DNA of 64,000 nt from an uncultured archaeon (lineage in GTDB: Archaea > Thermoproteota > Bathyarchaeia > Bathyarchaeales > Bathycorpusculaceae). The stretch spans positions 160,001 through 224,000 of the forward strand of contig CAWALK010000012.1 in assembly GCA_963782915.1 (NCBI GenBank), in the 5' to 3' direction. Both the position numbers and the translations under genes were made by a program. The notes below the pieces were generated by a model, which did no database searches, had not been told where the DNA came from, and saw only the letters and a program-made list of their open reading frames with translations. This document shows positions 1 to 64,000 of the stretch, one piece after another. Within the stretch, counting starts at the first letter, position 1. The number at the start of each line of letters is the position of its first letter.

Positions 1-68
1 CTTCTTTTCTTTTATTATTTTTAATTTTAAAAAATAGACTTATAGTGGCTTGTTATCAAAAAATTTGG

Positions 69-305
69 TTATTTAAAGCCTATTTTAAAGCTCTTAAGCT
101 GTTTCTGCTTGCCCTTCTTTGTGATATAGTATTTTCCGTCTTGGGTTTTACCGATTAAGCCGCCCCTCTCCATTACGTCAAGGACTGCACCGAATTCTAA
201 GATGTCTGTGGCGGATTCTTTGTCGTAGGCTTTCTTTTCTTTTAGGGTGGTCTCTATTTTACAGCATGAACTGATAATGATGCCTTCACTTTCAATTTGT
301 TCCAT
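69..305 (-). CDS. small hypothetical protein, winged-helix-like C-terminus
   Basis: ORF 69..416; ATG at 305 preferred; 'LIGKTQDGKYYITKKG' resembles a wHTH wing. Confidence 0.5.
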   Translation of the reverse strand: MEQIESEGIIISSCCKIETTLKEKKAYDKESATDILEFGAVLDVMERGGLIGKTQDGKYYITKKGKQKQLKSFKIGFK

Positions 306-452
306 TGGTTTCCCCTCGGATAACAAGTAAGATTGTGGTTGTTTTTGGTTGATTAGGCTTATGAATCCAGACTCTATATCGCCAATAGCTAACGAGTCCC
401 CCTTTATCCAAAACACTTAAGCCTCAAAGCAACAATCTCTTAAGAGAACAGC

Positions 453-1184
453 ATGAAGCACGTAAAGATTTCAGCGTTTGACCTCCCCGACGCATGGTTC
501 AAAGCCCTAAATGCTATCTGGAAAGAAGGCGACATTTTCCCCGTTGGCTTCGGCTCTGAGGAAACCGAAACCAAAAAACTCAACTTAACAATCGAAATCG
601 AGCACCCAGAAAACCGTCCGCTTGTCAGCGATAAAGCTCCATGCGACTTCAAATACGTGCAAGGCTACGCATTAGAATACCTCTGGTGCGGTGAGAAGAA
701 AGAGGATGAAACCTACACCTACGGCAGCCGTCTCAATGATCCAGTTAACCAAGTTGAAGAAGCGATTAAGCGGTACATCGAGGAGCAACGGGATCGCCAA
801 GTTACCATGGTTATTAGGCGTCCCGAAGATATAATGAAATTTGATGCTAACGGGCACAAAAGTGAACCGCCCTGCCTCAGCTTAATTGATACTGAGGTTC
901 TCGATGGTCAAATGCACCTAACTTGCTATTTCCGCAGTTGGGACGCATTCGGCGGTTTACCAGCAAACATCGCTGGGCTGCAGCTTTTCAACGAAGCTTT
1001 CGTTGCAGAAATCAACGAACGCGGCAACCTATCCCTAAAAACAGGAAAACTGATTTTCCACTCTAAAAACTGCCATATCTATCAGCGCCAATACAACCTA
1101 GTAAAAGAACTGTTGGAGCCCAAAGACAGCGCTAAGAGTACTAGATTGGCAAAAACGATGAAGGAAAATGGGGTCCAGAGTTAA
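453..1184 (+). CDS. thyA: archaeal thymidylate synthase (ThyA family)
   Basis: YTYGSRL, PPCL (catalytic Cys), YFRSWD..GLPAN and HIY motifs. Confidence 0.85.
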   Translation: MKHVKISAFDLPDAWFKALNAIWKEGDIFPVGFGSEETETKKLNLTIEIEHPENRPLVSDKAPCDFKYVQGYALEYLWCGEKKEDETYTYGSRLNDPVNQVEEAIKRYIEEQRDRQVTMVIRRPEDIMKFDANGHKSEPPCLSLIDTEVLDGQMHLTCYFRSWDAFGGLPANIAGLQLFNEAFVAEINERGNLSLKTGKLIFHSKNCHIYQRQYNLVKELLEPKDSAKSTRLAKTMKENGVQS

Positions 1185-2550
1185 CTTCCTTCTTTATTGG
1201 GTAGCCAAGGTTTGTCCAAGCGGTCATGCCTCCAAGTACATTACTTAGGTTAGTGTAGCCTGCCCTTTCTAGGATGCTAAGTGCGATGCTGGTTCTGTTG
1301 CCGACTGAGCATGTGATTGCGATTGGCTCATCTTTGGGCAATGTACCTGTTTTCTCTGGCAGATCGGCGAAATGAATCAGTGTTGCGCCTTCGATGTAGC
1401 CGTCTTCTGTCCATTCATGCGGCTCCCTAACATCTAAAAGCGTTATCTCGTCTTTGGAGAGCTTTGTTTTGAGTTCAGTTGAGGATATTGTTTTGAAGCT
1501 GCGAATGGGTCTTCCTGCTTCCTGCCAAGTATTCATGCCGCCGCAAAGGTAACCGCACATGTTATCAAAGCCTAATCTGCGAAATCGGGGAGTTGCAACA
1601 TCGATGTCTTCTTGGCGTTCATGCACAAAGACGATGTATTGGTTGGTATCCATGAGCCAGCCTGGATAAACGCTGGTGCCGCCCAGCCACATGCTCAGCG
1701 AGTTAGGAATATGTGAACCTGCAAAGGCGTAAGGTAAGCGGGTGTCGATGATTATCATGTTTTGTTCTTGCATTTCTTCCTCAAATGCAGGTAGCAGCAT
1801 TGGTCTGGGATACGCCATTTCGGTTAGTAACGGTGGTCCATTGAGGTTGAAATCTTCCATACGTTTGAAGTAACGTGGTACAACCAAGTTTTCGCTCGTG
1901 GATTTTTGGATGAATTCTTCTTTGTCAAGTTGGAGATATGGGTTCGTTCGTTTTTCGTATCCGATGGTGGTGGGTTCTTGTCCGCTGATTCCGCTTCCGC
2001 AGATGCTGCCAGCGCCATGCGCAGGATAAACAAGCACACTATTACCAAGAATCAGTAGCTTCTCGTTTAGGCTATCATAGAGTTTTTCAGCTTGGGTTGG
2101 CTGTGCCTGTTTGCCGTAAAGGTCGGTGCGCCCAACAGAACCTGCGAAGAGGGTATCGCCCGTGAAAACCATCTGCGGCTCCGAGCCTTCAAAGGTTATG
2201 TAGCTTAGCGATTCGTTTGTGTGCCCAGGGGTGTAGGCGGTTTTTATTTTTGTGTTGCCAACGTTGAGGGTTTCGCCATCCGATAGGTTGTGTTCGCCAT
2301 ACTTGAAGGGCAACTCGTTGCTGTGGGCGATTTCTGCTTCAGTCATGTTTTGGAGCTCCAGCGAGCCTGTGACGTAGTCTTCGTTTCTGTGGGTTTCGAG
2401 TATGTATTTGATTTTGGTGCAGTCATGGGCGGCGAGTTGGGTGTAGATTGTGCAGTCGCGGCGTGGGTCTATGACGGCGGCTTCGTCTCCGCTGGTTAAG
2501 TAGTAGCTGTTGTGGGCTAAACCCTCAGATTTGACAACTTTAACTTTCAT
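1141..2550 (-). CDS. MBL-fold metallo-hydrolase with two rhodanese domains (persulfide dioxygenase/sulfurtransferase-like)
   Basis: THRNED, TPGHT, FTGDTLF, PAHGAGS; C-terminal rhodanese LLDVRE...CSVGNR. Confidence 0.9.
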   Translation of the reverse strand: MKVKVVKSEGLAHNSYYLTSGDEAAVIDPRRDCTIYTQLAAHDCTKIKYILETHRNEDYVTGSLELQNMTEAEIAHSNELPFKYGEHNLSDGETLNVGNTKIKTAYTPGHTNESLSYITFEGSEPQMVFTGDTLFAGSVGRTDLYGKQAQPTQAEKLYDSLNEKLLILGNSVLVYPAHGAGSICGSGISGQEPTTIGYEKRTNPYLQLDKEEFIQKSTSENLVVPRYFKRMEDFNLNGPPLLTEMAYPRPMLLPAFEEEMQEQNMIIIDTRLPYAFAGSHIPNSLSMWLGGTSVYPGWLMDTNQYIVFVHERQEDIDVATPRFRRLGFDNMCGYLCGGMNTWQEAGRPIRSFKTISSTELKTKLSKDEITLLDVREPHEWTEDGYIEGATLIHFADLPEKTGTLPKDEPIAITCSVGNRTSIALSILERAGYTNLSNVLGGMTAWTNLGYPIKKEVNSGPHFPSSFLPI

Positions 2551-2559
2551 GTTGATCGC

Positions 2560-2982
2560 CTAATCGGTCCAGTCCAGCAGCCGCCGCTCGCCCTTCAAAG
2601 CTTGAATCTCCGTTACATCCTGCACCACTTCCACCGTACCCAAATACTTGCCCTCCGCATCCCGCACAGCGAAAAACCGAATAAAAATCAAGCGTCCATG
2701 CGAGTTTATCCAGAATTCAGCGGCGTTTTTGGTGCCTGACCTAAATGATTCGGTTATCCTGTTTACTGTGTCTAAGCTTTTGGATGGGTGGCAGTTTTGC
2801 ACTTTCATGCCTATGACGCCTTTGGTGCGTAGGAAAATCATTTTGGGTGGGTTGTTGAAGTAGCGGACGGTGTCAGTGTGGTCGATGAAGGTGATTTCGA
2901 TTGGAAGTGTGTTTAGTAGGGGGTTTAGGATGGTTTGGGTTAAAGCTCCGAAATCAAACTGGACACTGTTTGGTTGAGACAA
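2560..2982 (-). CDS. PAS domain protein (PAS_10/DUF438 C-terminal type)
   Basis: LNTLPIEITFID, NCHP, AEFWIN, YLGTVEVVQDVT, LKGERRLLDW; TTG start. Confidence 0.85.
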   Translation of the reverse strand: MSQPNSVQFDFGALTQTILNPLLNTLPIEITFIDHTDTVRYFNNPPKMIFLRTKGVIGMKVQNCHPSKSLDTVNRITESFRSGTKNAAEFWINSHGRLIFIRFFAVRDAEGKYLGTVEVVQDVTEIQALKGERRLLDWTD

Positions 2983-3091
2983 AAAAATATTCCTCTACAT
3001 TAAACTACAGATTGTTTGTGATTTAATCCTTTCCAAAAATGCAATTAACCCTTAAAAGTGCAGGTTCCCTAAAGTTATTCGAGACACGTTT

Positions 3092-3634
3092 ATGGGTCGC
3101 AATTTGGCGTCTTGGAACCTGCTTGAGGATATGATGCTTGAACTCAAAAGATCAGGAGTAACAATTCCCGATAAAGTCATTGAAGACCTCCGTTCAGTCC
3201 AATCCCTGATAAAATTGGGTTGTATGCCCGGCAGCGGCGATGCAATCCAGAAAGCGGAAGCGTTGATGGGGAATGTGGAGGCTTTTGTGGTTACCGAGGG
3301 GCAGAAAATGTTTGGGGAAGAGAAGGTTGACGTGTGGCTTAGGCGCTTAGAAGAGGCTAATATGGAAGTCTGCGAACCCACTGGGAAATCAGTTGTGGTT
3401 GGGGATAAGTTTGTGACGGGTGTACCACGCGACCAAAAATGGGTCAGGATTGAACCGATAGGTGATATTACAGCCGTGAAGGTTGAGCTGATTGCCAAGG
3501 AACAGAACTTGCAAGTGAAAACTCAGCCGGATGGGAAACTTGTGGTTTATGGGCAACCGGAAAACCTCAAAGCCTTCCTCAAAAAAATGACCGCTGAAAA
3601 GCCAAACCATAAGCGCCATGTTTCCACAATATAG
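3092..3634 (+). CDS. DUF2096 family archaeal protein
   Basis: W..LEDM..EL...G..IP..V..DLR; GVPRD.KWVRI. Confidence 0.75.
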   Translation: MGRNLASWNLLEDMMLELKRSGVTIPDKVIEDLRSVQSLIKLGCMPGSGDAIQKAEALMGNVEAFVVTEGQKMFGEEKVDVWLRRLEEANMEVCEPTGKSVVVGDKFVTGVPRDQKWVRIEPIGDITAVKVELIAKEQNLQVKTQPDGKLVVYGQPENLKAFLKKMTAEKPNHKRHVSTI

Positions 3635-3749
3635 CGTGATGGCAAACAAGCAATTGCAATTGCACCCGAAAAACAAGCCTCACCCAACAAACCCCTAATC
3701 GAAACAAAAAAAACCTCAACAAATGCATGGGTACCTGCCTTGGAAGCCA

Positions 3750-3781
3750 GCATTTGTCCGGCCTATAAATAAGGGAGGGGA
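3750..3781. repeat. dispersed repeat family B copy (purine strand on +)
   Basis: GTCCGGCCTATAAATAAGGGAGGGG; reverse complement matches 32520-32544. Confidence 0.75.
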
Positions 3782-3908
3782 CATATGTGAAAGCAATAAC
3801 GTCTGCTGATTTTTCGGCATTGTCTATTGAAAACAAAATGGCACTATCGCTTCGGGGCTTCGATATGTTTTTACGTTTAAGCCCTCTCTCCTACAAGTGT
3901 GAGCTGCC

Positions 3909-5138
3909 ATGATTAGGAAACTGTTTACGTTTGAGGAAGCTAAGCGCGCTATTGAAGCATGTTTTAAGCCGGTATCGTTGGGTGACGAAGAAACTGTGTT
4001 GCTCGAAGCCTTCAATCGTGTGCTTAGCGAAGATATAGTTTCGCCTTTTGATATTCCGGGGTTTAACAGTTCACGTTTGGCCGGTTACGCGGTGAGGGCT
4101 GCGGATACGGTTTTGGCAAATGAGGATCAACCGGTATCTCTTACTGTCTCTGGCAGTTTAACCGTCGGCGAAACACCCAAACTCGCCCTCGCCAAAGGTG
4201 AAGCCGCCGAAGTAGCCGCAGGTGCAGTGCTTCCGCAAGGCGCAGACGCAGTCATCGCCATCGAAGACGCTGAACGCGAAGACGACACACTCCAAATCTA
4301 CAGCCCAGCCACATCAGGCGATAACATGCGTGTGCAGGGTTCAGACATAAAAGCCGGCTCTGTGGCGCTCAAGAAAGGTCAACTGTTGGGTTCAACAGAA
4401 ATCGGGGTCTTGGCAGCTTTAGGTTACAAGCAGTTGAAGGTCCTAAAAATTCCGATGATCGCGGTTTTATCCATCGGTAACGAAGTCACCGAACTCGGCA
4501 AGCCCCTTTCGCCCGGTAAAAGTTATGATTTGAACTCTTACGGTTTAAGCACTGCTGTTATGGAATGCGGCGCTAAACCCGTCTATTTCGGTGTAGTTCC
4601 CGAAGATAAGGCGGCTATCCAGCGGGTTTTAGCTGCTGCGGTAGCTTCCACTGACATGGTTATAGCCTGCACCGACAACCCCGACGTGGCCGAAATCGTT
4701 GATTTGCTGGGCAAACCCGGCATCGTCGTCAACGGTATAGCAGCAAAACCCGGGAAATCAACCGCAGCCGCCTTCATCGGCGACAAACCGGTCTTTCTAT
4801 TACCCAGCAACCCCTCCGCTGCATTATTGATGTATCAACTATTCGCTCGGGTGCTTGTGCAGCGTTTAGGCGGCAGACCAACCGCAGGCTTAAAAGCAGT
4901 CAACGCATATGCCGGCTCAAAAATCTTCAGCGCCAAAGGCAGCCGAACCTTCACTATGGTGCAGTTGCAATTTGATGAACAATGCCGCTTAATCGCCCAA
5001 CCCATCGACGCTGCAGGTCCTGTTTCAGCTTTGGCGTGTGCTGATGGGTTTGTGCAGATAGAAGAAAACGAGCAATTCTTAGATGTTGACCAGGAAGTTA
5101 CGGTTATGCTGCTGCGGGGTTCAGCCGCAAAAGCTTAG
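3909..5138 (+). CDS. MoeA/gephyrin-like molybdopterin molybdotransferase paralog with degenerate motifs
   Basis: GYAVRAADT, GAVLPQGADAV, GSDI, KPGK and ADGF are MoeA-like; several catalytic positions are altered. Confidence 0.85.
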   Translation: MIRKLFTFEEAKRAIEACFKPVSLGDEETVLLEAFNRVLSEDIVSPFDIPGFNSSRLAGYAVRAADTVLANEDQPVSLTVSGSLTVGETPKLALAKGEAAEVAAGAVLPQGADAVIAIEDAEREDDTLQIYSPATSGDNMRVQGSDIKAGSVALKKGQLLGSTEIGVLAALGYKQLKVLKIPMIAVLSIGNEVTELGKPLSPGKSYDLNSYGLSTAVMECGAKPVYFGVVPEDKAAIQRVLAAAVASTDMVIACTDNPDVAEIVDLLGKPGIVVNGIAAKPGKSTAAAFIGDKPVFLLPSNPSAALLMYQLFARVLVQRLGGRPTAGLKAVNAYAGSKIFSAKGSRTFTMVQLQFDEQCRLIAQPIDAAGPVSALACADGFVQIEENEQFLDVDQEVTVMLLRGSAAKA

Positions 5139-5139
5139 C

Positions 5140-5487
5140 TTACTCATTTCTTTTAAGAAGCATCTGTACCGTGAATACCCAGGCAAGCACCAGATAGGGC
5201 AGCATCAATGCTGTGACTAATAGGTTGCTAAAGCCCACTGAATAGAGTGTGACGCCTGAGAACACAGTGATTGTGACTAACATAATGAAAACCAGCCATG
5301 GCGCCCAAGCACGCTTAGTAAACAGGCTATAAGCGGTTATGAGGCTCACGATGCCTAAAAAGCCCATGTGCGGTGGAAAACCGGTGAATGGCAGAAACGC
5401 AAGGAGCAGGATGCCTGTTACAGTGTAGAATGCTATGTTTGCGAGTTGGATGCGGTTGAAGCTTTTGAGTTTGGTTGCTATGGACAC
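5140..5487 (-). CDS. small 4-TM membrane protein
   Basis: four hydrophobic segments; coding-like composition. Confidence 0.7.
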   Translation of the reverse strand: MSIATKLKSFNRIQLANIAFYTVTGILLLAFLPFTGFPPHMGFLGIVSLITAYSLFTKRAWAPWLVFIMLVTITVFSGVTLYSVGFSNLLVTALMLPYLVLAWVFTVQMLLKRNE

Positions 5488-5609
5488 GGTTGGTTCGCCT
5501 TTACCTTTAGCAGTAGGGGTTAAATTAATAAATTTACCCTATTTTATCCAAAATGATGGTGTCTGCGAATGTGGACTTGACCGAAAAACGCTCTTTTTGT
5601 CTAAAGCGC

Positions 5610-5810
5610 TTTTTTCTATAGTTGTTGGTGAAAAGCTGCTATACACAACAACTACCAGCAGGCTTAGTTTTGGCGTCTGTTTTTAGTGAGGCGTTGGTGG
5701 CAAGTTGCAGACTGGTTGCGGAGACTTTTGCAAGCAGATCAGTTCGGCTACACCTTAGGTTTAGGGACCTACCTACCTCAGAGCACCTACCCCCTCCCTT
5801 ATTTATAGAC
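5610..5810. repeat. composite dispersed repeat (family A 5610-5737 plus family B 5768-5810)
   Basis: 5610-5737 is the reverse complement of 27827-27955 and 58227-58360; 5768-5810 matches 34136-34175 and 32505-32540. Confidence 0.85.
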
Positions 5811-5947
5811 TAACAACTGCTGGGTTGGAGCGTTATGGGTTTGTTGTTTGTTAGGCGGGGGTTTGGGTTGATGTGGGGTTGTTGGGTTTTGAAGTGGTTT
5901 TGTATGCAACTGTTTTGGGTTTGGTTGATGCTTCGCGTACCGAAAAA

Positions 5948-6367
5948 TTACTGCAAGTCATTTCTTTTCATGAACTTCTCAAGTAATCCCAAAAAAGTCC
6001 GTTGCTCCTCAACCGTTAAATTAGCCATGTGCTTTTTAACATAGCCAGCGAGTACTTCTTCTTTTGTTTGCAGCCACCTTTTGCCTTTCTCAGTTGGGAC
6101 CACATAGGTGTTTCTGCGGTTAGCCTCATCTTTCACACGCAAAACGTACCCTTTCTTCTCGAGATTGTCAACGTAGCCTGAGGCGGTGCTTTTTTTAATG
6201 TCAAACATCTCGGATATGTCGGTCACTTGGAGTTTTTTTAGGTGGGCGTTGTAGAGGATGGCGGTGGCGATGGGGGATAGGTCGCTTTTTCTGCCTTTTT
6301 GGAGTCCGAGTGTCATGCTGACGGCTTCGTGTATGAGGTTGAGGGTGCGCTGGAGTTCGGTTTCCAT
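5948..6367 (-). CDS. MarR family transcriptional regulator
   Basis: KSTASGYVDNLEKKGYV.R..DE.NRR...V.PTEKG. Confidence 0.9.
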   Translation of the reverse strand: METELQRTLNLIHEAVSMTLGLQKGRKSDLSPIATAILYNAHLKKLQVTDISEMFDIKKSTASGYVDNLEKKGYVLRVKDEANRRNTYVVPTEKGKRWLQTKEEVLAGYVKKHMANLTVEEQRTFLGLLEKFMKRNDLQ

Positions 6368-6407
6368 GTGGTTATGTTTGGTTGGGTGGTATAAAAGATG
6401 TGTGTAT

Positions 6408-6454
6408 AGTTAGGTTAGGCTAAATATTTATTAAACAGTTAGCATAAGCTAACT
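6408..6454. promoter_or_regulatory. two palindromic operators flanking an AT-rich TATA-like box (candidate MarR sites)
   Basis: AGTTAGC-ATAA-GCTAACT perfect at 6437-6454; imperfect AGTTAGG-TTAG-GCTAAAT at 6408-6425. Confidence 0.7.
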
Positions 6455-6471
6455 ATTCGGGCGAGTAACCA

Positions 6472-6891
6472 ATGAACAAACAACACAAAATCCTCCTACT
6501 ACGAATCAGCTTCTGGGTAGGCGCCATAATCGACGGCTTCGTTGCAATACAACTACTAATACCCAGTTTCTGGGCTTCCTTTAGCGGCTTAACAAGCTAT
6601 ACACCAAGCGCCACACTCAGCTTTGGGCTCATCATTGCAAGCTCGCTGATGTGGGGTTGGACTGGGCTGCTGATTTGGGCAGATAGAAAGCCACTGGAAA
6701 GAAAGGGCATCTTGCTTTTGACAACATTTCCTGTAGTTTTTGGTTTGGCAGCAAACAACATTTACGCAACTGCATCAGGACTGATAATGCTTCAATCTGT
6801 GCTGGTGCCACTGGCGATTCAATGCATACTAACCGCTCTGTTCCTGTACAGCTACATCAACGCCCGAAAAGAAACCCCGTCTGGCCAATGA
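6472..6891 (+). CDS. membrane protein divergent from MarR
   Basis: 4 TM segments; LLIWADRKPLERKG motif. Confidence 0.75.
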   Translation: MNKQHKILLLRISFWVGAIIDGFVAIQLLIPSFWASFSGLTSYTPSATLSFGLIIASSLMWGWTGLLIWADRKPLERKGILLLTTFPVVFGLAANNIYATASGLIMLQSVLVPLAIQCILTALFLYSYINARKETPSGQ

Positions 6892-6942
6892 CGAATTTAA
6901 TCGTCAAAAAACCTCAAAAGCTAACAGCCACCACTAACACCT

Positions 6943-7505
6943 ATGAGCGGCATCGATTCACTCCACAAAATTCTAAAAGACCCAACCCGCAGAAAAGCCA
7001 TCCTCCTACTGAACGACGGCAGCCTAACCTACACTGAGTTAATGGATAAACTGGACATTATCAGCACGGGCACACTAAACTATCACCTTAAAGTCCTTGG
7101 TGACCTTGTTGAAAAGGATGAAACGACCAATACATACTGGCTAGCCGTGGCAAGCTTGCTTATCAGGTTTTAACACAGTTTCCAGACCAAAGCCAGCCCC
7201 TGCAGGATAAACGAATATACAAAGCATGGATAGTAATGACCGCTGCATCTGTGTTTATGGCAGTTATCAGCTGCTATTACCTCCAGATACCGCCTTTTAG
7301 AACAGCAGTGATGGTAGCTGTTTTGCTTATCACAACTGCCTTCGCATTTTACATAAGAATAAAACCGGTTTCAAGGGTTACATATGGTTTGAAAAGTTTC
7401 GTTTCCACGTTTACCTTATGTGCCGTGTTTTTTTTGCTGGTTTTTGCCTTCATGAAATATTCTGGGCTAACGACGATTAATGCTCCAATCGTCGGCCTAT
7501 CTTAG
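6943..7505 (+). CDS. ArsR-like wHTH fused to C-terminal TM segments (frameshift near 7120)
   Basis: LKDPTRRKAI..L, STGTLNYHLKVL; shifting frame at GATGAAACG joins to the 7236..7505 TM ORF. Confidence 0.75.
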
Positions 7506-7715
7506 TTTTAATGTATTAACTGCAATGCTAATGCACTTTGCTTTCCGAAGGATTTGCAGGTGAGAAAGAAGATGAAGATACGCAATTCCAAGAATAAAAC
7601 CGTAGATTTCCAATAAATGCGCCTAAGAAATGCTACTTTTATGCGCAATTGGTATTTATAGCCAGACAAACCATAGTTCCAGAATATTCTCTGGCAGGGT
7701 GAAGGCACACGCTAG

Positions 7716-8375
7716 ACACAAACTATAGCACAGACAGTCCTGGATACCTTAAAGGGAACGCTGCCCCTGCCTAAACTCGTTAAAATCGGCGCAGACCCGT
7801 ACCAGACGCTGGTTGTTACGATTATTTCTCAGAACACCGCCGACACCAACACTGAACGTGCCTTCGAGAGCTTATCTAAGCGGTTTGAAATAACGCCCGA
7901 AGTGCTTGCGAAGGCAAACATCTGTGAGATTGAAGAATGCATTCGAGTCGGCGGATTATACCAAAGCAAAGCCAAAACCATCCAAACCGCATCAAAAATC
8001 ATCCTTGAACGGTTCGGCGGAAACCTAAACCCCATCCTGTCCCTGCCAACCGAAGAGGCAAGAAAAACCCTCATGGAGATGCCTGGTGTGGGACCAAAAA
8101 CCGCCGATGTCGTGCTCCTATTCTCGGCGAATAAACCAACAATCCCAGTAGATACGCACGTTAACCGTGTTTCAAAGCGATTGGGTTTAGCTCCTCCAAA
8201 AGGCGGCTATGAAGCTGTCCGTTTAAGCCTCCAATCACTCTTCCAACCCAAAGACTACGCCTCAGTTCATCTGCTACTGATTGCGCATGGCAGAAAAACA
8301 TGCAAAGCCCAAAAACCCCAATGCCAAACCTGCCCCATAAACAGCAGTTGCCCATCCAACGGAGGCATACAATGA
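7716..8375 (+). CDS. nth: endonuclease III (HhH-GPD, 4Fe-4S)
   Basis: TIISQNT upstream of the listed ORF, MPGVGPKTAD, VDTHV.R, C-x6-C-x2-C-x5-C; exact start unclear (in-frame TAG at 7713). Confidence 0.85.
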   Translation, partial: TQTIAQTVLDTLKGTLPLPKLVKIGADPYQTLVVTIISQNTADTNTERAFESLSKRFEITPEVLAKANICEIEECIRVGGLYQSKAKTIQTASKIILERFGGNLNPILSLPTEEARKTLMEMPGVGPKTADVVLLFSANKPTIPVDTHVNRVSKRLGLAPPKGGYEAVRLSLQSLFQPKDYASVHLLLIAHGRKTCKAQKPQCQTCPINSSCPSNGGIQ

Positions 8376-10320
8376 GCAAACCAGTGGTAAAGTTACCCCC
8401 AGAAGTCATGGAGTACTTCCCCTACAGCGCCGCACGCCCCCACCAAGACGAATTCATAACCACAGTCAACCAAGCCGTCAACGACCGCAAAAGCGTCCTC
8501 ATCGAAGGCAGCAACGGCTTAGGAAAAACAATCTCGGCCCTGTCCGCGGTATCTGCCGATTGCGATGAAAAAGAACCTCAAGGTTCTCTACGTCGCCCGC
8601 ACCCATCGCCAACATGACCGCGTCATCGACGAATTGCGAATGATTTACAAGATGCGCCCAATCACAGGCGTCATCTATCCGTGGACGCAACGAAATGTGC
8701 CTAAACGTATTCGCCGCCAAAGGCGCATTCGACTCAAAATCACTCATGGAAGTCTGCGAACTCCTCAAATCAAAAGGCAGATGCCCATACTACAAAAACG
8801 TAGAAAGCCGCACCTACGAGTACATTTCACTTCAGCAGCAAGTAGCCAGCAAACCCTACATGGGCTCTGAAATCCTGCGGGTATGCAAGAAAAAAGAAAT
8901 CTGCCCCTATGAACTCGTTAAAGGTGCAGTGCATGACGCACGAGTTATCGCGTTGAGTTACCTCTATGTTTTTGACCCCCAAATTCGAACGCCGTTTCTC
9001 AAGAACTTGGAGACGGAACTTTCAAAAATCATACTTGTAGTCGACGAAGCCCATAACCTGCCAGAAACCGCTGTTGACATCTCAAGCAGCCAACTTACCC
9101 TATTCATTTTGAGGCAGGCGGAAATGGAGGCTGAACGATTCGGCTACAAAGACATCGAAGAATTCACCCATTTCTTCCGCAACGAAATGGACAAATTAAC
9201 CGACAAAATCAGCAAAGAAGAAATAATCTCACCCGACCGCATCCTCGAAATCATAGAAAAACAGGGCGGCATCGCTAAACCACGCGAATTCTTCATCCAC
9301 ATGCATGAAGCAGGCATCGCCATCAAAAAAGCGCTGCTTGCAGAGGGCAAAAACCCCCGCAGCTATATCAATGCCATGGCTGATTTCCTCAACAAATGGT
9401 TAGACACCGTTAACGATAATTCCTACATTAACGTAGCCAGCAAATATTACAGTCGAGACGGCAATAAATCGGCTAAACTAGAAATTGTAGCGTTAGACCC
9501 AGCTAAAATAACTGAACCCGTCTTCTCCTCAACCTACGCCAACGTAATCATGTCAGGAACCCTTCAACCTCTTGAAGCATACGCACGCATCACTAAACTT
9601 CCTGAAAGCACAGTGCGATTCTTAGCGCCTTCACCGTTCCCCAAAGAACACGTTTTCTCAGCGGTTTGCCTAGGCGTTTCCACTTCTATGGATTCACGTA
9701 CCCCCAAAATGTATCAAACCATGATTGAACGCATAAACGAAGTCGTAAACAGCACCCCAACCAACACAGGCATCTTCACAGCATCATTCCAAGTCCTAAA
9801 CGCCCTATTATCTGAAGGTTTAGAGCAGCAACTGCTAAAACCACTGTATTGCGAAAAAAGCGGAATGACCTCCAAAGACAACGAGAAACTGGTACATGAT
9901 TACAAAGCATGCGGCGACAAAGGCGGCGCAGTCTTTTTGGGCGTTCAAGGCGGAAGAACCTCTGAAGGCGTAGATTTCCCAGGTAACCAAATGAATTCCG
10001 TGATTGTTGTGGGAGTACCATATGCGGAGCCAACACCCCGCGTCAGAGCACAAATAGATTATTACGAGGACCGTTTCTCTGGCAGAGGAAGAGAATACGG
10101 CTATATTTTACCTGCGATGAAAAAGGCTTGTCAAGCAGCTGGCAGACCTATACGCACCCTCGAGGATAAAGGCGCCATAATCTTCCTAGACTACCGATTC
10201 TCAAGTGCTTACACGAAAAGCTTCATACCTTCGTGGGTAACAAACGGCATGAAAACCCTACCCGATAAATCAGGCGTCTTAGCTCAAGAAGTCAGAAACT
10301 TTTTCAGTAATCAGGCTTGA
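8372..10320 (+). CDS. xpd: XPD/Rad3/DinG-family Fe-S DNA helicase (frameshifts near 8550 and 8676)
   Basis: Q motif RPHQ, Walker A GSNGLGKT, Fe-S Cys, DEAH, SGTL, SEGVDF, QAAGR.IR; ATGA overlap with nth. Confidence 0.85.
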
Positions 10321-11400
10321 ACTTCCTGAAGCTTCCTGTCCAAAATAACTTTTCCAAACACAAGACGCATGGGCTTTGTAGAAACAGCGGTCTCTATTTT
10401 GAGGGTGCGTCTGCCAACGTTTATGGCACGTAAAACGCCGATGCCCAGAAATTTTGTGCCGCGACCATACAAGCCAACGAGGATGCCTTTTTCTGGTTCC
10501 TGAGTTTTAGGTACTCCGTTGCGTGGCTCCACGATTATTTGGCTAACGGGGATGCATTGGAGTTTGGATTTTTTGAGGTATTTTGCGTAGGTCATTTCAC
10601 GGATGGCTTTGCGTCGTTCTGGAGTTCGTAAACTCAGCGACTCTGAGGGTTCGATGGTTATTACTCCGCCTCCGCCTAAATAGGACATGATGGCTTCGAG
10701 TTCATCTTGCTTTTGAATGCCAACGACTACGTTGGGTTTGAGTTCTTTAATCAACCCTAACTTGTACCTTAATGCTGCGTCGCCGCTGATGAATCCATCA
10801 GTGTTGATGATGATATAGTCAACTTGTTTCTGGTTTAACTCGCTTATCATGCAGGTTAAGCCTTGAATGGTTTTAGCAACCGTGTTAACGGGTGATGTGA
10901 CGCCTACAAAGTAGCCGTTTTGGAACCTTAAATTGCCCAGTTCAGTCACGGGTTTAGGTGCAACTGCATAAGAAACGGTGGCTGAGGGTCCAATGTCTGA
11001 TTGCCCTAAGTCGCCATCTAAAACTGCAACGCTGCGGTTGTTTTCCATGAGTTTGTTTAGCATGTATGTGCAGAAGCTGCTTTTCCCCACATCGGAAGCC
11101 CCTAAAACCATGATGATTACAGGTTTTAGTTCTAATCCCTGTACGGTTTGGATGGGTTTATTCCATGACTGTGGAATTGTGTTGCCTTCAACTTCTGTAA
11201 TAGCTGCATTTGCGCCTAACAGTACATTGAGAACTGCAGGTTTCAGTGGCATAGAACGGTTTGCGTTTATCTTTTCGGATTACTACACGTTGCTCTGCTA
11301 TGAGTGGTTTACCGAATACTTCCACTTTTCCAGACAAGATTTGTACGGATGCTGGACCATCCACCAGTAGAGTTCTATTGGGTTGTACTGTTTGTTGCAA
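10311..11400 (-). CDS. Clp1/Nol9-family polynucleotide 5'-OH kinase (frameshift near 11240)
   Basis: LLVDGPASV N-terminus; GASDVGKS, DGDLGQ, INTDG, R..R...RE motifs. Confidence 0.85.
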
Positions 11401-12025
11401 GTGCTTTCCTCCTAACCAATACGCGTCCAGTCCTGCCAGCTATACGGATAGCGGAAGATATATGCCTAATCTTTCTGCTATGCGCAGTAAGGGGTCGATT
11501 GGTTCCTGCTTCACCCACCACTTCAAACACAACTTCTGCTGGCAAGGCATCGTCGAGGTCTTGGAGTAGCTCTCTATATACAGGTACACCGTTTCCAATC
11601 TTAACCGAAACGCTGGTAACTGAGAAGTTAACGGTCCTTATTATCTTAAGGATACTGTTGACTAATTCGCGGCTGTTATAGCAGTTGCCTTCTTCAATAA
11701 CTTTTCCATCCGCCAACACAACTAACCCAATTGCCACCCCGGGGTCTATGCCGACTAAGATTTTTTCATATGTTTCTTTACCTAAAAGCAGCTTTTTAAC
11801 CTCAACCATTAAACAATCCAACTCAGCCGCATCATGGAAAACAAGCACTTTTCCATACTTTACCTTGTCTTTTTCCTCTTCAGTTGTAATAACCAGTTTA
11901 GCCCGCGGAGGCACAGATTCGCCGGGAATCACACTTACAAAGTTAATGTCGTTTTCTTTGAGCGCGTTAACTATCTGAAAGTAAGCTCTACCCTGCACCG
12001 TTGCAACCGCAACTTTTCCCTTCAT
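11375..12025 (-). CDS. conserved archaeal protein with RNase H-like domain (VGIDPG motif)
   Basis: VGIDPG, KIGNG, E..T, H..SA..IA. Confidence 0.7.
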   Translation of the reverse strand: MKGKVAVATVQGRAYFQIVNALKENDINFVSVIPGESVPPRAKLVITTEEEKDKVKYGKVLVFHDAAELDCLMVEVKKLLLGKETYEKILVGIDPGVAIGLVVLADGKVIEEGNCYNSRELVNSILKIIRTVNFSVTSVSVKIGNGVPVYRELLQDLDDALPAEVVFEVVGEAGTNRPLTAHSRKIRHISSAIRIAGRTGRVLVRRKALATNSTTQ

Positions 12026-12100
12026 AAACCATCCTTAGAGTATACGTTTAAGTGCAAAACAAATTATTATCTTCCAACTAATAATGCTTGACGTGAAAAC

Positions 12101-12790
12101 ATGGCGCAAATCTCGACCGGCTGCAACTGCATCGATGGCAAAATCGGCGGAGGCATCAACCCGGAAACCATCATGCTCATCTACGGCGAACCCGAAACAG
12201 GCAAATCAACCTTTGCCCTGCAATGCGCCGTCCAATGTGCGCTCCAGAAAGGCAAAGTGCTCTACATAGACTGCGACAACACGTTTTCAACCGAACGCCT
12301 CGCCCAAATCGCAGGAAACCGCTTCAGTGAAGTCGCCGAACAAATCGTACTGGTTAAGCCCCGAGATTTCCGCGAACAAACCGCCGTTATTGACCGAATA
12401 GAAGACTATACTGTTAACGTTGGCTTAATCATAGTGGATACTTTCACTTCACTCTACAGCGCAAAAGCCGCAGAATCCCCCAAAGCATACAAAGATAACC
12501 GAGAATTAAACCGCCAACTAGCCCTTTTAGCGCAAACAGTTAAAACCAAAAAAATTCCACTACTCATGACAAGCCAAGTGCGCAGCGTAATAACCGAGCA
12601 ATCCTCAAGCGTTCGCCCCGTGGCAAACAGAGTTCTCAAATTCTGGGCAGACACAATCCTATTTTTAAAACCCACAGAGTATCCGCAAACCCTCAAAGCA
12701 ACAATAGAAAAAACCCCCAACCTTGAAGGCGAAGCAGTATGCTACATACAAATAGGGGAAACAGGAATAACAGATACACAACTCCACTAA
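12101..12790 (+). CDS. radB: RadB-like RecA-family ATPase
   Basis: ISTGC..ID...GGG, GEPETGKS, YID, IIVDT, TSQV; lacks the RadA N-terminal domain. Confidence 0.75.
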   Translation: MAQISTGCNCIDGKIGGGINPETIMLIYGEPETGKSTFALQCAVQCALQKGKVLYIDCDNTFSTERLAQIAGNRFSEVAEQIVLVKPRDFREQTAVIDRIEDYTVNVGLIIVDTFTSLYSAKAAESPKAYKDNRELNRQLALLAQTVKTKKIPLLMTSQVRSVITEQSSSVRPVANRVLKFWADTILFLKPTEYPQTLKATIEKTPNLEGEAVCYIQIGETGITDTQLH

Positions 12791-12808
12791 ACTGCGGTTG
12801 ACCCCCTG

Positions 12809-13327
12809 ATGGATATCGCCCTGCTAATAGTTGAAGCCTTAAAATTCATCTTTCCCGCCTACTGCGCCAACGGCACACCCGTACTCGCCGGAGGAGGCAA
12901 AAAAATGGATTTCGGCAGAAACTTTATCGATGGCAAACGCATCTTCGGCAACAACAAAACTTTTCGGGGTTTCTTCTTCGGCTGGGCAGTCGGCTTCTTG
13001 GTGGGGATACTTGAAGGCTTTATTTTCGGCTTCGAAAACTATCCGGTCCTGTTTAGCATATTGATTCCTTTGGGTGCACTTTTGGGTGATTTGACGGGTG
13101 CATTCATTAAGCGTAGATTAAGCATTCAACCGGGCGGGTTGTTGCCTATTGTGGACCAGATTGACTTCGTTGTTGGCGCTGTGGTGTTTGCGTTGCCGCT
13201 GGCTTTGACTGGTTTGTTTGTGTTGACTTGGCAGGTTGCGGTTGTGGTGTTAGTGATTACTCCGCCGATTCATCTGCTGACTAACTTTGGTGCTTACAAG
13301 TTAAAGTTGAAGAAGCATCCCTGGTAG
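12809..13327 (+). CDS. carS: CDP-archaeol synthase
   Basis: PAY.AN..PV, D.G....DGKRIFG.NKT.RG, GDL.GAFIKRR, DQ.DF. Confidence 0.92.
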   Translation: MDIALLIVEALKFIFPAYCANGTPVLAGGGKKMDFGRNFIDGKRIFGNNKTFRGFFFGWAVGFLVGILEGFIFGFENYPVLFSILIPLGALLGDLTGAFIKRRLSIQPGGLLPIVDQIDFVVGAVVFALPLALTGLFVLTWQVAVVVLVITPPIHLLTNFGAYKLKLKKHPW

Positions 13328-13437
13328 AACTAATGCCTAACTGAAAAAATACTTGTTACAGTTTAGCTATGTGCGATAGTACTGTAAAGTTAAAACGCAA
13401 AAATTAAGTTATTAAAAAATAAAAGAAAAGAAAACTT

Positions 13438-13857
13438 TTAACCGGATTTAATTATAACCGCGGTTTCAAGGAACAGATACGATAACAGCACAAATGTGAC
13501 ACCGATAACCAGAAGCATGTAAGCTTGTCTTGGTTTATAGGCGCTCTTTGTACTCTGATAGATTGAAAGTAAACCTACGAAACCCATCACATAGAGTGTC
13601 ACGGATATGATTGTATCAGAGACGAATTGAGAGCTTAATCCCGTGGGATCAAGGAAATAGAATTTGCTTCCGTCATAATATGATGGAATGGGCTTTTCTA
13701 TTAATGTGTATAAGCCGCCTCCGAAGAGGAAAATCGCGTAAGAAAGACCCAATATTGTGATCACGGTTAATGCAGGTGCGTTAGTTGATAATCTACGGAA
13801 CCATCGGCTAAGCGAGAACGACATGTTTTCGGAGCTCTTCTTTATTTTTCCAGACAT
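13438..13857 (-). CDS. 3-TM protein resembling OSTC/DC2 (OST3/OST6 family) oligosaccharyltransferase accessory subunit
   Basis: FLFGGGLY...P, F.....SSQF..D, L..MGF.GL, LL.IG..FVLLSY pattern and topology. Confidence 0.6.
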   Translation of the reverse strand: MSGKIKKSSENMSFSLSRWFRRLSTNAPALTVITILGLSYAIFLFGGGLYTLIEKPIPSYYDGSKFYFLDPTGLSSQFVSDTIISVTLYVMGFVGLLSIYQSTKSAYKPRQAYMLLVIGVTFVLLSYLFLETAVIIKSG

Positions 13858-14072
13858 TCCTGTTCCTCTTCCTCAATTAGATGCTTTGCTACTTCTTTAG
13901 CCCATAATCCAGTTAATGAATTTTTCTGAATCTCACCTAAATAATCCGTCCAAGATAGGGGAGATGCCTTCTGCCACGCCTTGAATTTTTCCAGTACATT
14001 CTGGTATGCCCTTAAATGAAGCGGGCAGAAACCGTTTTCTTCTGCTTCTCTTGGACAAATCTTGCACTTCAA
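13842..14072 (-). CDS. small conserved Zn-binding protein (CxxC...CxxH)
   Basis: KCKIC...GFCPLH..AY..V...F..W, TG.WAKEVA; TTG start overlaps the topA stop. Confidence 0.7.
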   Translation of the reverse strand: MKCKICPREAEENGFCPLHLRAYQNVLEKFKAWQKASPLSWTDYLGEIQKNSLTGLWAKEVAKHLIEEEEQECLEK

Positions 14073-16141
14073 GGTTTTACTGCTCCTTTGGTTGGGCATT
14101 TTGGGTTTAAACATAACCGCCAAGGCTTCCTACCCCGCATATACACAGCCACTATCGGTGCATGGCAGCTTATGCAGGCATTCGCTAACGGTTTAACTAT
14201 GCCTGTCTGCGGCAGGGGATATGCTGTGTTGCATTTGCCGTTGAAGTAGTTGGTGCAGCCTACAAAACGTTTTCCTGACTTCTTAGAAGTAATAATAATG
14301 AGTTGGCCCCCGCAAGTGGGACATATTCCGACCGTTTTCTCCTCCAATCTCCCGCGTTGCAATGCTTGGCTTAACTGGGCACCGATCGCGGCTTCTTTAC
14401 TTTTCAATTCAGCCGTAACTAGCGTCAGCGTTTCTGTGGCATTCTTCAATACATTCTGCTTGGTTTCTTTGCCTTCTTGGATAGCCTGCATCCTCTCCTC
14501 CAAACCCCTTGTCATCTCCGAAGAAACCACAACAGGACAATACTTCACAAGAACCTCCGTAACTTCAAAGCCCAAATCACTCACCGACAAGCTGTCTGTT
14601 CCCTGCAAATACTTCCGATCCTGCAGCGTTTCTATGGTTGATGCCCGAGTGGCTTTTGTTCCGATTTCTTCTTTCTCCATTTTTAGCAGCAAACTGCGGG
14701 GATTATATCGTGGAGGAGGCTGCGTGAAATGCTCTTTTAATGAAACCCGTTTCACTTCAACAGGCTGGCCCTCAGTTAGAGGCGGTAAAGTGTCATCCTT
14801 CACTTGAACATATGGTCGATAATACTTGAACCAGCCCTCCATCAATGTGCGTGCTAAGCTGAAGCGGAAGGGGTTGCCGTTGAGGCCGATGGTTACGTTG
14901 ATGCTTTGGCGTATGGCTGGTTCACCGAAAACAGCTAAAAACCGCTTAATTACTAGGTCGAAGAGGTTTTTTGATGCGGTATCTAGGGGTTTTTGCGGTA
15001 AATTTCCTGTTGGGTAGATTGCTGGGTGTGCGGGGTCGCTTTTTTTGCCTTCGTTTGGCTTTAGATTGGGTTTTGCGAGGAGTTCTATGGTGTGTTTTGT
15101 GTAGTTTGGTGCTTTGCCTAGTTTTTTGAGTATATTTTTGTAGCCGATTGTAGGCGGCAGTTTTTGGCTGCTTGTTCGTGGATAAGAAATCAGGGCGTCG
15201 ATGTAGAGGTGCTGAAGAATAGTGGAGGTACGCATGGGTGTGTAGCGGAATAGTTTGTAGGCTTCGCTCTGGAGGCTTCCAAGGTCAAAAGGCACAGGCG
15301 GATTCACCCCGAATTCGCTTACATTTACTGACTCTATTTTGCCCTCTTTGGTTTTAGCGGCTTCTTTTAGCGCTGTTGCTTCAGCATGGGTCTCGAGGGT
15401 TTTTTCATATTGCACATCAAATATTGTGCCATTTATGGTTATTTTCGCGGTTAAACTCCAGTACGGCGTGGGAACGAAGCATTGGATGTCTTTTTCTCGT
15501 TCCTCCAAAAACCGAAGTGTGGGTCCCTGTACCCTGCCAGTGCTCAATGTAGCGTATTGTCCGCTGCTGTTTTTTGCGGCTTGAGTGAGCGCCCGAGACA
15601 GGTTTATTCCGTAGAGCCAATCAACTTCATGTCGAGTTAACCCTGCTTCCACGAGTGCAAAATCGAGTTTAGGCAGCAAATGCCCATAGGATTCTTGCAG
15701 TTCCTCCGTTGTTAAGGTGGAGTATTTCATCCGTTTGGCTTCTTGCTGTTTTTCTCCGCATGCATATTTCAGAATACTGTAACCTATTATGCTGCCTTCA
15801 ATGTCGTAGTCGCAGCCATCAACAAACCCTGAGGCGTCTTTTGCTAATTCAGAGATAACTTTTAGCCAAACCCGAATCCTCGATGCCTTCCGTTCTGCTA
15901 GATATCGTGGTACCCATTGGTAATCAAATACGGGGTAATCCCGTTTGCCCTTCTGTTTGCTTGTGATTGTGTAGAGGTGCCCCAATGCCGGAACAACAAC
16001 TATTTCTCCGTCTCGATAAGCCTGATAGTAGGGGACACCGTTTGAGAGGATTTTTTGGGGTTTTCCTTCTTTGTCTAGGGCGGTGGCTATTCGGTTTGCT
16101 GCATCGGGTTTTTCTGTGATGATTAGGGTGTATTTTTGCAA
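14069..16141 (-). CDS. topA: DNA topoisomerase IA with C-terminal Zn ribbons
   Basis: ITEKP, GHL, DYDIEG, GRVQ, SYPRT (catalytic Tyr), AHPAI.PT, GTKATR. Confidence 0.95.
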   Translation of the reverse strand: MQKYTLIITEKPDAANRIATALDKEGKPQKILSNGVPYYQAYRDGEIVVVPALGHLYTITSKQKGKRDYPVFDYQWVPRYLAERKASRIRVWLKVISELAKDASGFVDGCDYDIEGSIIGYSILKYACGEKQQEAKRMKYSTLTTEELQESYGHLLPKLDFALVEAGLTRHEVDWLYGINLSRALTQAAKNSSGQYATLSTGRVQGPTLRFLEEREKDIQCFVPTPYWSLTAKITINGTIFDVQYEKTLETHAEATALKEAAKTKEGKIESVNVSEFGVNPPVPFDLGSLQSEAYKLFRYTPMRTSTILQHLYIDALISYPRTSSQKLPPTIGYKNILKKLGKAPNYTKHTIELLAKPNLKPNEGKKSDPAHPAIYPTGNLPQKPLDTASKNLFDLVIKRFLAVFGEPAIRQSINVTIGLNGNPFRFSLARTLMEGWFKYYRPYVQVKDDTLPPLTEGQPVEVKRVSLKEHFTQPPPRYNPRSLLLKMEKEEIGTKATRASTIETLQDRKYLQGTDSLSVSDLGFEVTEVLVKYCPVVVSSEMTRGLEERMQAIQEGKETKQNVLKNATETLTLVTAELKSKEAAIGAQLSQALQRGRLEEKTVGICPTCGGQLIIITSKKSGKRFVGCTNYFNGKCNTAYPLPQTGIVKPLANACISCHAPIVAVYMRGRKPWRLCLNPKCPTKGAVKP

Positions 16142-16277
16142 CCGCTTCTCTACCTAGCTGACATTCAGAAACTGAATTGTCAATTAAAAGCTTTACAGTA
16201 CATGCTAAGCGAGTTAGAGCTTAAAGTTTTTAGCAACTAATAAATACGCCATACAGAATAAATATGCGGGGAATTTG

Positions 16278-16454
16278 ATGCCGCAACGAGTCATTTGTCA
16301 CGGTTGTCAACATATTTTGTATGAGGGCGCTGAACTCAAGCCTCCGGATGAAGTTATTCAGGACTGTGGGGGAAAATGCCCAAAATGTGGCAGAAAACTT
16401 TCATTGTTGCCCCTTGACGTTGAAGTTAAACCTATTATTAAACCCCGTAAGTAA
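16278..16454 (+). CDS. small zinc-ribbon protein (58 aa, not in ORF track)
   Basis: MPQRVICHGC...GKCPKCGRKLS; TATA-like TAAATA upstream. Confidence 0.8.
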   Translation: MPQRVICHGCQHILYEGAELKPPDEVIQDCGGKCPKCGRKLSLLPLDVEVKPIIKPRK

Positions 16455-16774
16455 ATATTGAAAACAACGGGTTCCTTCTGTTTTAATTTGTATAGCGCTT
16501 TGTGAAAATGGATTTGATGCCCAAAAGCAAGTTTATCCTCATAATCGGTTACTTGCGCAAAAGTGGGTTTTAGAATATTTTAGTATCAACTTTGTTTAGT
16601 TTCGATTGTATATCTCCAAGGAACAGTTAGGATGGACACTTTTTAAACAAAATACCCCTGCCTAAACAATTACAAATGTTAGAGCCGATTTGGGTCAGGT
16701 TTGGAAAGCCATAAATAAATCTCCAATGTGTAAAATAGTACAATCGCAATATACATGGAAAGAGATGGCTTAAA

Positions 16775-19037
16775 GTGGGGGAAACAGTTAAGGAACGTCT
16801 TGGCAAAAGCCTATCAGTTTTTAACAGGTTTGGTATACAGGTAAGCCACGGTACAATCATTGCCACCGCAGCATTACTTTTGATCCTCTTCGTAGCGTTT
16901 ACCATACGCATATTACCGCTCCGTTGGGAAAACCTCTCGGCAGGTACATCATTACTCAACGAGTTTGACCCCTACTACCAGTTGAGTATTACTCAGCATA
17001 TGCTAAGCAACGGGTTACTTTCACCCTACACTGAGCCCTGGATTAACGCCATGAAATGGTTCCCAGATGGCTTAGACATGTCTACTTCACTTCCGTCTCT
17101 ACCAATGACGGCTGCTGTACTATTCAGTATAGCCTCAGTTTTCGGTAAAATCGATTTAATGACTTTCGCTGCCATAATGCCAGCATTCATGGCTGTCATC
17201 GCATGTTTGGTGCTTTACTTCGTAGGCAAAGACATGGGCGGCAGAACAGTCGGTTTATTCTCAGCCCTATTCCTCGCGTTAGCGCCCTCATTCTTACAGA
17301 GAAGCTCATTGGGCTTCTTCGACACAGAAATCCCCGGTGTCGTCGGGTTAGTATTGTTCATTTTCCTATTCATGCGCTCCATGGATGGTGGCCGTTCACT
17401 TAAAGCATCATTATTCTATGCAGTTGGCGCCGGTTTATCTTTGGCGTACTTCATCGCCGGTTGGGGTGCAGCATACTATGTCATTGGTTTAGCATCCCTC
17501 TTCGTCTTTGTACTGGTTATGCTCAAGCGGTACAACCCAAGAATGCTCGTTAACTACAGCATAATCTTCGGCATTGCACTCATGATCGGAACCAAGGTTC
17601 CTTATCTAGGCCTGAATTATCTGACTTCAGCTGCAATCCTTCCAGTAGCGGCAGTATTCCTCGTGCTAATAATAGCCGAACTCCTGCGAAACAACATCTC
17701 AATCAGAAGCAAAATGACCATGGCAATCGCCGCATTAGTAGTAATAGTCGGCGGCTTCACTGCTCTATGGGCAACCGGTTCACTTAGCAGCCTCGCAGGC
17801 AAATTCGTATCAGTAGTCGACCCCTTCATCAGGTCAGCTTCACCACTCATCGATTCAGTAGCTGAACAGAGAATCTCTGCATGGGGCAACCTCTACATCG
17901 AATTAGGCATAAGCATACTATTCTTCCTCGTCGGTCTCTACTTCACACTGCGAAACCCAACCAACAGAAACGTCTTCCTGTTACTCTTCGCGGCAACCTC
18001 ACTATACTTCGCAACTTCAATGGTGCGTCTACTCGTACTCTTCGCGCCAGCATTCGCAATAATCGCAGCCATCGGCATAATGGGTTCAATAAAACCATTC
18101 TTTGCCCTACTAAAAGAGGCACCACACACCCTTGCGAAGTCCAAACGCAGAATGCCACGGGTAAGCAAAGAATACAGCGGCATCGCACTGCTAGTAATAT
18201 TCATGATGCTCGTGTCAAGCTTTGCCTTCTCACCCCAAACAGGCGGCACACCAAGAGCAGTAACACAAGCATACGTGCCTACTGCAATCAGTGCTTCAAG
18301 TCTTCCTTTGGGCGGAAACGGCCTTAACACTAACGTTCCAGCATGGCTCGACGCGATAAATTGGTTCCATCAGAATTCGAAGCCATCAGAAGTTACCGTC
18401 ATGTGGTGGGACTACGGAAACTGGTTAAGTGACCTTGGAAACGTAACGTCCATGGCAGATAACACTACAGTTAACAGTACAAAGATCGCTGACGTAGGCT
18501 TCGCAATGATGGCCAACGAGAACCAGAGTTTAGCTTTGCTCTCAAAGTACGGTCAAGACCGCGTCAAGTACATCGCTGTCTTCACAGTCCTCGGAATCGG
18601 TACAAGCAACGGCCAAACTGTTTTGTATCCAGCAGGCTTCGGCGACGAAGGCAAATGGGTCTGGATGGCAAGAATTTCAGGACAAATGCCTCAAAGATAC
18701 GTTGACATGGGCTTGATCAGTGCAGCCGACATGTGGACTAACGAAACATCATTCGGCGCAATATAACCAAAATCAATGGCAATGGAACGACCGCGGAATG
18801 AACAGCACAGTCGAAGAACTCATGTACTATGCCCAAGCCAAATATGCCGAAACAATAAATGCGCAAGGCCAATACCAACTCCAAATGGACCACACAGCCT
18901 CAATGCCCACATACTTCAAAGAAGCATACTTAGCAGGCCTAAACATAGCACCAAACCAATTCAGCGGATTAATCCCAATAGTAGCAATCTACAAGATTGA
19001 TTGGGCAGCATACAACGCAGCAAACGGCATAAGTTAA
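16775..19037 (+). CDS. aglB: oligosaccharyltransferase AglB/STT3 (frameshift near 18760)
   Basis: EFDPYY, GFFDTE, SVAE, WWDYG, DNTT, DEGK..WM.RI; multi-TM. Confidence 0.93.
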
Positions 19038-19053
19038 GCAGGAAGCGGCTCGA

Positions 19054-19917
19054 GTGTTCCCAAAGGTTCCCGACCAACATAAAGTTGGTCGACCCTTAAT
19101 CCCCAACGGTTTAGGCGTTTTTTACGTCCTATTCACCACCGTTTATCTTTTCTTGGTTTATTTCCTCCAGCGCGGTCCTGGGTCTGAACCTGTCTCCGCA
19201 GCTTTCACCCTTGCTGCATGTGTCTTGTTCGGCGGCTTCATGGGCATGATGGATGACTGGATAGACCTAAAATGGCGCTACAAAGCCTTCATGCCGTTGA
19301 TTGCGGCGTTACCATTGATTTACTATGCACAAGTGTTTGGCGCCAGAACCAGCATTTCAGTTCCCTTTGTTGGAACAATCGATTTCGGCGCAGCCTACTT
19401 CTTCATAATAATTCCTTTAATCGTTATGATAGTAACAAACACCGTTAACCAGTTAGGTGGCTTAAACGGGTTAGAATCAGTTTGCCCCGCCATAGTCATC
19501 GCGGGGTTAATGATTTTCTCGCCGAACTGGCTTCTCATGCTTGGACCACTGCTATTCTGGATAGTGCTCGCCGCCCTAAACGTTTCCGGAAAAATCTTTG
19601 TAGGCAACACAGGCTCCTTTGCCATAGGCATGACTATTGCTTCCTTCGCGATTATTTCCGACATGAAAGTTAACCTGATCATTTCGATTATACCCTTCAT
19701 ATTCAATTCAGCGATTATTCTGCTCTCAGTTTTCTTTGTGCACAAAAAAGCAGCCGTAACCTTCGATGGAAAGAAACTGTGCTCGGATAGCCGAAAAAGC
19801 TTAGTAACGATCATAACGTATCATCGGCCGTTAACTGAGCGCCAAGTTGTAATCGTCATCTCCTGCATAGTGGCAGTGTTCGCATTGATGGGTTTGCTGA
19901 TTCAGGTATTATCTTAG
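19054..19917 (+). CDS. aglH: UDP-GlcNAc:dolichyl-phosphate GlcNAc-1-phosphotransferase (AglH/Alg7, MraY family)
   Basis: D.HK...P.IP, GMMDD..DL.WR.K, N.VN.L.GLNGLE, FVGN.G; N-terminus may be truncated. Confidence 0.8.
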   Translation: MFPKVPDQHKVGRPLIPNGLGVFYVLFTTVYLFLVYFLQRGPGSEPVSAAFTLAACVLFGGFMGMMDDWIDLKWRYKAFMPLIAALPLIYYAQVFGARTSISVPFVGTIDFGAAYFFIIIPLIVMIVTNTVNQLGGLNGLESVCPAIVIAGLMIFSPNWLLMLGPLLFWIVLAALNVSGKIFVGNTGSFAIGMTIASFAIISDMKVNLIISIIPFIFNSAIILLSVFFVHKKAAVTFDGKKLCSDSRKSLVTIITYHRPLTERQVVIVISCIVAVFALMGLLIQVLS

Positions 19918-19946
19918 TTTTTGCAGTGTCCCCCGAAAGGAAAGGG

Positions 19947-20069
19947 GTGTTCCTATCAAACCAACCCATCAACACAGCCGTTACCTTTGGCATATCCGTC
20001 GTCGTAATCTCGACGGCTCTACTTGTTTGCTTCAAGAAGTACCAAAAAAGCAGAAAAATTAACCTTTGA
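19947..20069 (+). CDS. putative 40-aa single-TM peptide or orphan C-terminal anchor
   Basis: GTG start after GGAAAGGG; FGISVVVISTALLVCFKKYQK. Confidence 0.35.
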   Translation: MFLSNQPINTAVTFGISVVVISTALLVCFKKYQKSRKINL

Positions 20070-20070
20070 C

Positions 20071-20107
20071 CCTTTAAATAAGGGGAGGGGAGGTCTCTCT
20101 GAGCAAT
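20071..20107. repeat. dispersed repeat family B copy
   Basis: reverse complement TTGCTCAGAGAGACCTCCCCTCCCCTTATTTAAAGG matches 32503-32538. Confidence 0.8.
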
Positions 20108-20114
20108 CGCGTGG

Positions 20115-22862
20115 TTAAGCGCCTAAGAAACTTGCAAGCCGCGTTAACCCAATAATCTCCTCAAAGTTCAAGCCTAACGCATCAAGCACCTGATCAAACG
20201 TTGCTTGCAGGTATGCGATGTATTTGTCAGTGTCGATTTCATTTCTTGAGGCTAACTCCACTGGTTTGACGCGTTCTTTGTTGCTGCTTACTTTAACGAA
20301 GCTGATAAGGTCGCCTGCTCGGAGTTCTTTGCCGTTCTTCTGGAGCATCAACGCTGCTTTAACATGTTGTGGCGTAGTTTTGGTGTAACTTGCTAAATCG
20401 TCGCCTAAGACCACGTGGAAGGCTAATTCGCTGTTGTCTGTCCATTCTCGGCGTTTAATTACGTTGTAGCGTTCGCGGACTATGGCGGCGATGTCTTTTC
20501 GGGCTTTCTCGAAATCTTCAGGGTTCTTAACTTTGGCAAGCCGCTCCTTCATCTGATTGAATGCGCCTTTGATAAAGATGGGAATATGCTTTTTCTTGCC
20601 AGTTAAGCCTTTAACATCCACTGTGCCGTCTTCGAGGACGCCAAGGTAATTTTTTTTGCGTGAACTAAACACTGCATACCGATAGGTCTTATCAACGTCG
20701 ATGCCCATACCCAATTCATGTTCGGTATAGTGGACTACGTCTTCGATTTGTTCTTTGGTTGGGTTTTTGAGGAATAAGCTGTCGGTGTCGCCGTAGAGCA
20801 CTTGGATTCCTACAGTTTTGGCGTGGTTGAGGATTTGGGTGATGCTGTAGCGTCCGATGGCTGCAGTGGCTTCGGCGACTGGTGGGCAATAGAGATCGAA
20901 GCTGTCTGCGCCAAACACGCCGTAGCTGGCGTTTAAAATGACTTTTAGCGCGCCTTGTGTGATGCCGTACCAACTGCGTAATTCAGGCGGCAATGACTTG
21001 TCTTTGGCTCGGCTTTTGTACCAGCGCACACGCAAATCACGCAGTGATCCAATCAGCAGGCTTTCGAGGGCGCGTTTTTCTGTGCATACCCAGTGCTGCG
21101 TATCTGGGATTGTGTGTTTTTTGCATCCTGGGTGGTTGCAGCAAATGGATTGGTAACCCAAATTCCAAACTTTGATGATTGATGGGTACAGGCTGGGAAA
21201 GTCCATAACGGCAACGTTAAAGTGAACACCCGGGGTTGGTTCCACGACGATTGCGCCTTTGTATTTCTTGCCTTTGATGACGGCGGTTGTGCTGGTTTTG
21301 CCTTTTTTGGTTAAGATGTCTTCCGCATTTGGGATTAGGTAGCCGCGTTTGCGGTGTTCACGATGCATAAAGTTGCGTATCCATCGACTGACGCCCTGTC
21401 GGCTGACATCTTCCATGGGCATGCTGGCGATTCTGGCTAAAACCAGCATCAGCTTCATGGCGGAATCGTTTTCGTGGCTGGTTAATTTGTAAGTGATTTC
21501 GCTGTCGCGTAGGCAGTAAGCGGCTAATTCGCTGTAGTTGAGGTCGCCGAATGCTTTTTCCAGATGGATTTTTTGTGTGCCGATTAATGCGGTGCCGACA
21601 TCGTCTAAGCTTACGTCTTTGTATTTGCCGCCGTAAGCATAGATTTGCACACTGCGGTTGAAGAAGAATTTGTAGAGGTCGATGTGGATGCCGTATTTGA
21701 GTAGGCAGACGCGTTTGCCTATGTCGATGGGAATCTCGCTTTTCCTAAAGCCCAAGTTGTAGGCACGGTGTGCGAGGTAGCGGAGGTCGAAGTCGTCGCC
21801 GTTAAAAGTTAAAATGAATGCGTAATCGTTTAGGACATCAAAGACTTTGCGCAGAAGTATTTCTTCGGACTCGCAGAATTCGACTTCTAAGCCTTTGGTT
21901 AATTCTGGGTCGCCGTCTTCCATGCCTTCGCGTTTGAGTACGAGGATTTTTTTGTCGCCGTCGCTGCTATAGATGGAGCAGGCGATTACTGGGCATGCGC
22001 CTTCCCGTGCGTCGGGTACTCGTTTGGTTAATGGGGAGTAGACTTCGATGTCTATGGCTGCCCGTCGGAATTGGGGTGCCGGATACTCAAGCAGTTGCGC
22101 CCACATCTCAGCGTATTCGCGTTCCTCTTCTGTGCAGTCTTTGAAGAGTTGGCGGATTTCTGTGAGGTTTTTCTGTGCAGACTCCACAACTACGGGTACA
22201 AGGCTGTTGTCTTTTACCTCATAAATCATGCCCGGCTGCAACTGTTTGTCGTAGATGTATGATTGGTAATACTTGATTTTGGATTCCCAAATTTTAGCGT
22301 CGCTATCTTGAATTTGGGTGCCGAAGACGCGTGGGTAATCTTCTGGGATAATGTCTCGGATTGTGCCGCCGGGTCTGCCGCCGATAGCTAATGGGTCTTT
22401 GCAGATGATTTTTGTTACTTCGATCGGTTTATCGTTAAGAGGGTCAAGACGTTTTTCGGTTACGAAACTGTCGAAGCCTTCGTGGCTTTTAACCCGCTCA
22501 AAACGTTCCATATCCATTTGGGGGATGCTCGTTAAGCAGTAGGGTAGGTGTCCTGTGTTGTCATACCAGAAGTAGATTTGTCCTGATTCGGGCTCGTAGA
22601 GTTTGACTACGGCTTTTTTAAGTCGCCCATCGTATGACGCTGATACAAAGTATGATGGTGGCAGGTTTGCCGGTGAGACTGGCGGGAATGGTTGGCGCTC
22701 CCGTTTCTTGCGTTTAACAACCGGAACTTCGGGGATAGGTGCTTCTTCAGCTTTAATTTCAGCTTGGGTTTCTGGTTTGGGTTGCGGAGCTTGCGCTTTA
22801 ACCTCTTCTTTGACTTGAGGTTTAGCTGGTTGACTAAACCATTTGTCTAGAGTGCTCGCCAT
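20115..22862 (-). CDS. polB1: family B DNA polymerase, PolB1 type
   Basis: DIEV exonuclease motif, FNGD.FD, DFPSLYPS, K...NASYG, YGDTDS; B1-type N-terminus SYDG...WYDNTGH.PY. Confidence 0.93.
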   Translation of the reverse strand: MASTLDKWFSQPAKPQVKEEVKAQAPQPKPETQAEIKAEEAPIPEVPVVKRKKRERQPFPPVSPANLPPSYFVSASYDGRLKKAVVKLYEPESGQIYFWYDNTGHLPYCLTSIPQMDMERFERVKSHEGFDSFVTEKRLDPLNDKPIEVTKIICKDPLAIGGRPGGTIRDIIPEDYPRVFGTQIQDSDAKIWESKIKYYQSYIYDKQLQPGMIYEVKDNSLVPVVVESAQKNLTEIRQLFKDCTEEEREYAEMWAQLLEYPAPQFRRAAIDIEVYSPLTKRVPDAREGACPVIACSIYSSDGDKKILVLKREGMEDGDPELTKGLEVEFCESEEILLRKVFDVLNDYAFILTFNGDDFDLRYLAHRAYNLGFRKSEIPIDIGKRVCLLKYGIHIDLYKFFFNRSVQIYAYGGKYKDVSLDDVGTALIGTQKIHLEKAFGDLNYSELAAYCLRDSEITYKLTSHENDSAMKLMLVLARIASMPMEDVSRQGVSRWIRNFMHREHRKRGYLIPNAEDILTKKGKTSTTAVIKGKKYKGAIVVEPTPGVHFNVAVMDFPSLYPSIIKVWNLGYQSICCNHPGCKKHTIPDTQHWVCTEKRALESLLIGSLRDLRVRWYKSRAKDKSLPPELRSWYGITQGALKVILNASYGVFGADSFDLYCPPVAEATAAIGRYSITQILNHAKTVGIQVLYGDTDSLFLKNPTKEQIEDVVHYTEHELGMGIDVDKTYRYAVFSSRKKNYLGVLEDGTVDVKGLTGKKKHIPIFIKGAFNQMKERLAKVKNPEDFEKARKDIAAIVRERYNVIKRREWTDNSELAFHVVLGDDLASYTKTTPQHVKAALMLQKNGKELRAGDLISFVKVSSNKERVKPVELASRNEIDTDKYIAYLQATFDQVLDALGLNFEEIIGLTRLASFLGA

Positions 22863-22986
22863 CCCATTTTTCCCTTAGCCCCAGTATGGTACATTGACCC
22901 CTAAAAGCGTTTACTGAATAAAACCGATAGAACATCCTGTGGTTTTTAGCGAAATAGGCCCAGCTTTTTTGTTGTTTTAGGGCTTT

Positions 22987-23163
22987 TTATTCGGTGTAGT
23001 AACCGTTTAAGCCGTTTAGCACCGATTTTACGCGTGGCTTATGGGTCTTGTGAATGTGGCTATCGACTTCTGTTTTGGTGTCAAATATTTTGCCGCATTC
23101 GGGACACATATATTGCCCTGCTCTTGTTTGAGGGGTGCTTCGGCGTTTAGTTATTTGACTCAA
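22987..23163 (-). CDS. small C2H2 zinc-finger protein (58 aa, not in ORF track)
   Basis: YMCPECGKIFDTKTEVDSHIHKTH; TTG start. Confidence 0.75.
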   Translation of the reverse strand: MSQITKRRSTPQTRAGQYMCPECGKIFDTKTEVDSHIHKTHKPRVKSVLNGLNGYYTE

Positions 23164-23243
23164 ATTCTAATAACTCCCAGTTTTAATTAATAAAAAGGGA
23201 AAAGATGCATAACTTAATGTGTGCAACATTAACTGTTACGCAC

Positions 23244-23387
23244 TTATTCGTCTTCGTGTTCCTTGCCTTCTTCGATGAGTTCACGGACACGTGGACCACC
23301 TTTTGCGCCGCCTTTCTTGCCTGCTTCCTGTACGGTCATTTTTCCTTTTTCCATGTCCATGTCTTCATCTCTACGCTTTTTCGACAA
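23244..23387 (-). CDS. small KGG-motif stress protein (GsiB/Em-like hydrophilin, 47 aa)
   Basis: GKMTVQEAGKKGGAKGGPRVRELIEEGKE; GGAGGTGA RBS upstream. Confidence 0.75.
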   Translation of the reverse strand: MSKKRRDEDMDMEKGKMTVQEAGKKGGAKGGPRVRELIEEGKEHEDE

Positions 23388-23545
23388 ACATGTCACCTCC
23401 GTTGTTGGAGCTTGCCATAGAACACATGGACTCTAGCAGGATTGAAAACTTGATAAAGATATGTGGCTGTTAACATGCAGTAACAGTAGCCCACGTTGAA
23501 GTCCTTATTTAGGGGCATTGCATTTGGTGTTGTTTGTGATTTAAT

Positions 23546-24893
23546 TTGTTGCGGGAAGCTTGGACAATCGCCATAGAAACATTAAGTTGGATAGAAATGC
23601 GCAGACTCAACGAGCGCTCAGCATTAGCAAGGACAATTAAGCAGCTCGGCGCTAAAGACCCAAGCGCTATCCGCTATGCATACGGCTTAGTAGTTGAAAC
23701 TACAAGGCGAAAGAACATAATCGATAAACTAGTCAACAACGTCGTTGACCCCAAAAAAATCGGTGAATACGACCTTGGCATCCAATCTTTCCTAAGATTA
23801 TACGTTTACCAAACACGCGTCGTCAAGAACTGGGGTAAATATAACCTCAAAGAAGCAGACAGCATCGCAAGCTTAGGCCGAGCCATACTGGGCTGGGAAG
23901 CTATGCGGGAAATCGAACCCTACATAGGCTTCCTGTTAACTCGCCAGTTATCCACCATCATGGAGACCACTAGCGAAGAAGAAAAAGTCGGCTTAGAAAC
24001 CTATCATCCAACATGGTTTGTAGAGTACTGCTTCAAACTATTCGGCAAAGAAGAAGCAGTCGCATTCTTGAAAGGCAGCCTCAACCCGCCACCAACATAC
24101 ATCCGCCTAAACACCCTAGCGGCATCCGAAGAAGAAATCCTCTCCAAACTTGAAGCAGAAGGCATTAAACTAGAAAAAGTTGAGCAACTAAAATACACTT
24201 ACAAACTAACCGAATTCAAAACAACCCTGAATAATTCGCCAAGCCTCAAAGCAGGCTTATTCTACGTACAGGACAAAGCCAGCTGCTTCGCAACCCAAGC
24301 CGCAAACCCACAGCCAAACAGCACCGTCTTCGACCTCTGCGCCGCCCCAGGAGCAAAAACCACGTATCTCGCCCAGTTAATGCAAAACCAAGGCACCATA
24401 ATCTCAGTGGATTTCTCCGCTAAACGCATGAAAACCTGGCAAAAAGAAATCGCCCGCATGGGAACCAAAATCGCTGAGCCAGTCGTTGCTGATGCACGGG
24501 TGTCTGTGCCTCTTGTCGGCGAAGCAGACCTGCCTAGTGTTGGATCCGCCCTGCACAAGCTCAGGCGTCTTTGCCAAGCAACCCTCCGCAAAATGGCGAT
24601 TAAGCCCCAAATCCATCGCGAACATGTCGGAGCTCCAGTACAAAATAATCGATAACTGCGCAGACAAAGTCAAAAAAGGCGGTTTCCTGACCTACTCAAC
24701 CTGCAGCGTAACCGAAGAAGAAAACGAAGGCGTAATCGAACAATTCCTAACAGCGCACCCAGACTTCAAACTCGTCGAGATAGAACCTAAAATCGGCATG
24801 CCAGGGCTCCGCGGCTTAACACAGTGCCAACGCCTCTACCCACATATACACCACTGCAACGGCTTCTTCACAGCAAAACTACAGAAAAATTAG
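23546..24893 (+). CDS. RsmB/NOP2 RNA m5C methyltransferase with NusB-like N-terminus (frameshift near 24530)
   Basis: QDKAS, DLCAAPGAKT, LDPPC, YSTCS...EENE. Confidence 0.88.
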
Positions 24894-24955
24894 AATCTGC
24901 CCTATCTTTTATGAACACGGGAATCCCCCGTTCCCCAAAATTTGGTAAGGTGATT

Positions 24956-25153
24956 ATGCGGATGGAAAACCCCAAATTAATCCAGTTAATCGTCACGTTG
25001 ACAGGTCTGGTTGGCGGAGCCTATCTTTTAGCCATCGCTAATCCACCCATGGATTTCTATTATCTTCTACCGATTTTTGCTATGCTAGGCATAATCGTAG
25101 CCAGCGTTGGATTCGTCATAGTGCGCCAAGTAATCAAGGAACTCTCTGCCTAA
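24956..25153 (+). CDS. small 2-TM membrane protein
   Basis: hydrophobic hairpin; start uncertain. Confidence 0.5.
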   Translation: MRMENPKLIQLIVTLTGLVGGAYLLAIANPPMDFYYLLPIFAMLGIIVASVGFVIVRQVIKELSA

Positions 25154-25729
25154 GCCGAAGAAAAATCGCCCAAGTGTTCTCTGTGGCGTCTCTTTAACAT
25201 ACAGTGGATAAGTCACTTTTGTGCCCTCCACATGAGCGGCTTCGCTTAATTCATGAGTTATCGTGTCTGTTTTGCTTATAATATGCAATACCCTAACACG
25301 CCGCGCCACCAAAGCATCAGAGATGAGGTTTCGGTGGCATTTCCAGGGCAACGCCTCCGCACACATCAACGCCACACAGTTCTCCCGTGCCAGCACCACA
25401 ATTTTTAGGAGGGCATCGGTGAATTCTTTAGTTTGCATATAATCCGCGTATCCCCGAAAACTAGGGTTCCGTAATCCGAGGTTGATGCTGTTGGCTTTGG
25501 GGTGGCGTAGTCCGCCGATTTCTGGTAAATGTATGTATTTTATGCCGAGGGGTTTGAGATGGTCGGGGAGGGCTTCTTTGTTGAATTGGGGGTTATGCCG
25601 TGAATGCGGGGCAGTGCGGACATCTATGAGTAAGGTGACTCCGTAGGTTTGCAGTAACTCGGTGAATTCTTCGAGTGTGCGTGTAGAGTGCCCAATGGTA
25701 AGCACTGTTATGTCTGGTTCCTTACTCAA
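25085..25729 (-). CDS. DUF488 family protein
   Basis: TIGHS, DVR..P.SR, LMCAE....CHR. Confidence 0.88.
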   Translation of the reverse strand: MSKEPDITVLTIGHSTRTLEEFTELLQTYGVTLLIDVRTAPHSRHNPQFNKEALPDHLKPLGIKYIHLPEIGGLRHPKANSINLGLRNPSFRGYADYMQTKEFTDALLKIVVLARENCVALMCAEALPWKCHRNLISDALVARRVRVLHIISKTDTITHELSEAAHVEGTKVTYPLYVKETPQRTLGRFFFGLGREFLDYLAHYDESNAGYDYA

Positions 25730-25845
25730 ACCTAAACCTCAAATAGAGATAACTGTTGCGTTAGGATATAAGAATCAAACTATAAAACGCGAGTATAAGG
25801 CAATTTGACAGATTTGCTCGCGCTCGAAATAGTTCTCGTGCAACT

Positions 25846-26367
25846 TTAACGCTTACGTTTAAGAAACACTGCCAAAGCAGTTACAGCTAACGCCAAAAAA
25901 GCGACAAGTAATGGAGCAGGGAACTCAGGAATTGCTGCTTGAACAACAACATCGCCATGCATTCCATAAATCTCATCAAAGAAATATTGGCTTACATAGC
26001 GGTAGTTCCCTGGGGTGTCGACTGTGAATGTCACCGAACCGTTTGACTGACCTTGAATCGGGTTACTATCTGACCCAATTTGTGCACCCCATAGCACTTG
26101 GTCATCAGTATCTACAATAGCCCATGTGTGAGGACCACTTCCAATGTTGTGCAAAATTACCGTCACAGTTTCGCCAGAAGTAAAGACCATTGTTGGTCCA
26201 GGTATAAGCATAGTAGTATCATTGTTCCCAAACCCCATTTTTGTGGTTGAAGTAGCGGATTCGCCCGCGTAGATTTCGTAGGTTGCAGCGTTAGCGGTTG
26301 CCAGAGAAGCTGAGCCTGCCAAGATTAAGAACAAGAACACTGCCACTGAAAGTAGTGGTTTTTTCAT
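25846..26367 (-). CDS. secreted cupredoxin-like protein with PEF-CTERM-type anchor
   Basis: signal peptide; PGPT, H.W, PG.Y.Y...GM.G; IPEFP + TM + KRKR. Confidence 0.75.
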   Translation of the reverse strand: MKKPLLSVAVFLFLILAGSASLATANAATYEIYAGESATSTTKMGFGNNDTTMLIPGPTMVFTSGETVTVILHNIGSGPHTWAIVDTDDQVLWGAQIGSDSNPIQGQSNGSVTFTVDTPGNYRYVSQYFFDEIYGMHGDVVVQAAIPEFPAPLLVAFLALAVTALAVFLKRKR

Positions 26368-26576
26368 TTCTTACTTTTACCCTAGAGCTACTTCAGGCTT
26401 GAGTCTCTAAAGTATTTGTTACAACATCAAAACAACTACATACTAATAGAGTTATTTGATAATTTGGAAAGAATCAAACAGGCGGTTTACAACAGAAATC
26501 TTGACAAGGCTTAGTCAAGAAATCTATACAAGAACGCTTTTATCCAGAAAACGCGAGCATAAACTTAGGGCTGTTT

Positions 26577-27465
26577 ATGAGGAAAGTATCTTGTTTTATC
26601 ATAATTTTTACCACATTACTATTGCTAACATTTGCTGGACCACAACTTGTCAATCAAGCAAAGGCAAATCCCTACATGTACTTCCCCCATGTTACCGAGA
26701 TTTCACCGCCACCAGGAACACACGCGCCAATAATTAATATTCATACACCACAAAACGGCTCGTCTTATCCAAGAAATAGTATCCCCTTAACTTTTGAAGT
26801 AATTATTCCCCAGACAAATGGGAATAAATCCTTGGATTCTATACTGAAATTATACTATATTACCAGTTGGGAACCAAACAAAGTCGTAACAATTGACGGC
26901 GCATTTGAAGATAACGCTTCATTACTCAATAAACTTGTATAGTGCACTTGGCGGTGACCTCTCCGTCACCGTTTATGCAGTCGGCTGGGGTGAGTATGAA
27001 ACAAGACATCCCGTGCTGACGGATGGCTATATAATGAATCATTATTACAACAACTTTAAAATGAACAGTTCCTCGACAGTGAGCTTCACCCAAGACTTTG
27101 TTCCACCAAAAATCGCTGTTTTATCTCCGCAAAACAGTAGTTATGACAATTCAGATATTGATTTGAGTTTGACTTCTAACGAAGCGCTTTCTCATATTCT
27201 GTATTGCTTGGACGGTAACCAAAATCAAACTATAGCAGGAAACGTGACCTTAACAGGCTTAACAAATGGGGCACATAACGTAACCTTTTATGCAGCTGAC
27301 TTGGCTGGGTATATGGTTGCTTCAGAAACAACGGATTTCACTGTGACAGAAGGGTCAGAGCCTTTTCCAACAGTGCCTTTCATTGCAGTAATAGGAATAG
27401 TGCTGATGGCTATTGTGGGTTTAGTGTCTCTTTTGCTTTACAGAAGGCATCGGAAGCCTGTTTGA
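26577..27465 (+). CDS. surface protein with Ig-like domains and EPFPT-TM-basic anchor (frameshift near 26935)
   Basis: signal peptide; SPQN..Y, YCLDG, LTGL.NG.H....YA.DLAG; EPFPT + TM + RRHRK. Confidence 0.75.
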
Positions 27466-27675
27466 TTCTGCGGTTCTACCCTTATTATACCAACCTATCC
27501 TCTACCACGCCACCATTATCCGAAGATCAAAAAATTTATTCATTGTGATTGGCGTCTCGGCAGCAGCAACCCAACACGAACCATGAACTCTAAACATAGC
27601 CGTCTACAAAGCCCATTGGAAGAAGAAGAGTAAGGGAGGTTACGCCATTATCTTCTACTAGAAACTAAATGATCC

Positions 27676-27730
27676 GTTAGTTGTTGTTGTGTATGAGGTT
27701 TTTGGCAACAACACACTGTAAAAAAAGCAA
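27676..27730. repeat. partial family A repeat (hairpin end)
   Basis: GTTGTTGTTGTGTATGAGG...GGCAACAAC...AAAAAA matches 27901-27955. Confidence 0.7.
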
Positions 27731-27826
27731 CAAACCTGTTTGAGCTTCTAATGAAGGGATAGCTACAGTTCAGTACTGAGCCCTATTGTGTTACTTTATC
27801 AGATATCAAAACAACCTCTGCTATGG

Positions 27827-27955
27827 TTGCAAAATCCACAACCAGCCTGCAACTTGCCACCAACGCTCACTAAAAACAATCACCAAAACTAAGCCTGTTA
27901 GGTTGTTGTTGTGTATAAGGCGTTCTCAGGCAACAACCACTATAGAAAAAAACAA
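27827..27955. repeat. dispersed repeat family A copy
   Basis: CACAACCAGCCTGCAAC...AAGCCTG...GTTGTTG-N-CAACAAC...AAAAAA. Confidence 0.85.
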
Positions 27956-28127
27956 ATACCCCAAAGACCACTTAAGCATCAGAAATAGGCAGTCAAACAC
28001 TCAAAAACCAAGCTACACATCATCAAACAGCCGCAATATGCGTTTTCCTTTAATAGGAAAGGTTTTTAGTATAGTTATTATATGAGACTGTGAAAAAGTA
28101 GACAGTCTAAAGTGAGGTTAACACATT

Positions 28128-28856
28128 ATGTCCGTATTTGCAGCACCAGGAGCATATGACCGTGCAATAACAGTTTTCTCACCTGATGGACGACTCTTCC
28201 AAGTAGAATACGCTATGGAACTCGTCAATCGAGGCGCCACAATCGTCGGCATTCAAACCTCAGAAGGTTTAGTACTGGGGTCAGAGGAAAACATAGAAGT
28301 CCTCGAAGAAGCAGGCTACTCATGGAAAATCTTCCGAGTAGACGATCACATCGGAGCAGCCATCGTTGGCTTAAGCTCAGACGCAAGAATCCTAATAGAT
28401 CAAGCACGAATCTATGCTCAAAGTAACAAATTAACATACGATGAACCCATCGACCTAGAAGTCGTAACAAAAAGAATATGCGACATCCAACAAATGTACA
28501 CCCAACACGCAGGTGTACGACCGTTCGGTGTCTCCATAATCTTCGGAGGAGTCGACAAAACAGGTCCACGAGTCTTCGGAACACACCCAAGCGGAACATA
28601 CAGAGGCTACAAAGCCACCGCATTAGGTGCAGGCAGAGAAACAGTCCTTGCTATTCTAAAAGAAGAATACAAAGAAGACCTCTCACTTGACAGCACCATA
28701 AAATTAACCGTCAAATGCCTGATAAAAGCTCTTGAAGCACGCCAACTACCACCCAGAATCAAAATCGCCATTATCCCAGCAGCAACCAAAAAAATGGAAA
28801 TGCTAAACGACAACACCGTCGAAGGATACATCAAAGAGCTGGGTACAAGCAAGTGA
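28128..28856 (+). CDS. psmA: proteasome alpha subunit
   Basis: YDRAITVFSPDGRLFQVEYA; RPFGVS. Confidence 0.97.
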   Translation: MSVFAAPGAYDRAITVFSPDGRLFQVEYAMELVNRGATIVGIQTSEGLVLGSEENIEVLEEAGYSWKIFRVDDHIGAAIVGLSSDARILIDQARIYAQSNKLTYDEPIDLEVVTKRICDIQQMYTQHAGVRPFGVSIIFGGVDKTGPRVFGTHPSGTYRGYKATALGAGRETVLAILKEEYKEDLSLDSTIKLTVKCLIKALEARQLPPRIKIAIIPAATKKMEMLNDNTVEGYIKELGTSK

Positions 28857-28863
28857 CATCGCA

Positions 28864-29550
28864 ATGAGCGAAAAGTTCACAGTAGCACGCTTAACCAGAG
28901 AAAACGAACACTTTGAAATCCTAGTTAAACCCAACAAAGCACTCGACTACCGAAACGGCAAAACCTCCTCAATAACCGAGGTTTTAGCCGCCGAAATGAT
29001 TTTTGCAGACGCAAACAAAGGCACCAAAGTATCCGAAGAAGCAATGAAAAAAGCCTTCAAAACCACAGATCCACTCAAAATCGCAGATGAAATCCTCCAC
29101 AAAGGAACCCTGCAATTAACAACCGACCAAAGAAGAAGAATGGTCGAAGACAAAAAACGCCAAGTAATCGACTTCATAGCACGACAGGCAGTTGACCCAA
29201 AAACTAACCTGCCGCATCCACCCATGCGCATCGAAAACGCGATGGAACAAATCCGCTACCCCATAGATCCCTACAAATCAGTTGATGAACAAGCAAAAGA
29301 CATAGTCAAATTATTAAGACCAATTTTACCACTTAAAGTTGAGCAGGTAAAGGTTGCAATTAAAATCCCCACTCAATACGCCGCCAGAGCTTACGGCACC
29401 ATCAAAACTTTGGGCACCATCAAACGTGAAGAATGGCGCGGTGACGGCTCATACTATGGCGAACTGGAATTACCCGCAGGCATGTACGCTTCATTGCTAA
29501 CCAAACTGGGCGACGCAACCAAGGGAAGTGGAGAAGCAAAAATAATCTAA
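28864..29550 (+). CDS. sdo1: ribosome maturation protein SBDS/Sdo1
   Basis: FEILV.P, QLT..QRR, DPKT..PHPP.RIE. Confidence 0.95.
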   Translation: MSEKFTVARLTRENEHFEILVKPNKALDYRNGKTSSITEVLAAEMIFADANKGTKVSEEAMKKAFKTTDPLKIADEILHKGTLQLTTDQRRRMVEDKKRQVIDFIARQAVDPKTNLPHPPMRIENAMEQIRYPIDPYKSVDEQAKDIVKLLRPILPLKVEQVKVAIKIPTQYAARAYGTIKTLGTIKREEWRGDGSYYGELELPAGMYASLLTKLGDATKGSGEAKII

Positions 29551-29580
29551 GTAATATGAAAACCACATACAGGTGATTTT

Positions 29581-30303
29581 ATGCCAACATTCTTTGAAAA
29601 AAAACAGCTCGTAACGCCCGGAGAATTACTCGCAGAAGGCGACTATCTACCCGGCGAAAACACATTTGTTGAAAACAGCAAGATTTACGCCTCAAGGATC
29701 GGACTCGTAGACGCAGACAACAAAAAAGTCAACGTCGTAGCACTCAGAGCATTTTATGTGCCAAAAATGGGTGACATCGTAATAGGTACAGTCATCGAAG
29801 TAGGCTTCAACGGCTGGACCGTCGACATTAAAGCACCCTACACAGCAATGCTTCGTGCCTCAGATGTACTTAGCAGACCCTTCAAACCACAAAACGACGA
29901 GTTATCTGCAGTCCTAAACGCAGGCGACTTAATCGTTGCCAAAATCGCTTCCTACGACCGCGCACACGACCCCCAATTAACAGTCGGCGAACCCGGCTTG
30001 GGCAAAATTACACGCGGCCAAATCCTAAGAGTGACACCTACAAAGATTCCACGCATCATCGGACGCAAAGGCTCCATGATCTCCATGATTAAACAAGAAA
30101 CCAACTGCCAAATCATCTTAGGCTTAAACGGTGTCATCCTAGTCACTGGCAAAACTCCGGAAGAAGAGGAAGTTGCCATTGGAGCAATCCGAAAGATTGA
30201 GGAAGAATCACACACAAGCGGCTTAACTGACCGTATTACCCAGTTATTGAAAGAAAAGAAACCAACAACAACTACACCACAAGTGGAGGAAACACAACAA
30301 TGA
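29581..30303 (+). CDS. rrp4: exosome RNA-binding subunit Rrp4
   Basis: V.PGE, Y.P..GD.VIG, KH motif [10 protein letters not shown]. Confidence 0.95.
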
Positions 30304-31034
30304 ACGATAAATCAGAAAAACTAATTGACAAGAAAGGCATCCGCGGCGACGGAAGAAAAGCGGATGAACTTCGCCCCGTAAGACTTGAAGTAGGCGTACT
30401 TTCGCAAGCTGACGGCTCAGCCTATATCGAACACGGCAAGAACAAAATTTTAGCCGCAGCATTCGGTCCAAGAGAAATGCATCCAAAACACCTTGCACAA
30501 CCAGACAGAATGGTTCTACGCGCAAGATACCACATGGCACCCTTCTCTGTACCGGAAAGAAAATCTCCTGCACCATCCAGAAGAGAAGTTGAATTAAGCA
30601 AAGTCATAAAAGAAGCATTAGAACCAGCGCTGTTCCTTGAACTCTACCCAAGAACCGGTGTAGACGTCTTCGTCGAAGTATTGCAAGCTGACGGAGGAAC
30701 AAGATGTGCAGCTATCACCGCCGCAGCCCTCGCAATTGCCGATGCAGGTGTTCCAATGCGCGACTTAGTCGTTGCATGCGCCGCAGGCAAAGTAGAAGAC
30801 ACAGTAGTCTTAGACCTCTATGATGCAGAAGACAAATTGGGCTCAGCAGACGTTCCAGTTGCTTACATGCCAAACTTAAACGCTGTCACACTGCTACAGA
30901 TGGACGGCATCTTGGCACCACCAGAATTCGAGAAAGCAGTCAGCATGGCTATGGAAGGATGCAAGAAAATCTATGCAATGCAGAAGGAAGCATTGAAAAC
31001 AAAATACATGGTTGTTAAAGAGGCTGAAGAATAA
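30300..31034 (+). CDS. rrp41: exosome catalytic subunit Rrp41
   Basis: R.DGR...ELR, GPRE, ADGGTR, D....ED. Confidence 0.96.
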
Positions 31035-31825
31035 TGTCATCACTAATAACTAAAGTAAAAATAAAGCAAATTGAGCAGCTTCTAGAAAAAGGCTCACGCC
31101 TTGACGAAAGAGGCTTACTTGATACCCGCGAAATCAAAATCGAACAAGGCGTCATCGAAAAAGCAGAAGGCTCAGCCCGTGTTTTCCTCGGTAAAACCCA
31201 AGTTCTTGTCGGCGTCAAAGTCGAAACCGGAGAACCATTCCCAGACACACCAAACGACGGCGTCATGACTGTTAACGCAGAACTCGTACCACTCGCACAT
31301 CCAAGCTTTGAACCGGGACCACCAGACGAAAACAGCATCGAATTAGCCCGTGTTGTTGACAGAGGCATCAGGGAATCACATGCCATCGACACAGAAAAAC
31401 TCTGTATCGAAGCAGGCAAAAAAGTCTTCGTTGTCTTCGTCGACGTATACATCCTTAACCACGATGGAAACCTAATTGATGCAGCCGCACTCGCAGCCAT
31501 GGCAGCACTCATGAACACAAAAATGCCAAACTACGAAATAAAAGACGGCGAACTAAAAATCAAGCAAGGCTACACACCACTGCCAATGAAGAGCCACCCA
31601 ATAACAGTCACCGTAGGCAAAATCAACAACAAACTAATCGTTGACCCTTGGATTGAAGAAGAAACCGTTATGGATGCACGCATAACCTTCGCATCAAACG
31701 AGGAAGGTAACATCTGTGCCATTCAGAAGGGTATGTCTGGCTATTTCACACCGCAACAGATTTTAGATGCCTCAAAGATTGCTCTGGACAAAGCAGCAGA
31801 ACTGCGCAAGAAACTCAATTGGTGA
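31034..31825 (+). CDS. rrp42: exosome subunit Rrp42
   Basis: RLD.R, AEGSA, PFPDTP, ELARVVDR, HDGNL.DA. Confidence 0.96.
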   Translation: MSSLITKVKIKQIEQLLEKGSRLDERGLLDTREIKIEQGVIEKAEGSARVFLGKTQVLVGVKVETGEPFPDTPNDGVMTVNAELVPLAHPSFEPGPPDENSIELARVVDRGIRESHAIDTEKLCIEAGKKVFVVFVDVYILNHDGNLIDAAALAAMAALMNTKMPNYEIKDGELKIKQGYTPLPMKSHPITVTVGKINNKLIVDPWIEEETVMDARITFASNEEGNICAIQKGMSGYFTPQQILDASKIALDKAAELRKKLNW

Positions 31826-31832
31826 AAATAAG

Positions 31833-32162
31833 TTGCCTAAGATGAAGAAAGTCGGTCCAACTCGAGGTTTAGGTGTACGTTACGGTTCCACAGTTAGGAA
31901 ACGCTATATCAAAGTAATGACTGAGCTCAAAAAGCCACACAGATGTTCACAATGCGGTTTTTCACGTGTTAGACGTGTAAGCGTCGGCATTTGGAGCTGT
32001 AAAAAATGCGGTTACACCTTTGCAGGTGGAGCGTACACGCCAGTTACTAAACTCGGCACCGTTGCAAAACGTGCAGCTAAAGGCTTACAAGTTGAGGAAG
32101 AACAAGCTCCCGCAACTGGAACTGAAGCTGTTGAATCGGCAACTGAAGAAACCACCGAGTAA
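31833..32162 (+). CDS. rpl37ae: 50S ribosomal protein L37ae (eL43) with acidic C-terminal tail
   Basis: G.RYG..VRKR, CxxC...GIW.CxxC...AGGAY; TTG start after GGTGA. Confidence 0.93.
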   Translation: MPKMKKVGPTRGLGVRYGSTVRKRYIKVMTELKKPHRCSQCGFSRVRRVSVGIWSCKKCGYTFAGGAYTPVTKLGTVAKRAAKGLQVEEEQAPATGTEAVESATEETTE

Positions 32163-32233
32163 TTTTTTCTTTCCTTTTTAATTTTTGTTTAATTTTGTTT
32201 ATTACATTAGATTTCTATTGCTTAGTGGATGCT

Positions 32234-32491
32234 ATGCCAACGAAAGCTACTGCAACAATAAACCTCAAATTCACCTCTGAAAAACAAATCGATACATTAT
32301 TGAATGCATTGATGCCTGAAGCTAAAGCTCCACCAACCAGACGAGCCCGTATTCAACTGAAAAAGGCTGGTTCATTTTTAACGTTGGCGGTTGAAGCGGA
32401 GGATACGGTTGCTTTGCGGGCGACGTTGAATGCGTATTTGCGGTGGATAACTTCTACTTTAAACGTTATTGAGGTAGTCGAAAAAGCATAA
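32234..32491 (+). CDS. pcc1: KEOPS complex subunit Pcc1
   Basis: AL.PE, A.D..ALRA.LN.YLRWI; superoperon context. Confidence 0.88.
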   Translation: MPTKATATINLKFTSEKQIDTLLNALMPEAKAPPTRRARIQLKKAGSFLTLAVEAEDTVALRATLNAYLRWITSTLNVIEVVEKA

Positions 32492-32502
32492 GGGTTCTTC
32501 AG

Positions 32503-32550
32503 TTGCTCTCAGAGAGACTCCCCTCCCTTATTTATAGGCTGGACGTTTGC
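32503..32550. repeat. dispersed repeat family B copy
   Basis: CTCAGAGAGACTCCCCTCCCTTATTTATAGGCTGGAC. Confidence 0.8.
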
Positions 32551-32767
32551 AGCTAACTGCTTGCTTCGAGTTTGCATTCATTGGTCAGGGGTTACTTTGG
32601 CTAGGTGAATGTTGGGTAAATATTATTCTGGATATGCGTTTGCAGTGGCCTGGTTTGCATTAGTGCTGAAGGTTTACATTGCTCTTTGCTGATGCCTCTT
32701 TTCCCTCTTAGATGACTGGGGTAAATAGCAAGTTTTAATAAAACAAACCCCCGATACTCCAAACATA

Positions 32768-33094
32768 ATGCTCAACACCAAAACATTGTTCATCCAAAGC
32801 CTAATCCTCATAGCCGTCGGCATTACACTTCTCACTATAAATTGGGTTATTTATGTCCCAAAATTTACTGCGCTTCAACATGACCTTCTCGGATGGGCAA
32901 ACAATGCCACCCACTCCTCGCCTATGCCTTCTCTCGAAGCATACGGACTCAACTCAACAGCGATAGTAATCAGCAGTATTCTAAGTGGCAGCGGTTTTAT
33001 TCTGGTATTTCTTGGCAGTGCCTTTCTTTTGATTTTGCTGGTTGCAAGACTCCTTAAACTCAAAAATAAAAATCAAGCAGCAAAGCCACTGTAA
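32768..33094 (+). CDS. 2-TM membrane protein
   Basis: two hydrophobic segments and a basic tail. Confidence 0.6.
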   Translation: MLNTKTLFIQSLILIAVGITLLTINWVIYVPKFTALQHDLLGWANNATHSSPMPSLEAYGLNSTAIVISSILSGSGFILVFLGSAFLLILLVARLLKLKNKNQAAKPL

Positions 33095-33139
33095 GGTAAA
33101 GGCTTAAACCTATAGTCGCCAAGTTGCTAAGGAAACAGC

Positions 33140-34097
33140 ATGAAACGCACGTTATACTTGGGATTAATCGGCGCTATTTTGGCTGCAGTATTAGTGGTTG
33201 CATTTCTAATTCCTGCTCTGCCACATCGAATAAACCCTGATTCAGTTGGGATTAGCCTACATTCATTCCCAATGCAAGATGCCGAATTAGTGAAAGATAG
33301 TGGGGCACATTGGATACGTATCGACTGTAATTCCTCCCAGAGCGACTTTGGCGATTACCTCAAGAACGCAAAACAACACAATCTATCAGTGCTTGCCATT
33401 TTAGACAGCTGGATGTTCAATGGGTCTTGCCAATTTACCCTTGACGAATGGAAAAGCAAGGTTACATATTTTGTTTCCCAATATTGCGATCATGTGGATG
33501 CTTGGGAAATCTGGAATGAACCCACAAGCCCAACCTACCCACTTTTAAATTTAAACATTACGAACGAGCAATAGCCAAGAAAACATGTCTAAAATAGTAG
33601 ACTTCTACTATTCAATGGCAGAAACCGCCTATCCAATCATTCATCAGCATGATCCAAACGCAACCATCGTGCTTTTCGGAGGATTAAACCTCTACTCAGG
33701 CGGTGACCCTAACCTTGCACTCGACATGGAATTCGCAACTCGACTTGCGGCAAAGGGCATTCAGCAGTATGGCGACGCAATAGCGGTGCATGCTTACCCA
33801 TGGTCAAATGAAATGAACAGAGTTTTGAACCGCTATAATGATTCAATCTCGATTTACCGGGCTCTTTTCCCCAGCAAGGAGGTATGGGTGACAGAGACAG
33901 GGCAAAAGATTCAAGACGGCTGTACGGCGCAGATGCAAGCTGACTATTTGGTTCAAGCACTTGAATTATTTGATGGCAAGGTTGATTGTGTTTTCTGGTA
34001 TGCCCTCTACGATGATGCAACTGGCAACTTTGGGTTGATAGAAAATGGTGTCCAGCGACCAGCTTATAACTCAATGCAGAAGTCATTAAACCCTTAA
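33140..34097 (+). CDS. membrane-anchored clan GH-A glycoside hydrolase (GH5/GH39-like), frameshift near 33567
   Basis: G..WIR.D, WEIWNEP (acid/base), AVHAY, VWVTETG (nucleophile), FWY. Confidence 0.8.
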
Positions 34098-34135
34098 TTC
34101 GCCCTAGTACAAATCAAAGCTTTGGTAAAGCCTTA

Positions 34136-34188
34136 CTACCTACCTCAGAGAGACCTCCCCCTCCCTTTTATAAAGCCGCAGACGAACC
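34136..34188. repeat. dispersed repeat family B copy
   Basis: CTACCTACCTCAGAGAGACCTCCCCCTCCTTTTTATAAAGCC, compare 5768-5810. Confidence 0.8.
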
Positions 34189-34241
34189 AACTTTTAGTTC
34201 TCTCTCATTGTCCCTAAAAAAAGGCTTTAACTAAACCCAAG

Positions 34242-34571
34242 TTAATGTAAGAAAACAGTTTGAGTGTTTCCCACTTCGGGTTCAGTTATGATCTGTTGAG
34301 GTATAAACCGCTTGTATAGATAAAGTGTTGAAAACAAAATTATCATTCCTGCAGCAAATATTGGTATTCCTTGGAATAAATATGGTTTAGAACCAGTCAC
34401 GTGAAGCCCTTCAGGGGTTATAAAGTTCTGTTTTTCAAAGTAGTATATCATGAATTGTCCGATTGCTATCAAAATTAACCCAAGAACATTCAATAATATT
34501 TCTAAGCCTGTTATTCTTTTAGTTCTTATATCACTTTTAAAATGAACTTCGCGAGCCCTAAACTGCATCAA
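34242..34571 (-). CDS. hypothetical 2-TM membrane protein
   Basis: two TM segments; start uncertain. Confidence 0.5.
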   Translation of the reverse strand: MMQFRAREVHFKSDIRTKRITGLEILLNVLGLILIAIGQFMIYYFEKQNFITPEGLHVTGSKPYLFQGIPIFAAGMIILFSTLYLYKRFIPQQIITEPEVGNTQTVFLH

Positions 34572-34809
34572 TCCCCATATAAGAGCGCCGCCTAAAATAG
34601 TCTAAATACTATGGCTGAAAATGCCCAGTCGAATCCTGAATAAATATCGAAGGTTTGTCTGTAGACATATACTTGTGTAATTACGAAAGTTAAACCTAAT
34701 ATCCCAAAATTAATTAGATTTATACTGTTGACTAATTCCTTTGTTTTCAAGTCCACGTATTTCGCAACCAAGCGTTAAAAGGTTCTTTGTTAAACGTTTT
34801 ATAATTTTG

Positions 34810-35262
34810 CTATAAGTTGCCTCTTCGCCAAGTCTTAACTGTCTCAAAACAAAAGAAAAACACAAAAACCGCCGTTGCCACCAAAGAGAAAACGTATTCC
34901 CTATAGAAAACATTGGGCTTCAACACCGTTAACTCCAGCATCAAAACAGCGATTGCAAAAACCGAATAAAAGAAGTACCTCGGAATCAAGAAACGGCTGA
35001 TTTTTATGCTGTTCTCCAGCAGATACTTGCTAACCAAAAATCCGCCTGCTTCCCTTTTCAGCAGCCCCGCATCCTCGAGCTTAGCCAAATGATAAGTGGC
35101 GACTGAAGAACTGCTCAAATCCAGCGCTCTCTGCAACTCCCGAGTGCCCACTGGTTTGCTGCTTTTGAGCAGGAAACGGTAAACTTCCAAAGTGGTTCCC
35201 TTGAGCACTTCTTTGGATTCATCGGCAGCTACAGAGCTCATATTCCCATGAATATACTTCAA
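34810..35262 (-). CDS. membrane-anchored wHTH regulator
   Basis: LKGTTL.VY..LL, G.RELQR.L.LSS.S.A.YHL.KL plus 2 TM segments. Confidence 0.82.
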   Translation of the reverse strand: MKYIHGNMSSVAADESKEVLKGTTLEVYRFLLKSSKPVGTRELQRALDLSSSSVATYHLAKLEDAGLLKREAGGFLVSKYLLENSIKISRFLIPRYFFYSVFAIAVLMLELTVLKPNVFYREYVFSLVATAVFVFFFCFETVKTWRRGNL

Positions 35263-35301
35263 TGGATTTAAGAGCTATCCTTTCTTTGGGCCGCTGTGGT
35301 C

Positions 35302-35318
35302 GTTCGATTTTTAGAACA
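35302..35318. promoter_or_regulatory. candidate operator; inverted copy at 35702-35718
   Basis: GTTCGATTTTTAGAACA; its reverse complement matches TGTGCTAAAAAACGAAC at 15/17. Confidence 0.5.
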
Positions 35319-35390
35319 GTGTTTCGTAAAAATACTATTAAATAAAACCGTTGTGCCTTCATTAGGTATCATAGTCAGGTATGGAATAGT

Positions 35391-35675
35391 TTGAACCGTA
35401 AAATGCTGCTGGCGCCTGTTCTCGCGGTTGTATTGGCTTTATCGTTAGCGGGTGCCCTGAGCATGTTTCCTCAGAGTCAGCCTGAGGGGGGACATATTAC
35501 TTCCAACCCTGCACCAACTCCGCAACCCACTCATCTACCACAGCCACAGTCTGCTGCTTCTGCGGCAGATTTGTTTTTTGTTCCAGCATTAGCCATATGT
35601 GTTTTCGCTATAGTAATCGTTGCCATAGCGGTTGGGGTCCTTTTCTTCAGGGAAAAAAACCTAAAAATGGATTAG
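35391..35675 (+). CDS. small membrane protein with Pro/Thr linker
   Basis: N- and C-terminal TM segments. Confidence 0.65.
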   Translation: MNRKMLLAPVLAVVLALSLAGALSMFPQSQPEGGHITSNPAPTPQPTHLPQPQSAASAADLFFVPALAICVFAIVIVAIAVGVLFFREKNLKMD

Positions 35676-35789
35676 TTTAAGGCGAATTAACGCTATTTTG
35701 ATGTGCTAAAAAACGAACATGACGTGCTAAAGCATTGCATTAAGTACCGCTGCCACCCTGTTACAGACACCTGAGGGAGCTTGAATTAA

Positions 35790-36407
35790 GTGACAATCCT
35801 TATGCCTTCGCCGATTCCATACGTCGTTCTCTTCGTGATAATCACTGTAGTAGCTATGTCTTGTTTGGTTAAATTTTCCTCTTTGAGAAAATACCGCAAA
35901 AAAAGGAATTTGCTTGTTTACGGTGTCGTAGCCTTGTTGCTGAGCCTAACAGGTTACCAATCGGTAAACGTAGCGTATCAGGCATCCATGGGTCCAATGA
36001 TGATTACCTATGACGTAGAATTCCATCGCGCTTCGTTGTATGCGGGGCAAACCAGCCAATTTACTGTGTCTTGTGAGGTTCTTGGACGGCGGGAGACGAG
36101 TTTCTATTTAGTGCTAAACGGCGAAAACGCCTCTCTAACCGCTGACACCCAAGAATATGTTCAGATGAACGATACCGCAATCAAAATACTCTTCACCCTA
36201 AACAGCCCACATCAGGAGGTAACCAAGATAGTGCACTTTAAAATAAACGAAAACGTCACCAGCTGCCGAATCCAAACTGATACAGAACCAATACAGCCCT
36301 CAAATCATGGACCTATCGTTACAGGTGCCACTGACCACATAGATTGCATCCTGAATCCAAGAACTAACAGTTTCAGCTTCACTGATTCGCCAGGACCATG
36401 TGTGTGA
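35790..36407 (+). CDS. membrane protein with extracellular domain
   Basis: 2 TM segments plus beta-rich domain. Confidence 0.6.
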   Translation: MTILMPSPIPYVVLFVIITVVAMSCLVKFSSLRKYRKKRNLLVYGVVALLLSLTGYQSVNVAYQASMGPMMITYDVEFHRASLYAGQTSQFTVSCEVLGRRETSFYLVLNGENASLTADTQEYVQMNDTAIKILFTLNSPHQEVTKIVHFKINENVTSCRIQTDTEPIQPSNHGPIVTGATDHIDCILNPRTNSFSFTDSPGPCV

Positions 36408-36412
36408 TAAAA

Positions 36413-37138
36413 ATGAACAGCAAAACCATAACCCGTTTCTCCTTCGCAATTCTGCTGGTTCTAGCCGCCTCAATGCTTGAAGTCGCCGTGGCTAACCCAC
36501 TTAGGACCCCGATGATCTCAGTTAATTCACCCATAAACAACTACGTTTATTCCACTGGTGATGTCTGGCTGCAATTCACTAACTTAGACAGGGTAGACTA
36601 CAATTTTTCCTCCTACAGTTATAGTCTTGACGGCGGGGCTGCACAACCTACAGATGGCAACACTAAATTAACCAATTTGGCAGCAGGGTCACACAAGTTG
36701 ATTATCTATGGAAACGGTACCAACAGTATGTACCCTCATTATGGTTCGCTGCTAGAAATCGTCTATTTCAACGTGAACTATTCAGAGGCATGGGTTACTT
36801 TCGCCCTGTCTTTCTTGGTGTTTATCGCGGTGGTTTCGCTTGGTTTATTTGTAAACCGAAAAAGGCTTATGGTGCGATTAAGAGGCAAGAAGAACGCTTT
36901 CTTCTGGCTTGGACTCTTTGTAGTAGTTTTTGTTTCTATATTTCTTGTGCCAATGGGTTGGAATGAACTCAATAACTATCTGTTCCCCCATGACACTCGA
37001 GGTGCAATAAGTCTCTATTTAGTTCCGTCTATTGTTGGCTTCTTAATTTTGCTCCCTGTTGGGTTTCTGTTGATGGCGCTTGGCACTATGCACATAAAAT
37101 TCCCTAAGTGGGAATCGCCACATCCAAAGAAAAAATAG
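36413..37138 (+). CDS. surface protein with Ig-like domain and 3 TM segments
   Basis: signal peptide ending ANP; SP.N..Y, YSLDG, L..GSH.L. Confidence 0.7.
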   Translation: MNSKTITRFSFAILLVLAASMLEVAVANPLRTPMISVNSPINNYVYSTGDVWLQFTNLDRVDYNFSSYSYSLDGGAAQPTDGNTKLTNLAAGSHKLIIYGNGTNSMYPHYGSLLEIVYFNVNYSEAWVTFALSFLVFIAVVSLGLFVNRKRLMVRLRGKKNAFFWLGLFVVVFVSIFLVPMGWNELNNYLFPHDTRGAISLYLVPSIVGFLILLPVGFLLMALGTMHIKFPKWESPHPKKK

Positions 37139-37144
37139 TGCCTT

Positions 37145-38326
37145 CTAAGGGTTAACTCTTGTACCGTTCCAGAAAATCAGCTCTTCATAACGGCCCTTAG
37201 CATCCGCCAATAAAGTTGGGTAGTTGCATACTATGTCAAAGCCTGCGCCCTTTTGGCGTATGAGGCTGTCCACATCGCTGTAGATGCCGCGGGTTTGGCT
37301 GTCACCGCTCCAGAGACCCCAAACAGTGTCCGATGGATTCCTAAATCCAAAGCCATAATCAGCAGGCAAAACATAAGCGGTCTTCACATTTTTGTATTCT
37401 GTATCGACGCGTCCATAACTGGAACTGTAATTCCAAAACTTATGAAGCGCAGTCAAATGATCCTGCGTTAAAATACCATACTGTGCTGAATCAACTTTGG
37501 GGTAATCAAAAACAATCGCGTATTTCGCCCCATTGTTGTAGGCCAGTAAGAGATCGTCAAATAATTCAGTGCCCGACTCAATGTAGGGTGAACCGGTAAA
37601 GTTGCTGTATGTCCAAGTTATCATGGCACCCCAATCCCTATCGAACGTTCGTGCCCCACCACGTACCAATGCGATTTGTTGTTCACGGCTGTTATTCCAA
37701 CCGAACTCCGCCAAAACTGCATCGTACCCCGCTTGATAATCAAACCAGTATAACCCATAATCAGCCGTCAAAACATCTATTCCAGCATTTTGGTAGTATT
37801 CAATCTCTGGATTTAACACATCAACATAGCGTTCTGCTGCTTGTGTGTAGCTGCTGGCGCTTTTAACTTCCTGATATTTGCTGTTATCCAGTTGGTCTCC
37901 GCCGGCTTCATCCCACCTGTAAACCGCCACGAATTTGTCACCGTACTTTTCTTTAGCATCAACAACCCATTGTGCCGGCGTGTAATTCATGCCAACCTGA
38001 ATACTGAGAAGTATTAGTGAATAACACGATGAAGTGCAGACCTGAATCAACGATGTAGTTGCAACTCTCATCCAGCAGAGTCCTGTTTATAGAAACCTCC
38101 GGCAACCCCAAGACTACTATGTTGGTGTAGTTTTTTACTTCAGTGACGACTGCTTTTAAGTCGTTAAAGTCGCCGTATGCAACTTCTACGCCTACATAGA
38201 TTTCAGATGACTTAGCAGATTCAGGGGTCCGTGTTATCATAATAGAAGTCATGATTATCGTTATTGCTACGATTGCTAGAATGGCAACTTGCTGTTTTGA
38301 TAGCTTCCTTACCTTTGACTGCATAG
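37145..38326 (-). CDS. conserved secreted/anchored hypothetical protein (frameshift near 37990)
   Basis: N-terminal TM; DE.GG.QLD, ADYGLYWFDY.AGYD, RG.A....WG..ITW, YGFGFR...D..WG.W. Confidence 0.7.
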
Positions 38327-38374
38327 TAGGGGTATATGTGTGCTGTAAAGAAAAAAGCTTTGCCAAAAGCCGAT

Positions 38375-38629
38375 TTACTTGTATTTAATTTTGAAAACCA
38401 AAATAATGACTGCTTGGATGCAAGCAAAAAAGTTCGCGAGAATAATCGGCACATGATTAGTTAACAATCCGTAGATGAACCATAGGAATACACCGGCACA
38501 GAAAAGCGAGAACATGCTTATTGAGATGTCTTTGGTTGATTTGGTTTTAACTACCCTGAGTAGCTGTGGAAAAAGCGAAACAGTCGTTATTAGGGCGGCA
38601 AGTAAGCCAAGGATTGTTATTATATCCAT
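38375..38629 (-). CDS. SemiSWEET (PQ-loop) sugar transporter
   Basis: TT.S..PQ....KTKSTKDIS, W..YG, P...AN. Confidence 0.9.
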   Translation of the reverse strand: MDIITILGLLAALITTVSLFPQLLRVVKTKSTKDISISMFSLFCAGVFLWFIYGLLTNHVPIILANFFACIQAVIILVFKIKYK

Positions 38630-38963
38630 TGGTTTTCTATGTGACCATTTGATGCTATTTCTATCTTTCTGCTTGAAGACAATTTCTGCCTTAGTCATCA
38701 ATTAATTTTTAAGTTTTTTCTTTAACGGTTGCCTATATTTTTAGGGGAAGAAAATTATGCTGAATACAATAGCTACCTAATGAACGCTAAATTTATGGGA
38801 AGAACTGATTTTAAGTTCAACTCTTTGGTTCATTCGTCCTTTTTGTTTTATTCATTGTTTGTAAGTTTGTTAAGGATATGTATGATTTGTAATTAAAAAA
38901 TTGATTTTTATCTCATAAATATGCAAAGTTATTTATAGTGATAGCTTCCATAGGCTAAAATGC

Positions 38964-39015
38964 GTTGGCAAAGGGCAACCGATTGACCAACTATTTCTGG
39001 TTACTTTTTGTCAAC
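38964..39015 (+). promoter_or_regulatory. 5'-UTR stem-loop of the PQQ-propeller gene
   Basis: GTTGGCAAAGGGCAACC pairs with GGTTACTTTTTGTCAAC (3 G-U pairs, 1 mismatch); TTTATA about 25 nt upstream. Confidence 0.65.
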
Positions 39016-39035
39016 AAAACTAGGAGAAAGAAAAA

Positions 39036-41657
39036 ATGCAAACAAAATTTAGTAAAACCACGGTTATTGCATTAAGTCTTCTTTTGATACTTTCAATGAC
39101 CGCCACAATAGCTATACCACAAACGCATGCAGCTCAATTCCCCGGAGTCAAAATCCCCACCTGGGCGTATCTTGAAGTCGTCCCAGACAAAATAGGCGCA
39201 GGACAAAACGTTTTGCTAGTCATGTGGATCGACAAACCACCGCCAACTGCAAACGGCATCTACGGCGACCGATGGGTAAACATGTCAATCACAATAACAA
39301 AACCCGACGGCACCACTGAAAACTTAGGGCCATTCCAATCTGACGACGCAGGCGGCTACACCGCTACCTACGCACCCGTACAAACAGGCACCTACTCTGC
39401 AGTCATGAGCTTCCCCGGCGAAACCTTAACAGGCTCACAAGGAAACGCTGGCTTCGCCAACCTGAACAACGCAAACGTCGGCGACGTCTACGACGCTTCA
39501 ACCAGCAACACAGTTCACTTCACAGTAGGCGAAGAACAAGTTGCCATGATCCCTGAAAATCCGCTTCCAACAGACTACTGGCAAAACCCAGTACAAGCCT
39601 TCAACCACTACTGGTCTACCATTTCCGGTAACTGGCTTGGAATTTCAGCTGTTGAATTCGGAAACACAGGTAACTACAACTTCGCAGGCAACTTCAACCC
39701 CTATGCTGAAGCACCCATGACTGGCCACGTCGTATGGGCTCAACCACTCGTTCCGGGATCTCCGGGAGGTCAAATGGGCGGAGAATTCGGCGGCAACGCA
39801 GAAAGCAACTTCTACTCAGGCTTCCAATACCAACCAAAATTCTGTCCAATCATCATGAACGGCATACTCTACTACCAAGCAATGCCCAACTATAACTCGC
39901 TAACTCAAGGCTTCGTAGCTAAAGACTTAAGATCAGGCGAAACCATCTGGACCAAGAACTACAACAACTACTTTGCAAACGGCTCACAAGACGTCTTACT
40001 ATGCGGACAAATCTACGTTTACAAGACCATGAACACATACGGTGGACAAGCATACCTCTGGGCAACAAGAGCTAACGGCACAAGCACAAACCTCGACTGC
40101 TTTGACGCAGCAACCGGCAACTTCCTCTTCACAGTGTGGGGCGGAGGCGGCGGAGGCTCATTCGGTCGACAGAACTTCCAAGGCAAAGACGGTAGTCTTC
40201 TGCAATTATTCGTCAACTCCTCAAACGTTGGCGGAGCAACAAGACAATCTCTAACGCTATGGAACTCAAGCCACTGTGTCAACCCAACTGACAGCCAATT
40301 CTTTAACTTCCAACAAAACGGAAACTACCCATACAACACAGGCATAATGTGGTCCGTGCTACTGCCAAACCAGACTTCAACTGGCAGCCCAATTCCAAGC
40401 TGGGTATTCGATGACGCAGGTCACTCTGCATGGGACCCAGATAATAACATAATGATCTTGGGCGCTAGCACCGGCATGTACGCAGCATACGGATGGAACC
40501 CCGGCTGGGTAATGAAAGTAGCAGTCGACATGAACAAAGGAACACAACTTTGGCTAAAGAACACAACACAAACACCCTTCGCAGCATCAATGATGATGCC
40601 CGGCGCATCCAACAGCACCTACGCAGAATACACCAAAGAAACATTCACCTTCATCGGATACAGCACAATCACAGGCGACAAAGTATGGGGACCAACAACA
40701 CCCTTCGTTAACCCATTAGCATACTACGACCAAACAAGTGCAGTCTGTGCATACGGTAAACTCTACACTTGGACATTCGGCGGAGAAGTCTACTGCTTTG
40801 ACATGACAACCGGCGCTAAAGTTTGGAACTGGAGTACCGGTGACACTGGATTAAACACTCCATACGGCACCAACCCATTCTGGATCATCGGCAACTACGA
40901 AGCAACAGTTGCAGATGGAGTACTCTACCTTGAAACCGGCCACGACTATGGTCCACCACTATTCAGCGGCGCAAAAATCTATGCATTAAACGCAACAACA
41001 GGCGAACCAATCTGGGATATACTAAACTTCGCCAGCGGCTCAAGCCTACCAGTAGCATACGGCTACATGCTATCATTCAACGCCTACGACAACCAAATTT
41101 ACTGCTATGGCAAAGGACAAACCAAAACCACCGTAGACACATCCCCCACCATTAACAACAACGCCAACATGTTGATTACCGGCACCGTCACTGACCAATC
41201 ACCCGGCAACACTTGTCTAGGCATACCTGCAGCAGGTACACCTGCAATTTCGGATGCTTCCATGAGCAGATGGATGGAATACCTCTACATGCAATCACCA
41301 AAACCCACCAACGCCTCAGGCGTTCCAGTAACACTAAGCGTTGTGGACGCAAACGGCAACTTCCGCACCATCGGACAAACCACAACCGACGCAAACGGAC
41401 AATTCGCATACACCTACACACCAGACATACCCGGAACATACACAGTCATGGCAACATTCGCCGGATCAAACTCGTACTTTACTTCCTCAGCACAAACCCA
41501 CGTCAACTTTGACATGCCCGCACAAGCTACCGCTTCACCAACAGCTCAACCACAATCAATAGCTGACCAATACTTCCTACCGATGTCAATAATCACAATA
41601 GCTGCAATAGTTGTAATCGGCGCTATACTAGCTTTAATGCTTCGCAAACGCCCATAA
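39036..41657 (+). CDS. large PQQ-like beta-propeller surface (glyco)protein with C-terminal TM anchor
   Basis: signal peptide; repeated (D/N)..TG...W motifs; GVPV.L...D.NGN...IG..T.D; TM + RKRP; many N-x-S/T sites. Confidence 0.85.
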   Translation: MQTKFSKTTVIALSLLLILSMTATIAIPQTHAAQFPGVKIPTWAYLEVVPDKIGAGQNVLLVMWIDKPPPTANGIYGDRWVNMSITITKPDGTTENLGPFQSDDAGGYTATYAPVQTGTYSAVMSFPGETLTGSQGNAGFANLNNANVGDVYDASTSNTVHFTVGEEQVAMIPENPLPTDYWQNPVQAFNHYWSTISGNWLGISAVEFGNTGNYNFAGNFNPYAEAPMTGHVVWAQPLVPGSPGGQMGGEFGGNAESNFYSGFQYQPKFCPIIMNGILYYQAMPNYNSLTQGFVAKDLRSGETIWTKNYNNYFANGSQDVLLCGQIYVYKTMNTYGGQAYLWATRANGTSTNLDCFDAATGNFLFTVWGGGGGGSFGRQNFQGKDGSLLQLFVNSSNVGGATRQSLTLWNSSHCVNPTDSQFFNFQQNGNYPYNTGIMWSVLLPNQTSTGSPIPSWVFDDAGHSAWDPDNNIMILGASTGMYAAYGWNPGWVMKVAVDMNKGTQLWLKNTTQTPFAASMMMPGASNSTYAEYTKETFTFIGYSTITGDKVWGPTTPFVNPLAYYDQTSAVCAYGKLYTWTFGGEVYCFDMTTGAKVWNWSTGDTGLNTPYGTNPFWIIGNYEATVADGVLYLETGHDYGPPLFSGAKIYALNATTGEPIWDILNFASGSSLPVAYGYMLSFNAYDNQIYCYGKGQTKTTVDTSPTINNNANMLITGTVTDQSPGNTCLGIPAAGTPAISDASMSRWMEYLYMQSPKPTNASGVPVTLSVVDANGNFRTIGQTTTDANGQFAYTYTPDIPGTYTVMATFAGSNSYFTSSAQTHVNFDMPAQATASPTAQPQSIADQYFLPMSIITIAAIVVIGAILALMLRKRP

Positions 41658-41883
41658 ACTTGGAAATATTTTATTTCCCCTCCCCCTTTTTAGTTTTAAA
41701 GAAAAAGCGTCTGGTTAAGTTGTCCCTGCATTTTTATTAGGAGGAATTGATCATTTATGCTTCATGGTCAACAGTATTTAATTTCTGCCAAAACAATACG
41801 CCTTCCTTGACTAGGGAAGGTTTAAATAAATACTGACTCATTTCGTATATGCTTCAAAGTTAAAAAACGGATGAAAATTCAGC

Positions 41884-42372
41884 ATGTCACAGGAATACCG
41901 CTATATTGTTCGTATTATGGGTACAGACGTTCAGGGTACCCTTAAGACGTCTTACGCAGTTGCGCAAGTCAAAGGCGTCAGCTCGAGTCTTTCCAATGCA
42001 GTCCTCAAGAAGGCAGGCGTAAACCCTGACCTCCGCGTCGGTCTCATAACTGAATCAGACGTTTCCAAAATAGAGGACGTTATCCGGGATCCAGCGAAAT
42101 ACGGCATCCCAGCATGGATGTACAACCGTCGAAAAGACAGCGACACCGGAAAAGACGTGCACGTTTTAAGCGCAGAACTTGCATTCAAGATAAAAACTGA
42201 TATTGATGGGGCCAAAGAAATCAGGTCTTGGCGCGGATACCGCCACGCTTACAGCCTGAAAGTAAGAGGCCAAAGAACTAAAACTACTGGACGCGCAGGC
42301 AAAGCTTTGGGTGTTAAGAAGAAGACTCTTCTTCAGAAACCCGGCGGAGCCCCAGCTGAAGGAGGCAAATAA
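41884..42372 (+). CDS. rps13: 30S ribosomal protein S13
   Basis: IP.W..NRRKD, RG.RH...[12 protein letters not shown]. Confidence 0.97.
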
Positions 42373-42374
42373 GC

Positions 42375-42965
42375 ATGGGAGATCCAAGGAAGCAACGTAA
42401 GAAATTCGATACGCCACGTTTCCGCTGGCGAAAAGATGTCCTCCAAGAAGAATTAAAACTTCTAGGGCAATATGGCCTGCGAAACAAGCATGAACTCTGG
42501 AGACATAAAACTACACTATCCAAGACCAGAGGCATTGCCCGTACATTAATCAGTAAATCCACTGAAGAACGTGCAAAGATGGAAATGGAATTGCTGGCCC
42601 AACTTAAAAAGAAGGGTATCCTACAGGAAACTGCAGTGCTCGACAACGTACTCGACTTAACAATCGAAGACATCTTAGAGCGTAGACTGCAAACAATCGT
42701 TTTCCGCAAGGGACTAGCACGCACAACATTCCAAGCACGCCAACTAATCACACACGGTCACGTAACAATCGACAACCGCAGAGTAACCATCCCCGGCTAC
42801 ATCGTACAAAAAGAAGAAGAAGCCAAAATCGTCTACTCACCAGAAAGCGCAATTGCAAAACAAGAACATGCTCTACGTGTCGGATTAACAGTGGTCGCTA
42901 AACAACCAGAAGTTAGACAACAACAAAGAGGCCGAAGAGGCGGACGCGGAGGCGGCAGATTTTGA
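42375..42965 (+). CDS. rps4: 30S ribosomal protein S4
   Basis: MGDP, YGLRNK.E, LERRLQT, ARQLI.HGH. Confidence 0.97.
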
Positions 42966-43369
42966 GCAACGCAAACAGTAAACGTAACGATAAATGGGCA
43001 ATAGTCCACATCTTTAGCTCCTACAACAACACCCTAATACACATCACCGACATATCCGGTGCAGAAACAATCTCACGCACAACCGGCGGTATGTTCGTTA
43101 AAGCAGACCGCATGGAATCATCACCATACGCAGCAATGCGTGCAGCAACAGGCGCAGCAGAAATCGCACGAGATAAAGGAATCACCGCAATACACATCAA
43201 AGTTCGCGCCCCAGGCGGAAGCGGACCAAGAACTCCAGGCCCCGGTGCACAAGCAGCAATCAGAGCACTCGCAAGATTCGGATTCAAAATTGAACGCATC
43301 GAAGAAGTTACCCCAATTCCACACGACGGCACAAGAAGGCCTGGTGGAAGAAGAGGAAGAAGAGTCTAA
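42962..43369 (+). CDS. rps11: 30S ribosomal protein S11
   Basis: [33 protein letters not shown]. Confidence 0.97.
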
Positions 43370-43463
43370 ACTCTTTCCCATCCCATATTATTTAAGGGAA
43401 AAATACAAATAATGCACCGAAATATCCTATTGACCGAAAATCCGTTATAGGAACCTTATTGGA

Positions 43464-44294
43464 GTGTCTCAGCAAGTGAAAATTGAAATCTTGGAAAAAA
43501 ACGATATCAACCTCCGCATAATTGTACGTGATGCGGATACGGCTTTAATGAACGCTTTACGACGTTTAGCACTTGCTGAAGTTCAATGCATGGCTATCGA
43601 AGAAGTTGTCATGATAGAAAACTCATCAATTCTGCAGGACGAAATCATCGCCCACAGGCTTGGATTAACACCACTCCGTACAGACTTAGATGCATATAAC
43701 ACTCCAGAAGAATGTGAATGCCAAAGCGAATTCGGTTGCTCAAAATGCCGAGTAACACTCACCTTAGACGCTGAGGCAAAAGACGGCACAAGAACCGTAT
43801 ACTCTGGCGAAATCGTCTCTGAAAACCCAGAGGTACTTCCAGTATCAGACAAGATCCCAATCGTTAAACTAGCTAAAAACCAGAAACTAAAGCTTGAAGC
43901 CTATGCACGGCTCGGCAAAGGCAAAACCCACGCAAAGTGGCAGCCAGTTTCAATGTGTGCATACAAGTATTACCCAAAAATCACTACTCCAACCGAGAAA
44001 TGTGAAGACTGCATAAAATGCGCTGAAATCTGCCCCAAGAAAGTCTACGCAGTCAAAGACGGCAAAGTTGAAGTCAAAGACCTGCTAGCCTGCATCTTAT
44101 GCATGGACTGTGTCGAAGCATGTCCAAAGAAGCCTGCACCATTAGCGGTTGAGTGGGAAAAGAACGCATTCGTAATGAATATTGAATCTACAGGTGCGCT
44201 TCCTCCAGAGCGTGTGCTCAAAGAAGCCACTAAACTGTTAGGCAAACAATTAAACGAGTTTGAAGAACAAATCAAGGCGGAACAACAACAATGA
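43464..44294 (+). CDS. rpoD: RNA polymerase subunit D (Rpo3)
   Basis: NALRR, DE..AHRLGL, HAKW; ferredoxin-like insert. Confidence 0.96.
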   Translation: MSQQVKIEILEKNDINLRIIVRDADTALMNALRRLALAEVQCMAIEEVVMIENSSILQDEIIAHRLGLTPLRTDLDAYNTPEECECQSEFGCSKCRVTLTLDAEAKDGTRTVYSGEIVSENPEVLPVSDKIPIVKLAKNQKLKLEAYARLGKGKTHAKWQPVSMCAYKYYPKITTPTEKCEDCIKCAEICPKKVYAVKDGKVEVKDLLACILCMDCVEACPKKPAPLAVEWEKNAFVMNIESTGALPPERVLKEATKLLGKQLNEFEEQIKAEQQQ

Positions 44295-44653
44295 GAGAAA
44301 CAAAAACTACCAACCCCCAATTAATCGAACTTATCAGTCGTCTACGCAAACTAAGCAAAGAACAAGAAGCCCCAATCTGGCTAGACGTAGCAGACCACCT
44401 AGCAAAATCACGCAGCCAACGCGTAACAACAAACCTGAGCACAATTAACAGACACACAGAAAAAGACGACGTCGTGCTTGTTCCAGGCAAAATCTTAGCA
44501 TCAGGCGAACTTAACCACGCCGTAACAGTTGTTTCCTTCGAAGCTTCTGACTCAGCAAAAGCAAAAGTCACAGGCGCAAAAGGAAAATACCTCACGATCC
44601 CAGAGCTACTGGAGAAAAACCCCAAAGGCTCAAAAGTAAAAATCATTCGGTGA
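44291..44653 (+). CDS. rpl18e: 50S ribosomal protein L18e
   Basis: TNP....LI..L, VPGK.L, NPKGS. Confidence 0.95.
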   Translation: MRETKTTNPQLIELISRLRKLSKEQEAPIWLDVADHLAKSRSQRVTTNLSTINRHTEKDDVVLVPGKILASGELNHAVTVVSFEASDSAKAKVTGAKGKYLTIPELLEKNPKGSKVKIIR

Positions 44654-44660
44654 AAAGAAA

Positions 44661-45113
44661 ATGTCACAAACAACAACTAAATCAGCCGTTACATTTGTGA
44701 ATGCTGAAGGCCAAGTCGTCGGCCGTATGTGCAGCAAAATCGCCAAACGTCTCCTCAACGGCGAAGAAGTCATAATACTCAACGCTGAAAAAGCAGTTTT
44801 CTCAGGCAAAAAGAAAGCCAAAGTCCTCGAAGCCCACATATTCCTAGAAGTCGGCGCACCAGCACGTGGACCATTCCACTACCGCAGACCAGACAGATTC
44901 CTACGCAAAACCGTCCGTGGTATGGTACCATTCAAGCAGCCAAGAGGCAAAGCAGCCTACAAACGCCTAAAAGCATACATGGGCGTACCAGTAGAATTTG
45001 CAAACGAAAAAATGATCTCTTTCGATGATGCCCTATCAACAGATTTGAAAGGGCCGCACTTCACCCTTGGCGAATTAGCCAAAGAAATCGGGTGGAGAAA
45101 CAGGATGGAATAA
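44661..45113 (+). CDS. rpl13: 50S ribosomal protein L13
   Basis: GR..S..AK.LL.G, GP...RRPD, VRGM.P. Confidence 0.95.
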   Translation: MSQTTTKSAVTFVNAEGQVVGRMCSKIAKRLLNGEEVIILNAEKAVFSGKKKAKVLEAHIFLEVGAPARGPFHYRRPDRFLRKTVRGMVPFKQPRGKAAYKRLKAYMGVPVEFANEKMISFDDALSTDLKGPHFTLGELAKEIGWRNRME

Positions 45114-45115
45114 TT

Positions 45116-45532
45116 ATGCCAACAACCGCAAAAAAAGTCCTCGTAGTAAGTGGAAAACGAAAAACAGCAGTAGCCCGCGCCATAATCAGACCAGGCGTAG
45201 GTAAAATACGCATAAACTTGACTCCAGTTGAAATTTACGAACCCGACATTGCCAAAGCAAAAATCATGGAGCCACTCCTTCAAGCAGGCGGAGATGTCTG
45301 GCAACAACTAGACATGGACGTTAAAACCAGCGGCGGAGGCTACATGGGACAGGCAGAAGCAGCACGCATGGCAATCGCGAACGGTTTGCTCAAATGGACC
45401 AAGAGTACACACCTGCGCACGGTATTTGCCGAATACGACAGAACCATGATTGCAGGCGACTCGAGAACCAAAGAGACAAAGAAAGTCGGCGGAGCAGGCG
45501 CACGGTCTAAAGAACAGAAAAGCTACAGATAA
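45116..45532 (+). CDS. rps9: 30S ribosomal protein S9
   Basis: [22 protein letters not shown]. Confidence 0.96.
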
Positions 45533-45546
45533 GGAGAGAAGAAAAC

Positions 45547-45777
45547 GTGATTATTCCCGTAAGATGCTTCACCTGCGGCAAGTTGGTTGGAGACCGATGG
45601 GACGAATTCACACGCCGAATTAAGACAGGCGAAAATGCAAGCGACGTGCTTGACAGCCTTGGCCTTAAACGCTATTGCTGCCGACGTATGCTTCTCTCTA
45701 ACGTTGAAATCATCGATGAAGTTCTGCGCTTCTATGAAGAAGCAGAGAAACGCAAAGAAGCGCGTAACTTCTACTAA
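45547..45777 (+). CDS. rpoN: RNA polymerase subunit N (Rpo10)
   Basis: [17 protein letters not shown]. Confidence 0.97.
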
Positions 45778-45987
45778 ATTTTTTATTTTTTTGTTTTAAA
45801 TTTTAGCATTAGCTGTTGCTATACCATTTTAGAGTCGCTTACTGTTAGCCTTAGGTTTGGGTGGTTTATTGCGAATTTATTGGGTCTATTACTTCCAAAA
45901 CAGGCTAAAATGAAACGGTTAAGCCAGAAAAAAAGGGCAACTCCTATATGCTAGGTTTCTGCTTGATTTGCACAGAGACAGATTCCA

Positions 45988-46176
45988 ATGAACCGAGAAA
46001 ATTATAAATCAAAAAGAACTCAGCCAAAACGCACAAGCACAGTCAGCAGAGCCAAAATCCAAATGCTTCGAAAACCAGTAATAACAGCAACCGATTCAGC
46101 TAAAAAACTCTCTGCCATTTACTCGCGTAAGACTGAATGGACCACCAGAGTTATTCCTAAACTAAGAGAAAAGTAA
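45988..46176 (+). CDS. small basic hypothetical protein
   Basis: ATG ORF, AC-rich coding-like composition, TATA-like CCTATATG upstream. Confidence 0.35.
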   Translation: MNRENYKSKRTQPKRTSTVSRAKIQMLRKPVITATDSAKKLSAIYSRKTEWTTRVIPKLREK

Positions 46177-46353
46177 CCGTTCGTTTAAAGAATGGTTTTC
46201 AAAAACTTATTTTCTATTTCTTAAATTTTAAGCGCTTCAGATGCAACCACAATTTTTGAACCTCGAATTTCAGTGTTTAGCTGCGGCTAAAAAAACAAGC
46301 AGAACAGGAATCTTTATAATCATTCTACAAGTTTCAAGAGAACAGTGAATAAT

Positions 46354-46587
46354 ATGGCTGATTCAATACAAACCAGAGTACAAGCAGCCCTCGACGATAT
46401 ACGCCCCCAAATCCAAATGGACGGCGGCGACGTAGAACTCGTAGCTGTAGAAGGCGGAATTGTGAAGGTTCGCTTGGTTGGACACTGTGCAGGTTGCCCA
46501 ATGTCTCAGATGACACTGAAAAATGGCATTGAAGCCCACCTTAAGTCAGTTGTTCCAGAAGTCCTAAGTGTAGAAGCGGTACGTTAA
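46354..46587 (+). CDS. NifU/NfuA C-terminal domain protein
   Basis: IRP....DGGDVEL, GHCAGCP, TLK.GIE. Confidence 0.92.
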   Translation: MADSIQTRVQAALDDIRPQIQMDGGDVELVAVEGGIVKVRLVGHCAGCPMSQMTLKNGIEAHLKSVVPEVLSVEAVR

Positions 46588-46739
46588 GTTAACGGATCGC
46601 AAATTATTTTTTTATTAATTTAATATTTTACCTCTTGGATAGACGAAGTCATCACAAGAATTATTATTGATTCTCTGTTGCGCTTGACGCCCAGCCAATG
46701 CTATGGCTTTTAGTAGATTTTCCAAAGTATAAGTGGAGT

Positions 46740-47740
46740 CTACCTGAACTTGATTTTGGGGTGGTTGCATCCACAGCTGCACTCCCGGAGCTTTCAACAT
46801 GCACAAACTTCCCCGTCTTGTACCTTATCAGCGGAAGGGCTTTTGAGAAGGTAGTTATTACCAGTTCTCCCTCTGTGCCCTCGGCGGATTTGCTGAGTAG
46901 CTGTGCTTTTTGGTGCCCAACGGGGATAATTTCGGGAACACAAGTGTCTAGCCAGACATGAACTCCGCTGTGGCTGGGGCATTCTGACCAAAACGCCATG
47001 TGCTCGATAGGCGAGTAAACCTGATATTTCTCTAAAGATGAATAAGCCTCCGAAAGGCTGTTTTGTTCTTCTCCATAAAAGACGCCGATTCGCGCCTCAG
47101 ACAGAACATCCCTCACCGAGGTGTTCATTGAACCCAACTTTTCAGCAAACGCTTTAGCATTCCTTGTTGAAGCAAAAATTGCGGTCGGACGCCTCTTTTG
47201 AATAAAGTTAATCCAGGACATTCCAAGCGCATCATACCACTCCAACGACCCAATAATAAACTCCAACCCACAGCCCTTCGACGCTTCAGCGTATGACCAA
47301 AGATAAGGTATGAAAGAGCCAATTCTGGGCGGCGTATCAACGATGACGAGGACTATGTCTCCTTTCTGTAACCCGACGGTGTGGCTCATTCTTGTTAGCA
47401 TTGGTGCGATTGCCATGAAGTCTTCGGCGCTGTAGGGGTACCATTCATGTGTGTTTGGTTGGTCGTAGCCTAGGAACCATTGGCTGACTGGGGCGATGCA
47501 GGTTTTGTTGGGTTTTGCTCGGGTGGTTTCAAACAGATTTTTTCTGGTCAGGAAAGGGAACTGGTTTAGGTCGCTTATGTTTAGGAGCATGTCTGGAGTA
47601 ACGTGGGCGGGTTTCCAGAGTTTCTTGTAGAGCGGCGACTGATATGCCATTTTGAGGGTTTCTTTGAGTTTTTGTTCCTGCAACTCTTGGTCCTGTTTTG
47701 TGAATTGCTGCCATTTCTCTTGTACTTCAAGCATTACCAT
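46740..47740 (-). CDS. degenerate phenylacetate-CoA ligase (PaaK)-like protein; frameshift near 46787
   Basis: EC..H.G.H, PEI, GELVIT.....LPLIRY.TG; corrected frame ends CSCGCNHPKIKFR*. Confidence 0.7.
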
Positions 47741-47742
47741 GT

Positions 47743-49197
47743 TTATTCGCCCTCGTATATTACGGTCCCATTCTGGGTAGCTTTTTTGCCTCTGCTTAGG
47801 AGCGGTTCAATTGTGACTTGTGGTTGAGCGAGAATTTTGTTTTCGAGCCCCGTTTTAATGACGTCTACTTCGAGTACCCTGTTTGCGATTACACTTTTGA
47901 ATGCTTCAGGGTTGCTAATTGTGTCGCTTGGTTCAAGCCGAACGATTATTTTGGGACGATAGTCTTCTCTGCTAATCTGCAGCTGCCACCTTCTCGCTTG
48001 CCCAAACTCAGTTGCTGAAAGCACTTTGTCTTCCAGTTTAGCGAATGGAAACCGTATCGCACCCATGCAAATGATTGAGATGTCCGAGCGCCTTGGAACC
48101 TTAATTCTCGGATGAGTAATTCCGCAGCCGCACGGTTCAGTGCCAACTACTTCGATGAGGTCTCCGAATCTGTAACGAATCAGTGGGAGCGCTTCGCCAA
48201 AGGTGGTGAGGACATATTCGCCTCGCATGCCCTTTTCTGTGTCCCAAAGCGGAACAGCCTTGGGCACATATGTGTTGTCTGTGCGTTCTTTTTCGAGTTC
48301 AGCTTCAGGAATGATTTCTGGCAGGCAAATGTCCAGCCACAGATGCATGCCATTATGCATACGGCATTCAACCGAGGGCGGCATGAACTCGGTGAAAGTG
48401 TACATTTCATACGGTTCTATCCCGTACATTCTGGTTAGAACTTCTCTGTATGGGTCAAGGGGTTCACCGCCGAATAGTCCCCATTTGAACTTGGTGAGGT
48501 CTTTGGGCTTGATTTTCTTAGCCCGAGTTAAGAGGTATACGAGGAGTTTTTTTGGGGTCTTCTGTTTGCTGAATTGCTGTTTGGCAACTTTTGGGGCGGA
48601 TTCCTCTATGATTTCCGCTAACCGAGCCGCTAAGCTGGGGAAAGCCAGCATAACGTTTGGTTTAGTGTCAAATGCAAAATTGAATATTTCATCATCGTCC
48701 GTTTGTGTGAGGGCGATGGTGATGCATTGGAGGGGATTGTTGTTTTCGATTCCTCGGATGGCGTTTAGGATTGCTAATCCATCTTCCACGTAGGGTGGCG
48801 GTGCGGTGACGGTGACGAGTTTGAGGTTGCCTGAGGTGGGCATCATGTTGTATAGTCGGTCGCGGATTTGCGTGAACAACTCTATATCTCTGCGGCCATA
48901 CGGCAACCACTTTGACAATCCAGTTGTGCCTGTAGTTGAGAACCAATGTACAGGTTTGGCGCATAATATTTGGTCGAGGGGCTGCTCATATATGGCTTTG
49001 CGGACTTCTCGGCTTGTGGTATAAGGGAGCTTGGCGAAGTCAGCGTAGCTTTTGATTTCTTGGGGTTTGATGCCTGCTGCTTTCCATTTTGCATTGTATA
49101 AGTTTGAGTTACTGGCCCTCTCTAAAGTCTGGTAATAGAGCAAATTTTGCATGCTAAGCTGGGCTAACTGGTCTAGGGGAAGATGTAGGGTATCCAT
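47743..49197 (-). CDS. PaaK/GH3-like adenylate-forming ligase
   Basis: STTGTTG..K P-loop, GGEP, Y..TE, PLIRYR.GD, CGCG. Confidence 0.82.
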   Translation of the reverse strand: MDTLHLPLDQLAQLSMQNLLYYQTLERASNSNLYNAKWKAAGIKPQEIKSYADFAKLPYTTSREVRKAIYEQPLDQILCAKPVHWFSTTGTTGLSKWLPYGRRDIELFTQIRDRLYNMMPTSGNLKLVTVTAPPPYVEDGLAILNAIRGIENNNPLQCITIALTQTDDDEIFNFAFDTKPNVMLAFPSLAARLAEIIEESAPKVAKQQFSKQKTPKKLLVYLLTRAKKIKPKDLTKFKWGLFGGEPLDPYREVLTRMYGIEPYEMYTFTEFMPPSVECRMHNGMHLWLDICLPEIIPEAELEKERTDNTYVPKAVPLWDTEKGMRGEYVLTTFGEALPLIRYRFGDLIEVVGTEPCGCGITHPRIKVPRRSDISIICMGAIRFPFAKLEDKVLSATEFGQARRWQLQISREDYRPKIIVRLEPSDTISNPEAFKSVIANRVLEVDVIKTGLENKILAQPQVTIEPLLSRGKKATQNGTVIYEGE

Positions 49198-49500
49198 TAA
49201 GGAATCGCCAGGAAACTTTGATAAAACTCTAAGTCGTTAGAAGGGGAGTTGACTATGATTTTGATGGTTTGCGGGTTGGGCCAGTTAAAGTTTTTCAAGC
49301 GGTCTACCGTAGTTAACCAGACCTACCGCTGTTTGGAGTATTAAAGTGAGCGGTTCTGGAAAACTATCTCTGACATTCAGTTTTCGAATAAACATCTGCG
49401 CTTCCTTGAGGAAGACACAAAAAAGCGGTTGTAACACTAACTTTTTAAGGCAAGACAAAATGGAAATCTTCATATAACTTCTCTAAGCTAAGAAGCTTCC

Positions 49501-50398
49501 ATGAAAAACGCTTTTGGCTTAGAGCTCCCTGAAATAAAAGCGATTGTAACCGATAAAAGCGTCAAAGAAACCATTAGCTCCCTGCTTTTACCAGTACTGA
49601 TTTATCTGGGTGTTCCAACAAACGAATCAAAAGTAATCATCACTGACTGTTTACATGCAGCAGCCAATTACTCACAGCTCGAAGCTTACGAAGAGCAAGC
49701 CCACTATATTTTGGAAAGAGCGCAGGTTGCCCAAAAAATCCCAGAGAAACTCTCGGCAAGAGCCAGCTTAGTATATTCGCAGATTGCACCCTATCTGTTG
49801 CCGGGTAGCGTTTTAGACTATGGCTGTGGCGATGGCAAAGTAGCTGAACTTATAGCCAAAAATAAACATCAAGAGGTTACGTTAACTGACGTTTATGAAC
49901 ACCCGCATATTAAAGAAACAGGGCTGAAATTTCAACTCTTCCAGCAAGGCGGTAAAACCTTGTTTGGCGATGAGGTATTCGATAATACTCTTGCCTTGAC
50001 GGTTTATCATCACAGTAGCGACCCGATAAATTCAATACGTGATACTTGTCAGGGTTACCAAGAAGAATGGTAGAGTAATCGTTATCGAATCAGTCTATGG
50101 CATAACTGGGCAAGATTTGCCTGAAGCTATGCAACAAAAAGCCAAGGATTACTTGATGTTGTCTGCTGAGCAGCAGAGGAAAATCAACATTTTCTTCGAC
50201 CACTTCTACAACCGCGTCCTACATTATAGCAAAGATGTAAAAACGAAGGTTAATGTGCCCTTCAACTTCAACACCCCATTCAATTGGGAAACGGTGTTTG
50301 CTAAATATGGGCTTAAGCAGGAGGCGCTTGTTCATCTTGGATTGGATCAGCCGACGGTCCCAGAATACCACACTCTCCATGTCCTAAGAAAAGTTTGA
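49501..50398 (+). CDS. class I SAM-dependent methyltransferase (frameshift near 50045)
   Basis: VLDYGCGDG, FD......V.HH, RV.K..G.VI.IE. Confidence 0.8.
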
Positions 50399-50485
50399 AA
50401 CGATCAATTCTTTAGCGCTATTGTGGAGCTACTTGGCATCTCTGCCCGTGAAGCCTAAATAGTCCTTGATAGTTGGTGACCCGCT

Positions 50486-51472
50486 ATGGCCAGCCAATTC
50501 GTAATCGAGACAAAAGACCTTAGAAAAACCTTTGCGTCTAAAGAGCATGGTGTAAAAAAAGAGGTTGAAGCCGTAAAAGGCATCAATTTAACAGTTAGCA
50601 GAGGCGAAATCTTCGGTTTCTTGGGTCCAAATGGCGCTGGCAAATCTACCACTCAAAAGATGCTTTCCACACTAATGTGTCCGAGCAATGGTGAAGCCAA
50701 GGTTCTTGGGTATGACTTGGTGAAACAACAGGAGCAGATTCGACAGAACGTTGGATGTGTAAGTCAAGCAGGCGGAGCAGATTTAGCTTCTACCGGTACC
50801 GAAAACTTGGTTCTTCAAGCCCAACTCTACGGTATAGCTGCTGAAACCGCCAAAAAATCAGCCGCTGAATTTTCAGAGCGATTCCAAATGAGCTCATTCA
50901 TAGATAGAGCAGCGTCAACTTATTCTGGCGGGCAAAAACGTCGATTAGACATCGCTCTTGGAATGATCCATCACCCTCAACTGCTCCTTCTTGACGAGCC
51001 CACAACGGGTCTTGATCCCCAAAGCCGAGCATATCTATGGGAAGAGATAAAGAAACTCAAAACCGACGGAGTCACCATTTTCCTAACCACACAATACATG
51101 GATGAAGCCGACAAGCTGTGTGATACAATAGCCATTATGGACCATGGCAAAGTCATTGTCACCGGGACACCGGAGCAGCTGAAAGATTCGGTTGGCGGCG
51201 ACACCATAGTATTCAGTTTCACCTCGGAAGACACCGCAAAGAAAGCTGAAACTCTGCTAACAGGGCAAGTCAACTATGAACAAATCCGGACAACCAACAG
51301 CTCCGTATATCTAACAATAAAAAATGGTGAACGTGCCATGCCCGATCTTCTGCGTTTGCTTGATGGCTACAACCTGCAAGTGCAGGGAGTCACACTTTCT
51401 AGGCCAAGTTTAGACGATGTTTTCTTGAAATATACCGGGCGTTCACTTAGAGAGGACGGAAAACCACAATGA
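50486..51472 (+). CDS. DrrA-type ABC transporter ATP-binding protein
   Basis: GPNGAGKS, YSGGQ, LLLDEPT.GLDP. Confidence 0.93.
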   Translation: MASQFVIETKDLRKTFASKEHGVKKEVEAVKGINLTVSRGEIFGFLGPNGAGKSTTQKMLSTLMCPSNGEAKVLGYDLVKQQEQIRQNVGCVSQAGGADLASTGTENLVLQAQLYGIAAETAKKSAAEFSERFQMSSFIDRAASTYSGGQKRRLDIALGMIHHPQLLLLDEPTTGLDPQSRAYLWEEIKKLKTDGVTIFLTTQYMDEADKLCDTIAIMDHGKVIVTGTPEQLKDSVGGDTIVFSFTSEDTAKKAETLLTGQVNYEQIRTTNSSVYLTIKNGERAMPDLLRLLDGYNLQVQGVTLSRPSLDDVFLKYTGRSLREDGKPQ

Positions 51473-52230
51473 AGCTCTTAACTGACACTAAATTGATGTT
51501 TCTCAATAGCATGCGGCATACTCTCAAGAGTCCAGTTTTCATTTTGGTAAGCATGTTCCAGCCCTTGATGTACTTGTTTCTGTATATGCCCCTTCTAAGC
51601 GGTTTAGGAAATGCCCCGGGATTATCAGGAGGAAACACCGCCAACGTTTTCATACCTGGGCTCTTGGTTATGCAGGCAATCTTCGGCTGTGCATTCGTCG
51701 GGTTTGCATTAATCGATGATATCCGCTCAGGCGTTATCCACCGTTACCTTGTTACCCCCGTGAGCCGCTCCTCGATTCTATTGGGCAGAGTTCTGCGCGA
51801 TGCAGTTATCCTGCTTGCCCAATGCATACTCATTACGTTGGTTGCGATTCCTTTCGGTTTAACTGTAAGCGTGCCGGGCTTCGCATTATCTCTGGTTCTC
51901 TACGCATTGATTGGCATAACCATGTCAAGCATTTCCTATGGGTTTGCGCTCATCTATAAAGTTGAAGATGCCCTCGCACCTACCATGAACACCCTAACAC
52001 TGCCTATATCCTTGCTTTCAGGCATCATATTGCCTTTGGCGCTTGCGCCATTGTGGCTTCAATACCTTGCGAAAGCTGATCCTTTCTCATACGGCGTTGA
52101 TGCGGTGCGTGCATTGTTTGTTGGAGACTTCCAAAACATCGGTATACTCTACGGTTTTGTTATAGTGGGGGTTTTGGCGGTTGTTGTTTTCTATTGGGGG
52201 CTAAATGCTCTTAAGAAAATGGCAACTTAA
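51469..52230 (+). CDS. ABC-2/DrrB-type permease
   Basis: 6 TM segments; PG, TP.SR..I..G, P.SY.VDA.R. Confidence 0.92.
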   Translation: MKLLTDTKLMFLNSMRHTLKSPVFILVSMFQPLMYLFLYMPLLSGLGNAPGLSGGNTANVFIPGLLVMQAIFGCAFVGFALIDDIRSGVIHRYLVTPVSRSSILLGRVLRDAVILLAQCILITLVAIPFGLTVSVPGFALSLVLYALIGITMSSISYGFALIYKVEDALAPTMNTLTLPISLLSGIILPLALAPLWLQYLAKADPFSYGVDAVRALFVGDFQNIGILYGFVIVGVLAVVVFYWGLNALKKMAT

Positions 52231-52425
52231 CAGCCCAACCCATTGCCGTAGCCGGCAGGCACAAAAAAGTTGAGGACCAATAAATATTATGTTTTCATAA
52301 AGCTTTAGAGCTAAACCCAACAATAGATGAGTGGGTTAAGAGGGAATGTATCTGATGGTTCGCCATCACGCATGCATCTCCACAAAACTCTTATCCCCTT
52401 CTCCTCAAAAGCAAAACCGCGTATT

Positions 52426-52587
52426 CTATCTTGACATTTTTTCTTGCAGATGAGCCGTTGAGCAGTGGCGGTCCCATTCGGCTATGGAATCGAATGTTTT
52501 GTTGTCGGCTAAGCAGAGGTATTTGCCGTCTGGGGTTCGTTTTGGTCCTAAGTTGGCTTTGTTGGTTCGTTTAAATGGTTGTGACAA
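52426..52587 (-). CDS. small C2H2-like zinc-finger protein (53 aa, not in ORF track)
   Basis: YLCLADNKTFDSIAEWDRHCSTAH; GGAGGTGA RBS and TTG start. Confidence 0.65.
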   Translation of the reverse strand: MSQPFKRTNKANLGPKRTPDGKYLCLADNKTFDSIAEWDRHCSTAHLQEKMSR

Positions 52588-52720
52588 AAATTCACCTCCA
52601 ATCTATCTCCAGCAGAACACAGAGCGTAGAAAAAACTTTTGTGACTGCAAAAAGAAACACCACTCGGACGCAATGCTTTAGGGAGACACTCAAGTTCGCC
52701 ATTAAAATTTAAGGAAAAGT

Positions 52721-53026
52721 TTAGCAGGTTTTTTTTCCGCAGAGCTTCATTTCTTCCAAGTCATAGAAAGTGTTGACGAATTCGTCGATGCTTGCTTCCA
52801 AGGCTTTTTGTCCTTTTTCTGTGAGTGAGTAGCGTTTGTTTTCGTCTACTTTGAGTATGTCTGTTTTGTGTAGGTTTTTTAGGACTGGGTATATGGTTCC
52901 TGGGCTTGGTTTTTTTCCTCGTCGTTTTTCTAGTTCTTGGGCGATTTCTGCGCCGGTTTTTGGGTCTTTGCGTACTAGCCATGCTATGAGGAAGGAGAGT
53001 AATCCTTTGGAGCCACATTCGGTCAT
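52721..53026 (-). CDS. PadR family transcriptional regulator
   Basis: G.EI, PSPGTIYP.L, Y.LTEKG. Confidence 0.9.
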   Translation of the reverse strand: MTECGSKGLLSFLIAWLVRKDPKTGAEIAQELEKRRGKKPSPGTIYPVLKNLHKTDILKVDENKRYSLTEKGQKALEASIDEFVNTFYDLEEMKLCGKKTC

Positions 53027-53070
53027 AGGTAGTCGTTTGGGGTTGTTGATATTAAAGTTTGTTGGGTGGT

Positions 53071-53128
53071 TATCGGGTTTGCGATATATTTATATCTGCA
53101 TTTATCGCATAACCAATATCGTAAACCC
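53071..53128. promoter_or_regulatory. palindromic operators around a TATA box (candidate PadR sites)
   Basis: TATCG-N6-CGATA 53071-53086; TATCG-N6-CAATA 53103-53118; 13-bp inverted repeat 53075-53087/53116-53128. Confidence 0.7.
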
Positions 53129-53154
53129 AATACAATCCGCTTGGAGAAAAACCC

Positions 53155-53952
53155 ATGACCCACAAAATATACTATTTCTCCGCAACAGGCAACTCACTAC
53201 AAATTACCCACCAACTATCAAAAAAACTAACCGACTGCACAATAAAATCAATGGCAACCCAACCCCCCGACCAACCAGTCGGTGGACCCACAGAATCCGT
53301 CGGCTTCGTATTCCCCGTCTACTACTTCGGCATACCCCGAATAGTCAAACGATTCGTCGAAAACCTCCCAATACTCTCAGAAACCTACTGCTTCGCAATC
53401 ACAAACTTTGGAGCAACCCCACTCGACACATTAGGCATGCTCGATGACATCCTCCAAAAGAAAAATCTGCACTTGTCCTATGCTGACGGAGTAGCGATGC
53501 CCGACAATTACATCCCCCGCTACGACGCAGTTGCACCTGAAAAAGCCCAAAAAATGCTAGAAACCGCAGCCAGCAGAATCGATGAAGCCGCCCAAGACAT
53601 CACCCAACGAAAACTAAAACCAGTAAAAAGAAAAGCCAAGTTACTGGGAAAAACAGTGAGCCGTCTTACCTTATACAGGGATATCTCGGGGTACGACAAA
53701 AAATTTGCAGCAAACAGCAACTGCGTCGGCTGCGGATTATGCAGCCAAATATGCCCAGTAGGCAACATAAAGCTCGAGGACCAGCACCCGGTTTGGCAAC
53801 ACAACTGTGAACGATGCATGGCATGCATTCATTGGTGCCCCAGCGAAGCAATCCAGTACGGCAAAAAAACGGTTGAGCGAACCAGATACCATAATCCAAG
53901 CGTTAAGGCTAAGGATATTGTCGAGGGAAATCGAGGGCTTTTGAGTTCCTAG
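53155..53952 (+). CDS. EFR1-family flavodoxin-ferredoxin fusion
   Basis: YFSATGNS, FPVY, MPDNY, two CxxCxxCxxxCP motifs. Confidence 0.9.
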   Translation: MTHKIYYFSATGNSLQITHQLSKKLTDCTIKSMATQPPDQPVGGPTESVGFVFPVYYFGIPRIVKRFVENLPILSETYCFAITNFGATPLDTLGMLDDILQKKNLHLSYADGVAMPDNYIPRYDAVAPEKAQKMLETAASRIDEAAQDITQRKLKPVKRKAKLLGKTVSRLTLYRDISGYDKKFAANSNCVGCGLCSQICPVGNIKLEDQHPVWQHNCERCMACIHWCPSEAIQYGKKTVERTRYHNPSVKAKDIVEGNRGLLSS

Positions 53953-54026
53953 TAATCATGTTTTGGTAAATTAACGGCAGTCTAATAAGCACAAAAAACC
54001 AATCAGTGCCTTAGGAGACCCTGCAT

Positions 54027-55456
54027 TTGAAAGTCCTCTTCATCGAGCCGCCCAAAGACATATGGTTTGTCATGGGCGAATACCTGCCGCCGCCCTATGG
54101 CATCATCCAACTCGCCGCCTACCTGGAAAAAGCAAGTCGAAAATGTCCAGCTGGAGATTTTGGATTGCAACGCAGAAAAGATTGATTGGAAAATGATGGA
54201 GACGCGTATCTCCGCTTCTAACCCGGATGTAGTGGCTTGCGCTTCCTTGGCTACTTGTAACACTTATGCTGTTGTGAAAACTCTTGAAACCGCTAAACGA
54301 ATGGCACCAAAAGCCCTCACCGTAACAGGCGGGCAACACTTTACTGCAACAGCCCAGGACAGCCTTCAACGTTACCCCGAAATCGATGTCATCATCCGAA
54401 ATGAGGGTGAACAGACTTTAGCTGAATTAGTAAAAGCCCGCCAAAGCGGTGCAGGTTTCCAAAACATTGCTAGGCATCTCCTATCAGAAACGGCACAGCA
54501 ATCACACATAACCCGCCAAGACCCCTGATTGCAAACCTCGAGGACCTGCCGTTTCCAGGCTACCACCTCGTCAAAGAAAACATGCCCAAATACCACTTCT
54601 CCGATTATGGCGGGCAAAAATGCGCCCTACGCACTCATCGAGGGAGCAAGGGGATGCAACCACCAATGCACCTTCTGCACTCAGTGGCGGCATTGGCAAG
54701 CTTGCTGGCGCCTAAAACCTGCGAAGCGTATTGCAGACGAAATGGCGTATGTTAATCGGGAGTTTGGCAGCCAAATGATCTGGTTAACCGACGACAACTT
54801 TGGAACCGGGCAGCGCCCCGCCGAGATTGCGGAGGAAATCATCGCCAAACAATTACCTAAAGACGTGACATGGTTTGTTCAAGCCAGATGCGACGATATA
54901 ATCCGCAACAAAGACATTCTGCCCCGATTGGCTAAATCAGGGTTAAACTGGGTGCTGCTCGGAGTAGAAAATTCGAGTCCCTCCACGTTGGATTACTTCA
55001 AAAAAGGCATCACACCCAACGATGCAAAAACGGCGGTGAAACTGCTACAAGACAACGGCATCTTCGCCCACGCCATGGTCATCATCGGAAACCGCAAAGA
55101 CACCCACCAATCCATCCTTCAACTCAGAGAATTCGCCAACGATTTAGACCCCGACTTCATAATGTTTGGCATCTTAACGCCTTTCCCCGGCACAGAAGTC
55201 TACGCTGAAGCAGAACGCAACGGCTGGATAGAAGACCGCAACTGGAACCACTATGACATGATCCACGCCATAATGCCCACCGAAACACTCTACCACCCAT
55301 CAAGTACAAGAGGAACTCTATGGCTGCTACCGTGGCTTCTACGGCTCTTGGAACAGGCGATTAGGCGGATTCTTCTCAAGTAACCCAATGAAACGGCGCA
55401 CTTTTAGGCATATGGCAACTTGGGGCGTGACGGGCAAAATAAAATCGATGTTCTAG
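54027..55456 (+). CDS. B12-binding radical SAM protein (several frameshifts)
   Basis: PP.G...LAAYL, GGQH.T, EGE; RGCNHQCTFC, DDNF, GVE, TPFPGT. Confidence 0.85.
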
Positions 55457-55465
55457 GCGAACACT

Positions 55466-56158
55466 TTGCCGCAACCTGTGTCTTCCAAGTTTTTCTTGCT
55501 CTTCTTAGTGGCTGTTTCAATTGTTGGGTTAGCGCTTGTGCCGCTTCTTTTGCTTCAACCTAACCTGCAAGGAGACCTGTCACCTCTTAGACAACCCCTC
55601 GTAAGTGCACTGTACGGTGTAGTCTGCGTTTTGGGCATAGTTGCGGTGTTTTATCCGGGTAGATGCCGTTTGATGTTCCAAAAACCAGCCGCTTCCCCCA
55701 ACCCACAGAAAACTGCTTCTTCGGCCGTAGGGTTTAGGGGGCACCATCCAGACTGCGAAAAATTCGAGGCTAATCGGATTGCATTCAGGGGTTCGGTTTT
55801 TTGTGCTGCATGCACTGGCTTGCTGATTGGGGCAATAGCTGCTATGGCGGGGATAGTCTTGTTTTCTTTAGGCTACTTTAGTTTAGGTGCTGGAAATCTT
55901 TGGGTTTTGGCAGCTGGAGAAGTGTTGATGCTTGTGGGGTTAGCTCAAATAAAATTGGGCGGTTACATCAAAATGGCTGTGAATGCCCTGTTTGTGGTTG
56001 GCTCCTGCATAGTTTTGGTTGCGGCGGATTTGGCTGCTGGGAGCTTTCTGGTTGATGCGTATGTGCTTGGGTTGATCGTTTTTATGTTGTGGTTTAGGAT
56101 TTTGCTCTCAGAATGGAACAATAAAAAAACTTGTTTGATGTGTGGGCGTTGCGTTTAA
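55466..56158 (+). CDS. multi-TM membrane protein with HHPxC and CxxC motifs
   Basis: GHHPDC, FCAAC.G, C-terminal CxxC. Confidence 0.7.
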   Translation: MPQPVSSKFFLLFLVAVSIVGLALVPLLLLQPNLQGDLSPLRQPLVSALYGVVCVLGIVAVFYPGRCRLMFQKPAASPNPQKTASSAVGFRGHHPDCEKFEANRIAFRGSVFCAACTGLLIGAIAAMAGIVLFSLGYFSLGAGNLWVLAAGEVLMLVGLAQIKLGGYIKMAVNALFVVGSCIVLVAADLAAGSFLVDAYVLGLIVFMLWFRILLSEWNNKKTCLMCGRCV

Positions 56159-56502
56159 GATGGGGTTGGGGGGCGTTCGCGGTATCGTCTTTGCCTATAC
56201 AATGCGCCTAAAACGAGCAGTATGCCGAAGATGATTATTATGAATGGCCAGATATCTATTGATATTTGGTATGCCGCTTGCAAGAATAGGCTTAACCCAA
56301 CAAGGATTACGATGACGCCTATGACAAGAGTTACAATCATGCCGCCGTTTGGTAAGCCGAAGCATTCGTTTTCCATTCGCCGGTAGTGTTCTCGGTCGCT
56401 TCCGGGGTAACGTTGGCCGACTGTGTAGAGGGGTGCGCCGCAGTTTGTACAGTTGGTGTTGGTGTCTGCGTTTTGGGTGCCACATTTGCTGCAATAAACC
56501 AT
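56155..56502 (-). CDS. zinc-ribbon plus 2-TM protein
   Basis: YCSKCG..N.....CTNCGAPL; ECFGLP motif. Confidence 0.82.
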   Translation of the reverse strand: MVYCSKCGTQNADTNTNCTNCGAPLYTVGQRYPGSDREHYRRMENECFGLPNGGMIVTLVIGVIVILVGLSLFLQAAYQISIDIWPFIIIIFGILLVLGALYRQRRYRERPPTPS

Positions 56503-56639
56503 TAGGAATTCCTCAATCATGAGTAACCCCGTTTTGCCTTTAAGACTTGCGGTTACAAGAAATTCTGGAAAATCAGCTGTTTAGATTAAGAGATTAATTT
56601 TTCGACATTTTTGCCCTTCAAGCACTAAAAGAAATTTAT

Positions 56640-56684
56640 TAGGACCTTGGGATTTGAACCGACATCTATAGAACCCAGGGCTAT
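56640..56684 (-). repeat. degenerate tRNA-Pro 3'-half copy (att-like site 3)
   Basis: GGATTTGAACCG-N3-TCTATAGA-CCCA-G-CTA aligns with 59134-59167. Confidence 0.7.
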
Positions 56685-56716
56685 CCCCACATGGCGCGGT
56701 GCCATTAAGATAAAAA

Positions 56717-56926
56717 CTAACTATTCCTCTCGGGTCTTTTGTCTTTGAAGCCGGTCAGCCTTCTTCTTCTTGCGCTTGTCATCTCTGCCTTTCTTCGTTT
56801 CCGGTTTAGGTTTTGACCTGTCTTGTTGTCCTGTTTCGCCTTTCTTTGACATTTACAATTTCTTCCTACATAAAAGAAGTGGCTTCTTCTTGTTCTTGAA
56901 GGTATCCTTGCATTCTTGCACATCAA
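56717..56926 (-). CDS. small Arg/Lys-rich hypothetical protein
   Basis: 69-aa highly basic ORF; no family recognised. Confidence 0.35.
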   Translation of the reverse strand: MMCKNARIPSRTRRSHFFYVGRNCKCQRKAKQDNKTGQNLNRKRRKAEMTSARRRRLTGFKDKRPERNS

Positions 56927-57041
56927 AGGAGTAACCTCAATATTTTTTTATTTTATAAAAAATTAGCAAGCGTAGAATATCAATTTCAATGGTACAAAGT
57001 CTTAAATCCGCATAACAATAAACATCGGCTTGAGTAATGCT

Positions 57042-57246
57042 ATGAAATGCCCTTCTTGCGATCAAACACTTAAACGAACAGAGGGTGTATGCGGCGAGTA
57101 CACTCTGCCTTAATCCCCAATGCCCTGAAAACAAGAAACCACACATAGGGGCATACAAAGGGTTTTTCGGGCTTACTCAAGCAGAAATATGCCAAAATTA
57201 TAATGCATCATTTACTAAAAAATCGATGGAAGAAATAAGAAAATAA
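57042..57246 (+). CDS. small zinc-finger protein, frameshifted near 57103 (error or pseudogene)
   Basis: MKCPSC...EY / CLNPQCPENK... Confidence 0.5.
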
Positions 57247-57283
57247 TAGCCAACCCTAAAATAAGATAGGTGAGCTATAAATT

Positions 57284-57436
57284 ATGGAATTGAGGATGAA
57301 AATTTTGACAAACGTTTTATGTACATGTTCTAATTGTGGCAGCAACCACATTGATGAGGATGAAGATATCGTTAAGTGCCTTGATTGTGGCATGGGCAAG
57401 TATAAGCAGGATAGGCATAAGAAATATTTTGTTTAA
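57284..57436 (+). CDS. small TFIIB-type zinc-ribbon protein (50 aa)
   Basis: CSNCGS....DEDEDIVKCLDCG; AGGTGA RBS. Confidence 0.65.
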   Translation: MELRMKILTNVLCTCSNCGSNHIDEDEDIVKCLDCGMGKYKQDRHKKYFV

Positions 57437-57509
57437 TTGCAAAAATAATGATTTTGAAAATAGAAAATTGCGTTTTTTATCTTTTTCTAATTTAGTGATA
57501 TCTCGACGA

Positions 57510-57542
57510 ATTGTGGGTCTCCCGATTTAAAACCGGGGTCTA
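57510..57542 (-). repeat. degenerate tRNA-Pro 3'-end copy (att-like site 2)
   Basis: ATTGTGGGTCTCCCGATTTAAAACCGGGGTCTA versus ATTGGTGGGGCCTCCCGGATTTGAACCGGAGTCTA. Confidence 0.6.
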
Positions 57543-57642
57543 AACCTATCATCAATTGGTCAATTCGAAAATGATATGGTTAAACATTGAAAGTTGAATT
57601 GAAAACTTTAACTCTGCTCATGTCTACATAAGGCTCCAAGAT

Positions 57643-58152
57643 ATGGTTGCCATGCATTTTGAAAACGTCATATTTCCCGACTCTCTAAGCTTCCACTGCA
57701 AATGCTGCGGAGTCTGCTGTAGAGACCAACCACCAGATATTAATTTGAAAGAACAACAAAAAATAGAAGCTAAAGGCTTCGTGGATTTTTTAGAAGCACC
57801 TAACGATCCTCAAAACAGGAATATCCGCAAAAAACAAGATGGAAGCTGCATTTTCTTTACCGAAGAAAACACATGTAAGATTCATGACGTCAAACCGTCG
57901 ATATGCAGTTTGGAGCCATTCATCATAACAGACTTTGATCCTAAAACAAACAAGATATTTGTGGACTTAAATCCGCTTGCAGCCAAAAACTGCAAAGGCA
58001 TCTCTAAGGGCGAAATGGTTGCTCCAGAAGAAATCGCAAAAGCTGCCCAAACAATCGTGAAAGACTGTTTAGAAATAGTCGCTGTAAAAACGGGGCTTCC
58101 GGTTACAGATAAGAGGGTTGCTTCATTAACAAGGAAATTATTGTGTCTTTGA
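57643..58152 (+). CDS. YkgJ family (CxxCxxCC) Fe-S/Zn cluster protein
   Basis: CKCCGVCC, C.FF....C.IH..KP..C...PF. Confidence 0.88.
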   Translation: MVAMHFENVIFPDSLSFHCKCCGVCCRDQPPDINLKEQQKIEAKGFVDFLEAPNDPQNRNIRKKQDGSCIFFTEENTCKIHDVKPSICSLEPFIITDFDPKTNKIFVDLNPLAAKNCKGISKGEMVAPEEIAKAAQTIVKDCLEIVAVKTGLPVTDKRVASLTRKLLCL

Positions 58153-58226
58153 TTACAATGAATTGTTGAGCTTCAATTTGCAGCTAATCTTTTTGGTGTT
58201 TTATTTAGCCGTCTAACAGGCTTGAA

Positions 58227-58360
58227 CTGCTTGCAGAATCAGCCACAACCAGCCTGCAACCGCCAAAACATGCCCACACCAAAACAGCCGCTGCAGCCAA
58301 GCCTGCTGGTTGTTGTTGAAATAAGAGGGGCCCACAGCAACAACTAACATAAAAAAACAA
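58227..58360. repeat. dispersed repeat family A copy
   Basis: CCACAACCAGCCTGCAAC...AAGCCTGCTGGTTGTTG...CAACAAC...AAAAAAACAA. Confidence 0.8.
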
Positions 58361-58377
58361 GCAATTCAGAAGTGATG

Positions 58378-58428
58378 GATTGGTGGGGTCTCCTGGATTT
58401 GAACCGGCGTCTATAGAGCCAAGTCTAC
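58378..58428 (-). repeat. tRNA-Pro 3'-half duplicate (att-like site 1)
   Basis: 48/52 identical to 59117-59168 (anticodon stem to CCA+ATC). Confidence 0.9.
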
Positions 58429-58444
58429 TCCACCCGGCAGGCGC

Positions 58445-59074
58445 TTAATGAAAATATCTCCCGCCGAACAAAATATAGAAAACAGTCACGAAAATATACA
58501 ACCCTAAACTAACTACAGGAGCCCCAAACGAAAACGCCGTGGCTAACCCATAAACCGTAGGTCCCACAAGAGCGATCTTACTCCTTTTTGAGATTACTTC
58601 TAGGTCGGGTTCCTCGTGGGTTAAATGCCGTATTCGAGGATAGAACCAAAGAACATTGAACAGTATCGAAATCGCCAAAGCGTTTAACCCATAAGTGAAC
58701 ACGGCAACAGGTTGCATAGGGTATCTTCCCAGCAATGCCGTAGAGAAGGGTGCAAGCGCGATACTCATCAGCAAGAGAATATTGATCCACAAAACTTTCA
58801 GGTCGACCACTTCAATATGTCTTAGCATGTTTTGATGGCTTATCCAAAGAACCCCCAGGAAGACAAAAGTGATGATATAAGCGAAGAAGTCGGGAAGTAA
58901 GCCGTAAAGGTCGGCTTCAAGTGTGGCTTCGGTGCTCGGGCCAGTTATTGTTGGTACTACTAAGCTTAGGACTAAAATGGTCATGACGGTTGCAAATAAA
59001 CCGTCGGCGAGAGTTTCTATTCTGTCTATAGTAAAGCCGTAAGAATTCTTAGGTGGCATTTTATGCGAAAACAC
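58445..59074 (-). CDS. TMEM175 (DUF1211) family channel
   Basis: R.E...DG.F...MT.LVL, W..H, N...L......PF.T. Confidence 0.88.
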   Translation of the reverse strand: MFSHKMPPKNSYGFTIDRIETLADGLFATVMTILVLSLVVPTITGPSTEATLEADLYGLLPDFFAYIITFVFLGVLWISHQNMLRHIEVVDLKVLWINILLLMSIALAPFSTALLGRYPMQPVAVFTYGLNALAISILFNVLWFYPRIRHLTHEEPDLEVISKRSKIALVGPTVYGLATAFSFGAPVVSLGLYIFVTVFYILFGGRYFH

Positions 59075-59119
59075 CTCTAAAACGCTATCATTTTAACTGT
59101 CTAAAAGCTAAAAGTTGAT

Positions 59120-59197
59120 TGGTGGGGCCTCCCGGATTTGAACCGGAGTCTATAGAGCCCAAGTCTACAAGCCTGGACCAAGCTAGCCGAAGGCCCC
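59120..59197 (-). tRNA. tRNA-Pro(TGG), intronless, CCA encoded
   Basis: cloverleaf: GGGGCCT/AGGCCCC acceptor, GTAGA-CT-TGG-GC-TCTAT anticodon arm, GGTTCAAATCC T-arm. Confidence 0.93.
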
Positions 59198-59306
59198 ACA
59201 CAGTGTTGGTGGAACAGTATTTCCCCTGCACCCATAAAAACCTTGTCAAAACCCAAACCGAAACCGTTGCAGGAAACAGCGGTTGATGGGCGTTGAGCAT
59301 CCTTTT

Positions 59307-59477
59307 TTATGGTGCTTTTATTTCTAATCGGTTTTTGGTTTTGGCTTGTACGAATCTGTAGCGGGGGCAAGTGTAGCAGTTGCGGTCGCTGCAGTAGAGT
59401 GCGATTTTTTCGGGGATTTTGGCTGAGTTTAGGAGTGCGCTGCATGTTTTTTTGCTTGTAAGGTATCGGCATGCCAT
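59307..59477 (-). CDS. small Cys-rich protein (56 aa, not in ORF track)
   Basis: MACRYL....C...YC....CYTCPRY; GGTGA RBS. Confidence 0.6.
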   Translation of the reverse strand: MACRYLTSKKTCSALLNSAKIPEKIALYCSDRNCYTCPRYRFVQAKTKNRLEIKAP

Positions 59478-59877
59478 TCTTAATCACCGTTTGGAATGGG
59501 TGGTTCCTAAATGTGGGAGAAGAAAACTATTGTTCATGGTTGCTTTGGTTGATGGGTTGTGGGTTTTCTCCGATTTTTTGTGGTTTTTGGTTTTGTTTGG
59601 CTTGCATAAAAAGTTCCACCTTTAGTTAAACTTCTAAAAAGTATTAACTAAACTATTGGTGAAAAGCACTCATAAAGGTAGCGGTTGCTTATCTGCCAAA
59701 AACCATGAATAAACAACTTTTTTGATATCACCCGTTTGCTGGGAGGGGGTTCGTCTTGGGTTTTTGCGGTTTTTATGTAAGGTGACCCTCGCCATTAGTC
59801 AGCTAATAGAAAAAAAAAGAAAACAAACCAAGCTGACTTCTCGACGACCCTAACAGCAAGATTAACCCAAGAAGCAA

Positions 59878-60618
59878 TCAGACAGGGTATTTGGCATATA
59901 GCCTATAGATGCTTTTAGTATTTTCAAGTGCTTTATGTCTTAGCGAAAGCAGAGATAGGCCCAGTAACAGGAAAATAGCGCCTAAACCCATTACGCCCAC
60001 AATAGCCAAGACAGAAACCAACCATATTGTATTAAAATAGCTTGGCAGTGAGTTTTCTGTGTCAATAACCGATGATCTCAAATCTCCAAGTGTACTATTC
60101 ACATTATCCAGCTGGACAGTTATACCGTTTATTCTGTTGGGTACATCAGCGGCTTGTTGTCGAATGGAGTTTATGCTTGTGGATACGCTTTGAAGTTTGG
60201 ATGCTGCATCAGTTATTGGTTGACCTATCGAGGATATGGTGGTTCCGACTGAACCAAAAGGGCTAACTCCAGCGATGGAGATGCTGCCTAATGTTTGCCC
60301 AGCGCCAGTCACTGTTGAGCCGATGGAGGTCAGGTTGGTTGCGATGTTGCCGGTTAATTCGCCGCTGCTCGATAATGCTGGTATACTGATGTTTGTGGCG
60401 TCGCTTAGGTATAGTAGGGTGACTTGGGTTGAGTTTATGGCGTTTTGCGCACTTAGTAGAGCATTATCTGCTTTGGTGAGATAAGCTGAGGCGGTGGATT
60501 GTATGTTGTTTAGGGTGTTGTTTATGATTGGGAGGGCGATGCCTGCGCCGATTATGATGCCTATCCCTAGAATGATGCATATTATGCCAGTAAAAAAGGG
60601 TATTTTCATGTCAGTCAT
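59878..60618 (-). CDS. membrane protein with extracellular helical/coiled-coil domain
   Basis: two TM segments flanking an S/T/N-rich heptad-like region. Confidence 0.7.
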   Translation of the reverse strand: MTDMKIPFFTGIICIILGIGIIIGAGIALPIINNTLNNIQSTASAYLTKADNALLSAQNAINSTQVTLLYLSDATNISIPALSSSGELTGNIATNLTSIGSTVTGAGQTLGSISIAGVSPFGSVGTTISSIGQPITDAASKLQSVSTSINSIRQQAADVPNRINGITVQLDNVNSTLGDLRSSVIDTENSLPSYFNTIWLVSVLAIVGVMGLGAIFLLLGLSLLSLRHKALENTKSIYRLYAKYPV

Positions 60619-60908
60619 AAAAAATGCCTTTCCTTGAAAAACAGAAAACCGAAAGCACTATGCTAAATCAGTGTGTGAATTTTAAGGTTTGTTTGCCTGA
60701 GTGAAGCTCAAAACCTATCTTCTTTATCGCTCAAAGACGTCGCGTGATCTCCAGCCGAGCCTTTTTTGTATCTATAAATGTGGAGGAGATAGATTGCCCT
60801 ATCAGCAGACTCTTAATTCCTTGGCGCTTTGAAGGCATAAAGCACATACAGCCTGCACATAAGCCTTATATTTTCAAAGTTAACCTTCTCTGACTGAAGG
60901 CTCAAAGC

Positions 60909-61979
60909 ATGCACAAAAAACTCTTGATTCCGGGTCCAACAGAAGTAAGTAAAGAAATACTAAATGAACAAACCCAGTACCTAATTGGCCATAGAGAAAA
61001 AGAGTTCTCCGACCTATACGGCGGAATCACAGGTAAAATCGCAAAATATTTCCAATTAACAGCCGATTACAAACCAACAGTCACCACTGGTTCAGGAACA
61101 TTGTGGTTTGACATAATCGGCAGAAGCATAGTAAAAGAAAAAGCGCTTGCATGCGTCAATGGAGCATTCTCCAAACGCTGTGCACAAACCCTCGCTTCAT
61201 GCGGCAAACAAACCGATGTCTTCGAGGTTGAAATGGGCAAAGCAATCAAACCAGATATGGTTGCAGAAAAACTTGCCACAGGCAAATACGACACCCTAAC
61301 CGTTTGCCACAACGAAACCTCTTCAGGTGTCCGAAGCCCAATCGCTGAAATCGGTAAAATGGTCAAAAAAGAATACCCCGACATCATCTTCGCCGTAGAT
61401 GCGGTCTCCTCAATGGCAGGCGACAAAACATTACCCTCAGAATTCAACTGCGACATCGTCTTTGGCAGCACCCAAAAATGCTTCGCACTGCCACCTGGAT
61501 TAGCAGTTGCACTTGTTAGCGACCGAGCAATCCAACGTGCCACCCAAGTGCCCAACAGAGGCGCATACACCGACCTAGTCGACATCTTCGAATTCGAAAA
61601 GAAACATCAAACACCCTTCACACCAAACGTCTCATTACTCTATGCACTAAACAAACGCATGGACCTATTGCTCGAGGAAACCTACGATAAAGTCTACCAA
61701 CGCCACCAAGACATGGCAACCTACACCCAGAACTGGGCAAAGAAACACTTCAGCATGTTCCCAGAACCAGGCTACGAATCCATCACTGTGAGCTGCATAA
61801 ACAGCAACGGCAAAGACGTCAAAGCATTAAACCAGAAACTCGCAGAAAAAGGCTACATGATCTCTGGCGGCTACGGAAAATTAGCTGACAAAACCTTCCG
61901 CATCGGCCACATGGGCGAATGGAACCTCGATGGCATCAAAGACGTAATCGCTCAAATCGACTCTATTTGGGGATTGTAG
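60909..61979 (+). CDS. class V PLP aminotransferase (probable phosphoserine aminotransferase)
   Basis: IPGPT, HR, HNETS.G, VDAVSS, STQKC..LPPG, FRIGHMG; adjacent to serA. Confidence 0.9.
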   Translation: MHKKLLIPGPTEVSKEILNEQTQYLIGHREKEFSDLYGGITGKIAKYFQLTADYKPTVTTGSGTLWFDIIGRSIVKEKALACVNGAFSKRCAQTLASCGKQTDVFEVEMGKAIKPDMVAEKLATGKYDTLTVCHNETSSGVRSPIAEIGKMVKKEYPDIIFAVDAVSSMAGDKTLPSEFNCDIVFGSTQKCFALPPGLAVALVSDRAIQRATQVPNRGAYTDLVDIFEFEKKHQTPFTPNVSLLYALNKRMDLLLEETYDKVYQRHQDMATYTQNWAKKHFSMFPEPGYESITVSCINSNGKDVKALNQKLAEKGYMISGGYGKLADKTFRIGHMGEWNLDGIKDVIAQIDSIWGL

Positions 61980-62881
61980 TGACCATTAAAATCCTTGTTA
62001 GCGACAAAATCGCTGACGAAGGCATCAAAACCCTCCAAGAAGAAGGCTATGAGGTAACTCGGGGATGGGATATTCCCAAACCTGACCTCCCCAAAATCAT
62101 CGGCGAATACGACGTTTTAATTGTACGCAGCGCAACCAAAGTTAAAGGAGAACTTTTAGACAACGCCAAAAAACTCCGTGTAATCGGCAGAGCAGGCGAA
62201 GGTTTAGATAACGTTGACTATGAACGCGCCAAACAAATGGGTATAACATTGGTTAATACGCCGCATGTTTCCTACATCAGCGTCTCCGAACTCACCATCG
62301 GCCACATGTTAGCACTCGCCCGAAACATCGTACAAAGCACTTTAACTTTGCGTGATGGGAAATGGGAAAAAGAAAAACTCATGGGCATTGAACTTAACGG
62401 TAAAACTTTGGGGGTAATCGGCTGCGGTTACATCGGCAAAGACGTCGAACGCTTAGCATTGGCGTTGGGTATGAAAGTGATTGTAGTCGAAGAATGCGTC
62501 TACGACCGATTTGTACCCTTAACCGATATGTTGCCTCAAGCAGACTTCATAACAATCCATGTACCATTAACACCGAAAACCCGCCACCTGCTTTCCACCA
62601 AAGAATTTGACTTAATGAAGAAAGGCGTACGTATCATCGACTGCTCACGTGGCGGCGTAATCGACCAAGAAGCCCTCTACCAAGCACTCATCAGCGGCAA
62701 AGTTGCAGGCGCAGCCTTGGATGTCTTCGAAGAGGAACCACCCAAAAACAACAAACTCCTCACGCTACCAAACGTGATTGCTACGCCACATATGGGTGCC
62801 CAAACATTTGAAGCGCAACATCGGGCAAGCATACAAATAGCCAATAACGTTATAGATGCGCTTGAAAAACTGAAACTGTGA
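61979..62881 (+). CDS. serA: D-3-phosphoglycerate dehydrogenase (no ACT domain)
   Basis: VRSATKV, GRAG.G.DNVD, G.G.IG, RGG, DVFE.EP, TPH.GA. Confidence 0.88.
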   Translation: MTIKILVSDKIADEGIKTLQEEGYEVTRGWDIPKPDLPKIIGEYDVLIVRSATKVKGELLDNAKKLRVIGRAGEGLDNVDYERAKQMGITLVNTPHVSYISVSELTIGHMLALARNIVQSTLTLRDGKWEKEKLMGIELNGKTLGVIGCGYIGKDVERLALALGMKVIVVEECVYDRFVPLTDMLPQADFITIHVPLTPKTRHLLSTKEFDLMKKGVRIIDCSRGGVIDQEALYQALISGKVAGAALDVFEEEPPKNNKLLTLPNVIATPHMGAQTFEAQHRASIQIANNVIDALEKLKL

Positions 62882-62892
62882 GTTGACACTGC

Positions 62893-64000
62893 TTGGTTGA
62901 CATTAGACCCTTCAAAGCCATAACTTACACGCCAAAAGCGGGCAAAACAGAAAACCTCATCACACAACCCTACGACAAAATCGACGTAGAAATGCAAAAA
63001 CAATACTACGCTTTGTCACCATACAATTTCTGCCGCCTCATTCTGCCCATGGAAGAAGACAAGTATAATGTGGCGAATCAACGCATTTCGCAGTGGCTAT
63101 CTGAAGGCGCTATGGCTAAAGAGAGTCAACCGGCATTCTTCATTTCCCGCCAAGAATTCAACTTAGAAGGCAAACGCATTGCCCGAACAGGCATAATTGC
63201 GGCAGTGGAGCTTCATCCATACAGCGATAACATAGTTTTTCCGCATGAAGCCACTTTCAAAGCGCCAAAAGCTGACAGATTAAACATGCTACGCACCGTC
63301 CAAAAAGACCTCGAACCAGTATTCCTCATGTACCAAGACCCTGAACAAAAAACCATCGCATACATGGCGGAAGTAGCTAAAACCAAGCCAATGATAGAAA
63401 CAACCGATTCATTGGGTGTTAAGCATACAGTTTGGAAAGTTTCTGATCCACAAAAAATCGCTGAATTAAAAGCGCTCATTGCCCCCAAAGTCGTAGTCAT
63501 CAACGATGGTCACCACCGATATGAAAGCGCAGTTGCCTACCGCGATGAAATGCGCAGCAAGGGCAACTGGACAGAAGATCAAGCCTTCAATTTTTACATG
63601 TGTTATATGGTTCCGGTTCAAGAACCGGGATTAGTGGTTTTACCAACCCATAGATTGCTAAAGAAGTACAAGTTAACACCCGATGTGGTTGATGGGTTAA
63701 AATGCTTCTTTGAAGTCTCAGATATCAAGCCCACGGTGGAAGCTATCGAAGCTTTCTTAGCCAGCCACGTTGGCGAACATGCATTCTGCGCCTATGACGG
63801 CGCTAAAGCATGCGGCTTAATTCTAAAACATGATCCCTCAGTCCTTCAATATGTATCTCAAACGGTGTCGAAAGAAACCAAAGTCTTCGACGTAGTCATC
63901 CTGCGAGATATCGTGTTTAAGCAGGTTTTAAAAACGGGCCAATTAACCATAGACGACACAATCCTCTATGAGCGCTGGGCAAAAGACGCCGTTGCAAAAG
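62893..64000 (+). CDS. DUF1015 family protein (partial, runs off the window)
   Basis: IRPFKA, PYD.I, PHE.T...K.DRL, DGHHRYE.A, LPTHR. Confidence 0.88.
   Translation, partial: MVDIRPFKAITYTPKAGKTENLITQPYDKIDVEMQKQYYALSPYNFCRLILPMEEDKYNVANQRISQWLSEGAMAKESQPAFFISRQEFNLEGKRIARTGIIAAVELHPYSDNIVFPHEATFKAPKADRLNMLRTVQKDLEPVFLMYQDPEQKTIAYMAEVAKTKPMIETTDSLGVKHTVWKVSDPQKIAELKALIAPKVVVINDGHHRYESAVAYRDEMRSKGNWTEDQAFNFYMCYMVPVQEPGLVVLPTHRLLKKYKLTPDVVDGLKCFFEVSDIKPTVEAIEAFLASHVGEHAFCAYDGAKACGLILKHDPSVLQYVSQTVSKETKVFDVVILRDIVFKQVLKTGQLTIDDTILYERWAKDAVAK

Follow-up and report, generated by a model that had tools for sequence, protein, structure and literature searches.

A tRNA-Pro(TGG)-anchored array of gene-sized units without integrases, fenced by copies of the tRNA 3' part, in an uncultured Bathyarchaeia-like archaeon

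Related systems of tRNA-targeted integration

In archaea, gene capture by SSV-type and pNOB8-type integrases was reportedly described by She and colleagues in 2001 and 2004. Integration into the downstream half of a tRNA gene traps the element, whose genes are thereby captured by the chromosome; tandem integrations at one locus, and loss of the integrase after integration, are described in two later accounts (PMC8371274; PMC6563490). The locus described here, from a MAG of an uncultured Bathyarchaeia-like archaeon, lies in a 64-kb window, the whole stretch of DNA analysed (positions 160001-224000 of contig C12). It differs from SSV-type capture in that bordering Int(N) and Int(C) fragments are absent and in that its units are far smaller than the described elements.

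The cis-mobilizable elements (CIMEs) of Firmicutes are att-flanked elements that have lost their integration genes and lie in tandem at the 3' end of tRNA genes, and the available part of the source attributes them to integration, decay and re-integration (PMC5704250). Units 1 to 3 of the present array are similar in having att sites on both sides and no recombinase. However, CIMEs are usually several kb long and recognizably derived from ICEs or IMEs, whereas the array units measure 0.7-0.85 kb, hold one gene, show nothing left over from a parent element and belong to an archaeon without a conjugation context. In the tycheposon islands of Prochlorococcus, newcomers push older elements inward, and fragmented integrases and partial tRNAs are scattered among them; the regular gene-by-gene spacing of the present array is not described for these islands in the part of that account available (10.1101/2020.12.28.424599). 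Tycheposons are also bacterial and defined by recombinase and replication modules, whereas the archaeal array has no such modules.

The ssrA islands of Dehalococcoides are site-specific and tandem, are fenced by repeats of the 3' end of the gene, and comprise several genes, including their own integrases. The integration site, ssrA, is a single-copy small-RNA gene, as stated in the accessible part of the source (PMC3146451). Unlike these multi-gene islands, the units of the present array carry no integrase. Integrons form one-directional arrays of gene-sized, mostly promoter-poor cassettes, the newest beside the anchor, and toxin-antitoxin cassettes are common among them. The array shares the single direction, the gene-sized, mostly promoter-poor units fenced by recombination sites and the position of the newest unit, but it has no IntI, attI or attC hairpins, and its fences are tRNA 3' parts. 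A repeat scan found no common inverted-repeat site at the unit ends. No published account of such arrays in Bathyarchaeia turned up in a search of one open-access library.

The tRNA anchor and its 3'-part copies

The array is anchored by an intact tRNA-Pro(TGG) gene at 59120-59197 on the minus strand (ARAGORN; Rfam tRNA, 49.9 bits, E = 1.4e-8), which acts as its attB/attL site. ARAGORN called no other tRNA in the window and no other gene for the UGG isoacceptor in the genome, and an Rfam search of 54000-62000 returned no further tRNA match at E<=10. Downstream of the tRNA lie, in this order, a TMEM175 gene, copy 1 of the tRNA 3' part, repeat A and a YkgJ-type gene, copy 2, small ORFs, copy 3 and the old flank, with about 2.5 kb in total between the tRNA and the old flank. 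An earlier, sequence-only reading of this DNA had described three same-strand copies downstream of the tRNA, spaced by about 740, 870 and 870 bp. All three were recovered, copy 1 as a solid, copy 3 as a clear and copy 2 as a weaker match, with start-to-start distances of 739 and 871 nt, then about 870.

Copy 1 (58378-58428, minus strand) runs from tRNA position 29/30 through the CCA to three flank bases (ATC); it is attR-like and would mark the newest insertion. Its identity of 48/52, as first counted, includes one 1-nt gap in the anticodon loop, and blastn against the whole genome gave E = 1.6e-11. Copy 2 (57510-57542, minus strand) extends from the variable loop to the 3' end and is degenerate, with four gaps and a score of 17-18. 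Copy 3 (56640-56684, minus strand; core 56650-56683, similarity 56625-56684) has a Smith-Waterman score of 22-25; it has kept an anticodon loop reading CTGGG as well as the T loop, its acceptor strand has decayed, and it starts at position 30/31. Copies 1 and 3 thus begin at the anticodon stem, as had been claimed. The two distal copies are also more degenerate than copy 1, and the drop in identity with distance from the tRNA fits the proposal that the newest unit lies nearest to it.

The copies might be chance matches, decayed tandem tRNA duplicates, functional genes for 3' tRNA halves (split tRNA genes) or insertions derived from RNA, although all of these together are very improbable. The T loop, common to many tRNAs, inflates weak scores and would favour chance, but both genome-wide and shuffle controls contradict it. 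A 58-nt query (3' half plus flank) was scored against 82,044 genome windows, each 160 nt long, on both strands; 26 windows scored at least 18 and 14 at least 22, and all 14 of the latter are true tRNAs or tRNA fragments, copies 1 and 3 among them. When the 1808-nt interval distal to copy 1 was shuffled 1000 times with its dinucleotides preserved, the maxima had a mean of 9.9 (sd 1.3) and reached 18 in 0.1% of the shuffles and 22 in none. The distal copies therefore outscore shuffled sequence, copy 2 exceeding 999 of the 1000 local shuffles. The opposite strand of the same interval reached 13 and the remainder of the window, on both strands, 16. Control matches on the wrong strand or the wrong side score 17-19 within 15 kb on either side of all 46 tRNAs; copy 2 alone is therefore not significant genome-wide.

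Tandem duplication is contradicted by the units and flanks between the copies, which are unrelated apart from repeat A. Working or split tRNA genes are contradicted by the anticodon-loop deletion and T-stem mismatches of copy 1, and neither ARAGORN nor Rfam calls any of the copies. The copies reach into the 3' flank of the tRNA, and a copy behind tRNA-Ser(CGA) contains intron sequence, which argues against insertion from RNA and places the duplication at the DNA level. The single strand, the start at the anticodon stem and the included 3' flank support att-type duplication of the tRNA 3' part.

Cargo of the three units

Units 1 to 3 are mutually unrelated in sequence, repeat A excepted, and Pfam and the ORF list bear out the different cargo first assigned to each interval: TMEM175, YkgJ with repeat A, and small Zn-finger and basic ORFs. 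Unit 1 (691 bp, 58429-59119, minus strand; GC 0.44) holds a single complete TMEM175-family gene (58445-59074, minus strand; Pfam PF06736, E = 5.9e-23), present once in the genome. The gene starts 45 nt past the tRNA, stops 16 nt ahead of copy 1 and occupies 91% of the unit.

Unit 2 (57543-58377; GC 0.40) carries a CxxCxxCC (YkgJ-type) gene of 169 aa (57643-58152, plus strand; Pfam PF03692, E = 2.2e-11) and repeat A (58227-58364). The latter, roughly 140 nt long, belongs to an interspersed family that is not specific to tRNA loci, with 73 blastn matches in the genome, of which 31 long copies were aligned. Repeat A was considered as a structured RNA and rejected on a near-zero alifold consensus structure, fold z-scores of -1.3 and -1.6 and no Rfam match; it was also rejected as an att arm, with only about 8 of the 73 copies lying within 3 kb of any tRNA. 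Unit 3 (about 825 bp, 56685-57509; GC 0.36) contains three small ORFs: a Zn-ribbon-like ORF of 50 aa (57284-57436, plus strand) with weak family matches only, and ORFs of 53 aa (57085-57246, plus strand) and, basic in composition, 43 aa (56721-56852, minus strand), both without a family match. The 50-aa and 53-aa ORFs are kept together in congeners G003 and G021, and the basic ORF is conserved in G016.

As the sequence-only reading had noted, the window holds no integrase: PF00589, PF16795 and tblastn with a congener integrase gave no match in it. Within units 1 to 3, the ORF list, Pfam and tblastn revealed nothing left of an integrase gene or of genes for replication or transfer. Among the frames reading through the copies none is integrase-like, with no Int(C) directly after the tRNA and no Int(N) running into the distal copy.

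The tRNA-Pro(TGG) site in related genomes

In the congener G012 the site is empty, and the tRNA lies 78 bp from the block that follows copy 3 here. The first gene of this conserved block, encoding a Zn-ribbon membrane protein (56155-56520, minus strand), adjoins the tRNA in G012 and represents the ancestral flank. From copy 3 to the conserved promoter region of this gene the distance is 73 nt, compared with 79 nt after the tRNA in G012, and copy 3 occupies the position expected for the ancestral tRNA 3' half. Given the empty site and this position, the 2.5 kb were probably inserted by att-duplicating events of the tyrosine-integrase type. The relatives do not carry these genes in this order, and further att copies were found in 4 of the 14 relatives examined (G007, G002, G015 and G004).

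The same slot holds different DNA, 2.8-3.9 kb long, in G010, G023 and G001; in these three and in G014 the DNA is unrelated and without att copies. A 93%-identical relative in sequencing run X1 retains 56668-58153 as one block and seems to lack unit 1 at this place. Its joints, at 58153>59134 and 58521>59113 (likeness threshold 88; sides of 30 and 48 letters), are ambiguous in placement because they touch sequence present twice, in the tRNA and in copy 1. The four runs consist of Logan contigs rather than reads, no run contains more than 0.14 of the sampled words, and the uncovered parts of the stretch in X2, X3 and X5 carry no meaning as absence. These run data suggest that in-place decay may also occur in the related population.

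Such observations could be accommodated by a generic hypervariable island, in which illegitimate or homologous recombination with foreign DNA replaced the cargo and integrase events lie behind copy 1 and perhaps copy 3 only, or by a single composite element of 2.5 kb with internal att copies. The att-less slots, the single block in X1, the marginal copy 2 and att-less gene-sized indels in the tRNA-Pro(CGG) island (below) speak for it. It is nevertheless improbable, given three same-strand copies in graded decay within 2.5 kb, with none on the opposite strand or in the rest of the window, and the repetition of the pattern at nine tRNAs.

Cargo genes at other loci

The TMEM175 and YkgJ genes occupy different loci in related species, often adjacent to tRNAs. 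TMEM175 lies at another conserved locus in G001, G010 and G023, beside tRNA-Arg or an integrase remnant, where its nucleotide identity of 72% matches the 71-76% of the adjoining block and homology stops at the stop codon and about 40-60 nt ahead of the start. The YkgJ protein is 76-78% identical to homologues at other loci in five congeners. These closest homologues occur in four different contexts (G004 and G019 have common flanks), with homology limited to the gene and about 65 nt. More distant homologues adjoin a tRNA-Pro or tRNA-Asp gene, or an integrase bearing a tRNA-Ala fragment; one integrase of G007 has a tRNA-Ala 3' fragment within its own frame and adjoins a YkgJ homologue. The YkgJ genes of G001 and G012 are flanked by an AT-rich, palindrome-like motif, which resembles ordinary promoter or terminator context in archaea. 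Because YkgJ also lies beside tRNA-Pro(TGG) in two other genomes, G014 and a Bathyarchaeia MAG, unit 2 may be old rather than a separate insertion.

Near the TMEM175 and YkgJ homologues of relatives, a search for att copies gave only three scattered fragments at a score of at least 20, and at a score of at least 15 it gave noise only. One of the three, a tRNA-Ala fragment in L042, adjoins the gene, about 190 nt from a YkgJ homologue. None of 15 metagenome TMEM175 loci has an intact tRNA, which carries little weight on contigs of mostly 1-4 kb. Three of the 15 contain fragments scoring at least 19, two of them outside the gene: in L065 a tRNA-Arg fragment at an edge of the contig, in L063 a tRNA-Ala fragment. 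The MAG locus L050 has a 545-bp unit between two tRNA-Pro fragments, and the small gene within it shares 81% identity with a gene next to tRNA-Gln(CTG) in the present genome.

Two co-binned variants, C7 and C25, are 96-97% identical; their homology ends within 10 nt past an att copy and gives way to 620-770 bp of differing sequence. In their tRNA-Pro(CGG) island, however, two of three gene-sized differences have no att at the edges, so att sites do not account for all of the turnover. A putative att remnant at C25:19914-19931 was rejected, its score of 12 being within the null range (99th percentile 13).

Recurrence in the genome and integrase content

Nine tRNA genes of the MAG carry downstream copies of their 3' part. 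Among the units so delimited, 13 of 18 are no longer than 1.3 kb (9 of 15 when robust copies alone are counted), and these small units hold a single complete gene or a toxin-antitoxin pair without gene debris. The gene or pair fills 95% of the unit for GNAT and MFS, 90% for a DUF433/DUF5615 pair, 78% for HicAB and 75% for CorA. The CorA unit is flanked by exact 25-nt att copies and is therefore recent, yet it already has no integrase.

The sequence-only reading had advised looking for a tyrosine recombinase elsewhere in the genome; integrase fragments adjoining tRNAs are present there, but no intact integrase. Its congeners, in contrast, have many intact integrases: 29 of the 30 searched yield PF00589 matches that exceed the family cut-off, and many of these lie in open frames 300-500 aa long. 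In unit 1 of the tRNA-Arg(CCT) array, only a 110-aa N-terminal integrase fragment is left, right after the tRNA. This documents decay in place of an integrase-bearing element in the same genome, and it is the SSV-type fragment hallmark that is missing from the tRNA-Pro(TGG) array.

Origin of the array and of its gene-sized units

The array is probably an accretion of captured, integrase-less units fenced by decaying att copies, the equivalent of CIMEs in bacteria and of gene capture in archaea. The segment of tRNA-Pro(TGG) that reaches from its anticodon stem to its 3' end would be an attachment site for tRNA-targeting tyrosine integrases circulating in the genus. Every insertion would restore the tRNA and displace the prior 3' part and its trailing DNA further downstream, and at least two, probably three, such events would have given the 2.5-kb array. 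Direct repeats on one strand, the matching spacing at copy 3 and in G012, the recurrence at nine tRNAs and the integrase fragments near tRNAs support this accretion. With no intact integrase in the genome, the array is presumably frozen at present. Three separate events are made less certain by the marginal genome-wide score of copy 2 and by the YkgJ genes beside tRNA-Pro(TGG) elsewhere. Published accounts describe arrays in tandem with partial tRNAs between their members, and att-flanked elements that have decayed (10.1101/2020.12.28.424599; PMC6563490; PMC8371274; PMC5704250). The process, repeated integrase-type insertion at one hot spot, is known; its small, gene-by-gene scale is unusual.

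Two routes to gene size stand nearly even: the units may have shrunk in place, or they may have been small at entry through att x att recombination in trans. Against shrinkage count the units without any integrase remnant and their tight packing with complete genes, which random deletion would not easily yield.

The sequence-only reading had gone further and proposed repeated capture of gene-sized, non-autonomous units at one tRNA, in the manner of an integron-style array mobilized in trans. The att duplications, the empty site and the unrelated cargo uphold the capture; the integron side finds no counterpart of IntI, attI or attC. An integron-like cassette system, in which mini-elements of one gene and one att are excised as small circles by a trans-acting integrase, is possible but doubtful. 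The integrase might come from, for example, an episomal or SSV-type 'suicidal' element; excision would proceed by att x att recombination, and the circles would then re-insert at the tRNA or one of the att copies, and occasionally at a different tRNA that has the T-loop core in common. The small units with one complete gene or toxin-antitoxin pair and no debris are consistent with such a system, as are the sharp homology edges of TMEM175, single-copy here and located elsewhere in three congeners, the gene-sized homology of YkgJ in varied contexts, the L050 unit and the swap beside an att copy between C7 and C25. However, no circular junction was found in the Logan contigs, no identical unit occurs in two arrays, and the genome has no intact integrase. 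In most relatives the floating genes have no adjoining att copy, most of the C7 and C25 differences lack att edges, the candidate distal att remnant is not significant, and in-place decay is demonstrated elsewhere in the genome.

Significance for Bathyarchaeia

Islands anchored at tRNAs rank among the main routes by which prokaryotes gain genes, and they are commonly interpreted as graveyards of large elements. In the present archaeal lineage, which is abundant and uncultured, att-fenced one-gene units make up most of the islands behind at least nine tRNAs, and the same genes recur behind different tRNAs in related species. Tentatively, Bathyarchaeia of this genus may possess an integron counterpart based on tRNAs, in which single genes or toxin-antitoxin pairs, each linked to one tRNA 3'-part copy, travel as mini-circles, with integrases supplied in trans from passing elements, and hop between tRNA islands; the T-loop core common to tRNAs makes hopping between the islands of different tRNAs conceivable. 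Such a system would explain why TMEM175, YkgJ and a small ORF lie behind different tRNAs in different species and why the units mostly hold one gene without element debris. If the units are remnants only, the locus is still a clean example, with its empty-site control, of archaeal chromosomes capturing the genes of integrating elements. If they move as such, they would constitute an archaeal cassette-exchange platform without a dedicated integron integrase, and the plasticity of Bathyarchaeia genomes would be open to gene-by-gene study.

Copies of the tRNA-Pro(TGG) 3' part and their cargo

The genome holding the window (G000; window at G000:C12:160001-224000) is a 3.28-Mb MAG of 25 contigs, and tRNA-Pro(TGG) (59120-59197, minus strand; Rfam 49.9 bits) is the sole tRNA in the window. 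The sequence-only reading had placed three same-orientation copies of its 3' part downstream, and these were confirmed. Copy 1 (58378-58428, minus strand; 48/52 identical) spans tRNA position 29/30 to the CCA plus three flank bases, and its anticodon loop is one base short. Copy 2 (57510-57542, minus strand) runs from the variable loop to the 3' end with four gaps. Copy 3 (core 56650-56683, minus strand) has kept the anticodon loop, variable region and T loop, and its acceptor strand has decayed.

The 58-nt 3' half was scanned against 82,044 overlapping 160-nt windows of G000. Scores of at least 22 were found in 14 windows and of at least 18 in 26; all 14 of the former are real tRNAs or tRNA fragments, including copy 1 (score 43) and copy 3 (22), and copy 2 scored 18. 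The distal copies also proved better than shuffled sequence: when the 1.8 kb beyond copy 1 was shuffled 1000 times with dinucleotides preserved, the mean top score was 9.9 (sd 1.3), with 18 reached once and 22 never. The maximum was 13 on the opposite strand of this 1.8 kb and 16 on both strands of the other 61 kb of the window. Wrong-strand or wrong-side matches around the 46 G000 tRNAs score up to 17-19; thus, copy 2 is credible by its place and strand, not by its score alone. The local sequence is independently supported by short contigs of two sequencing runs (X2 and X3), which are nearly identical to it and cover copies 2 and 3 as well as parts of TMEM175.

The unit between the tRNA and copy 1 (unit 1, 691 bp) is filled by a TMEM175-family gene (PF06736). 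In unit 2 (about 838 bp), an interspersed repeat, repeat A, accompanies an opposite-strand CxxCxxCC/YkgJ gene (PF03692). Unit 3 (about 831 bp, GC 0.36) has three ORFs: one of 50 aa that resembles a Zn-ribbon, one of 53 aa and a basic one of 43 aa. These small ORFs are probably real genes, because congeners share them: G003 and G021 keep the first two as a pair, and G016 has the basic one. As had been proposed, the cargo of each interval is unrelated to that of the others: except for repeat A, no similarity was found among the three units or between them and 15 other units. Repeat A has 73 blastn matches in G000 at E<=1e-4, counting the one at 58227-58364, of which 31 are at least 115 nt long. 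It has conserved blocks and an internal inverted repeat, is present in congeners too, and may be a MITE-like element. No linkage to tRNAs was seen (about 8 of the 73 copies lie within 3 kb of one), no Rfam family matched, and its folding was no better than that of shuffles (z -1.3 and -1.6). Repeat A is apparently missing at the matching junction of a 93%-identical relative in a further sequencing run, X1.

The same slot in relatives

The tRNA-Pro(TGG) slot was compared by a DNA search of 40 relatives and fetched loci. A radical-SAM/membrane/Zn-ribbon block (window 54000-56570) is conserved in relatives at 77-81% identity, and the DNA separating it from the tRNA is not conserved. In one relative, G012, only 78 bp lie between the tRNA and this block. 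In G012, 79 nt separate the tRNA end from the Zn-ribbon gene's conserved promoter region; the corresponding interval after copy 3 in the window is 73 nt, and copy 3 therefore lies where the tRNA 3' half ancestrally stood. On this sequence comparison, the array is best read as an insertion, not a duplication.

Other relatives hold different DNA in the slot. Further att copies, that is, integrase-type duplications of the tRNA 3' part, occur at tRNA-Pro(TGG) in four of the 14 relatives examined: G007 has one 962-bp unit with an att copy, G002 two units, of 744 bp (a PIN toxin and its partner) and 1989 bp, with further att copies, G015 a 557-bp unit with an att copy, and G004 a further att copy. 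The slot of G001 holds 3.9 kb encoding membrane proteins. The slots of G010 and G023 measure 2.8-3.2 kb and have a 147-aa ORF in common; no att copies were found in their DNA. G010 also has, on contig C4 (loci L014/L015), a near-perfect same-strand copy of the tRNA-Pro(TGG) 3' part (51/53), 17.6 kb 5' of the intact tRNA. Simple integration would place it on the other side, and a rearrangement between att copies may be responsible.

Similar arrangements at other tRNAs of G000

The pattern recurs across G000: downstream matches to the 3' part on the tRNA's own strand, scoring at least 22, were found for tRNA-Met, Leu(TAG) (four copies), Thr(GGT), Ser(CGA), Leu(GAG), Pro(GGG) and Pro(TGG), and no wrong-strand match in this survey exceeded 19. 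Downstream of tRNA-Pro(CGG), copies lie at 0.95, 2.2 (marginal) and 25 kb. The tRNA-Ser(CGA) copy takes in intron sequence and several copies take in 3' flank; therefore, the duplication occurred at the DNA level. Thirteen of 18 units are no longer than 1.3 kb (nine of 15 without three marginal copies), and their Pfam contents are DUF433 with DUF5615, HicB with HicA, a lipocalin, a GNAT acetyltransferase, an MFS transporter, CorA and two ORFs without a family.

An unannotated tRNA-Arg(CCT)-like gene, uncalled by ARAGORN, lies outside the window near C12:393.2 kb (locus L049, G000:C12:389200-393330). Two exact 25-nt copies of its T-arm/acceptor part lie 2.6 and 3.8 kb downstream. A 110-aa ORF directly after the tRNA has no Pfam family and overlaps a tblastn match to residues 59-138 of a G007 integrase (36% identity). 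Integrase-bearing elements thus decay in place in G000, since the first unit keeps this integrase fragment and a PAS histidine kinase and the second holds CorA alone. Two tRNAs have 5'-part copies upstream instead, with integrase fragments between. For tRNA-Gly(TCC) (G000:C24:151783-154741), a 5'-half copy (positions 1-42, score 42) lies 2.96 kb upstream, and a 158-aa integrase fragment of SSV type (PF16795) stands between; for tRNA-Pro(GGG) (G000:C23:172328-176712), the copy lies 4.4 kb upstream, and the tRNA is immediately preceded by a C-terminal integrase fragment that contains stop codons. Both have the look of small integrated elements that duplicate the 5' part. A tRNA-Leu-like sequence uncalled by ARAGORN (G000:C12:396626) and a tRNA-Pro(GGG)-like sequence with a changed anticodon loop (G000:C13:6431-6503; score 52 to Pro(GGG)) may each be a missed tRNA or a pseudo-tRNA.

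Integrases

The absence of an integrase from the window held up, as neither PF00589, PF16795 nor tblastn with a congener integrase gave a match there. A search for a tyrosine recombinase elsewhere in G000 had been suggested; fragments exist (C11, C15, C25, C12:392.9-393.1 kb, C18, C19, C23 and C24) and no intact gene was found. The best PF00589 match across G000 has an E value of only 7.9e-6, and a XerA-type recombinase was likewise undetected; such a gene may lie in the unassembled part of this MAG, which is rated 93.5% complete. PF00589 matches above the cut-off occur in 29 of 30 congeners searched, many in open frames of 300-500 aa. G007 has an intact 334-aa tyrosine integrase (PF00589, E 1.6e-20) at 4952-5956, minus strand, of locus L042 (G007:C56:11000-18981), directly adjoined by a YkgJ homologue. 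A tRNA-Ala(CGC) 3' fragment (positions 53-76) lies inside its N-terminal coding region. An att site within the integrase gene has been described as the SSV-type arrangement (PMC7253208), and the G007 gene has it.

Possible mobility of the units

TMEM175 is single-copy in G000. Its orthologue in G001, G010 and G023 adjoins a block equal to G000 C18:43358-50027; the gene lies by an integrase-like region in G001, 1 kb behind tRNA-Arg in G023 and elsewhere in G012. Its nucleotide identity, 72%, matches the 71-76% of the neighbouring block; the similarity runs out at the stop codon on one side and some 40-60 nt ahead of the start on the other. In nucleotides, the YkgJ gene shares about 80% identity with copies in five congeners (G001, G002, G012, G004 and G019), which stand in four contexts, flanks being common to G004 and G019 and homology being limited to the gene and about 65 nt. 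Distant YkgJ homologues lie 0.7 kb behind tRNA-Pro(TGG) in G014, without att copies, behind two tRNA-Pro(TGG) fragments and a VapBC-like pair in a Bathyarchaeia MAG (L050), and 105 nt behind tRNA-Asp in another MAG (L052). The two fragments in L050 enclose a 545-bp unit whose small gene is 81% identical to one beside G000 tRNA-Gln(CTG). These placements fit units moving between tRNA islands; they also fit long residence of YkgJ at tRNA-Pro(TGG) together with ordinary rearrangement.

Contig C7 is a 96-97% identical variant of C25:18.3-24.7 kb (C25:18331-24709), the island behind tRNA-Pro(CGG). Homology spans the GNAT unit and the att copy and is lost no more than 10 nt past that copy, to resume beyond 620-770 bp of unlike sequence; a candidate distal att remnant was not significant. 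Two more gene-sized indels (994 and 631 bp) have edges without att. Other short contigs are 96-98% variants of parts of larger ones (C5 of C22:179478-207732; C2 of C17), and all three pairs are either co-binned strain variants or real duplications. A 3.2-kb X1 contig matches 56668-58153 at about 93%, then has a tRNA-like piece placed at 59134, and is then unlike the window; in a second, two tRNA-3'-half-like pieces flank the final 77 nt of TMEM175. Both joints are weak (low likeness, short sides, repeated target). If they are real, one relative keeps units 3 and 2 at the site without repeat A, copy 1 or TMEM175, and a TMEM175 unit was eroded by internal deletion.

Origin of the array

Copy 1 includes the whole anticodon stem-loop, the region where crossover classically occurs for one class of tRNA-targeting integrases. 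The anatomy of the array is best explained by att duplications that integrases made one after another at a single re-used site. Each insertion would swap the tRNA 3' part and displace the old one, and the graded identity of the copies (about 92%, 83% and 70%) fits such stepwise replacement.

Archaeal and bacterial tyrosine-recombinase elements have been described as re-using one site and forming arrays (PMC6563490; PMC8371274). Prochlorococcus islands are reported to contain elements parted only by partial tRNAs, with fragmented integrases (10.1101/2020.12.28.424599), CIMEs to be decayed, att-flanked and accreting with new arrivals (PMC5704250), and Caldiarchaeum to carry a 1.8-kb recombinase-bearing insert beside a tRNA fragment (PMC3293823). 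G000 differs from these arrays in scale and cleanliness, with one-gene units, no element debris and occurrence behind many tRNAs.

The sequence-only reading had proposed integron-style units mobilized in trans. That reading is supported in part: its att-type piling at one tRNA by the graded decay and the empty site of G012, its integron-style mobilization not. The array resembles an integron in layout, but it is not one, because IntI, attI and attC are lacking, and integron-like, trans-mobilized units are a possible, though less likely, explanation. The array is probably, though by no means securely, an accretion of captured, integrase-less units that is now frozen.
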